Notes under the pieces: generated by a model | Databases searched by the model: none | Seen by the model: the letters and a program-made list of their open reading frames with translations, nothing else | Told to the model about the DNA's origin: nothing | Source of the DNA: the human T2T-CHM13v2.0 reference genome, Homo sapiens | Length of the DNA stretch: 64,000 bases | Reading direction: 5' to 3' (one strand) | NCBI RefSeq assembly: GCF_009914755.1 | Contig: NC_060928.1 | Shown here: one piece after another, positions 1 through 64,000 of the stretch | Position numbering within the stretch: the stretch's first letter is position 1 | Layout of the letters: each line of letters begins with the position of its first letter | Translations under genes and position numbers: made by a program

Positions 1-256
1 AAAAATAATTTCCACCCACTGACTGATGTCTGCAGTTTTCTTTAGTTTAAGGAGTTGTCCCCGGTTGAAACACACATTTTTCTATTAGAAATAACAATTT
101 GAGTTTTTAAAAATCATTTCTATAATCTTGTAAAAGACAATTCAAGAGATAGATTTTGATAAAGGGGAAAGGAGAAGAGAAAATGAGGATTCCGGGTCCT
201 ACAAGTGAACCATCCAATTGAAGTGGTCTGGGAACTTTGATAGCAGATTTCCCCAC

Positions 257-380
257 ATTTTTTAATTTGTATAAATTTACAGGGTATAAATGTAGTTTTG
301 TTATATTCATAGATTATGTAGTGGCAAAGTCAGTGCTTTTAGGATACCCATCACCCAGATAACATACATTATACCCATTC
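257..380 (-). mobile_element. Old L1M 3'-end fragment
   Basis: tttttaatttgtataaatttacagggtataaatgtagttttg...cccatcacccagataacatacatt resembles the antisense of an L1MA/MB 3' UTR; boundaries approximate. Confidence 0.5.
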
Positions 381-1730
381 TCCACAATTTTCCTTGTAAT
401 CAGCTTTCCACCTCAATATTCCTAAAACAACATCTATCCTGGAATGAATGAGTCTGACTCTTTTCAGTGCACTAAGCCATATGCTGGGCACGATAAAGGA
501 GGCAGAAGACTGAAATGACACAGTTTCTGTCCTTGCAGAGTGTACAATCTAGTAGCAGACAAAATACATGCACATGTAACTACAATAAATTGCTAAGCAC
601 AGCAGAGGCATGGAAATGAGCAGAAGTCAGTGGGAGATGACAGACCTGCACTTCTCCCCCTTGCAAGCAAAGTGCCTCCAATGGTATAGGAGAGAGCATG
701 CAGAAGAAGCCTGACGGCCCATATAAGAGTGAAATTCCTTTCAAAGCATCTATTTCTTTTCTTGTTTATTTTAATGGAGCATCAAATCAGTATTTTAATT
801 TGCTTTACAACCATGGAAATTTATGTTCCAGGGAGATGCCACGTTGATCCTGTGGCTTCTTATATAAGCAGATATAATGCCTTGTAACCCTGAGAATCAG
901 GGTGACTTAGTCTGGTGCTTAGGTGTACGGAAGTGTGCAACCTAGCACCTAGAACCTTTCCTGCGTTAATGTCGTCATTCATCACCCACCACTGCTTACA
1001 TAATTCCATTAGAAGCTATGATTCACAGTCTGGAAGGAAGCAAGGGATAGAGTGGCCTATGCTTTCTTTTCCATACACCAATTACAACCTGCTGATATTC
1101 CAACACCATTTGAATCAATAACTGGCAGAGAGAGAAAAGGATTGGGGAAAAATTAAGTCTCTGTAGGAGGTTCATGGTGATCATAACCCTACAGGGACCT
1201 TAACATTGTCAAGTGTGCCTGTAAGGGCCTGGCTTTCCCATTTGAAGTCCAATATTTTGATATATGCAAGATTATCCAAGATTCAGAAATCTTCGCAATA
1301 ATAATTATTTAAGAAAGATTTATCTAAACGTCTTTATTTTCAGGCTATTTTAAAGTTTCATAGTATTTGGATTCTATAACACTAACAACACTAATAAGGC
1401 TTATTTTTTTTCTGTTCTAAGCAACATAAACAAGGAGATACTAGTTTTTAACCACTCTGGAAATAAATAAAGCTAAACTGAAGCATTCTCTACTCCCCTT
1501 CATTTTCCTTCCCACTTTTGAACTAGTTGGAGTTTTGTCTAACGTATTCTAATTGCTTTTGTTTGTGCAACAAAGAAAACATTGAAATTTGTATAATTTC
1601 TGGGCAGAACTAGTATGTTGTACTTCAAGGCTTTTTTATGTTTAACTTTATGAGTGTAACTTTTTTGTTTAAAGTAATATTGATGTCACAAATATTTTCA
1701 AATTCAGTAGATACTAAAAATTATTATAAT

Positions 1731-2184
1731 TTTTTTTTGAAATGGAGTTTTACTATAGTGCTCAGGCTGGAGTGCAGTGGCTACTAAAAGGCATGATCCC
1801 ACTATTGGCCAGCAAAAGAGTTTTGACCTGCTTAGACTCACGAGAAGGTCTTGTGAGTCTGACTTCTTAGAAGCTGTCATGTGAAAGCTGTGCCGGTGAC
1901 TGGCTTCCCTGATCCTGCCCTGCTCCAGTCTGAGCCTCACTGACTCCGAGTGTTCAGCGTTTTAGTTGTGGAAATGAGTTGATAATTTGCACAGGCTGGC
2001 TCACCCTTTCTTGGGCAAACTGGTGGTTCCCCTGCTCCCCGGAGGTCACCATATTGATGCCAAACTTAGCGTGGACACCCAATTGGCATAGTGCACTATA
2101 GCCCAGAACTCCTGGACTCAAGTGATCTTCCTGGCTCAACCTCTCAAGTAGCTGGGATTACAGGTGTGTGCCATCACACTCAGC
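1731..2184 (-). pseudogene. 7SL (SRP) RNA processed pseudogene, interrupted by an insertion at about 1833-1993
   Basis: Antisense 7SL sequence including S-domain parts that Alu lacks (gcatgatcccactattggccagcaaaagagttttgacctgct; ggaggtcaccatattgatgccaaacttagcgtggacaccc); poly-T (A tail) at 1730-1738; 5' end at 2184. Confidence 0.9.
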
Positions 2185-4228
2185 TAGATTGTTTTTAATT
2201 TAAAAATGTTACTGGACAGCGTTAGCACCTTTTAACAAGAATTTATTTGTGCCCAACACCATGCTTAGCACTTAATGGGCATTCAATAAACATTAATTCA
2301 ATGGATGGATGAATGAAATACTACAAAAAGCAAATTAATCACAGAATCCCTTTTAAAAACATGAATGAAAGCACTGCTGTGATTATGTTGTAGGTAAATT
2401 CATGATATTTTCTATCATTGGTGTATTTTGGTGAATAAATATTACAAGATCAATTCATAAAATCTTCGAAGAAATGGTTCTCTAGAAATAATTCAGTTTT
2501 TTATCATTCTGTAATTTTGGCCAACTGTGACGAGAAAACATTTTCATTTGTGTCTGTCTGAATGGTACAGCTTTTTAGGTTTTCTGAAGTCCAGCACAGA
2601 GTTGAATAATGTTGAGAGTGTTTCTTTTGGCTGAAACATAGAATTGTCCACTTTTTACTAGAATGGCAGGTTAGAACTCCTGAGTTTTAATTGATTGGTT
2701 ATTAAATTATTGCATATTCTTAGTAGAATATGCAATATTAGTAAGTGGCTAGAACTCAAGAAAATGTCACTGGAATTGTTCAAGATAAATCTTATCCTGA
2801 TGTTTCAGGAGGGAGGGGAAAAATGTCTTGTTTTATCCCACACTTAATATTCTTTATAGGTAAGAATTAGCTGAAATGTGTCTTGCTTATGGCTGTTTCT
2901 TTTTTGTTGATTAAATATCTATAAGCCATCCATTAATTATTGATCATCCATGGGGTACATCACTGAATGTTCACTTTTGAGTTCAGCTCCCTGCACATGT
3001 GTTCATGTACCATCATTGTGCCCTGTTGATCATGGTGTTAATAAAGGAAAAAAACAATCAGAATTGGATGGCCTCATAAAGGCTAGGTAACAATTCCAAT
3101 GAAATTAGAGAAAAACATGTACTTAGGGAGTACACTCCCATGGCCTGCCTTGATTTTTTTCATTACCGGGAAGGAAAACTATCTTCTAAGCCTAGCCAGT
3201 CCAAGCTTGCCTTAAAATATAAACTTTATTTCACAGGGTTCCTAAAAAATATGGAGCCACCATGAGTTCTTTTATTTTCTGTTACTATAGAAATTGTTAG
3301 CACTTGTAAATGAAGTTACTAATGTACAAATTATTAGCGTATTTTGAAAGACTGTCTCAATACCTAGAAGTTTAACATGTAAAACGAAACAAGAGCACTT
3401 TAGGGAAACTGCACATTGCTCCCTGACTTCATGTGATTCTGGGAAGCTGAATGAACAATGGTTTTCCTGAATTTAGTAGATTTAGGTTTAGATTGGACAT
3501 GTCATGTGTGTGAAAGCAGATGTGGTTAATAGGGTAGTGGATAGAACAGAATTCTTCCCAGAAAGAGCTTCTATTAGGTCATATTCAAAGGAACTTTTCT
3601 TCCCACGATACCATATTTGCGTTGACACAAAATTTCACCTTTTTTCCTTCTTACCCTCTTCCAGAAACACAAATAATTTTTATGTGAAGAAAATGTTTAC
3701 CAAAATTCTAAGGTAAACCTTATATAGCTTCCTGTATGTCATTTTGTGGCTCCTAATGGCAAAGTTAAGGAGAGAAGTTTCTGCAATTGTGACTTATCTA
3801 CAGATAAACAATGCCTTATTATTATTATTCTTGAGGCATCTGTGAGGGAAAATTCAATAAGGAAAGGGGATTCAAAGGGAGATTTTAAAAAATCCTTGGG
3901 AAATTCCACACATGGTCAAGGGGCTCATACCCATGACTCCTGAGGCATGTCAGCCAAAGACATTGCACAGGATTTTATACTGAGTCACCTCTCTGGAATC
4001 TGAGATCTGAATGGAGCCTGGAGAAGGAAGTTGAGTGTCCTTGGTCACAGTTACCACTTACTTGCTGAGCCAGAAGAATTCTGGAAGAGTTCCTCTCTTC
4101 AGGAGATTTTTTAATGTACCCACCATACGTGAGGATTTTAGGATCCAATTCAGACCCTGTTACACAGAGGTCACCGTCCAGAAGGGAGACACAAGAAATC
4201 ACTTATGATACAGCACATTGGACTAAAG

Positions 4229-4417
4229 CAGTGATTCTTAAGTTCTGGTGCCTGGACAAGCATCATCAGCATCACCTGTGGGCTAGTTGGAAAAGACAAT
4301 TTTGGAGGCCTCCTTTTCCCTTCTGAAACAGACATGGTGGGAGTGGAGTCCAGTGAGCTGTGTTTCAGCAACCCTTCCAGGGGATTCTGACATACTGTAA
4401 AGTCTGAGAACCCACTG
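4229..4417. mobile_element. MER5A-like hAT-Charlie DNA transposon
   Basis: Termini cagtgattcttaa ... tctgagaacccactg; internal catcagcatcacctg and ttccaggggattctga motifs typical of MER5A. Confidence 0.7.
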
Positions 4418-5270
4418 GGCTAGAAGGAAGCCTCCTGGCATGAGGACAGAGTTGTTCTGGAGGCCTTAAATAACATGGGAGTAGGTTGAGGACAAGGTTG
4501 AGAAGGTGGTGGTGCCTAGACCTTTTAAAGGATTAATAAGATTCTTGAGAAAAAAAAAAGCCAGCAGAGGGAAGAAGAATGGAAAAGCTAAAGCTGAGGG
4601 TGACAGGGAGGAAGATAGACCCAGAGAAGAGTCTGGAGAGGCCAGAAGGGGCCAAGTGGGGAGAGAATTTTATCAGGGCTGGGAGTATAAACTGTATTAT
4701 GAAGACCATGGCACTGGGATAAAGGCTGAAGGCTAAAGTCTGGGAAAGACACACTCAGATTTGTAGAAAAGCTATAAAATTTCAGATTTTAGAAAGCTCA
4801 CTTGGCAGATGTGAGTGAAAAGTGGAGGGGAGGAAGCTCAAAGTTGAAGCAGTTAGGAGATTTCTATGGTGATCTCGGGCCAGGGAAAGCAGGACTCACC
4901 TAGCACAGGGGGCTAGGAAGGGGAAGGGTCTCAAACAGGAGAACAGCTGAGAAAAGGGAGTTGGTAGAACCTCATGTTATAATACATCACAGAAGCCAAA
5001 AATCATGAGGTAGTATACTGACTGGCAGCAAATGCCTATGAGATTGGAAAGTGAGATAGGCAGAGAACCTAAAATGGTATGCCCCATGTAATGCCAATTT
5101 AAAAATGTATGTACATGAATACACATGTAATACTGAAAGATGTACATTAAAATCTTTATCTCTGTGTAGTGAGATTACAGCCAATTTTTATTTCCTTCTT
5201 TATATTTTATTTTCCAAATTTGCTACACTAAAAGAGAACCATATTATAATAAGGAACTGCAAATGTTAAA

Positions 5271-5358
5271 GAGGGAGGGAGGGAGGAAGGAAGGAAAGAA
5301 GGAAAGAAGGGAGGGAGGAAGGAAGGAAGGAAAGAAGGAAGAAAGGAAGGAAGGAAGG
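5271..5358. repeat. Polypurine (GGAA/GGGA/AAAG)n microsatellite
   Basis: 88 bp made only of G and A, in gaag/ggaa units. Confidence 0.95.
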
Positions 5359-6699
5359 GTTATATTTGAGAGCTGAATGGGATAATGTATGGGAAGTCAG
5401 AATGGTTCCATAAATAGACGGAAATTACAATTCCTGCAGGAGCCTTTTAAACTTAACCTGTCTTAAAAATTTCCTACAAATCCAGCCTGACAGGCTGTGA
5501 CAGGGAGCTGAGGTATTTAGCGGGTAGCAGGAGGGGCACTGGACATGCGAGGAGCCAGAGCTGGGGCAATCGGTAGGGAGGGACTACCCACCGGTCCAGC
5601 CACTCCTTTCACAAGAAGGGGATGTGTACACAAGGAAGAAGGTCTTGTGAGTCTGACTTCTTGGAGGCTGTTGGGCGAAAGCTGTGCCGGTGACTGGCTT
5701 CCCTGACCCTGCCCTCCTCCAGTCTGGGCCTCACTGACTCTGAGCATTCAGCGTTCTAGCTATGAAAATGAGTTGATAATTTGCATAGGTTGGAACACAG
5801 TTGTGCTAAAGACGTACTCTTTGGTTACCTTGGTAGTTACTTTTTTTTTTTTCTGGTCCCATTTCCCTGCCATAGGAAATAATACACAGCTCTAAAAAAC
5901 AATACACAAAATAATGTAAGAAATCTATGGGGTAATAGGGTATGTTTGATCTAGTGGGGAGGGAAGTAGCTTCACTAGGTGATTATGGGAAGGTTTAGGA
6001 TCATGTTATTCATGAAGAGGAAACAAGCAGCGAGAATTCCAGGAAATCATCATAATAAAACAAAGAGTTCCAGGAAATCATCATAATAAAATAATGGCTG
6101 CTATCATTTATTACTATACTAAGCATTTTACAAATATTGTTATTAATGCTCACGACAACTCATTTCCATTGTTTTTTTTCATTAAAGTCAGCATTTACAC
6201 ATGAGAGAAACTGGGGCCTCAGACACTAAGTGATTGTAAGTGTCAGAGCCTCAATTTGAACAAAGACTTTTATTCGGTACTAAGAGTTCTGGAGGCAGAT
6301 GATGATGACGGTTGCGCAATAATGTGAAGACTTAATATTACTGAACTATATATTCAAAAATGAATGAGATTATAAATTTTATGCTGCACGTATTTCACTA
6401 CAATTAAAAAAGAAAGTCTATACCTTGTATACTACATTGCTACATATTCCAAAGATATTTTGATGTTACTATTATGATAGACCCCACATTAAGGAATTGC
6501 CTGCTTTCCCTTAAATGGAAAGAAAACAGGGTCCTAATACCCTCCCTAAAGTGGCTCAAGGAACCTCAGCATAGGTTTCCTTTCTGTCTCCTTTTTTCCC
6601 CTCTCCATCTTTTTAAAAATTATTCTCCTTCTGTCCCTTCTCACATCCTTCTTTCACCTTTCCTCACCCTGAACAGATGGATAGACTGCCTTCCTTCCC

Positions 6700-6700
<1 letters not shown>

Positions 6701-6745
<45 letters not shown>
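6701..6745. repeat. (AC)22 microsatellite
   Basis: Uninterrupted AC run. Confidence 0.97.
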
Positions 6746-6749
<4 letters not shown>

Positions 6750-6908
6750 CCACAGCCACAAGTGTCTCTGACCAGCCAGTGTTGCTGAGGCTGCACCTCA
6801 GTCTTCGTGGTGTTCACAAACTAAGGGGATTCTGATCAAGTCCTCTTGATCCTAACACTGTAAATGGAAGAAGAAACAGGTTTGTTTTAACCTGGGAGGT
6901 GTAATTTC

Positions 6909-7230
6909 TTTCTTTCTTTCTTTTTTTTTTTTTGTCTTTTTCTTTTCTTTGAGATGGAGTCTTACTCTGATATCCGGGCTAGAGTGCAGTGGTGCAATCT
7001 TGGCTCAATGCAGCCTCTGGCTCCTGGGTTCAAGTGATTCTCTTGCCTCAGCCTCCTGAGTAGCTGGGATTCCAGGTGCCTGCCACCACACTCAGATAAT
7101 TGTTGTATTTTTAGTAGAGACGGGATTTTGCCAAGTTGGCCAAGCTGGTCTCGAACTCATGACCTTAGGCGATCCACCCATCTCGGCCTCCGAAAGTGCT
7201 GGGATTATAGGTGTGAGCTACTGGGCCCTG
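6909..7230 (-). mobile_element. Alu (AluS-like)
   Basis: Full-length antisense Alu; TSD ctgggaggtgtaatttc (6892-6908) / ctgggaggcctaatttc (7231-7247). Confidence 0.93.
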
Positions 7231-8489
7231 CTGGGAGGCCTAATTTCAGAGACGTGGAAGTTCCAATGAAGATGAAACTGGGAGGAGGTGGATGCAGAAA
7301 ATGACAAGCTCCAGTGTTTAAATCCAACAACAGCACACACATACACATACACAGAGGAAATGAGCAAGTGAACTGGTACCATTCCACAGAAATGAGAAAA
7401 GCTGAGAAATAGAGGACAACGTGCTTGCCTAAGATTCTGGCTGCATTTACTGAAACTCTCCCAGCCCTGCCTTTCAGCAGTTCTTCTGTGGATGGGAGTG
7501 TGACAGTGCTGCCTTCTGACCACAAGGTGGGGCTTATACTGGGATACACTGACTATCAGAAGGATTTCTTGTTTGAGCCTTTTCCTTTTAGAAATCTTTC
7601 TATATTGCCAACTAGATATGATTAAGGGCTTACTATACGTTACCTTACCAAGCTCCAAGATTCCAAAAACATCCAAGTTGGAATTTGTGCAGAGCTTAAG
7701 ACCTGTACTTGGACACTTACTTACCACAGAAAAGAGAAAAATATGTCATTTTTCCTGAATTTCTTTTTCCCTCACTGTGGTATATTTATTAAGGTAGGTG
7801 GTGGCTTGTTGTGTTGTAAGTTTCTACTACAGAGCCCTTGTGAAGGTCAAGGTGGGCCTGAGTCATCGCCTTTCTTTTCTTATTCTTCTTTTTAAATAAT
7901 ATCAATATTTTAAAGAGAAAGAAGAGAAATGTCACAACAAAATTATAAAACTTTTACAAATACATTAACTGCCTATATTTAATAAATTAACATGTTTAGA
8001 TTGCACAAATATATTGCAATGTATTTGTGGTATTAAAAGTATAAGCACTTCGTAGTATACTCAGATTCTATGTTCAGGACAGGATAAGATTTTAAAGTTA
8101 AGTATTATGTGTCTTCTGTTTTCAATCTTATCAAAATATCTCTGGCTGGCAGCTTGACCTTATTTGTTAATAACACTGAAGATCAGCTTTAAGGGTTTTT
8201 GTGAATGCAAAGCCCTGGACAAATATACTCCTCCCACCCCGCCCATTTGATGAACTGTTTACAAACCACAGATGTCATTGAATAGATTTAATGGAGGTGA
8301 GGTCACTGGGCATGTTTCACCCTTTTAAGCACAAAATTCAGACCCGTCAGAAACTTTTCCTGATGCTCTTGCAACCTTATTTACTAAGCTTAAAAGAGTT
8401 TTGTTAAACTAGTTTTCAAGACTTGGGCCACTGGGACATGAACACTAAGTGGGCTGCCAGAGCTCTACCCAGGCTGGACTTCATTCTGC

Positions 8490-8715
8490 AGAGGGAAGAG
8501 AGCTCAAGCTTTGGGGCCAGAGACCTGGGTGCTGATTTAAATTCAGGTTTGGGTCCAGCTGCTTGCTTGCTATGTGTGTACAATTTTAACTCCCTGAGCC
8601 TGTTTTCTTAAACATAAAAATGGAGATAATAGCGCCAAGCACATAAATTTGTGATGAGAATTAAATGAATTTACTTTTATAAAGAACCCAGTACAGGAGC
8701 TGGAAGACAATAAAT
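8490..8715 (+). mobile_element. MIR element
   Basis: Degenerate MIR core: ttaactccctgagcctgttttctta..cataaaaatggagataata..tgagaattaaatga. Confidence 0.55.
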
Positions 8716-8899
8716 ATTACCCTGCCCCCCACCCCTCTATCTGCCTCCGTGCCTCCTCATTATTTCCACCACCAGCCATAGCCACTGGGTCACACAACTA
8801 TGGGCCTAATTGCCTAATTGAGGATATCCACTGAGGATGTGGTCAGAAGAGCTCTATCAAGCAAGAGTTGCCCCACATTCAAATAATTCTGCAACTTTA

Positions 8900-9700
8900 G
8901 TTTAGTTGCTCCATCCTTCCAATTGCTCACACCTGAAGTCTTCATCGTCTGTGACTTTTGTCTTTTTCTCATGTCTTATACCTAATCCTTCAGGGTTTTG
9001 TGCTGTCTCTACCTTAAATTATCCAGAATTTGACCACTAGTCACCACGCTTGTCTAATGTAAGCAATTATCATCTCTCTCCTGGATTTCCATCATGCCCT
9101 CTAACTGGTTATCCTGCTTTGCTTCCCTTCCTCCTGCCATACTCCTTTTTACCCTAGCTGTCAGAGTGTCAGATCATGTCACTGATTTTCCAAAGACACT
9201 GCAATGGTTCTCCCCACAGAGTGAAAGCTGGAATCCTTGCGATGACCCGCAAGGCCTATCTAGTGTGGCCACTTGCTGTCTGTCCTCCTTTCCCATTCAC
9301 CAGCTCTCCCTGCTCCAGCCACACTGGCCTCCTTACTGCTCCTCATACACGCCAGTCATGCTCCCAACTAACTGTTAACTCTCACTGTCCCTTTGCCTGG
9401 AATGCTCGCCCACATAGTCAGAGCCAATTCCTACTTTCTTCCATTTGTAGCTCGGCATCAATCTCTCAAGGAGGCTTCCTCTGACTCTCCAATGCTGCAG
9501 TCTGCTCACTCCTCACACACCTGACTCCCCTAATTCCCCCATCTGCTTTATGTTTATTTTTTCATAACATTTATTCACCGAAGGCACTTCCTAAGGGTAG
9601 GCATTTCTATTTGTGATATTCATTAACCTTTCCCAAGCACCTAGAAAAGTGTTTGGGATATAGAAAGTGTTCTGTAAATATCTGTTAAATGGATGAGTGA
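8900..9700 (+). mobile_element. L2 3' fragment
   Basis: cagccacactggcctcctt..tttgcctggaatgct..cacctagaaaagtg..aaatatctgttaaatggatga is typical of an L2 3' end; boundaries approximate. Confidence 0.55.
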
Positions 9701-12700
9701 TGGGAAAGTTAAGCCTCTCTACATATATTTTCAAGCAATATTCACTAAGTTTGATGCTTTTGCTTCAGAGCAAATCAGTTGGGTTTATTTCCTTCTTTCT
9801 TACTTTTTTTTCTTAGTATTTTTCCAACTCCAACCACATTACTTGTTTCACAACGACAGGTTAAACGGTTGCAACTTGTCTGAGAGTCATGAGGAAATCA
9901 GGCAAGAGGAAACAGTGTCGGCAAGAGAAGAGCGCAGGAAGCACTTCCTTCTTTTCTTGGGGGCAGGGAATAGGCGTCTGATGGTAATGCACACCATCAC
10001 CATGGCCTCCAATTACAGCTCCTTACTTCATTGAACCCATGCCCTTCTCCTCTTGGTTGAAGAGAACTTTGCAAATGGCAATGTTTAGTTAGCCACATTG
10101 AAGGACGAGTACATATTCTCTTACAGTTTTGCTAAATCTGAGAGTTGGGTAAGTGTCCTCTGCTGGTACAAGTGGGCAAGTTTCCCAGAGGAAGTTCTCC
10201 ATTTCACATACCTTAGCTTACAGGGTAATAAAACAGTCAGAAGAGCTGTATAGGCAAACCCCATCATTTTACAAATGAAAAACCTGAGGCCTCGATAGGA
10301 GGGACTCGTCCTTCTACTGGGTTATGATGTCCCTCTCCCCTCACTGAATCAAGATTCTCTTCTCCAGTCTTCTAAGTCTAATCTGGCAGGAGAGGAGGGG
10401 AGAAAGAAGATAAATGTGCTCAAAGGAAAGTCTGTAAGTCTTACAGACACATGAGAGAAACCCCCTGAGACAGCACAGAATTCTGGACTCTCTGCTTAGG
10501 TTCTAATCCTAACTCTGTTTCCTACTTGCTGGATGACCTTCTGCAAGTTATTAAATACTTAACCTAAGTTTGTTTTCTTATCTTTTAAATGGCGATATTT
10601 AATACTAAAATATAGGGTTGTTGTGAATATTACAAAAATAAAACATGAAGTACTCAGTAATAAGATTCTGTAAGTACAATTATTCTTGAGTGAGAACTTT
10701 GTATACCCATTGCTAAAGTCCAAGCAAGTCAAACCTAGAAAAGAAATGTGCTATTTTTAACTTTTCTCATTAACCTTGGCTTTCTAGTACCTGCTTCATT
10801 TATCTTTGGGTCTCTTGATGATGTGCTTTCATGGTCCTGTTTTTCTGGCTGGTTGTGTTATTTCTTACCTACCTCCCCCACCCACCCTTCCCATTTTGCT
10901 TTTATATCCAGCTTTGTAGGAGATGGTGCCAGTTGTGTTTTCCAGGTCCACCTCCCACTCTTGGGGGAAAGGAAGTGCATAAAAAGTTCATCCAGCAAGT
11001 TTGGAGCAGACAGCTTTTCCTTTGTTTCAAAACTCCAATAGCATCTGTGAGTGGTGATTTCCTCCTTCCTGGTTTAGGGACCACATGGAGTGATTTAATA
11101 TAGACAAGTAAGGTGATGCAGTCAAAAAACATTCTAAATGAGTTTTGAGATAAATGCTAGATGAGAGAATAAGCCACCTAAAAATGAAAAGGGCTCAAAT
11201 CTGGAAATCAGACAATTTGGGGGCACCAGGTTATACTGAAAGAGATAAAGAAGTTTTATGTCCTTATTTTGCCATAAATTTGAGGAATGCTGAGAGATTG
11301 GCCAGTATCTCAAAACTCATACACAATCTGAATTATTTTTTAATTTTGTTTTCTTTTTATGTGAAATAATTATGTAGCTTTTCTTGAATATATCTATTTT
11401 GGGGAAATGAAGAGAATTATGGAAGAACTAAAATGTAACCCTTCTCTTCAGCCTCCTTTTGCCATTGACACTGCTTTTCAGTAGATTTGTGAAGGAGGCT
11501 ACCTCAGTTGAAAGTAGTACTCAGTTTTGATCTTTTTCTAGATGGATTTGGGTCTTACTCTTATAGGTCACAAGAATATGAAAGGTCACTCAAATCTTGC
11601 CTTTATATACCATGAGTGTTCTCTTCCTCCTCATTCTGCTCCTTATCCATCTCCACTTTCTCTTTTGAAAACTTCAAAAAACGTTTTCTGAATTCTGTCC
11701 AGGACATATCCAGAAAGAGCAGGCACCATTCAGAAAATGCCACTTCTCTTTCAATTGGTTTGACTTAAAGGTAGTACACATAGGATTAGCTCATTATTGT
11801 CAAATGTAATACCTCCAACTTACCCTTTACTGATTTTAGCCCTTAGGGGTTTATAAGGGAGTTCAGTAAACTCCCTGAAACTTCATGCCAGCATTCATCC
11901 TTGAGGCTGAGCAGAAGGTATAAAACTTTCATTATATTTTCAAAGACTTAAATGGTTAAAGTAAGAAAGGTTAAGAACCACTGAGATAATACTTAAAATG
12001 GAAGCTAAACTGTTTTAGTCTTAGCACAGTCAACGTTAATTAGACAAAACCTATAGAACACCATTTATATTCACTCTCTGGCCTCCAGAAACAGTGTGTG
12101 GTCCCTTGGAGTCTCCACAGTTCTGTGAAATGCAGTTGATGGGAAAGAGCAAGCAGCAGAGCCTCTCCCCCAGTGGTGGACTTCAGTTGCCAGGACTTCC
12201 CGCATGCTGCTCACCATCCTTTATGCCACTGTATCCTAACCTGTTATTTCTTACCCTTGCCTTCAAGGAGCCTAGAAGATATCGGATGGTTAATTCACCA
12301 GTGGAATGAAACTGCTGTTTGGCTGCACAGTTTACTGCTTTATCTATCCACCACTGCTAAATTAGAGCACTAACTAAAACTGTATTTTCCATGCTAAGTT
12401 CTTCTCTGTTCATGGAAATAAAATAATTGTCCCCAAGGGAGAACAAAAACAAAGATAAGCATTTTCGTTTTCTTTCGTTGACATTGTTCTTGTTTGGATA
12501 GGTTGCAAGAACTGGGAAATTTCTGCTTTCATTCAAGAAATGTTTGTAGAACATTGTTACATGCAGGCACTAATCTGGAAGCTGGAACACAGTCTAAATA
12601 AAGCAGTTGTAGTCTCTGATTTTGTGGAATTTCCAGTCAAGTGGGTGAGACAAATATCAATAAATGGTTACACAAATGGGTGGAGAGCTCATCATTTCAA

Positions 12701-13360
12701 TGGAATCCATCAATGTGGAATGTCTATGTGGGTTAAACTTTGTCTTAAATACTTCAGTCACCCCAAGGCCAAAGTGAGGAGAAAGATGCAGTTAAGATGA
12801 AGCTCATATTGTGAAACAAAAACTTTAAAAATAAAAGTTTTAGGAGAGTTGTGAGAAACAAAATATAGAAATTATAGCATAGTAACTGCTTTTTTTCCCT
12901 AAGTCACTTTCTTCAAGTTGCTAAGAGTTTTATCTCAACTGAGCTTTTAAAAATTTTACATCTATTTATAAAAATAATAGATCAAAATAATAAAGAAACT
13001 TTTGAGAAAATAAGAAAAACATCACTACATATCACTACAGAATCATAACCACCTTTGAATCAGCATGAAAACTTTTCTTTTTTTCCCTTAGTCATTTGAC
13101 TTATTGCTTGGTGTGAGTCTTGTTTACCACAAGACACAATTAAATGCACGCATCAGTTCAGTCATTTCTAACATAGCAACTTCCCTTTTTGCCAAGTGAT
13201 CTCATTTCCTATTTTTTTGGAAAGAAATACTAGTAACATGTAACGTGATCACTGCCATGTCAAAGATACATTTTTTTTGTAAACATTGGAGTAAATAATG
13301 CCTAAGTGTTTTAGAATAAATCTAATAAAGAAATTAGGTCTACACATAATTTTGTTTTAC

Positions 13361-13646
13361 TTTTTTTTTTTTTTCTTGCGACAGGCTCTCTGTCACCCAG
13401 GCTGGAGTACAGTGGCATGATAACAGCTCCCTGCAGCCTCGACCTCCCTGGCTCAAGTGATCTTCCCACCTCAGCCTCCTGAGTAGCTGGGACTACAGGC
13501 ATGCACCACCACGCCCGGCTAATATTTGTATATTTTTGTAGAGACAGAGTTTCATCATGTTGCCCAGGCTAGTCTTGAACTCCTGGGCTCAAGTGCTCCA
13601 CCTGAATTGGCCTTCCAAATTACAGGCATAGCCACCACAGTGAGCC
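13361..13646 (-). mobile_element. Alu (AluJ-like)
   Basis: Antisense Alu with J-type features (catgataacagctc, cctgggctcaagtg). Confidence 0.9.
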
Positions 13647-14092
13647 CTTTTTTTTTTTTTAATAAATTTAACAAAGAAAAGAAATAGCTACAAGTAAATA
13701 TTTACTTTTTTTTTTCATATTGAAGATTGGCTGATCTTAGCCTTTCTAAGTCCTTAATAAATGCCTGTTTACACAACTGGTGTCTTCCCCTAAACCTAAA
13801 CTTCAAACTTCAAACTCCAAACTCCACCGATTTGGATAGTATTAGAAATGGCATTCATATTAATGGTTATAGTACATTTTTTTACATGTGAATGCAAATG
13901 GAATTGTTAGGCATTAAAAAAGAAAGCTTATATAGTGGAAGAAAATAAAGCATCTAGACATAAGCTTTAAGAGATCTATTGTGTTAATACAGCTTTACTT
14001 TTTGAGTGGTAAGCTTTTAAAAAGAAATGTGGTGCTCTAACTCCAGGAAAAGATAAGGGTGACTGAAGTGATAGTCTAGAGGAAAAAGATGC

Positions 14093-14310
14093 AGACATTT
14101 ACTGAGTACCTCCAATGTGCCAGGTGCCATTCTGGGCATTTTCATTATGTTTCCTCATTTAATTCTCATGGTGATCCTTTGGAACTGTGTTATTCTCATT
14201 TTTACAGATGAGGTAACTGAGAGACAGTCAGATTAAAGAACTGCCTATGATTGTTTGGCTAATAATAAGTGGAGGGGTGAGGCTTGAAGGCAGGTTTGTC
14301 TTATTCCAAC
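14093..14310 (-). mobile_element. MIR element
   Basis: catttactgagtacctccaatgtgccagg...tattctcatttttacagatgaggtaactgag, MIR core. Confidence 0.7.
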
Positions 14311-15104
14311 ACCCATACATACCCTTAAATTTAAGTTATTCTGACTTGTGTTGCTCAAATCCAATGTGTTCAGCTGTTTGCTTCTCCAATTACCAAGATT
14401 TTTCTTTAAAAGGTAGGACACTTTTGGCAACACGAACCAACTTTGCTCAGTATTGTTATAAACTGTTAACTGGAGACATTTGAATTTGGAGATGGAACTG
14501 AAATGGTCTTGCGGTACTAGAGAAGATCAAGTTATCACATAAACAAAGTACAGAGCTGAGAACATATTTTAAATCTTTCCACTAACTCTGACTTTTATTG
14601 ACTAAAATTTTAGTGGGCAGTATGTTTATGTTTATGACTCTTAACATTAACAACATCGTAAGTCAAACTCACTAATATATGTTAAGCATTCTGTTTATGA
14701 TTCTTTTAACCTAGAGGATTGTTGAGCTGGGACTAATTTCCTCAAATGGGAAAAAAACCCAGGTGAGAGCTGAGACTGCTCCTGAGACTGAGAAAGGCAG
14801 CTCTGACGGGATCTCAGATTTTAGCAGCAGGAGTTGAACAATGGGCATAGAATCAGCTTGCCCAAGATCTCCTGATTAATAAACCATGGAACAAGATTTA
14901 AACCCAAGTTCATTTCATTTCAAAGCTCATACCACATTTTGCCCACCATATTTTGCTTTGTTATATGACTACAACTTAGTTCAGGCTTACAAAAAAGTCC
15001 TAATTCTAAAATTCCTATGGCGTGGGTGGGAGGGGATTTAGATGATTTTGCATAGGCAAGAAACACCCAGTTTCATGGAGTTTGATGGAAGAGTTATGTA
15101 CTAA

Positions 15105-15430
<326 letters not shown>

Positions 15431-18185
15431 GTCTTTGTTCTTTCTTGAACTCTTCCTTTTCTTGGGTGATAGACTTCGTCAACGTCTAATGAGGATATCT
15501 AGGTGCTAGTCTCTGCTCATCAAATGATTCTTATGGCTCAGGAGCCGAATGGGACGTAAATAAACAGTTAAGTCTCATGAACTCACTTTGCATTCATCTC
15601 TAGAAGATGACAAAACATTTGTATTTATGTGTAGCGTGGCACTTTAGTTAAACTTTGTACCCCACTTTGCTCTATTTTAAAGCAGAATATCCTTAAAAAG
15701 GATACTTAGTCCTGCTTTTTTTTTTCCGCCTAAGCCCATTTAGTCCTTCTACTCATTATGCAAGGACTCAAATGGTTATCTTTACAGAAGTGAGACAAGA
15801 TAGAATCAATGCTCTTGTAGTCACTTCATCTTTGTCCATTCCCACTTCTGATGGAGAGGGTTCTAGGACATAATGCACTGAAGGTTACATTGTGAGAGAT
15901 GAACAACATTTGCAAAAGAGGTCTTTTTGCCTTGGAAAGGCTTCATTCTTAAAAAAAAATGTGAGCATCAAGGTTAAGTAGACCTCATTAGCTCAAACTT
16001 TAAGGATGATATCAGGATAAAGTTGGGCCCATGAGAAGAGAATGAGAGGGAGATATAGTGACATGAAAATAAGGAGGAAAACGAGGTGTCTATGTAAGTT
16101 GGGCTCACCATAAATACAAAGGCAACCGTTAGGGAAAAGCAAAGAAGTCTTTGCACATCCTCAGAACTCTGAATGTCTTAGTGATGCTGTATGAGTGAGT
16201 CTTAATGATAGTGAACTGAATCAGTCAAGCCAGGTTGTGTCCATATGAGAATGTGTCTTTGCTAAACATGCCAACATCACTGAAGCAAAGAAACTTGGAG
16301 TTTTCTTTAAGATATAGGTCTTTTTTACCTATCCGGCCCAAGCTTTCTCTTCTTGTCACTCCATGCACTGTGTTCCGTATGCTAAATAGTTTGAGAAACC
16401 CAAATGGGCCATGTTCGCCTACATTTCATTGTCCTGTACTTCCTGTCCTGTACTAGCAAAGCAGTCCCATTGGTCTTTCTTCTCCTCATTAACAATAAAG
16501 GTAACACTTTTGATGTTGTTTCTTCAGAAAACCTTCATTCATCAAAACTGCCTCAAAGATCATGTTTGTTTGATTCCAGAACTTCCTGTAATTACCTGTA
16601 TTGTAACACTCATCACTGTATTTTACTTACTTGTGTAACTAATTTTCCATATTCTGCACTAGACAACAAAGTCCTTTAAGTCAGGTACTATATCTATTTA
16701 CATAGCATTCACATCTCCTACAATAAGGGACATTAGCAGATAAACAACACATATTAAATGAATAATGAAGTTTCTGAAATACTACAGTTGAAAACTATAG
16801 GAGCTACATTATATAGAATAAACATTTACTTTGCTATAGAATTCAGTGTAACCCAGGCATTATTTTATCCTCAAGTCTTAGGTTGGTTGGAGAAAGATAA
16901 CAAAAAGAAACATGATTGTGCAGAAACAGACAAACCTTTTTGGAAAGCATTTGAAAATGGCATTCCCCCTCCACAGTGTGTTCACAGTGTGGGCAAATTC
17001 ACTGCTCTGTCGTACTTTCTGAAAATGAAGAACTGTTACACCAAGGTGAATTATTTATAAATTATGTACTTGCCCAGAAGCGAACAGACTTTTACTATCA
17101 TAAGAACCCTTCCTTGGTGCTCTTTATCTACAGAATCCAAGACCTTTCAAGAAAGGTCTTGGATTCTTTTCTTCAGGACACTAGGACATAAAGCCACCTT
17201 TTTATGATTTGTTGAAATTTCTCACTCCATCCCTTTTGCTAGTGATCATGGGTCCTCAGAGGTCAGACTTGGTGTCCTTGGATAAAGAGCATGAAGCAAC
17301 AGTGGCTGAACCAGAGTTGGAACCCAGATGCTCTTTCCACTAAGCATACAACTTTCCATTAGATAACACCTCCCTCCCACCCCAACCAAGCAGCTCCAGT
17401 GCACCACTTTCTGGAGCATAAACATACCTTAACTTTACAACTTGAGTGGCCTTGAATACTGTTCCTATCTGGAATGTGCTGTTCTCTTTCATCTTCCTCT
17501 ATTGAAGCCCTCCTATTCCTCAATGCCTTGCTCCAACTGCCTTTGGAAGATTCTGCTCTTATGCCTCCACTGGAATTAATGTCTTAGTACCACTTGTCTA
17601 TTCTGCTATATAGTCAGTCCTTACATTGCTTTCTTCTTCTGATAGACCAAACTCTTTAAGGACAAGTACCTAGTCTTATCTATTTCTAGATCCCCCACAT
17701 TACTCAGAAAGTTACTCCATAAATGTTTGTGGAACTGATTTCTATGTGAAGCACATGTGCCCCTTCACTCTGTTAACATGCATTAGAAAACTAAATCTTT
17801 TGAAAAGTTGTAGTATGCCCCCTAAGAGCAGTAACAGTTCCTAGAAACTCTCTAAAATGCTTAGAAAAAGATTTATTTTAAATTACCTCCCCAATAAAAT
17901 GATTGGCTGGCTTATCTTCACCATCATGATAGCATCTGTAATTAACTGAAAAAAAATAATTATGCCATTAAAAGAAAATCATCCATGATCTTGTTCTAAC
18001 ACCTGCCACTCTAGTACTATATCTGTCACATGGTACTATGATAAAGTTATCTAGAAATAAAAAAGCATACAATTGATAATTCACCAAATTGTGGAGCTTC
18101 AGTATTTTAAATGTATATTAAAATTAAATTATTTTAAAGATCAAAGAAAACTTTCGTCATACTCCGTATTTGATAAGGAACAAAT

Positions 18186-18203
18186 AGGAAGTGTGATGAC
18201 TCA
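18186..18203 (+). promoter_or_regulatory. CXCL8: CXCL8 promoter ETS site (AGGAAGTG 18186-18193) and AP-1 site (TGACTCA 18197-18203)
   Basis: Exact AP-1 consensus at -126..-120 from the classical +1 (18323); well-established IL-8 promoter element. Confidence 0.95.
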
Positions 18204-18228
18204 GGTTTGCCCTGAGGGGATGGGCCAT

Positions 18229-18242
18229 CAGTTGCAAATCGT
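18229..18242 (+). promoter_or_regulatory. CXCL8: CXCL8 promoter C/EBP (NF-IL6) site, overlapping an Oct-1-like site on the opposite strand
   Basis: CAGTTGCAAATCGT at -94..-81. Confidence 0.92.
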
Positions 18243-18252
18243 GGAATTTCCT
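18242..18252 (+). promoter_or_regulatory. CXCL8: CXCL8 promoter NF-kB site
   Basis: TGGAATTTCCT at -81..-71, directly after the C/EBP site. Confidence 0.96.
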
Positions 18253-18302
18253 CTGACATAATGAAAAGATGAGGGTGCATAAGTTCTCTAGTAGGGTGAT
18301 GA

Positions 18303-18310
18303 TATAAAAA
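18303..18310 (+). promoter_or_regulatory. CXCL8: TATA box
   Basis: TATAAAAA, 20-31 bp upstream of the start region (18323 CTCCATAAGG / 18334 ACAAAC). Confidence 0.95.
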
Positions 18311-18423
18311 GCCACCGGAGCACTCCATAAGGCACAAACTTTCAGAGACAGCAGAGCACACAAGCTTCTAGGACAAGAGCCAGGAAGAAACCACCGGAAG
18401 GAACCATCTCACTGTGTGTAAAC

Positions 18424-18487
18424 ATGACTTCCAAGCTGGCCGTGGCTCTCTTGGCAGCCTTCCTGATTTCTGCAGCTCTGTGTGAAG
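18424..18487 (+). CDS. CXCL8: CXCL8 coding exon 1 (signal peptide)
   Basis: aacATGACTTCCAAG...TGTGAAG|gtaagc. Confidence 0.99.
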
Positions 18488-20228
18488 GTAAGCACATCTT
18501 TCTGACCTACAGCGTTTTCCTATGTCTAAATGTGATCCTTAGATAGCAAAGCTATTCTTGATGCTTTGGTAACAAACATCCTTTTTATTCAGAAACAGAA
18601 TATAATCTTAGCAGTCAATTAATGTTAAATTGAAGATTTAGAAAAAACTATATATAACACTTAGGAAAGTATAAAGTTTGATCAATATAGATATTCTGCT
18701 TTTATAATTTATACCAGGTAGCATGCATATATTTAACGTAAATAAGTAATTTATAGTATGTCCTATTGAGAACCACGGTTACCTGTATTATGTATTAATA
18801 TTGAGTTGAGCAAGGTAACTCAGACAATTCCACTCCTTGTAGTATTTCATTGACAAGCCTCAGATTTGTCATTAATTCCTGTCTGGTTTAAAGATACCCT
18901 GATTATAGACCAGGCATGTATAACTTATTTATATATTTCTGTTAATTCTTTCTGAAGGCAATTTCTATGCTGGAGAGTCTTAGCTTGCCTACTATAAATA
19001 ACACTGTGGTATCACAGAGGATTATGCAATATTGACCAGATAAAAATACCATGAAGATGTTGATATTGTACAAAAAGAACTCTAACTCTTTATATAGGAA
19101 GTTGTTCAATGTTGTCAGTTATGACTGTTTTTTAAAACAAAGAACTAACTGAGGTCAAGGGCTAGGAGAATATTCAGGAATGAGTTCACTAGAAACATGA
19201 TGCCTTCCATAGTCTCCAAATAATCATATTGGAATTAGAAAGGAAGTAGCTGGCAGAGCTGTGCCTGTTGATAAAATCAATCCTTAATCACTTTTTCCCC
19301 CAACAGGTGCAGTTTTGCCAAGGAGTGCTAAAGAACTTAGATGTCAGTGCATAAAGACATACTCCAAACCTTTCCACCCCAAATTTATCAAAGAACTGAG
19401 AGTGATTGAGAGTGGACCACACTGCGCCAACACAGAAATTATGTAAGTACTTTAAAAAAGATTAGATATTTTGTTTTAGCAAACTTAAAATTAAGGAAGG
19501 TGGAAATATTTAGGAAAGTTCCAGGTGTTAGGATTACAGTAGTAAATGAAACAAAACAAAATAAAAATATTTGTCTACATGACATTTAAATATGGTAGCT
19601 TCCACAACTACTATAAATGTTATTTTGGACTTAGACTTTATGCCTGACTTAAGGAATCATGATTTGAATGCAAAAACTAAATATTAATCTGAACCATTTC
19701 TTTCTTATTTCAGTGTAAAGCTTTCTGATGGAAGAGAGCTCTGTCTGGACCCCAAGGAAAACTGGGTGCAGAGGGTTGTGGAGAAGTTTTTGAAGAGGTA
19801 AGTTATATATTTTTTAATTTAAATTTTTCATTTATCCTGAGACATATAATCCAAAGTCAGCCTATAAATTTCTTTCTGTTGCTAAAAATCGTCATTAGGT
19901 ATCTGCCTTTTTGGTTAAAAAAAAAGGAATAGCATCAATAGTGAGTTTGTTGTACTTATGACCAGAAAGACCATACATAGTTTGCCCAGGAAATTCTGGG
20001 TTTAAGCTTGTGTCCTATACTCTTAGTAAAGTTCTTTGTCACTCCCAGTAGTGTCCTATTTTAGATGATAATTTCTTTGATCTCCCTATTTATAGTTGAG
20101 AATATAGAGCATTTCTAACACATGAATGTCAAAGACTATATTGACTTTTCAAGAACCCTACTTTCCTTCTTATTAAACATAGCTCATCTTTATATTTTTA
20201 ATTTTATTTTAGGGCTGAGAATTCATAA
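18424..20228 (+). CDS. CXCL8: C-X-C motif chemokine ligand 8 (interleukin-8), spliced CDS join(18424..18487,19307..19442,19714..19797,20213..20228)
   Basis: 64+136+84+16=300 nt; translates to [99 protein letters not shown]; signal peptide, ELR-CXC motif, four cysteines; all introns GT..AG. Confidence 0.99.
19307..19442 (+). CDS. CXCL8: CXCL8 exon 2 (ELRCQC motif)
   Basis: ttcccccaacag|GTGCAGTT...GAAATTAT|gtaagt. Confidence 0.99.
19714..19797 (+). CDS. CXCL8: CXCL8 exon 3
   Basis: ttatttcag|TGTAAAGC...TTGAAGAG|gtaagt. Confidence 0.99.
20213..20228 (+). CDS. CXCL8: CXCL8 exon 4 coding part (RAENS-stop)
   Basis: ttattttag|GGCTGAGAATTCATAA. Confidence 0.99.
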
Positions 20229-20326
20229 AAAAATTCATTCTCTGTGGTATCCAAGAATCAGTGAAGATGCCAGTGAAACTTCAAGCAAATCTACTTCAAC
20301 ACTTCATGTATTGTGTGGGTCTGTTG

Positions 20327-20699
20327 TAGGGTTGCCAGATGCAATACAAGATTCCTGGTTAAATTTGAATTTCAGTAAACAATGAATAGTTTTTCATTGT
20401 ACCATGAAATATCCAGAACATACTTATATGTAAAGTATTATTTATTTGAATCTACAAAAAACAACAAATAATTTTTAAATATAAGGATTTTCCTAGATAT
20501 TGCACGGGAGAATATACAAATAGCAAAATTGAGGCCAAGGGCCAAGAGAATATCCGAACTTTAATTTCAGGAATTGAATGGGTTTGCTAGAATGTGATAT
20601 TTGAAGCATCACATAAAAATGATGGGACAATAAATTTTGCCATAAAGTCAAATTTAGCTGGAAATCCTGGATTTTTTTCTGTTAAATCTGGCAACCCTA
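20327..20699. mobile_element. MER53-like hAT MITE remnant with perfect 14-bp terminal inverted repeats, in the CXCL8 3'UTR
   Basis: TAGGGTTGCCAGAT (20327-20340) / ATCTGGCAACCCTA (20686-20699); internal gttaaatttgaatttcag matches MER53 as recalled; flanks gtctgttg / gtctgcta (6/8) resemble an 8-bp TSD. Confidence 0.7.
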
Positions 20700-20820
20700 G
20701 TCTGCTAGCCAGGATCCACAAGTCCTTGTTCCACTGTGCCTTGGTTTCTCCTTTATTTCTAAGTGGAAAAAGTATTAGCCACCATCTTACCTCACAGTGA
20801 TGTTGTGAGGACATGTGGAA

Positions 20821-20828
20821 GCACTTTA
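20821..20828 (+). promoter_or_regulatory. CXCL8: miR-17/20/93/106 family 8mer seed match (overlaps the miR-302/520 seed match AGCACTT)
   Basis: aaGCACTTTA in the 3'UTR. Confidence 0.75.
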
Positions 20829-20877
20829 AGTTTTTTCATCATAACATAAATTATTTTCAAGTGTAACTTATTAACCT

Positions 20878-20901
20878 ATTTATTATTTATGTATTTATTT
20901 A
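20878..20901 (+). promoter_or_regulatory. CXCL8: AU-rich element core (4 clustered AUUUA)
   Basis: ATTTA at 20878, 20885, 20893, 20897; known IL-8 mRNA instability element. Confidence 0.92.
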
Positions 20902-21030
20902 AGCATCAAATATTTGTGCAAGAATTTGGAAAAATAGAAGATGAATCATTGATTGAATAGTTATAAAGATGTTATAGTAAATTTATTTTATTTTAGATAT
21001 TAAATGATGTTTTATTAGATAAATTTCAAT

Positions 21031-21160
21031 CAGGGTTTTTAGATTAAACAAACAAACAATTGGGTACCCAGTTAAATTTTCATTTCAGATATACAACAAA
21101 TAATTTTTTAGTATAAGTACATTATTGTTTATCTGAAATTTTAATTGAACTAACAATCCT
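21031..21160. mobile_element. Second, internally deleted MER53-like element in the CXCL8 3'UTR
   Basis: cagggtt..cccagttaaattttcatttcagatatacaacaaataattttttagtataagta..ttgtttatctgaaatt follows the palindromic MER53 consensus as recalled. Confidence 0.7.
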
Positions 21161-21457
21161 AGTTTGATACTCCCAGTCTTGTCATTGCCAGCTGTGTTGG
21201 TAGTGCTGTGTTGAATTACGGAATAATGAGTTAGAACTATTAAAACAGCCAAAACTCCACAGTCAATATTAGTAATTTCTTGCTGGTTGAAACTTGTTTA
21301 TTATGTACAAATAGATTCTTATAATATTATTTAAATGACTGCATTTTTAAATACAAGGCTTTATATTTTTAACTTTAAGATGTTTTTATGTGCTCTCCAA
21401 ATTTTTTTTACTGTTTCTGATTGTATGGAAATATAAAAGTAAATATGAAACATTTAA

Positions 21458-21510
21458 AATATAATTTGTTGTCAAAGTAATCAAGTGTTTGTCTTTTTTT
21501 TAGTTTTAGC
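21458..21510 (+). terminator. CXCL8: Probable CXCL8 polyadenylation signal (variant AATATA 21458-21463) with downstream U/GU-rich element
   Basis: No AATAAA near the recalled mRNA end; AATATA about 17 nt before 21480; gtgtttgtcttttttttagtttt follows. Confidence 0.6.
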
Positions 21511-22358
21511 TTATTGGGATTCTCTTTGTTTATATTTAAAATTATACTTTGATTTAGAAAACATAAATGCTTCCCCTTAGCATTTTGTTTATGGAAAATT
21601 ACAAACTTTTATTTTTAGAAAACAGAACTCCTTTCCAGAAATAGGTTACAAACAGTAGTGTCCTCCACAGAATGTTGGAAATGTTTTCAACTCCCCACTG
21701 TATACTATCTTGCTAATAAGTCTGTCTTCAGATTTCGATTAACCGGTTTGTATGTCTGTGCACTTTAGCATAGCTGGACATTTAAAGAGGAAAGAGAGTA
21801 CATATTATAAGTTGCTTATCAGTAACTGAGGAGTAAAACTGATAAATGTGAGGCAAAGAAGTTTAAAATATGGTTAAAGCCTAAGCATATTTGCAAACAA
21901 ATCAAACAATACTCTGAGAAGTAAAAACATAATTATTTAATTAACAAATTTCAGTGGATAAATTTTATAACAAATTAGACACAGTTGAAAATAAAATTAG
22001 AAAACTAGAAAATAGAACCAAAGAACTTCTGGAATTCTTATAAGAGAGATAAAGAGGTAGAAATTTGGAGAAAGAAGTCGAAAGGCGTAGAGGATACAGG
22101 TGTAAGCTCTAATAGATGTCTAATTGGATTGTCACAAGCAGAAGAGAGAGGAAAGGGTCAGAGACAACATTTGAAGTGACAATGGCAAAAATCTTTCGGA
22201 AATGATGAAAAATAACAATCGATGTTTCAACAAATCCAATGTATCAACATTTACCTTTATATTCCTACTCAAAAAACAAGGATTTTGGAACTTTTACGTT
22301 TAACCACCTTCTAGCTCATACGCTATTGTTGCTGGGTATTTTAAGTTCACTTCTTTTT

Positions 22359-24595
<2,237 letters not shown>

Positions 24596-25520
24596 TCATT
24601 TGTTTTCCATTCTTTCTCATGTTATGTCTCAGGCCTTTTATACCAGTTTCTTTCTGCCACAAAGACATCCTTAGAATTTAGTTTAGTGATGGTCTGGTGA
24701 AGACAAATTTTCTCATTGGTTGTCCAAAGGAAGCTTAATTCCAAGTTTGTTCTTGAGAGGTATTTTTGCTGGCATATGTTCAATTTGTCAGAATATTTGT
24801 CAATTGTAAACTTTTGTGCACTTAATAAAAGAATATCAAAAATATATAATGTATACATTCTTATAACTAGAAGGAACAGGCAACACATAAACAAACCATT
24901 GCAATAGGAGACTTACAATAAACTCTTAGTAATTGATTGTCCAAGAAGACAGAAAGCAACATGGGCTTAGCAAATTTTAACAGCACATTATCAAGCCTGA
25001 CCTAAGAGATATGTATGAGACATGGTGGATAACAACTTTAGGATATACATTGTTGTGTAAGTCCCCATTGACAGGACCGGCTTCATAATTTGAAGAGTGT
25101 AATGCAAAATAAAAATGTAGGAACTTGTGTTCAAAAATTATTAAAAATGTAATAGTAACAGTTGTGATAGCAAATCAATAACACATGCATGGAACCCTTC
25201 TGAACATGAGCCCTGTACAAGTATACAGGTCCCACACCCATGAAGCAGACCCTGCCCATAGAATATTTATGAAATTTATCACATTCTGAGGCATAAAACA
25301 AGTCTCAACAAATTTCAAAGAATTCATGTTATATAGACCACATCATCCAAATATTTTTCAATTCATTTAGAATTCAACCGCAAAAATATAAGTACTAAAA
25401 AGCCCATATGTTTGGAAAACAATAAACACTTCTAAATAAATTGTCTGTGCAAAGAAAATCAGAATGAAAATTCAAAAATTTTTAGAATACAATTATATAA
25501 ATACTGTATATCAAAACATG

Positions 25521-25995
25521 TGTGCAGTTGATAGAGTAATGGCATTCCAAGAGATGTTCATGCTCTAACCCGTGAAATCTTTGAATATGTTACCTTACAC
25601 AGCCAGAGACTTTGCAGGTGTGATTATGTTAAAGATTTCAAGATTGGAAATTATCCAGGAGTATTTGTATGGGCCTGATGTAATTGATATAATCATAAGG
25701 GTCTTCATAAGAGGAAGGCAGGATGGTCAGATACAGAGAAAGAGATGTGATCATGGAAAGGAAAGAAGTGTTACAGGGAAAAGCCCAGGAGTCAAGGAAT
25801 ACAGGTGCCTTTAGAAGCTGGAAAGGCAAGGAAATGGATTCTCTCCTAGAGGCTCCAGAAAGAACATAACACATCTACACTTTGGATTGAGAACTTCTGA
25901 CCTTCAGAATCCTAAGATTTATAATAATAAATTGGTGGTGTTTTATGCCACAAAGTTTATGGTAACTTTCTTTAGCAGCAATAGAAAACATAAAC
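25521..25995 (+). mobile_element. MLT1 (MLT1D-like) MaLR solo LTR
   Basis: gaatatgttaccttacacagccagagactttgcaggtgtgatta...gaaatggattctctcctagaggctccagaa...ttagcagcaatagaaaac. Confidence 0.8.
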
Positions 25996-27145
25996 TGTTT
26001 AATGAAATTAATTTAATATTACTAGTAAGTATTTTATACTTACAACTGTAGTGATTATATTAGAAAAAAGAATAAAGATAGTAAAATAATAAAAATAGAA
26101 AAGTAATAAAGAACTGAGCAAAGCATTAATACATCAACAGAGGATTTACACAAGTTGGTTGTTTTGAAAGAGTAATAAAATTGATAAAATTGAATTGAAA
26201 ATAAAACAAACTATGATTAACAGCACTAAATTTGAAAAGAGATTAATGGACATATTTCTACAATATTGTATTTCCAAATCTAACTCAAGAATTTAAAAAA
26301 AATCTATAGAATTCAATAACAATCAAGGACATATTAATCAATATTTTAAAATATTTCTACTAAGAAAAAAATAAGTAAGCCACACAATTTTATCAGAACT
26401 CATTCATAAAAACACATTACAAAAATTTTTAAAGAACACAGTATTAAGACAAAAACATTTAAAGATTTTAATACATCATAACAAACAATACAACTTAATA
26501 ACTGAATACAACTTAAATAACTGAAGATCAATTAATGAAACTCACAAGCATTGACAAATGATATTAAGGTAGTAAAGGAGAAAAAACTTGATCATCTCAA
26601 TGGATTCAGAAATAACCTGGGATATGACTTAACATCCAATCATTTTAAAGAAAAAAAATCCTCTAGGAATGAGAGGAAACTACTTTAAACCTATAAAAGT
26701 TACAATAAAACAAACAAAAATCACAGCATACTCAAGACTTAAGAGTTAATTTAAAAATAGTAATATATACAATTGAAGCAAAACGGGTTTCCATTATCAC
26801 CACTTCCATTCAATTTTTTATTGAAAGTCCTGGGCAATGCAGGAAGATAGGAACAAAGATATTAAAAAGTAACAATTGGGAAAGAAAAAAATAAAAGGTA
26901 GAACTCAAAAGATTATATAAAGATAATTGATTAACTTTAAACAATTTTGCTGGGTATGAAAACAATTTATAAAAACAAATTGCTTCTCTGTATACCAGGA
27001 ACAATTAGAAAAGGCAGCTTAAAGCATACTATATAAACTAGCATCATCATTTAAATCAACAAGAAATAAATCTAACAAAGCTGTGTAAGAAATGTGTGAA
27101 GAATATTATTATACTTTATTAAACCCCCAAGATTGGAGATCATCC

Positions 27146-27488
27146 TATAAAAACCCTAGAAGACAACTTAGGCAATACCATCTTGGACGTAGGAGTGGGC
27201 AAAGATTTCATGACAAAGATAACAAAAGCAATCTCAACGAAAGCAAATGTTGACAAACGATATCTAATTAAACTTAAGAGCTTCTGTGCAGCAAGAGAAA
27301 CTATCAACAGAGTAGACAGAGGGTGGAGGGTGGGAGAAGGGAGAGGAGCAGAAAAGGTAATTATTAGGTACTAGGCTTAATACCTGGGTGATGAAATAAT
27401 CTGTCTAACAAACCCCCATGACAGGAGTTCACCTATGTAACAAACCTGCCCACATCCCCTGGAACCTAAAATAAAAGTTACAAAAAAA
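27146..27488 (+). mobile_element. Short, internally deleted older L1PA 3' fragment with A tail
   Basis: ORF2 piece ([14 protein letters not shown]) joined directly to 3'UTR gggtggagggtgggag...aataaaagttacaaaaaaa. Confidence 0.8.
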
Positions 27489-28537
27489 GTCATCAAAGGA
27501 AACCTAAAAATAAGGTAAATATAACATGTTGCATGAATTGGAAATAAATCTTGTAAAACAGATGTCACTTATTTCCCAATTAATTTACAGATCCAATGAA
27601 GTTCTAATATAATTTCCAAAATCTATGTATGTAATTTGTCAAGACGATTTTAAAATTTGTCTTGAAGTGAAAGGTTCAAGAATATCTGAGACATCTTTGA
27701 AGAAGAACAAGTTGAGACACACTCTTATTAAAGCATTGGGGTCTCATTCCCAGTAGCCTTTAGAGAAAATTATAGCTGTTAGCCTTGACGGAAAGAGTTA
27801 GACGAGGTGGCTTATTGAATTGATTCAAAGCCAATCAATCTATGTGAAAACACTGGTATTAGTAAGACATCTAAAGACTGCAAGGAAGACATAGGCTGAG
27901 ATACTTTCATTAATCAGGTTTGCATATTCCAGATGATCTGAAGTCACAAAGGGTTCCCTCTTTCTTTCGTATTTAGAAAATATGCTATAGGACATTTAGA
28001 GTGAGGAAGAAAGTCTTCTCTTATTTTCTCACTAGTTAGTTCACATTGCAACCTGCTTTTCCTATGTCATTTAGCTTCTTAACAATTGCTCTGGGTACCT
28101 ATAGTTGCTATTATCTCTCTGGTCTCTTTTATAACTCCCAGTGCATATTAACACATAGGTATTCAGCATAATAGAATCAATGCAAGATTTAAAAGTGACA
28201 CACCAGTAGGAACCAACTGAAAAGTCTACCTGGTATTCGCTGTTTAGAAACAACTTCGTTGTTTCCCTTTAGAAGAGGATTTTTTCCTGCCTATATTTCT
28301 TCTCTTGCTATGTTGCGGGGCTTCTTTTTCTTCAGGGTTCTGCCTAATCTTCGTTTCCATATTCTCCTCTTCACATTCAAGATCCCTTGTCCCACTCCCA
28401 TTTTTCAGTTTCTCATCTTGTGTATCTCATTGATAAGTAAATAAAACAGATAGAAATAAGTAAGTTTAATAAAATATTGCTAGGAGATGTACCAAAGTTC
28501 TTTGCATGAAAGTTGATCATATGAATTGGATCATTTT

Positions 28538-28973
28538 TGTCACTCAACTAAAACAGAGTTGGGAGGCCAGGGAGGGGGTGGGGTGGGGGGAAAGCACCCA
28601 GCACAAAACATTGCTCAAAAGATGTAATTCTCTGCAAGCTGGGCAGCTAAAGCTGCCTGCTATAACCTGAAACCAGTTTGATCTAACTGCTGAAAGCTGC
28701 TCAAACTCTCCGACTAGTTTTGCCCACTGCTGTCACTTACCTATCAGAGTTTGCTAGAACCTTAAAATCTTACTAGTGCTAATGAAATTTCTCAAAGAGC
28801 AATATGTAACATTTTCCCATTTCATAAAATCTTGAACCTTCTCCTTGTTATCCAGAAAGCACACTTCCACTTGTACTAAAAAGCATGCCTCCCCAATCTA
28901 TAGATTTAAAAAAATTATAAAAAATAAAGCTCTACTCCTTTCCCTCTACAGATCTCATGGTCTTTGGTTAACA
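28538..28973 (+). mobile_element. ERV1-class solo LTR (MER67-like)
   Basis: aactaaaacagag..gtaattctctgcaagc..aacctgaaaccagtt..AATAAA..ttaaca; subfamily name is a recall-based guess. Confidence 0.55.
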
Positions 28974-31900
28974 TTTGGAAGCAGGCAAGCAGGGGTTATC
29001 TAATCTAACTAGCCTAGATTTCCATGAGAACGTTTAGAGTCTGAAGCATGAGTAGGAGTTAGCCACACAAAGGGAAGAAGCATGTGTAGGAAAGGAGTCT
29101 AGACAGTGAGAAAAAGTAATGTGTAGGCAAGAGCTTGATATGATTTAAGAAGTGAAAGAATTTCAGTATGACTAGAGTTTGGCGTGAAACAGAACAAGTG
29201 CTAACAGCTAAAGCTAAGACAATAGACAATACATTGCTCTAAAGGGCTTAGAGTTAGAATGGAAAACTTCTAGTGCACTCCAATTTGCCTAATTTTGAGT
29301 TGTGAACACTACATGCCATTCTTCCTCCGAGGTGTTTCCAGATGGAAGTGGGAGGCCACAAAAGCAACCTAAAGTGCTTAATCTTAGAAACTTCTTCGTG
29401 CCATTTGGAGATTGAATCAAAGAACTAACTTCTGACTCTAAACAAAACCTCTTAATGTGAGGTTTTAACATCATATTAATATCATCAGTATCCAACCCTA
29501 AAAGCAAAATGAGAATATCTGTACCAATTCAGTGTATCTTAATAATGAATACTTTTAAGCACTACCTCTCAATTCCATCTTTATCACCTTTAAAATATGC
29601 CAGATTATTTCTTTACTTTCTCATCTATATTGTCACTGTCTACAAGACAGTGAAGTATTCCATCTAAAAGGCAATCAAGTAGGTCAAATTGAAAATGTGC
29701 CATCATGTAAATAAGCCAAAAAAAGGAAAAATGAAAAAGAGAAAGAGAGGGAGAATGTGAGCATGTGAGTGAGAGAGAAAGGTCAAGCAATTTGCTGAAT
29801 TAACATTTTTTGCTTTATTTTTCTTCAATGATAATAGTAATGTATATAGATGTATATAGATAGTTGTATATGTATAGTTATGTATACAAATATGTATTTA
29901 TTTGTATAGACCCAGCCTTAGAAACAAACTACATGAAAGATATATTATCACATACCGTTGATCCATTTGTGTGATCTTAAATTACTTGTCTAATTTTACT
30001 GAATAGAAGCATGAATTTAAATATACAGAAACACACAAAATAAAAGATATATAAAGATAATAAAGTGTTCACCCTAAAATTGCATTACATGTAAAATACC
30101 ATAATACATATGTTGTACATACAACATACAAAATCAAGAATTTTCATAAATGACATTTGTTTTGCTAGAAATGCATCCAGAAATAGATTCATCAGTTGAA
30201 GTACCTAGGCAAAAATATTTTATTTTCAAGATTTTGTTAAATAAGTAATAATTTTTTATTACAATACACCTATTTTTACATTCAGTTTATATTTCAAAAC
30301 TTGAGAAGGATAAAAAATTATTTTGCTTTTGGCTTGTGATAATAATACAGCAAGTGAAAATTGCGTAAGAATGTACTAACTCTGCAATAACAACAAAAAG
30401 TCTAAGAAACCAGTCATTTCTCCATTATTCACTTTAAAAGACGTCCAGATAGCAATTGTCTCAAGTTTGGTAACCATCAGCTGAGTTTGCTGAAAACACA
30501 GACAACAGATAGAAACTTTTCCAATGCATCAGAGTAAATCGACAATTCCATCTCACAAGATTTTCAAAACAGAAAATCAAGAATCCTCTAAATGATTACT
30601 TAAGTCAAAGAATCCAGCTCTTACAATGAATGGAGAAAGAGGGATTTCTATGTACTTTGCATTCCATAAAAATTAAATTAAATAGATACACAAAGGTATC
30701 TCTTGATGAAAAACAAAGATATGAAAACATTCACAGAAGTTTCCACCCAAAGTTTGTTTCAGATGTATCTGGATGAATGTTCCAATAACTTTGTAAAAGA
30801 TTATAGTGCAACAGATGAGAATAAACTTAAGGTATCAAGCAATTGTATTTCATAGGGGATAGTTTACCTTACATTTTAATCATGTTGTGATATGAGTCCA
30901 CTATCTAAATAGATCCTAAATTAGGATCACTAATTAGATCCTAATTTAATCTGCCACTCACTGCATGCTACTTTGCCTTTACACTTTCATTTTTAGTGTT
31001 CCTCTAAATGAAGCATTTGTGGGGAAACTATTCTATAAGTAGATACTTCTGCTTAGATTTATTTTTTCTATATGCTTCCAAAGGTATCCACCATGCCTCT
31101 TACAGGAATCCCATTTTGAAACATGTTATTAAAGAGACAACTCATTTCTAGTCACCTCTCTGCAGGTCTCCAGCAGCTCTGCTATGACGTAGGTGAATCA
31201 TCCTTCTCCCCAACTTGTTTTATTTTCCTTAGTATGTGCTAGTCATGTTTTGTGAAAAACTCATTCCTAAACTTTCTTGTTTAGGAAACAAGAAATATTT
31301 TGTTATTATTGAGCTCATTGAAAAATTTCTGAATATTAAAAAATATCATATTCCAAGATCTTTTTGTAAATCTTAAATGAGCCTTAGAGTTGGTGAAGGA
31401 CATTTGTAAAATATAATGCTTTATTCTGAAGAGAGAGGAAAATCTTAGCATTTTCTTTCTTTTTCTATCTTCCTGACCCATCTTATCCATCTTATGTTGT
31501 GGGTTAGTTTTAGAGGCTTCTGTGCGGCTATGAAAAGGACTATGACTTCTACTTCTAAGTCCCTTTTCTAGCACTAAACTTCTTCCCAAAATAATCTTTC
31601 TAATCTCCTAGTTAACTAAAATTGTCTCATTTTTCCTTATCTCAAAATGGAGAGAAGAGTTAGTAGTAATATGTACTGAGTAAAATTTGTTATATCTTTC
31701 ACATGTAATGTCACATAGATTCTATACAAACTGTTTATATGTGTTTCCATCTATATCCTTCCTATTATCTAAATCTTTTAAAACCTTGTGTTTATTCATA
31801 TATTTTTAATTGAGATATAAAATCGTATGTATTTACCATGCACAGTGTGATAGGTTTTCTGACCCCTCACTTTACAGTGAGAAAAACTACATGACTCTGA

Positions 31901-32089
31901 TTTTAAATGTGGTGTACTCCATGTGGTATGTATTGGGAATAGAATAAATGCCATTTTTGCACTTGATTTCCATGTAACATAGTACATTAGCTTTTAAAGA
32001 TTTAACTTTTGAATATTTGACTCCTGAAAAATCTATGGCATGTAAACGTATTATGGGTTCACAATTCTGATGCTGCTATACATGTATTC

Positions 32090-33360
32090 TAAACATTTTA
32101 ATTGAATAATTGATGGCTAATGGTAGGAGCCAGGTTTCTCACTGTTACTCTAAGCATTTTCAGATAAGCAAGGAGGGGAAGATAAAATGATTTGAGTAAT
32201 GAATTAGAGTTGGACACATCAGTATGAATTCATGGTTAGCTTAATATAGATACAGGTGGATACATATAGAAATATTTGTAGATATGTGTATATAGTTGGG
32301 TTAGTATGCACACATATATTTCTTTCCTTTGTTATCTGAGAGGGCTTAGAAGTAATAGCACTCCAGTAGCAACAAGCACAACTAGAACCCAAATCTTGGT
32401 ATCTAAAATCATTTTCCAATGAAATGAATGAATGAGGGACCTTTGAAGAAATGAGTGTAGCTGAGTGTAGGACTGAGGCAAGAAATCTACAAGATGATCC
32501 ATGAACATCTTCTAGCGCCAGAAAATAAGGGAGTGTCCCCATCCCCATTAAAAAATTGATGATGGTATGTCAAAGAGGACCAGGAGCTAACTGAAGCTAG
32601 AATGATGGCCAAAGCTGGAACAACTTGAGAACAAAATGAAGTAGTATTATAACCCAAAATATAAAGTAAATATTCATGAGTCCAAATGGATCTAAATAAA
32701 TGATTGAATAAATAAATAAATTGTTATGAAGAGACTAAAATTTGCAGTCTCATTTACCATGCAAAATAATTCCAAATAATTTCTGTGATATGCTCCCTTT
32801 AGGAGGTGGAGTATAACTATGCACTGCAGAAGTATGGGCTGAGCCTAGTGACTTAATTCCAATGACTATGGTATGGAAAGGGAAGGAGGAAGAGTAGTTT
32901 TATAGTAGAGAAACCTGAAAAATACTGCCTGACCATGTGATCAAAGTCAACATCATAAATGATAAACTATGTTGATAGTATGTACAGATACATTTCAATG
33001 GGGAGGTATCTACAAAATACCTGAGTAGTGCTCCTCAAACCTGTCAAGGTCATCTAATACAAGGAAATTCTGAGAAACTGTTACAACTAAGAGGAGCCTA
33101 AGGAGACATGACAACTTAACGTAATGTGGCATCCTGGATTGATCCTAGACCATAAAAAAGACATTCGGTAAAACTATGAAAATCTATGTATGGACTTTAA
33201 TTTATAATAACTTATCAATATTGATTCATTAGTTGTAACAAATTTACCCTACTAATGTAAATGTGACTAACAGTAGAAACTGGGTGGGGGTATATAGAAA
33301 CTGTAATAATTTCTCAATTTTCTGTAAATCTAAAACTGTTCTTTTAAAAAGTCTATTTTT
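32090..33360 (+). mobile_element. L1MC (L1MC3-like) 3' region
   Basis: ggtaggagccaggtttctcactg, ggagcctaaggagacatgacaac, tgtaaatctaaaactgttct, L1MC 3'UTR motifs. Confidence 0.7.
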
Positions 33361-34849
33361 TTAAGTGAACATATGAGACAAAAAAAATCACAGTGTGTAG
33401 TAATTTGCAAGTTTCTGCGATAATGATAACACTGGTACATGGGCTATGAAGATGATGTGGGGAGAGCATGTGCCTTAGGTAGTGACAGTGCCAAACTTAT
33501 CACCACGTACATTGGTACAGCTTTGTCTTGCCTTCCTTGAGATCTGCTACTAGAGTATGCTGGTCTTTGAGAACTTGTCCAATCTCTGGATCTATTTTTT
33601 AAAAAATGTCAAAGGTCCATCCACCATAATAATATAATCATATTCAGGAACCGAGCATATTAGAAAAAAATATGTAGCAGCTCAGGACCATCAGCAGAAG
33701 GTGGTAGAGATTGTGGTGAACTGGACAACACATGGTCTGCTTTGTCTCCTAATAATTCAGAATATCTTACAACACAGAACTTGGCAAGCCAAATTCTGTG
33801 GAATGCCAGTTTGGACCACCATCCTCCTAAGAGGAATTTTGTTTTATCTGCTATAGTAAACTCTGACACCACAGGTATTCCACTTTTAATTAAGTTCATG
33901 GTTCCATTTGTGGCTACTTTCCTTCAATTAGGGTTGGATAATCAATGTTGGACCATATGTATCATAGGCCACGTTTTAGCTTTCTGGTATCTGGGATGGT
34001 GGAGAGTTGGGAAATACAACAATGCTATTCAATAAATATGATTCAAAAGCTAAATTGTTCTTCAATTTTACATTATGCCTGATTAAAAAGAAATGCAACA
34101 AAACAGAGACGAAAAGAAATCAAGGGAATAAATTGTTAGTCACTGCCTCATTTCTACTATGTTCCTCCAGCTACCTGTAATTGGCTTAATAGGTGGGCTA
34201 AGTCTGAGCTTGAGTCTGACGAAGTTCTTGCGGTAACAGTGGCAGGATAAATAAAACGACAAACACTAAATCAGACTCCCTCAGAACCGCGTTCCACCAA
34301 CCCAGTCAGTGGCCTGCTGAGCTTCTGGAACCTTACGACCTTTTCTTGCCTTACACTCTGTTTTGGCAACCCAAGCTTCTCGCTATTTCTCGTTTCCTCC
34401 TAACTGCATGCCCTGATGTATTCTTTAGATGTGATAACTGGGTTTGGGTTTCTGGTTTTGACCCTTGGCTCCTCTCCTTGACCATTAGCTGTACTTGCCC
34501 CCTTGCACTGTGTCTGCCTCTGACTATTCAGAATGACCTCTAGTCTGTTTCTAAAATAACCTCAAGATCTTCTATTCAGCGCTAAAAACAAGAAACTTGG
34601 CATCCTGAGTCGCAGATATTCTGGAAGGGTTATATGTTGAATAGACATAGGAGAGGTATATTAAAGGGAAGCTGGATAAGCTAAAGTGGATTCTCAACTT
34701 GAGGAGCAAAGTCTGAATTGAAGCCTACCCTATCCATGTTTTTTACCCTTTTTTATCCAGGTTAGAAAATTTTTATATAATTTTAAACTTCTCTATCTGT
34801 CTATCTTTCTATCTATCTGTCATCGTCTGCATTCCCTATTGTTTTAAAA

Positions 34850-36420
34850 CTTTCTAAAAATACTATAGTAAAATATACATAACAGCATTTATGATTTTAG
34901 TGATTTTTAGGTTTATAGTTTAGTGGGCATTAAGTATATTCAGGTTGTTGTGCAACTATCACTACTAACCATCTCTAGAACCTTTTTATCTTCCCAAATT
35001 GAAACTCTGTACCCATTAGACAATAACTGTTTCCCCCTTCTTTCCCAGCCCCTGACAACCACCATTCTATTTCTCTGTAGGTATGAATTTGACTACTTTA
35101 GATACTTAATAAAGTGGAATCATATAATATTTGTCCTTTTGTGACTGGCATATTTCACCTTGCATAATGTCTTCAAGGTTTATTCAGATTGTAGTTTGTG
35201 TTTGAATTTCCTGCCTTATTAAGGCTGAATAATATTGCATTATATATATATGTATATATTGCACTGTAAATATATATATATATAACAACACAAATGTTCA
35301 TTGATGGATAAATAGACAACATATGGTGTGTGTGTGTGTATATATACCATATATATATATATACACACCGTATATATATATACACACCATATATATGGTG
35401 TATATACATATACACACACACACATATATATATGCCATATATATGGGGTATACACACACACACACATATATATCTATATATACACACACACACCATATAT
35501 ATATACACACACCATATATATATACACCATATATATGGTGTATATACATACACACACACACACATATATATACACCATATATATGGTGTATATATACACA
35601 CACACATATATATCTATATACACACACACACACACATATATATATCTATATATACACACCATATGTTGTCTAACTATTTATCCATCGATGAACATTTGGG
35701 TTGTTTTCACCTTTTGGCTATTGTGAATAATGCTGCTATGATCATTGGTGTCCAAATGTCTGAGTCCCTGCTTTCAATTATGTTGGGTGTACACCTAGAA
35801 GTGAAATTACTAGTTCATATGGTAATTCTTTTTTTTTTGAGGAACTATCACACTTTTCCACAGATGCTGCTTTATTTTACATTCCCACCAGCAACGCACA
35901 AGAGTTCCAATTTCTCCCTCCACATTGTCACCAACACTTGTTATTTTCTGGATTTGTATTTGTTTGTTTTGTTTATTACTTTGTTTTCTAATAGGCATCC
36001 TAAGGATATTGAAGTGTTATCTCAAGGTAGTTTTAATTTGAATTTCCATAGTGTTTAATGATTTTGAGTCAACTTTACTTGTTTATATTGGTCATCTGTA
36101 TATCTTCTTTGGAGAAATATCTATCCACGTCTTTTGCCCATTTAAAAAATCGGGTTGCTTTTATTGTTGTTAAGTTGTAGGAGTTTTTAATACATTCTGG
36201 ATAATAACCAGTTATCAGATGCATGATTTGAAAATATTTTCTTCTATTCCATAGGTTGCTGTGTCCTTTGATGCACAAAAGTATTATATAAATTTACTCT
36301 GTTGATAGTGTTCTTTGATGCACGAAATATTTAATTTTGATAAAGTCAAATTTACCCTTTTTTTCTTTTTTGTTTTGTGTGATTTTGGTGCCATATGTGT
36401 TAAAACTTTTGTAATATTAG
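34850..36420 (-). mobile_element. L1MB 3' fragment
   Basis: gttgtgcaactatcac, aagtggaatcatataatatttgtcc, tatatcttctttggagaaat, antisense L1MB motifs; interrupted by a simple-repeat tract. Confidence 0.8.
35240..35665. repeat. Compound (TA)n/(CA)n/(TG)n micro/minisatellite
   Basis: Alternating purine-pyrimidine tract with recurring caccatatatatggtg units. Confidence 0.95.
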
Positions 36421-38223
36421 ATCTTTTTCCAATATGATCTGCAGAATTTATACTATCTTATGTTCTAGACTTTAAAGAAAATGTATTTTTATGAGGATTA
36501 AAATATTGAGAAACAAAATGCAAGGAGTTCCAGGATCCATCTGGGGATTGTTCCCTTGCTCATAGGTGCTTGTTATATGATCCAAGTACCAGTAGCTCAT
36601 TAGAAAAAGACACAATTACCAAATAAGCCCTCCGAGGAAATGCAAATTTCCGTATCTCTCCTGAAATTCCCTTGCTAGGAATTATTGGATATGGATTGTT
36701 ATGGAAAGAAGGATAGTACGGTTAAAAATATTGCTATAAAAAGCATTTTATGTTATATAAAAATTCAAAAATATTATCATTCTGAGTGAGCTTGGAATGT
36801 ATCATTTCCTAACTCCATGGTGCCAGTCATCATGAGACCTTTAAATTCTCCCAAGATTCTGTATTGCTGACCAGTTTTTGTCCTTCTAAAAGGGTGGAAA
36901 TTTCTCTAAAAGTCTAAGGAGGCCACAGCCACTGGGGGTATATGCTGCTCATAGCAACAAGAGTTATTTTTTATTTTCCTGTAAAAATAGTGAGTAAATA
37001 ATGGCAGATACCATATGCAAACACTGAATTAATGGAAAGAGCTAGTGACAAAGATGCTTTACATATAAATTTTTCTTATTTTCGTACATGTAAGTATTTA
37101 CTCTTCTAAAAGGTAGTAATGCCTTTGTCACCAAGTCTGGTTCCAAAATCAGCCCCCTCTCTATTACACCACAGAATCTTGCCAGAATCATTCAAATCAA
37201 TTTCATAGGAATTCATCAACAAACAACTATTAATCTCTTTGCTGGAAACTTCAGGCAAATGCATCTTTTTGGGATTTTGCCAAGCACTGAATCATGAAAA
37301 TACAGAGTTGGAACTCAAAAAGTTATAAATCATTTGTGTCTCACTTGGGAAGAGTGACATGTGTTAGACTGATAACATAGTCCTTCCTACATGGTTGTGA
37401 AAATTCTCTCCAAGCACGTAGTCTACGTCTACTCCAGTAGTAAAGCTAATTGTTTGGAAAAACCTGTTGAGACCAATGCAGAGCTTAGTCTGTAATAATT
37501 TGACTGATTGCATATCTTATAGCCCTGGGTCTTGAAACTAAGTTGTACTGCCATGAGAAACACCTACACTTCCCCAGTTTTTAAAATGTTTAAAAAATTC
37601 CTTCCTTCCTTCCTTTCTTTCTTGGCTGTTTCTGGCCAAAATGCAGAATTTGCATTTGCCAATCTGAAATCAAATCATATAGAAAAAGCAGAAATGGGAC
37701 ACTTTATGAGATTTCAAAGACCGATATCTGAAAGTCTTTAAATTCTGTAGATGAAATTCCAGTGCGAGGGATGATAGTATTCATGATTCCAGGTTCTATT
37801 GCTATCCAATTTAAGAAATTAAAGTGAATTTCAGTCCTTTTGGAAACAAAGCTGGATGCATTTACTGTACACATGGCTAATTTTACACTCTTATAGCAAA
37901 AAACTCAAGCAGCTTGATTGGAAAGAGAAACCACTTGTAAAACCAACAGTATTAGGAACCACCTGGATTATTCTCTTGTCTTAGTAAGACTGAGGACAAA
38001 AGAGTAGGATAAATACAGCATTTCTGCTACCCTATGTTTGGTAGCTAAACTATTGTTATCTTTATTTATTTATCCTATTATAATATTTGTGACTCAAAGA
38101 AACGGTAGAACTTAATTAAAGAGAAAAATTAGAATCAATAACAATCACTTTCCAAGGTATAATGGTTCAGAAACACAGGCATTAGAAATCCATCTGCAAT
38201 GGTTTGAATAATCGTCCCCTCTA

Positions 38224-38925
<702 letters not shown>

Positions 38926-39299
38926 AAGAAGTGATTGGGTAACGAGAGTTCTGCCCTCATGAATGGATTAATCCACTCATGAATTAATTGACTGATTAAT
39001 GTATTGATGGATTAATTGATTATTATAGGACCAGGACTGGTGGCTTTAGAAGGTCAGCAAGAGGGACTAGAGCTAGCACGCTCAGCCCTCTTGCCACGTA
39101 ATGTCCGGTGCTGCTTCAGAACTCTGCAGGGAGTCCACACCAGCAAGAAAGCCCTTATCAGATGCAGCCCCTCAACCTTGGACTTCTCAGCCTTCATAAC
39201 GATAAGTATTCATTTATTTTCTTTATAAATTACCCAGTTTTTATAAATCAACAGAAAATAAATTAAGACACCATCTAAATACCAACTCAACTGTGTGCA

Positions 39300-40010
39300 G
39301 ATGAACAACGAGCACACTCATTGGAATAGCTGAAATAAAAACCAGACAGTTCCAACTATTGGTGAAGATGTGAAGCAACTGGAACTCTCAGACTTTGCTG
39401 ATAGGAGTGTAAATAATACAGTTTGGAAAACCGGCTGCATCTACCAAAGCAGACATACACATTACCTTTGACCCAGTAAGTCCCTTATGTAAACTCGACA
39501 GAAAATGTGCACATATATTCCTAAAAAGACACGTAGTAGAATGTTAATAGCAGTACCCTCTGTGGTGGTCCTAGATTAGAAAATTACCCAAAAGTCTGCC
39601 AACAATAAAAAATATAAATCAAATATGATATATCATATAATGGAATACTATATAGCATTGCAGAAACATTGAGAATAAGCTATGTATAATTATACACAAA
39701 AATATTAATGAATCTTACAAGCATATTGTTGAGTTTAAAGAGCCAGGCACAAAAACCCACATGCTGCATGATTCAATTTCTTAACAAACAAAAGCAGGCA
39801 AAAACAATGTATGCCTTTGAAAGTCAGAACCATGGTAACCCTAGAGACACAGGATGTGATTAGAAAGGAACATGGAGTAGGATTTAAGGGTACTGGTAAT
39901 GTTCTGTTTCTTGATATGGGAGCTAGTTCAGTTTGTAAAAACTCTTATTGAGATTGAAATACGTGCACTTTTAAGTTATGTGTTACATTCAATAAAAATC
40001 TTTTAAAAAT
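39300..40010 (+). mobile_element. Old L1M(E) 3' fragment
   Basis: ggtgaagatgtgaagcaactggaactctca...aatggaatacta...caataaaaat. Confidence 0.65.
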
Positions 40011-40194
40011 AATGAGTAAACATTCTCTGAGGTATAGCATAGAATGTGCAGAAACAGGAAAGACAGTTCATCATGGAACATGGACCTGGGGATAGGATTG
40101 AGGGTGAATGTGTGTGGAAAAGCATTGGGATTATAAAATACAGGGCAGTGTCACAATTTAGAAACACTAAGCTAAGGTGCAGCTGAAAACGTAT

Positions 40195-40635
40195 GTGTGG
40201 GAGTTGGTCCAGATTCTCTGAGAAGCAGACATCAAGATAGGATTAGGCATGCAAGAAGTTTATTAAAGTAAGTGTATGTGAGAGGAAATGGGGAGGCAGC
40301 TGGGAGAGGCCGACAAAGACATCAGACCACCATGCGGGATTAACCTTGAGTGAAGGGGGAAGTGAATGTAGGTTGGGTGGAACATCTTGGACTGCAGTGC
40401 AGTTCAAGGGGAAGTTCAGTAAGGTCACTGGGGAATCATAGAGTCCAAGTCACCTGTTAGAGGAAACCTGCGTCTCCCCGGAAGCGGTCTATGTTAGTAT
40501 TCTGCCGTGCTTCTTTATCAGTTAGGAGCAATGCTTGGGAAGCTTAGTCTTGGGACAAAAGTAATGATGAATTTTAAAGCAAAATGTGTAGAGCCACCAG
40601 TCAATTATGCTCCTTGTAGTCAGGGATCCAGAGGT
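40195..40635 (-). mobile_element. ERVL-class LTR (LTR16-like)
   Basis: gaagcagacatcaagataggattaggcatgcaagaagtttatt ... tgccaca. Confidence 0.5.
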
Positions 40636-40999
40636 ACATTTTCATGACTGCCACAAGAAGAAGACAAAACCTGTGACAATGGCCTGCTGGCAAAAGTGTC
40701 TCTAAAATAAAAGCTTTGATTTTTAGTATTTGACAATTTCCTTGGTGTAAATATTTTCACTACGCTGTTTTTCAAGCTAAAAATGGTTTTGCAAATGGTT
40801 GGTAAAATTTCTGAATGTCTGATAATCCGCTCTCATGACATAGTATCAGCCAGCTCCAGCATACCATTCCTTGTAAAGTTTGACTCTACAGGCAAAACAA
40901 AAGCCAATGTTTATCAGAGCAAAAACCTTAGAAAATGTTCACAATAGAAAGTCTTATGTTTTACTTTTTCCTAAAGTAAAATGATTGTCTAAAAGCTAC

Positions 41000-41913
41000 T
41001 GATGGGGACAGGAGGCAGAGAAATTCTGGGCAGAAAACGGCGGATCCCTGGTGAAGCTTCAACCTCAAGCCTAAAACCCTGAGACCACAGCCCAAAGTGA
41101 GAACTTATAACCCTGTTTTCCCATTCAAATGTTGCCTTTTCCTAAGCCACCCATGGCCCTGCCCCACCCCATCATGTACCTATAAAGACCCTGGACTCAG
41201 CAAGCAAAGCAGAGAAGCAGCTGGATATTGAGGACTATAGCTAAATGTCAGAGAGAAGTGGCTGGACTTCAAAGGGACAGCTTGATGGCATAACTTTGGA
41301 GAAGAATCCTGCCGGAGACAGCTGGACTTCAGAGGAAGATTATCTTCCTTCCCTGTTCCCTTTTCAGCTCCTCTTCCCACTGAAGGCCACTTTCATCAGC
41401 AGTAAAATCACACACATTTAACATCCTTCAATTCGTTTGTGCAACCTCATTTTTCCTGGATGCTGAACAAGAGCTTGGGAGCCATAAGTGTGGATACAAA
41501 AGGCTGTCTAAGGCAGAGGACCCACTGAGCTGTTAAAACTTAAGCTGTCTGTGGACAGCAGAGCTAAAAGAGCACTGTAACATGCTTTCTGAAGCTTCAA
41601 TGGTCACAGGCATCCCCCTGTAGATGCTGCTGCTGTGGGGCCTGCACAGAGTTTGCCCCTGCCAGTACCCAAAAGCGCTCACCCCAAATCCTGCCCGCTC
41701 ACCTGTGTGCTCCCTCCTGCAGTAAGTCTGAGTAAGTGGAGTTCACTCATGCCAGCACTGAAGTGGACAGCTGTTTCCAGCACTCCTGCAATCCAGTTCT
41801 CGCCTCATTCACTCACGCACACCCTTCTGCAAGGAGTTAAGAGCTGCTGGCTGAGTAAATGAGGCACCCCTGTTGCGAGTCCTGTGAAGGGGTCAGGGAA
41901 ATATCCTGCTTCA
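41000..41913 (+). mobile_element. 5' LTR (LTR1-family)
   Basis: tgatggggacaggaggcagagaaattctggg ... gggtcagggaaatatcctgcttca. Confidence 0.88.
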
Positions 41914-42416
41914 TGTGGGGGCCTATACAGGATATGTAAGAAGGGTGAGTAAATGCGGATCAGCTGGATCTTTCTCTTCACTTCTTTTCCAAGATTTCTT
42001 GTCCTCAGACTTTCCTCTGAGCTATGCTATTTGCAGGGGACAGGATGCAACCCTGTTACCTCTCTCTTCCTGGTGCAAGAAATGTTGGCTCTTTTTACCT
42101 TCATGGGGGTCTGGACTTCGTGTCAGACCAGAATAAAGTCCTGGGGCAACTGTAGGCTACTGGCCAAGGTCACTACTCAGTGTTGCCAGAAGGCCCTTAG
42201 AGGGGCTCCAGTCCCCAACTGCCCATTAGAACATTAACCAAGACCCTAGACTTTTCTGTGGTATCTTTCCCTTTCTTCTTTCACAGTTTGACATGACTCC
42301 TATATCTTTTTTCGTAATAATAAGAGTTTTACTGCAAACAGCAGACATTTTACTAGATAGAATGAGCTTTTGGCCCAGCCATCAGATATGCGATTCAGAA
42401 CAATGTGATTTCCATC

Positions 42417-42952
42417 TGTATTAGTCAGGATTCTCTGAGAGACAGGACTAATATGATACATTGTGTATACGAAAGCAAGTTTATTAAGTAGTACTGACTC
42501 ACACGATCACAAGGTGAAGTCCCACAGTAGGTCATCTGCAAGCCAGTCCAAGTTCCAAAACCTCAAAAGTAAGGAAACCAATAGTACAGCTTTCAGCCTG
42601 TGGCCAAAGGCCTGAGAGCCTCTGGCAAACCACTGGTGTAAGCCCAAGAGTCCAAAAGCTGAAGAGCTGAGAGTCCAATGTCCAAGGGCAGGAAGCAAAC
42701 AGCATGAGAGAAAGATGGAGGCCAGAAGACTTAGCCAATCTCGTCCTTCCATATTCATCTGCCACCTTTTATCCTAGCCATGCTGGCAGCTGATTAAATG
42801 GTGCCCACCCAGACTGAAGGTGGGTCTGCCTCTCCCAGTCCACTGACTGAAATGTTAATCTTCTTTGGCAACACTCTCAGAGACACACACTGGAACAATA
42901 CTTTACATCCTTCAATCCAATCAAAAGTTGATACTCGATATTAACCATCACA
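42417..42952 (-). mobile_element. MLT2 LTR (3' LTR of HERV-L)
   Basis: tgtattagtcaggattctc ... tattaaccatcaca, antisense MLT2 termini. Confidence 0.88.
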
Positions 42953-45900
42953 AGTCCACCTCTTGTCAACTTGAACTCATATACTTCTCCTGAAATTATA
43001 CATAATTTTCAAATAAAGACAATAATAAGGTCTTAATTATGCCTTACATAGTACAGCTATCCTTTTGCAACTGGAAACACACCAATCCCCAACCCAAATG
43101 CTATTACATAAAGTTAACAACACTTAGATGCTGATATGAAGTCAATAAACCTTATGTCACATGATAAAGAAAAAAAAGAAAATGAAAATATTTTCTTAGT
43201 CAAGTGTATACATGCACAAACATGTTCTTGACAAAATAAGGAGAAAATACTCATGACAATTACAGTCCTCATCTCTGCATCTAGTCATGTGTTCTTAGCT
43301 GGTATTGATGACTACTTCTACTACCCATTCTGTATTCCCTTTGCCTTCAGCAAGCACTTCAGCAGGTTGTGGTTTTTTACCTGGTAGAGTGACCCAAACC
43401 TTTATTCCTGAAGGTTCTGGGCCATTTGTAGTCCTGTCTGGATTGGGCCGTTGTAGTTTCCCATTGACCTTTATCATAGGGCATGGTAATACTAAGAGAC
43501 ACCCTAAGGGATCTCCTGTATTCCATGTGCACTCTTCCTTACCTCCATTGTGGAGTAGTAGGCTGATTTCATCTTGATGGTCTGAGTCAGTCACCCCAGC
43601 CAACAATGTAACTCCTTTCTTAGCCTGTTGACTTAGAGGTAGGAGGAACCCAAGGTGGCCAGGTGACAATCTTAACTTCCAGTTTAATGAAATCATAGTT
43701 GTGTCTCCTGGTGGCAGCATTCCTCCCTCTAGAACTAAGACCTCTAGGCCAGCAAAACATAATGTCATGGGAACAGGAAGCAAAAATTTCCTAGTGGGTC
43801 ACTAGGGGTGATGATGAGTGGTGCCACTTCCACTTCCATCCCTTGATTCCTGGACCTGTAAATCCTGGCTATGGGAGAAACTGTACCATATATTGGACAC
43901 TAATTCAGAGCATACACAGCCTTCTGAAGAACTTTGCCTCAGCCATGCAAAGTATTGTCACCTAGTTGGCATTGTAATTGTGACTTCGAAAGGCCATTCT
44001 ACTGTTCTATCAATCCAGCTGCTTCAGGATGATGGATAACATGGTAAATCCAGTGAATCCCATGAGCATGAACCCACTGTCACACTTCTTTAGCTGTAAA
44101 GTGAGTGCCTTGGTCAGAGGCAATGCTGTGTATAATACCATGATGGTGGATGAAATATTTTGTGAGTCCACAGATGGTGGTCTTGGCAGAAGCATTGGTG
44201 CAGGATAGGAAACCCATATCCCAAATAAGTGTTTATTCCAGTGAGGACAAACTGCTGCTCTTTCCGTGATGGAAGAGGTCCAGTATAATCAACTTGCCAC
44301 CAAGTAGCTTGCTGATCACCCCAAGAAATGGTGCCATATTGAGGGCTCAGAGTTGATCTCTGCTGCTGGCAAATTGGGCACTCAACAGCAGTCGTAGCTG
44401 GGTCAGCCTTAGTGAGTGGAAGTCTATGTTACTGAGCCCATGTGTAACCTCCATCCCTGCCACCATGGCCACTTTGCTCACGGGCCCATTGGGCAATGAC
44501 AGGGTGGCTGGGGAAAGAGGCTGAGTGGTATCCACAGAACGAGTCGTCCTATCCACCTGATTATTAAAATGCTCCTCTGCTAAGGTCACCCTTCAGTGAA
44601 CACTCACATGAGATACAAATATCTTTACAGTGTTTGACCACTCAGAGAGGTCCACACACATATCTCTTCCCCAAATTTGTCACCAATTTTCCAATCATGC
44701 TTCTTCCAAGTCCCTGACCATCTGGCCCAACCATTGGCTACAGCCCATAAACCAATATATAATTGGACATCTGGCCATTTCTTCTTCCAACCAAAGTGCA
44801 CAACCAGGTACACTTCTTGAAGTTCTGCTCACTGGGAAGATTTCCCTTTGCCATTGTCCTTTAGGAATGTCCTTGAAAGGGGCTGTAGTGCTGCAGCTGT
44901 CCACATTCAGATGGTGCCTGCATATCATGGAGAGCTATCTGCAAACAGGGAACTTGTCTTCTCTTCCTCAGTCAATTGATCATAGGTAACTCCCCATGAG
45001 GCCATCGCTGAAGGCTGGGGGAGAGAAGGCAGGGTGGCAGGAGTGGGGACCATGGTCATTTGAGCCACTCTTTCATGTAACTTGCTTGTGACCTCAGGAC
45101 TTGCTCAAGCCCGATCACGTATACACCACTTCCATTTAATGATGGAATGCTGCTGTGCATACCTCACTTTGTGGCTAAATGGATCAGAAAGTACCCAGTT
45201 TATGATAGGCATTTCAGGTCGCATGGTGACTTGATAACCCATAGTCAAATGTTCAGTTTCTACCAAAGCCCAGTAACAGGCCAAAAGCTGTCTCTCAAAA
45301 GAAGAGTAGTTATCTACAGAAGATGGCAGGTCCTTGCCCCGAAACCTTAGAGGCCTCTGCTGTGATTCACCTATAGGGGCCTGCCAAAGCTCCAAACAGC
45401 ATCCCTATCTGCCACTGACACCTCAAGCACCGTTGGATCTGCTGGGTCATATGGCCCAAGTGGCAGAGCAGCTTGCACAGCAGCCTATACCTGTTGCAGA
45501 GCCTTCTCCTGTTATGGACCCCATTCAATTCTAGGAGCCTTCCAGGTCACTCAATAAATGGGCTGGAGTAAGACACTCAAATGAGTAATGTGTTGCCTCC
45601 AAAATCCAAATAGGCCTACTAGGCATTATGCCTCTTTATTGGTTGTAGGGGTGGCCAAATGCAGCAACTTATCCTTCACTTTAGAAGGAGTATCTCAACA
45701 GGTCTCACACCACTGGACCCCTGGAAATTTTGCTGAGGTAGAAGTTCCCTGAATTTCAGTCAGTTTTATTTCCCATCCCCTGGCATGCAAATATCTCACC
45801 AATAAGCCCAATGTGTTTGCTACTTATGACCTACTGGATCCAGTCATCCTAATGTCATCAATCTAATGGACCAGTATGATATCTTGTGGAAGGGAAAGGG

Positions 45901-46665
45901 ATTAAGATATCTGCAAACAAGATTATGATGCAAAGCTGGAGAGTAATGGATCCCTGAGGTAGGACAGCTGAAGGCAATTTGCAAGCTGAAGGCAATTTGC
46001 TTCTGGTGGGCCTTGTGGACAAGAAGGGAGGAAAAGGCATTTGCCAAATCAGTGATTGCATACCAGGTACCAGGAGGTGTGTTAATTTGTTCAAGCAATG
46101 AAACCACATCTGGTACAGCAGCTGAAATTGAAGTCACCATTTGATTAAGATTACAGTAATCCACTGTCATTCTCCAAGATCTATCTATCTTCTGTATGGG
46201 CCAAATAGGAGAGTTGAACAGGGATCTGCATCTTTCAAGTCCTTCATGGTGGCACTGATCTCTGCAATCTCTTCAGGGATGCAATATTGTTTTGACTTAC
46301 TATTTTTTTAGGTAGAGGCAGCTCTAATGGCTTCCATTTGAGCTGCCTTTCATTTTCCACCATAATAACCCTCACCCTACCAGTCAGGGAGCCAATGTGG
46401 GGATTCTACCAGCTGCTAAGTATGTCTATGCGAATTATGGATTCTGGCACTGGGGAAATAACCACAGGATGAGTCTGGGTACCCATTGGACTGACTGGAA
46501 GTGGGACATTAGCTAAAACTCCATACATTACCTGACCTACATAAGCCCCTACTTCAACTGGAGGACCACAGTGGCATTTTGGGTTCCCTGGAATGAATGT
46601 CAGCTAAGAGCCAGTGACCAGTATTCCCCAAATAATCTGATCATTTTCCTTTCTGCAATGCACAG
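42953..46665 (-). pseudogene. HERV-L internal remnant: protease-RT-RNaseH-integrase-dUTPase, disrupted
   Basis: ORF-track peptides MTVDYCNLNQ..WYAITDLANAF (RT), YSSFERQLLACYWAL (RT connection), MLPPGDTTMISLNWKLRL (dUTPase, 43295-43783); many stops and frameshifts. Confidence 0.9.
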
Positions 46666-47506
46666 AAAGGCTACAAGAGGTGAACCCCAGAGGCCCCTCT
46701 AGCAATGGAGCCAGCTCCCTCTTGCCTGCTCCTCTTGGTCCACCCCATCCTCCCTATCCAGTTTATCTCTCCTGTTTGCTCCCTCCTAGAAATCCTCACC
46801 CTAGATAAGCCCCAGTCCCACTCTTGCCCCTCCAACAGATGCCTGGTGAATTTGGTCCCTGGTAAGATCCAGGTCCCCTTCCCTCTAAAGGACTTAAGGC
46901 CAATTAAGGGGGATCTTGGCAAGTTTTCACATGATGCTGACAGATGTATAGAGGCTTTCCAGAACTTAACTCAAGTATTTGAACTCTCCTGGGAAGATGT
47001 TATGCTACTTTTGAATCAAAGCCTGACTAACACTGAGAAGCAGGCTACTCTGCAAGTGGCAGAGAGATTTGGGGAATGAGCTTTCTATTACATACAGTGT
47101 CAGGGAAGGGGTCAAACTTTATCCAACTAGAAGAGAAGCAGTACCGTTGGATAACCCTAAATGGGATCTCACTGACAAGATGGGAGAATGGAAGAGGAGA
47201 CACATTCAGGTGTGCATAATGGAGGGATTATGTAGGACTAGAACTAAGCTTCTCAATTATTCTAAGTTATCCATGATAGACCAGGTATTTGATGAGAATC
47301 CCACTGCTCTCCTGGAAAGGTTAAAAGAGGCCTTGGTGAAGCACAACTCTCTACTTCCTGATTCAGTTAAGGGACAACTAATCCTAAAGGATAAATTTAT
47401 TACTCAGGCAGCCCCTGAGATCAGGAGGAAGCTGCAGAAACAGGCCCTGGGACCAGATAGTACTTTAGAGAACCTCCTGAAAGCAGCCACCTGTCTTTTA
47501 CAATAG
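46666..47506 (+). pseudogene. ERV1 gag (capsid) remnant of the host provirus
   Basis: VPFPLKDLRPIKGDLGKFS..FELSWEDVMLLLNQ and DENPTALLERLKEAL (major homology region); frameshifted. Confidence 0.88.
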
Positions 47507-48067
47507 GTCACTGGAATAGATTCTTGAATTTATTACACCCATGTAAATGCCTGGGAAGCTGATGAACCCAAAGAGTACCCAAAGTACCAATATGAAGAGG
47601 TTGGGGACCTCAAGCTAAAAATTACAAAAGATAAGTGTTAAACTTCCATGGATATCCTCTTTATAGTCTTGCCTATGTTCGCTGTTTTTACCTTTATTCT
47701 GTTCTATACTGCAGGATACAATATTGTGTCTAGAAGGAATAGTATATTTTACTTCTTATTTCTGTAAACTTTGTCACCAGATTATCTCCTTTTAACCCCG
47801 TTTTGTATAATACATATATTTGATCCATGCAAACTTATCCCTGTAAAACTTGTTTCTTCTCACCTAAAGGCGATCAAATTCCAAAGGGTCATGTAACTGG
47901 AGCCTCGGACAATGGCTCCCTTTTACCAGAGGCCCTTAGGTAAACCTCTGAGGGAAATCTGACCACTGTTTTCTTCAAAACAGTGTCCCCAGTAAGCAGA
48001 AAGTAGCTAAGATCGGTCATTGTCTGTATTCTAATGGCAGTGAGATGTTCCGCTTTGAAAGGGGAAA

Positions 48068-49018
48068 TGATGGGGAAAGGAGGCAGAGAAATTCTAGGTA
48101 AAAAAGGGCAGGTCCCTGGTGAAGCCCTATCCTCAAGCTGAAAAGCCCGAGACCATGGCCAAAGTGAGAACTGTTTTCCCATGCGAACTTTGCCTTTTCC
48201 TAAGTCACCCATGACCCTGCCCCACCCCATCCTGTGCCTATAATGACTCCAGACTCAGCCAGCAGAGGGAAGAAGCAGCTGGACCTTGGGGACTACAGCT
48301 AGACATTGGAGAGAAGTGGCTTGACTTCAGAGGGATGGCTTGACCACGTAACTTTGGAGAAGAATCCTGCTGAACATGGCTGGACTTCAGGGGAAGATTA
48401 CTTCCCCTTTTCAGCTCTCTTTCCCACTGAGAGCCACTTTCATTGGCAATAAAATCTCCCACATTTACCATCCTTTAAATCATTCATGCGACATCATTTT
48501 CCGTGGACACCTGACAACAGCTTGGGAGCCACAAGTGTGAATACAAAAGGCTTCATACTGGCCCTTTTCCCTCGCTGGCAGAAGGCAGCCACCTCACATG
48601 AAAAGAAAGAAGTCCCACTGAACTATTAACATTTTAGCTGTCTGTGGATGGGAGAGCTAAAAGAATACTGTAACATGTCCTCTGGGACTTCAGGGGTCAC
48701 AGGCACCATCCCATTGATGCTGCTGCAAAGCCCACATGGAGTTTGCTCCTGCCAGTGCCTAAATGTGCTTGCCCTGGCTCCTGCACTCGCTCACCTGTGC
48801 ACTCCCTCCTGAAAGGGGTGGAACACAGCAGGTGCAAGTGAGTGGAGTTTGCTCCTGCTGGCACCAAAGCAGCCAGCTGGTTCCAGGGCTCATGCAATCC
48901 AGTTCCTGCCTCATTTGATAGCGTGCTCCCTCCCACAAGAGTTGAAAGCTGCTGACTGAGTAAATGAGGCACCTCTGTTGTGAGTCCTGTGAAAGGGTCA
49001 GGGAAATATTCTGCTTCA
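48068..49018 (+). mobile_element. 3' LTR (LTR1-family)
   Basis: Homologous to 41000-41913; AATAAA at 48448. Confidence 0.88.
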
Positions 49019-49283
49019 CTACCAAAAGACATGCTTTCATGAGTAGGCTGACAGAACTATTAGGGAGGATAGTTTTATTTCTTCATGTGTTTTCTGGGAA
49101 TCCTTGCTACTTGTGGCATATACATGAGATGGTTTCTCTGTGTCCTTGCATTGGCCATCTCCACCTTAGTGAAGCCAGGTCTGCACCGTTCCTTATTATG
49201 ATTTCTTTTTCTTCCCTTTTTGACACAGTAAGATCACCTGGATGTTGCTCAAAATGATGGCATGTAATAATTTTTAAACATTT

Positions 49284-49328
49284 GGAGATCAGATGAGATT
49301 GGGTGTGTTCAGGATGTATGGCCATAGA
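49284..49328 (-). pseudogene. 5S rRNA 5'-fragment pseudogene (~45 nt)
   Basis: Reverse complement TCTATGGCCATACATCCTGAACACACCCAATCTCATCTGATCTCC vs 5S start GTCTACGGCCATACCACCCTGAACGCGCCCGATCTCGTCTGATCTCG; differences are mostly CpG decay. Confidence 0.85.
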
Positions 49329-50904
49329 GAAGACAAGATATATAATAAATATTATATATTGTATCTTAGATATATGTATCAACTATGTTGATCTATTATC
49401 TATCATCTATCTTTCAAGAATAGAAAATTTATCTTGAACCCACTCCTCTCAAAAAAGAAGTGTGTCAATAAATGTTCAGAAACAATGGTGAGCATGTACC
49501 ATTTTGTTGATAAAATATGTTTTATCTAATTCAGTAGTGCAAGCTATTATTGTCTCTACCACCTCACATGTCCACATGATAAGAAGCAGTCTGAATAGCT
49601 GATGTTAATGTGCCTCAAATTAATTCATGCATTCTTCTTAGGGACTCCTGGTGAGAGTAAAGAAGTGCTATTTATTGAACACCAACAGTGAACACTGTGC
49701 TAAGTGCTGTATTACAAGGGTGTAGGATCATTGTTGTCCATGCTCTTACAGGATAAATAAAAATAAAGCAGTATGGCAGGAACACAGAGAGGAGAGCTCT
49801 GACCTTTGACTCAGGAGCCTTCACTGGTTCCACACACATCACTTAGTGAATAATAATTAAGGTATCTTGAGTGACTCTTCATGAAACAGTTGTAAAACAC
49901 TGTGTTTCTTAAAACTTTCCCCCACTGACTTATGTATTTATTGCTAATTTGTCAAAATCGTCTTCCATTTTGGAAATATAAATAGTTAGTACAACTTTAC
50001 TAATTTATGCTATTTTTAGAAAGCTTCGAAATAGCACCAATTTACTACAAGGACTATGCTGGGGGCTAAACTTTTCCCCTATTCCTAAATTCATATGTTA
50101 AAGTCTTCAACCCGAGTGCCTCAGAATGAATCTCAGACAATATCGCAAATTTTATGATCCTCTAAAAATATTCCACTTGAATTTTCTATGCAGGCTTTAA
50201 AAAATTATTGTTATATCACTGTGAATTGTCTATACTTTGTTAATTTGGATAGATTTTCTGAGTTCCTGGATTTATTTTTGTGACTTTGTACTAATATAGT
50301 CACAAAGCAATATATCACAAGCATTTATGTGGAGATATTTTGAGAACTTGAAAGAAGTTTCAGTTCCCTAACATCCAGGAATAAACAATAATTAAGTAAT
50401 TTTAATGTGTCTGGGTCATTGGGGTTGTAGAAAGAATATAGAAAAAGTTAAGAATGCATTAAAGATTGTCTATATTTTCTCTTTTCACTTGGAATAAATC
50501 TAACTAAATGCTAAATATATTTTAAGTAGATATGTCTTTCTGGATAATTCATGTTGTATTAAGGATTATTATATATACCCAGTAAATTTAATTCCTAATA
50601 TCCTGGGCCCCCAAACATACAGGAAATAAAGATATATAACCTCCCTAAGTGTGTGTTATCTATGTATTTTTATCTACTTATAAAAATTCTTGCTTCATTA
50701 TGACAATAGTAAAATAATGTATTGTAGGCATTTGTTTTTTTTAAATTTTGATTTTAAAATAATATTAGATTTAAAGAAGAGTTGTAAAAATTGTACAGAC
50801 TTCACTTATACACATTTCACTTAACGTCTAATGTTAACATCTTTTATAATCATGGTATATTTATCAAAACTAATATCATATCATCTCTCTTTCTGTCTAT
50901 CTTC

Positions 50905-51189
50905 TTTTTTTTTTAGGAAACAGGGTCTCTCTCGTTGCTCAGGCTGGAGTGCAGTGGCATGATTCTGTTCACTGCAGCCTCAAACTCCTCGGCTGAAACA
51001 ATCCTCCTGCCTGAGGGATGATAAGACTACAAGTGCACACTACCATGCCTGGCTAATTTTTTATTTTTTGTGTGAAATAGAGTCTCATTATGTTGCGTAG
51101 GCTTGTCTTGAACCCCTGGCCCTCAAGCAATTCTCCCACCTGAGCCTCCCAAAGCACTGGGATTACAGGTGTGGGCCACCATGCCTGGC
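50905..51189 (-). mobile_element. AluJ
   Basis: Diverged antisense Alu (acagggtctc, gcagcctcaaactcct). Confidence 0.88.
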
Positions 51190-51336
51190 TTATTTCTCAT
51201 TCCTTAGTCTATTGTGACCTTGACACTTTTGATGAGCATTGGTCAGGTATTTTCTAGAACGTCTCTCAATTTGGGTTTGTCTGACCCCCCAGTTACGGAT
51301 TTTAGGAAAAATTATCACAGAGGTAAAGTGCCCTTC

Positions 51337-52338
51337 TGTAGGGGCCAGCCCCACAGGGTCTGTGAGTCTCTCCCCATGTGCAGCGACGAGAGAGTGTAGA
51401 AATAAAGACACAAGACAAAGAGATAAAAGAAAAGGCAGCTGGGCCCGGGGGACCACTACCACCAATGCGCGGAGACCGGTAGTGGCCCCGAATGTCTGGC
51501 TGTGCTGTTATTTATTGGATACAAGGCAAAAGGGGCAGGGTAAAGAGTGTGAGTCACCTCCAATGATAGGTAAGGTCACGTGGGTCACGTGTCCACTGGA
51601 CAGGGGGCCCTTCCCTGCCTGGCAGCCGAGGCAGAGAGAGAGAGAGGAGACAAAGAGAAAGACAGCTTACGCCATTATTTCTGCATATCAGAGACTTTTA
51701 GTACTTTCACTAATTGACTCCTGCTATCTAGAAGGCAGAGCCAGGTGTACAGGATGGAACATGAAGGCGGACTAGGAGCGTGACCACTGAAGCACAGCAT
51801 CACAGGGAGATAGTTAGGTCCCCGGATAACCGTGGGCAGGCCTGACTGATGTCAGGCCCTCCACAAGAGGTGGAGGAGCAGAGTCTTCTCTAAACTCCCC
51901 CAGGGAAACGGAGACTCCCTTTCCCGGTCTGCTAAGTAGCGGGTGTTGTTCCTTGACACTCTTTGCTACCGCTAGACCATGGTCTGCCTGGCAACGGGCG
52001 TCTTCCCAGACACTGGCGTCATGTCTAGACAAAGGAGCCCTTCTGGTGGCCCTGTCTGGGCACAACAGAAGGCTTGCACTCTTGTCTTCTGGTCACTTCT
52101 CACTATGTCTCCTCAGCTCCTATCTCTGTATGGCCTGGCTTTTCCTAGGTTATGATTATAGAGTGAGGATTATTATAATATTGGAATAAAAAGTAATTGC
52201 TACAAACTAATGATTAATGATATTCATATATCTAAGATCTATATCTGGTATAACTATTCTTGTTTTATATTTTATTATACTGGAACAGCTCGCGTCCTCG
52301 GTCTCTTGCCTCGGTGCCTGGGTGGCTTGCCACCCACA
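51337..52338 (-). mobile_element. Solo LTR13 (HERV-K13/HML-4 family), 1002 bp
   Basis: Minus strand starts TGTGGGTGGCAAGCCACCCAGGCACCGAGGCAAGAGACCGAGG; perfect 6-bp TSD cccttc (51331-51336, 52339-52344), the size typical of betaretrovirus-like ERVs. Confidence 0.9.
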
Positions 52339-55300
52339 CCCTTCTCATTGCACATGATAAAAACATTACATTTTAACTGGTGATGTTAACATTGATCATG
52401 TGGTTAAAGTGCTGTCAGGCAAGTTTCTTCTTTGTAATGTTACTATATTGGCTTTCTATACTCTATGTGTTAGAAAGGAGTCACTAAGTGTATTCCACAC
52501 TCAAGGGGCTGGAAATTAAGTTCCACCTTAAAGAATTTGTGGTCACATGTTCAAATCAAAACAATAATTAACAAATATTTTAGAGAAAATACTTTGAGGC
52601 TATTGGCATTTACTTTTAATACCTTTATTAAATATAATTTGTATTAAAACTACAATTTTTAAAAGTTCTAAATTACATTGCAATTTTATAGACTAATCAT
52701 CATAGCTAACACTGGGTGCTTATTCTGTGCCAGGCATTGTTCTAAGTGTTCTACCTTTATTGTAACTCTATGAGGTAATTACTATTATTTTTTATGTTAG
52801 ATAAACATGCTGAAGTGAAGAGAACTTATATAATGTACTCATTATTATATGGCTAGGAAGCTACAGAGCTGGGATTCAAACCTAGAAAGTGTCAGTCTGG
52901 TACAAAGTCTGATTTTTCCTGTCAAACATTATTCTACCTTGCCTTTCTATGAGATAAATAAGTAAAAAGATACATGAAAGTATATTGAAATAAGAGAACA
53001 TGTATATAATATTGAGCAGTAAGGCTTGACACTCCGGATAGATGTAAAATAAATTGTAAAACATTTCTATTGAGATTCAGTGGAATTCAAAGTGTCATCT
53101 AAACAGTCTAACATTCATCTTAACACAGTGAAAATTTCATTCATCTGCAGTAGGTATTTAGAATATATAAGTATTTGGAATATACAGGTATCTAAAATAT
53201 GACCGCTACTCATCAGTTAAAGAATCCCAGACTCCAATAGAAAAATGGACAAGAATATGAATAGGCAATTCACAGAAACTTAATAGATACTTAGTTTCAT
53301 TAGTTATCAAAAAAAATCAAACTTAAACCACTATGAGATAGCATTGCATATCCATCAGATGGTCAACAACTGGTAAATCTGGTAACACTGAATTTTGGTG
53401 AGGATATGGGAAAATGGAAATTCAGACATGGCTGGGGTAAATATAAATGCACATAACTTTGGAAATTGGCAATATCTAGTGAAAGCTGAAGATATGCAGA
53501 ACTTACCCCAGCATTATCCCTTCTGCGTCTGCACTAGAGAAATCTTCAACCATGTACATAAGAAATTGCTATAAGGATGCTTGTGAAGCAGTGTTGGTAA
53601 TAGCAAAAACTATTGAACCTCAGGAGTAAAATTCATAAACAGTGCAATGATAGAGTTAAAATGAAACTACTCAATCTAACTGGTTAAACAAGGGTAAACC
53701 TTTAAACATACTTCTGAGTAAAAAAGAATACAAAATGCTACATCCAGTACAATGTCATTCACGTAGATGTTAAGCACTAAATACTATATAGAGAAACATG
53801 AATCTATGGTAAAAGTTCAGAACACTAAAGAGAATGATACTATCATCACAGGATTTGAATAGTGAAGAGAGAAAACTGGCGAATGGGACTTTAGAGTCTA
53901 TGTATTTTTTAATTAAAAAAGATTGGAATCAATTATAATCAAATATTAATAGAGCTAATCTCAGAGGTGGGTAGATAGGTAATGGTTATATGCACATATA
54001 TTTTACTTTTTTGAATAAAATGCTTTATAATTGAGGTCTAAAAGGGTAATATGTGTGGAATTTTTTTTTTGGCAGGGGAAAATAAGGGGATTTAAATCAT
54101 TTCTTCATCAAAAATCCCTTTGAACTTTTATTTGCCAAACTTCCTTCTTCCTTGTTATGAAGATTAGTAACTCCAAACCATATTCACTTCTGCGGTTTCA
54201 TTCTGAAAAAAGAAAATTTGGCTGGTTTAGATAAAGCATTCCATTAACCTACATTCTGAACTAGATGTTCTAAAAGGAAGTTATTATTTTCTCTGGCAGA
54301 GATGAAGGGAAAAGCCAAAACATTTTGATGTTGACACAGCTTTTGGAGAAGTGCCAAAAAGGTCACTGAGTCTGTGATCCTTCATGGTGTCCGCAATGTG
54401 GGCCTTGCAATGATCCCAGTCCTGCTTACCACAGGGTGCAGGTGTCTTTGGAGCTGAGTAGAAACATTCTGAAAACATGCATGTTGCTGTCCCTGGATAA
54501 ATGCTTAATACTTAATGCACTGCTTTTCCTTGGTCTCAAAATTGTTCTTAAACTTACTTTGTGTGGCTATCTCAATGTTTATAAGCCAAAGAAAGCCAGC
54601 TACCTATTGCTTACTGATGGTACACTGCATGTTAATTTATTATTTTTGGCTTACCTAATACATTTATATTTTATAAAATGGATATTTTTTGAAGGTATAA
54701 TTGTGTCAAAGTGTGCACTTTTGGGTGGAGAAGCAAAAGCTTTGTCTCCATATATAAAGATGATGGATCCTATCTTACATACTTATCTTCAATACCTTTA
54801 CTGTCACTGAATAAATGTTCCTTAGCACTTACCATGGCAGTTTTATTAAACACAAAAATGTATGATCTTTTTCAGAGGTTAAAAAAAGTATAATCTGTAT
54901 TATTTGAAACATTAGTAAACCAAAGAAATGCTTACTGAAAATTATGGTTCAATGCCTAAAATGTCTATTTAATTTGTTTTACATAAAGCCTCCAGAAGGT
55001 GGATACAGTTGATTTTAAGTTAATTAATCTCATAAATCATTGTAAAATAAACAAAAGATTATAAATACAGTAATTTTGATAATCTGCTTTAAGTTACTAG
55101 AGAAATATTAAAAGCATGCACTTTTGCTTTTTGATATACTTAATTTGAAGTAAATAATGCATGTTGAGCCAAAACAAATACAACTTTACCTCTGAATCGT
55201 ATTTTAAGATTAAGGGGAAAAAGCCATAAAATAATTAACATATTTTCATTTCTCTATATTTTAAATTGATAAAATTTTATTTCAATAATGATGAAAAGTC

Positions 55301-56344
55301 ACTAAGTACATTTTAGTCTTTTTTTAAATTTAATACTTATAAACTGTATCATGTACTTTGAAAACAGGTGAAAATCACTTAAAATTATTTTATTTAAATT
55401 GTATTTTCCAGAAGAGTAGGTTGTGGGTTAGTCGTCTTTGCAATTTGTCATGCAATTTGCTGGGATGTCAGCTTCAGCTGGGCTCGTTGTCATCTTGGCC
55501 TGAAAAACAGCAAATGATGAAGCAAAGTGTGAGAAATTGTCTCATATTTTATGGCTCACTGAGTGAATGAATCAACTCAGGATGCTGCAGCATTGCCTGC
55601 AGGAGTCTGTGTCTGTGAAACTGCTGAAATTCCAAACGGAGTAGCTGATGGACTCTGGGCAGTATTCATGGTCCAAAAGGGTGTTGGCTTTCCTCCCCAG
55701 ATTTAAGAACTGTAATTTTGAAATGAAGATGACATGTCATTTTCCATTTGTGACAAATCCTAGGAGCTGCTATACTGGTATTCTATCTGAATAAGGATAT
55801 AAAAAAGATCCAAGTATACCTTCTACAAAGTAAAAACATATCCTTTTGAAGTGTCATGTTTGATGAGTTTTGATAAAGATATCAACTCATGTAGCCACTG
55901 CCACAACCAAGATATAGAATATTTACATTATGCTCCCAAAGTTCCCTCTTGCCCATTTTTAGTCGGTCACTCTGCCCCCTACCAGTCCCAGATAACCACT
56001 GATCCAATTTTATCACTATAGAATTTTATAGAAATAGAATAATGCACTAGGCACTCTCATTGTCTGACTTTCACTCAGCATAATATTTGTGAAATTTATT
56101 CATGTTTTTGCAGGAGCTCATTCCTTTTAGTCTCTGAGTAGTATTTCATACTATGGGGTTATACCACAATCTTTCCTACTTTCATTGTCCTTAGTTTTTT
56201 ATTTTGTTACTGAAGTTGCTATGAATATTTATGTCCAATACTTTTTTGGACATATATGCTTTTATTTATCTTGGATTAAATACCTAGAATTGATATTACT
56301 GGGTCATGAACCTGTATAGATAATTTTAAAAGAAACTGACAAAG

Positions 56345-56781
<437 letters not shown>

Positions 56782-57131
56782 AAATTAGCACATTTTATAT
56801 ACTGTGTTGAAATTCACAGGAAAGCTTGTCTTCTGTAAATGACTTTTGAATACAGATTTGTTCAGACATCTCTAACATTACACATACTGTACTGGTCCAC
56901 TGGATTGAAGGCAGAGAGAAGGAAGGGAGGAGAGAATGGTTCAAGGCCAAAATGGTCATATTTAGAAGATACCTCAGATTATAACCATTATTATATATGT
57001 GCAATTTTAACATAGCAGAAAAGTTATATGAAATTTCCAGTCTTTCTACATATTTAGAAGTGCTTGATGCATTTAAACGTAGAAGTAGTAGAATAACACT
57101 TCTTATAAATAGCTATTAAAAACTGATGGGA

Positions 57132-57479
<348 letters not shown>

Positions 57480-59193
57480 TTAATCCACCTCTGAACAGTG
57501 AACAGTGTACTTTCTATACTTGTTCATTGGGTTGAGGGAGATGGGAGGGAAGAAATTGCAAAAGGCATTTTGCTAGTGTGTACTAGAAAATGTCAGCTTA
57601 TCCATTGTCCTTTATACCCAAATGCCCTTGACAGTGCATTTTATTTAACTTAACTATACTGTATATACTGTATATATTGGACAAATGAATCCTAATTTTA
57701 TAATATCTAGTCACTAGATATTAGAGATTGTCAATGTATGACAAAAGGAGAGTTAGTAAACTAACACATTTTGTACATTTTATGTTAAGATGTATACAAA
57801 GATTGTATTTTGAAAAAGACTTCAGGAAGTGAAATGATAGCATCAGCTTTGACACATGTGCCCATATTTACCAGGTTGTTCGTAGAGAGGAGTTGAAAGA
57901 AATAAAGGATTCTAGACCAGAACGTTCCTATTTAGAAAACACTTTCAGATATAACAGTTGTTACATGTGTGTAGTTTATTCAACAATACTGTGTATATAG
58001 TAAACAAACTTAAGTCTTTATTTGAAACAGCTAGTCTTTCTAGATATTTAGAAGTACGTAAATATGTTAAAAGTAGAGGTAGTAAATTTCCACATTTTAT
58101 AGATAGCCTTTTGATATAAAATATTGTCCCTTGGAAAGTGATCAAACCACTCCTCTGAGCAGTACACATTATTTGTGCTGGTACAGGGAGGAAGGAGGAG
58201 AAGAAAGTGCAAAGGCCTTTACACCAGTGTGTTTATGGTGAGGCACAATTGACCACTGTTCCTTGTATCTACATTTTCTTTTACTTTGCTGTGTATATAG
58301 TATATATAAATGGGCAAACGTATCCTAATTTACAACATCTAGTCTTTCTAAATGTTAAAGAGTTTGCCAGTGTATGACAAAAGCAGAGGTTAGTAAACTA
58401 ATAAATTGAGAACATTTTGTTTTAAAATTCATAAGAAAGACTATTCTTAAAAACACTTAAAGAAGTGAAATTGTTAAATCTTGTCTAAGCATTACAAATG
58501 CTTATACCTGTCAACTGTGTTGATAGAGGTAGGAAGGGGAAGGGTTCTAGGCCAGAATGTTCTTATTTAGAAGACACTTTCAAATATAACCTGTGTTATG
58601 TGCACCACTTATTTAATGCTACTGTGTCTATGGTGGAAAACTTAAGTCCTATTTGAAATATCTAGTCTTTTCACATGCTTAAAATTGCACAACATAGTTT
58701 AAAACTAGAGGGCTAAAGTAACACCCTGAGGTAGTTTTTTGGTTAATTCCTAGGAGTGGTTGTGCTTGGGAATGCAATTGTTAAGCTTGATGTTTGGAGA
58801 GTATGCTGACTGTTTATTGGGTGGCAGCAAGTCAGGGGAGGAGAAAGTATGCATGCAGAAGTGTTCCGTGCCTGTAAGTTTGATTAGGTCGGATGTTCTA
58901 ACCATTGTTGTATATGTGCCTTTTAGTTAGTACTGTTATGTATTAAAGGATAAATAAGTCCTAATCCCCAAAGTATGTTAAAAGTAGAGGTAGTAAAACA
59001 GTTCCTACATAAATGTCTTCTCACTGGTTTTTGGGAAGGCCTGTCTTCTGGGAGTGACTTTTGTTAATCCAACTCTTGGAACTAGATGTAGTCCTATATT
59101 TAGTCACTGGGATAGTGGAAAAGGGAAAAGAGGAAAAGTGAAGGGAAGGGCTGTTTGTTAGTATCTCTACATACAGAAGAGGGTTTTAGATGA

Positions 59194-59568
59194 TGTATTA
59201 GTCGGTTCTCATGCTGCTAATAAAACCATACCGACGACTGTGTAATTTATAAAGGAAAGAGGTTTAATTGACTCACAGTTCAGCATGGCTGGGAATGCTT
59301 CAGGAAATTTACAATCATGGTGGAAGGTGAAGGGGAAGCAAGGCACTTACTTCACAGGGCAGCAGCAAGAAGTTTAAGGAGGGGGAATGCCAGACAATTA
59401 TAAAACCATCAGATCTTGTGAGACTCATTCATTATCAGGAGAACAGCATGGGGGAAACAGCTCCCATGATTCAATTACCCCCACCTGGTCCTGCACTTGA
59501 CATGTGGAGATTATGGGGATTACAATTCAAGGTAAGATTTTGGTGGGGCACAGAGCCAAACCATATCA
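59194..59568 (-). mobile_element. THE1 (THE1C/D-like) MaLR solo LTR
   Basis: tgtattagtcggttctcatgctgctaataaa ... cagagccaaaccatatca; 5-bp TSD gatga / gataa. Confidence 0.92.
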
Positions 59569-60215
59569 GATAATAACCGTAGATCTATATGAGCATTGTT
59601 AGTAAAGCACCTAAGTGTATTGTGAACAAATTTAATTATTTTGCAACATCTAAGCTTTATAAATGTCTTGGGGTAACAATGTATGATAAAAAAGTAGAGC
59701 TAGTGAATTAACCAATTTGTAAATTTTTTTTGTTATAATTGATAGAAAAGATACGTCTTGGACATAGAATTATTAAACTGCCTCTGAGTAGTGTGTGTAA
59801 GGATTTGTTCATTAGGTTGGCATCAGAAGGGCAGAAGCAAATACAAAGGGAAAGATGTATGCAGATGTTTTCATATTTACATTTTGACAATAGCCATTGA
59901 GGTATGTGCATCTCTTGTGGTTGTACCATAGGAATACATTAATTAATTCAGTGGAAACATACATTCTTATTAATATTTTAATGGTATAGATCTGCTAATG
60001 AATTCTCTTAGAAACATACTTAGTATATTCTGTTGCATTATGTTTCATTTTAAATTGAGCATTAAGAGAATACAGTATTTTAATTTGAACTCTTTCAACG
60101 CTTTTATCTATAAGCATGTTGTCATTTTTGTCTTCTATGAAATTTTTACCCCAAGAAAGGCAGAATTATGTTTTTGTTTTCTTTTTTCCGACAGATTAAG
60201 TTGGTGTGATGTATT

Positions 60216-60507
60216 TTATTTTTGTTTGTTTGAGTTGGAGTCTCGCTCTGTCGCCCAGGCTGAAGCGCAGTGGCACAATCTCGGCTCACTGCGGCCTCTG
60301 CCTCCTGGATTCAAGCAATTCTCCTGCCTCAGTCTCCCAAGTAGCTGGGATTACAGGTGCCCAAAACCACACCAGGCTAATTTTGTATATTTAGGAGAGA
60401 CGGGGTTTCTCCATGTTTACCAGGCTGCTCTCAAACTCCTGAGCTCAGGTGATCTGCCCAGCCTCCCAAAGTGCTGGGATTACAGGCGTGAGCCACTGAG
60501 CCTGGCA
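60216..60507 (-). mobile_element. AluS
   Basis: TSD tggtgtgatgtatt (60202-60215) / tggtgtggtgtatt (60509-60522). Confidence 0.93.
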
Positions 60508-60812
60508 ATGGTGTGGTGTATTCTTGATTATCAAAATACTCCTATAGCTTTGGGACTTTTTATTGGTAAATATTCATGATATTCATTGTAAGTATTTAGT
60601 ATATATCGTGAAAAACCATGATACATACCGTACAATCTCAATCCCATAAAATCGGATGTTGTGTCTATACACACACAGGACCCAGAAGGACATATCAAGC
60701 TGTAAACTGCTTGTGATTGTGGATGGCTTTGTTCTTTGCTTCTTGTGTTTTTTAGTTTCCTATTATGCACATGTTAACTTTTAAAAAATAAAGATTATTT
60801 TTAAAGCCTGGG

Positions 60813-64000
<3,188 letters not shown>

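What the first reader, a model, noticed from the sequence alone, without database searches (positions are those of the whole stretch)
1833..1999. 157-bp copy of DNA from 3.8 kb downstream sits inside a 7SL pseudogene
Seen: 1843-1999 aligns without gaps to 5637-5793 in the same orientation (18 mismatches in 157 by hand count, about 88.5% identity). It lies in the 7SL S-domain, replaces roughly 15 nt of 7SL, and the right junction shares microhomology with 7SL (ggctgg vs GGCCGG). The donor does not look like any repeat I know. Inference: a locally templated insertion, either break repair by template switching or a template jump during L1-mediated integration of the 7SL RNA. Either way, possible regulatory DNA upstream of CXCL8 was duplicated.
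Basis: partly seen in the sequence, partly recalled or inferred. Interest (0 to 1): 0.7.

Follow-up and report, generated by a model that had tools for sequence, protein, structure and literature searches.

The report
DNA repair scar with fold-back junction
A 157-base piece of nearby DNA sits copied inside an old, dead 7SL RNA gene copy upstream of the interleukin-8 gene, likely as a patch made while a chromosome break was repaired; it is one more case of a known kind of repair scar, with an unusually readable hairpin at one edge.

Summary
Window 1843-1999 matches 5637-5793 without gaps (139 of 157) and interrupts a minus-strand 7SL retrocopy (1737-2184), replacing 13-14 nt. Three genome searches found only these two copies.

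The 8-nt 'filler' at 1834-1841 is an inverted copy of the insert's own end, extending a 4-bp stem already present in the donor. This fits fold-back synthesis and implies copying on the minus strand.

Divergence and CpG decay make the duplication younger than the 7SL copy (p 0.0008-0.03). The divergence test fails if the donor was frozen, but the donor also lost CpGs. This favours later break repair over an L1 template jump at integration.

The anatomy is that of a repair-mediated duplication (Pace 2009: 824 human cases). This locus was not found in their table. The regulatory claim is weak: a published IL8-enhancer viewpoint and the consensus NF-kB and AP-1 sites map between the two copies, not inside them.

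Verdict: a new member of a known class, with a clean stem-loop signature. Interest is low to moderate.

The parts
1737..2184 (-). 7SL RNA retropseudogene, full length (nt 1-299), interrupted
   Evidence: Rfam RF00017 118.3 bits; alignment to L006
2000..2184 (-). 7SL nt 1-184 (5' part, with one 1-nt insertion)
1994..1999 (-). Right junction microhomology, 7SL nt 185-190 overlapping donor 5788-5793; likely priming site
   Evidence: 5 of 6 to 7SL, 5 of 6 to donor; priming role inferred
1843..1999 (+). Acceptor: 157-bp copy of 5637-5793 (probably starts at 1842 with one later change)
   Evidence: 139 of 157 identical, ungapped
1834..1841 (+). Fold-back filler: exact reverse complement of 1853-1860; with it 1834-1860 is a hairpin of 12-bp arms (11 of 12 paired) and a 3-nt loop
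   Evidence: -7.0 kcal/mol, z -2.4
1832..1833 (+). Left junction: likely 2-nt microhomology, since both the fold-back continuation and 7SL nt 204-205 predict the same two bases; 1833 differs by one transition
   Evidence: needs one assumed later mutation
1737..1833 (-). 7SL nt 204-299 (3' part)
1725..1738 (-). Short A-tail remnant overlapping a possible left target-site duplication (1725-1736)
   Evidence: 9 of 12 match to 2185-2196; weak
2185..2196 (+). Possible right target-site duplication, ending in a T run followed by AA (L1 endonuclease-like site; consensus as quoted in PMC5110952)
   Evidence: weak
5637..5793 (+). Donor, single-copy DNA within a G+C-rich patch (5501-5750, 59% GC)
5636..5646 (+). 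Pre-existing 4-bp inverted repeat with 3-nt loop at the donor end where copying stopped; likely fold-back primer
3898..3907 (+). Context, not duplicated: consensus NF-kB site between the copies; consensus AP-1 site at 3981-3987; likely core of the studied IL8 enhancer
   Evidence: i4C viewpoint mapped by ApoI sites; identity with the deleted p65 site is inferred

Best explanation
A 157-bp copy of DNA from 3.8 kb away, plus an 8-bp inverted copy of its own end, replaces 13-14 bases of an old 7SL retrocopy, and was likely made during repair of a germline chromosome break long after that retrocopy had inserted. Inferred steps: (1) a break falls in 7SL nt ~190-204; (2) the 3' end of the minus strand (7SL 5' half) anneals to the donor through 5-6 bp and copies 157-158 nt; (3) the new strand lets go, its last four bases fold back on a complementary four bases three nucleotides away and copy 8-10 more bases of itself; (4) the extended end joins the 7SL 3' half through about 2 bp. 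This is a repair-mediated duplication finished by snap-back synthesis, most likely by polymerase theta (about even odds for the enzyme). The product is probably neutral.
For: Shown: two-copy segment; deletion plus microhomology plus filler at the junctions, the commonest pattern in Pace 2009 Table 1 (10 of 39); length 157 bp against their mean of 162 and distance 3637 bp within their 5-kb class; no poly(A) or TSD on the insert. Fold-back: the 8-mer matches exactly; chance about 3e-4 for 20 registers at the junction and 5e-3 anywhere in the insert. A 4-bp stem with a 3-nt loop fits the preferred SD-MMEJ primer of 3-4 nt spaced under 10 nt (PMC5728401 passages), and human Pol theta extends such stem-loops from 2 bp (PMC11292364). 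Timing: the 7SL copy differs from L006 at 29 of 235 non-CpG sites and keeps 0-1 of 20 CpGs; the two copies differ at 17 of 151 sites in total where 32.5 are expected if the same age and both neutral (P 0.009; P 0.0008 with CpG-class sites removed); the insert keeps 2 of 3 CpGs that the donor keeps (Fisher P 0.012-0.034) and each copy lost 3 of 6 inferred CpGs, so the donor was not frozen.
Against: The divergence test loses significance if the donor evolved slowly: P 0.09 at half rate and 0.45 if frozen (0.013 and 0.14, whose CpG class is outcome-dependent and biased in my favour). The CpG test rests on 3-6 sites. The left microhomology needs one assumed mutation, the right one has a mismatch to each parent, and the hairpin has one mismatch. 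The direction of synthesis also fits second-strand synthesis during L1 integration. Fold-backs form without Pol theta in yeast (PMC11724301) and Pol eta and lambda can do it in vitro. No orthologue could be examined.
Confidence: 0.68

Rival explanations
1. A free fragment (a single-stranded flap from the donor, or a cDNA of a donor-region transcript) folded back and extended itself first, then was captured at a break in the 7SL copy by end joining. Same timing, different route.
For: In yeast, complex insertions are often two pieces from one locus in inverted orientation joined to the break by 0-4 bp (PMC11724301 section 19). Class 2 TSIPs are proposed to be cDNA patches (PMC5110952 passages).
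Against: The right junction shares 5-6 bp with the donor; 6-mers matching at least 5 of 6 make up 0.2-0.4% of local positions, which suggests priming on the donor. The donor is close, as in 824 of 1136 cases in Pace 2009. No transcript is annotated over the donor in the supplied table.
Confidence: 0.12
2. Serial template switching by a stalled replication fork (FoSTeS/MMBIR type; recalled), without a two-ended break: 7SL to donor, to itself, back to 7SL.
For: Three short microhomology junctions on one strand in one direction are what serial switching gives; the timing fits.
Against: Nothing specific; the net result (small deletion, short filler, donor within 5 kb) matches the break-repair class. 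No further rearrangement was seen in the 12 kb scanned.
Confidence: 0.09
3. The insert was made during L1-driven integration of the 7SL RNA, by ORF2p jumping onto nearby DNA and back, or by a switch during second-strand synthesis.
For: L1 insertions with sequence templated from nearby DNA are reported (3 cases; PMC11702581 passages). 4 of 29 other 7SL copies end at nt 196-201, two with clear TSDs, so the lost segment is a place where reverse transcription can start. The inferred direction fits second-strand synthesis.
Against: The 7SL copy looks 2-3 times older than the duplication. The insert is internal to a full-length copy, whereas the reported cases were attributed to processing of the target end. 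None of 54 other copies has an insert at nt 185-210. A first-strand jump would need both donor strands as templates.
Confidence: 0.09
4. The segment is an unrecognised mobile repeat and the two copies are independent insertions.
For: The genome search skips very common words (tool note); Dfam was not available.
Against: 2 of 2 candidates in three searches are these two places; no TSD, tail or terminal repeat; the filler derives from the insert itself.
Confidence: 0.02

Closest known systems
Repair-mediated duplications (RDs), Pace et al. 2009, PMC2671141
   Same: A repeat interrupted by a single-copy segment whose donor lies within 5 kb; 157 bp against a mean of 162; microhomology, small deletion and filler; no poly(A) or TSD; 11.5% divergence lies within their chr4 'All primates' rows (median 9.6%, 7 of 24 rows at least as diverged).
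   Different: The host is a 7SL retrocopy (no '7SL' or 'srpRNA' row in their Table S1). The filler is here traced to a fold-back; their main text has no occurrence of 'inverted'. 3.6 kb is in the tail of their distances (753 of 1136 under 3 kb). They invoked SDSA alone.
Snap-back SD-MMEJ / inverted templated insertions of Pol theta-mediated end joining (PMC5728401, PMC11292364)
   Same: Primer repeat of 4 bp with a 3-nt loop, short extension creating a longer inverted repeat and a new microhomology; 8 bp lies in the 3-30 bp range given for mammalian inverted insertions.
   Different: The stem-loop forms on newly copied distant DNA, not on the original break flank; the enzyme cannot be identified from an ancient scar.
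Distant inverted insertions at yeast breaks (PMC11724301)
   Same: Two pieces from one locus in inverted orientation inserted at a break.
   Different: There the inverted overlap has a median of 50 bp and donors are distant; here 8-12 bp and 3.8 kb.
Class 2 templated sequence insertion polymorphisms (PMC5110952)
   Same: Microdeletion, microhomology, added bases, no TSD or tail.
   Different: TSIPs are polymorphic and come from distant regions; this one is old, local and probably fixed (not checked).

Membership tests
Repair-mediated duplication (Pace 2009) | Insertion of at least 50 bp interrupting a repeat whose halves rejoin within 30 bp of consensus | tested here: met
   166-167 bp between 7SL nt 190 and nt 204
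Repair-mediated duplication (Pace 2009) | Insert found at exactly one other place | tested here: met
   2 of 2 candidates in three own-genome searches; sensitivity caveat
Repair-mediated duplication (Pace 2009) | Donor on the same chromosome, 50 bp to 5 kb away | tested here: met
   3637 bp between copies
Repair-mediated duplication (Pace 2009) | Microhomology 2-9 nt, deletion 1-15 nt and/or filler; no poly(A) or TSD | tested here: met
   5-6 nt imperfect microhomology, 13-14 nt deletion, 8-10 nt filler
Repair-mediated duplication (Pace 2009) | Empty site in an outgroup species | not testable with these tools
   no primate genomes held; relative dating used instead
Snap-back SD-MMEJ product | Inserted bases extend a short inverted primer repeat into a longer inverted repeat | tested here: met
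   4-bp donor stem extended to 12-bp arms, 11 of 12 paired
Snap-back SD-MMEJ product | New microhomology at the end of the extension joins the other break end | tested here: inconclusive
   2 nt if one later transition at 1833 is assumed, otherwise 0-1
Pol theta-mediated end joining | Dependence on POLQ | not testable with these tools
   needs an experiment; other polymerases can fold back
L1-mediated chimeric or templated insertion | Insert and host retrocopy have the same age | tested here: not met
   P 0.0008-0.034 across tests, but 0.14-0.45 in the divergence test if the donor was frozen
7SL processed pseudogene | Full 7SL sequence with A tail and TSD | tested here: inconclusive
   7SL body clear; tail short and TSD 9 of 12
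Duplicated CXCL8 enhancer | Donor and copy show enhancer marks or activity | not testable with these tools
   no chromatin data; consensus motifs and the published viewpoint lie between the copies

The most novel reading that the evidence does not exclude
The 'filler' of primate repair-mediated duplications is commonly a fold-back copy of the captured DNA, so that hundreds of local duplications in our genome were finished by polymerase-theta-type stem-loop synthesis in the germline, not by strand annealing alone; this scar upstream of CXCL8 is a type specimen, and the 824 catalogued cases form a fossil record of that activity.
Probability: 0.25. Interest if true: 0.55.

Novelty: new member of a known kind. 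Interest (0 to 1): 0.27.

Why it matters
On its own it is one of hundreds of such scars and probably neutral. Two things give it modest value. First, the junction records the steps of the repair (invasion, 157-nt copy, fold-back, rejoining) and suggests a cheap test on the 824 catalogued duplications: are their fillers fold-back copies? Second, the two copies are direct repeats bracketing the likely core of an enhancer needed for IL-1-induced CXCL8 expression (PMC6939198 passages), so a crossover between them would delete 3794 bp including the NF-kB site. With a longest identical run of 30 bp this would be rare, and no such variant was looked up.

Tried and rejected
Multi-copy repeat: rejected.

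Recurrent template jump at 7SL helix 8: of 54 other copies (29, 25 non-duplicate, three likely functional genes included), 49 span nt 185-210 in one alignment, 4 end at nt 196-201, 1 (L027) has a 16-nt deletion there, and none has an insert. The 30 loci were not counted, since that query selects uninterrupted copies. Only the best-scoring hits among 2552 and 331 candidates were seen. The two long inserts found (L024, L027) are Alu-like and lie at nt 213-227.

Listing in Pace Table S1: no '7SL', 'srpRNA', 'IL8' or 'CXCL' and no chr4 row starting 746-749. The hg18 position near 74.81 Mb rests on a recalled hg18-hg19 offset, and 30 chr4 rows were read directly.

Exact eIL8 deletion coordinates: the appendix of PMC6939198 could not be read, so the match of 3898-3907 to the deleted site is inferred.

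A clean TSD for the 7SL copy was not found. An attempt to anchor hg19 on a 2777-bp fragment with five enzymes failed; ApoI boundaries worked.

Paper searches that returned nothing. Searches listed papers, none describing this locus in what I read.

Full report
Observation. Window 1843-1999 aligns without gaps to 5637-5793 on the same strand, 139 of 157 identical, with 16 transitions and 2 transversions. The first copy lies inside a minus-strand 7SL retrocopy, 2184-1737, which Rfam scores at 118.3 bits with a long insert. Against a full-length 7SL from the same genome (L006; likely RN7SL1, name recalled; L011 and L012 differ from it at 4 and 6 of 299 sites), nt 1-190 lie at 2184-1994 and nt 204-299 at 1833-1738, so 13-14 nt are lost. 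The interruption shows which copy is the acceptor. Own-genome searches with the donor, the donor with flanks, and the insert each returned only these two places.

Junctions. Right: 1994-1999 matches 7SL nt 185-190 at 5 of 6 and donor 5788-5793 at 5 of 6. Left: the bases between the copy and the 7SL 3' part are not random. 1834-1845 is the reverse complement of 1849-1860 at 11 of 12 positions around a 3-nt loop. The donor already has the inner 4-bp stem (5636-5639 with 5643-5646), and the outer 8 bp exist only in the acceptor. The chance of the 8-mer is about 3e-4 over 20 registers at the junction, or 5e-3 anywhere in the insert; hairpins of this quality occur at about ten places in the 64 kb. 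The hairpin folds at -7.0 kcal/mol, 2 of 200 shuffles as good. Continued one step further, the fold-back and 7SL nt 204-205 predict the same two bases, of which 1833 differs by one transition.

Mechanism (inferred). A strand can only copy itself this way if it grows on the minus strand: from the 7SL 5' half onto the donor, along 157-158 nt, folding back at the 4-bp stem, 8-10 nt more, then joining the 7SL 3' half. That is the snap-back route of SD-MMEJ, whose preferred primers are 3-4 nt and under 10 nt apart (PMC5728401, passages). Human Pol theta extends stem-loops from two terminal pairs, and inverted insertions of 3-30 bp are described in mammalian cells; Pol eta and lambda can do related reactions (PMC11292364, abstract and first part of the discussion). 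Yeast makes fold-backs with Pol delta and captures inverted pairs from one locus (PMC11724301, abstract and section 19). So the geometry is shown and the enzyme is not.

Timing. The 7SL copy differs from L006 at 33 of 246 non-CpG sites, or 29 of 235 after dropping junction sites, two variants shared with other copies and the last 3 nt. It keeps 1 of 20 CpGs by the script, and that one is split by a 1-nt insertion. The two copies of the duplication differ at 17 of 151 core sites. If both events were simultaneous and both copies neutral, 32.5 differences are expected (P 0.009); P is 0.09 with the donor at half rate and 0.45 with the donor frozen. Removing CpG-class sites gives 11 of 139 and P 0.0008, 0.013 and 0.14, but that class depends on the outcome and favours my reading. 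A test that does not depend on donor constraint: the insert keeps 2 of the 3 CpGs that the donor keeps, against 0-1 of 20 in the surrounding 7SL (Fisher P 0.012-0.034). Each copy lost 3 of 6 inferred CpGs, so the donor did mutate (symmetric model P 0.0009-0.012). At the 2.2e-9 rate used by Pace the 7SL copy is about 61 My old (42-88) and the duplication about 19 My (10-33, biased low). Pace's chr4 rows shared by all their primates have a median divergence of 9.6% (24 rows), which points to an older date. The order is better supported than the dates.

L1 rival. L1 insertions can carry nearby genomic DNA (3 cases, attributed to processing of the target end; PMC11702581, passages), and 4 of 29 other 7SL copies end at nt 196-201, two with clear TSDs, like tailless retrocopies (PMC5322556, search listing only). 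The direction of synthesis also fits second-strand synthesis. Against this stand the dating and the survey: none of 54 other copies has an insert at nt 185-210, and one has a 16-nt deletion there.

Known class. Pace et al. 2009 (PMC2671141; parts 1-5 of 8 read, method passages, Table S1 searched) found 824 human duplications defined in just this way: an interrupted repeat, one donor within 5 kb, mean 162 bp, with microhomology, deletion and filler. This locus meets every criterion testable here. I did not find it in Table S1, which has no 7SL rows. Their text does not trace fillers to inverted copies; their Figure S1 was not read. Class 2 TSIPs are a looser relative (PMC5110952, passages).

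Regulatory claim. Weiterer et al. (PMC6939198; passages, EV legends and i4C source rows; the appendix with guide sequences was unreadable) deleted a p65 site in an enhancer upstream of IL8 and lost inducible expression. Their fragment boundaries map to the window by ApoI sites (11 of 12 at one offset, next best 2). Signal from the IL8-enhancer viewpoint is concentrated in fragments 2396-3901 and 3901-4076, around a consensus NF-kB site at 3898-3907 and an AP-1 site at 3981-3987. The NF-kB pattern has 3 matches in the window against 5.7 expected by chance, so the motif alone proves nothing. Neither copy carries a perfect AP-1 or NF-kB site, only one-mismatch AP-1-like words. The INKILN preprint (10.1101/2023.01.07.522948, passages) notes several H3K27ac peaks across the region without coordinates; its supplements are closed and could bear on this. 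So the copies flank the studied enhancer, and whether the donor has activity of its own is open.

Verdict. A real, old, locally templated duplication; most likely a break-repair scar made after the 7SL copy inserted; a new member of a described class, whose one added value is a readable fold-back junction. Interest 0.27.

Noticed in passing
window 17130-17169: Near-perfect hairpin with 18-bp arms (one mismatch) and a 4-nt loop, about 40 bp past the RefSeq silencer (16797-17091) and 1.2 kb upstream of the CXCL8 start; possibly another template-switch product.
   Followed up: no
window 2706-2739: A+T-rich hairpin with 15-bp arms (one mismatch) between the acceptor and the NF-kB site.
   Followed up: no
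window 1843-1999, 3898-3987, 5637-5793: The two direct repeats bracket the likely IL8 enhancer core; a crossover between them would remove 3794 bp. Longest identical run 30 bp.
   Followed up: partly
L024 (1147-1455) and L027 (1691-1976): Two other 7SL copies carry Alu-like inserts at the same place, with 7SL nt 213-227 duplicated in both: a shared insertion site or a shared origin.
   Followed up: partly
L005, L007, L015, L029: Four 7SL copies end at nt 196-201, two with 17-19 bp TSDs that overlap the RNA end; L014 and L016 both end near nt 235 with TSDs.
   Followed up: partly
L008 and L026: Two chr2 7SL copies share a 4-nt insertion at nt 71 and a 12-nt deletion at nt 232, so probably a segmental duplication.
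   Followed up: no
window 41000-41913 and 48068-49018: A 900-bp direct repeat at 73% identity, not among the long masked stretches listed; the insert and donor give only a non-significant 41-42 bp hit at 48209-48250 within it (E 0.38-1.5).
   Followed up: no
window 6033-6094: 31-bp tandem duplication, 94% identical, 240 bp downstream of the donor.
   Followed up: no
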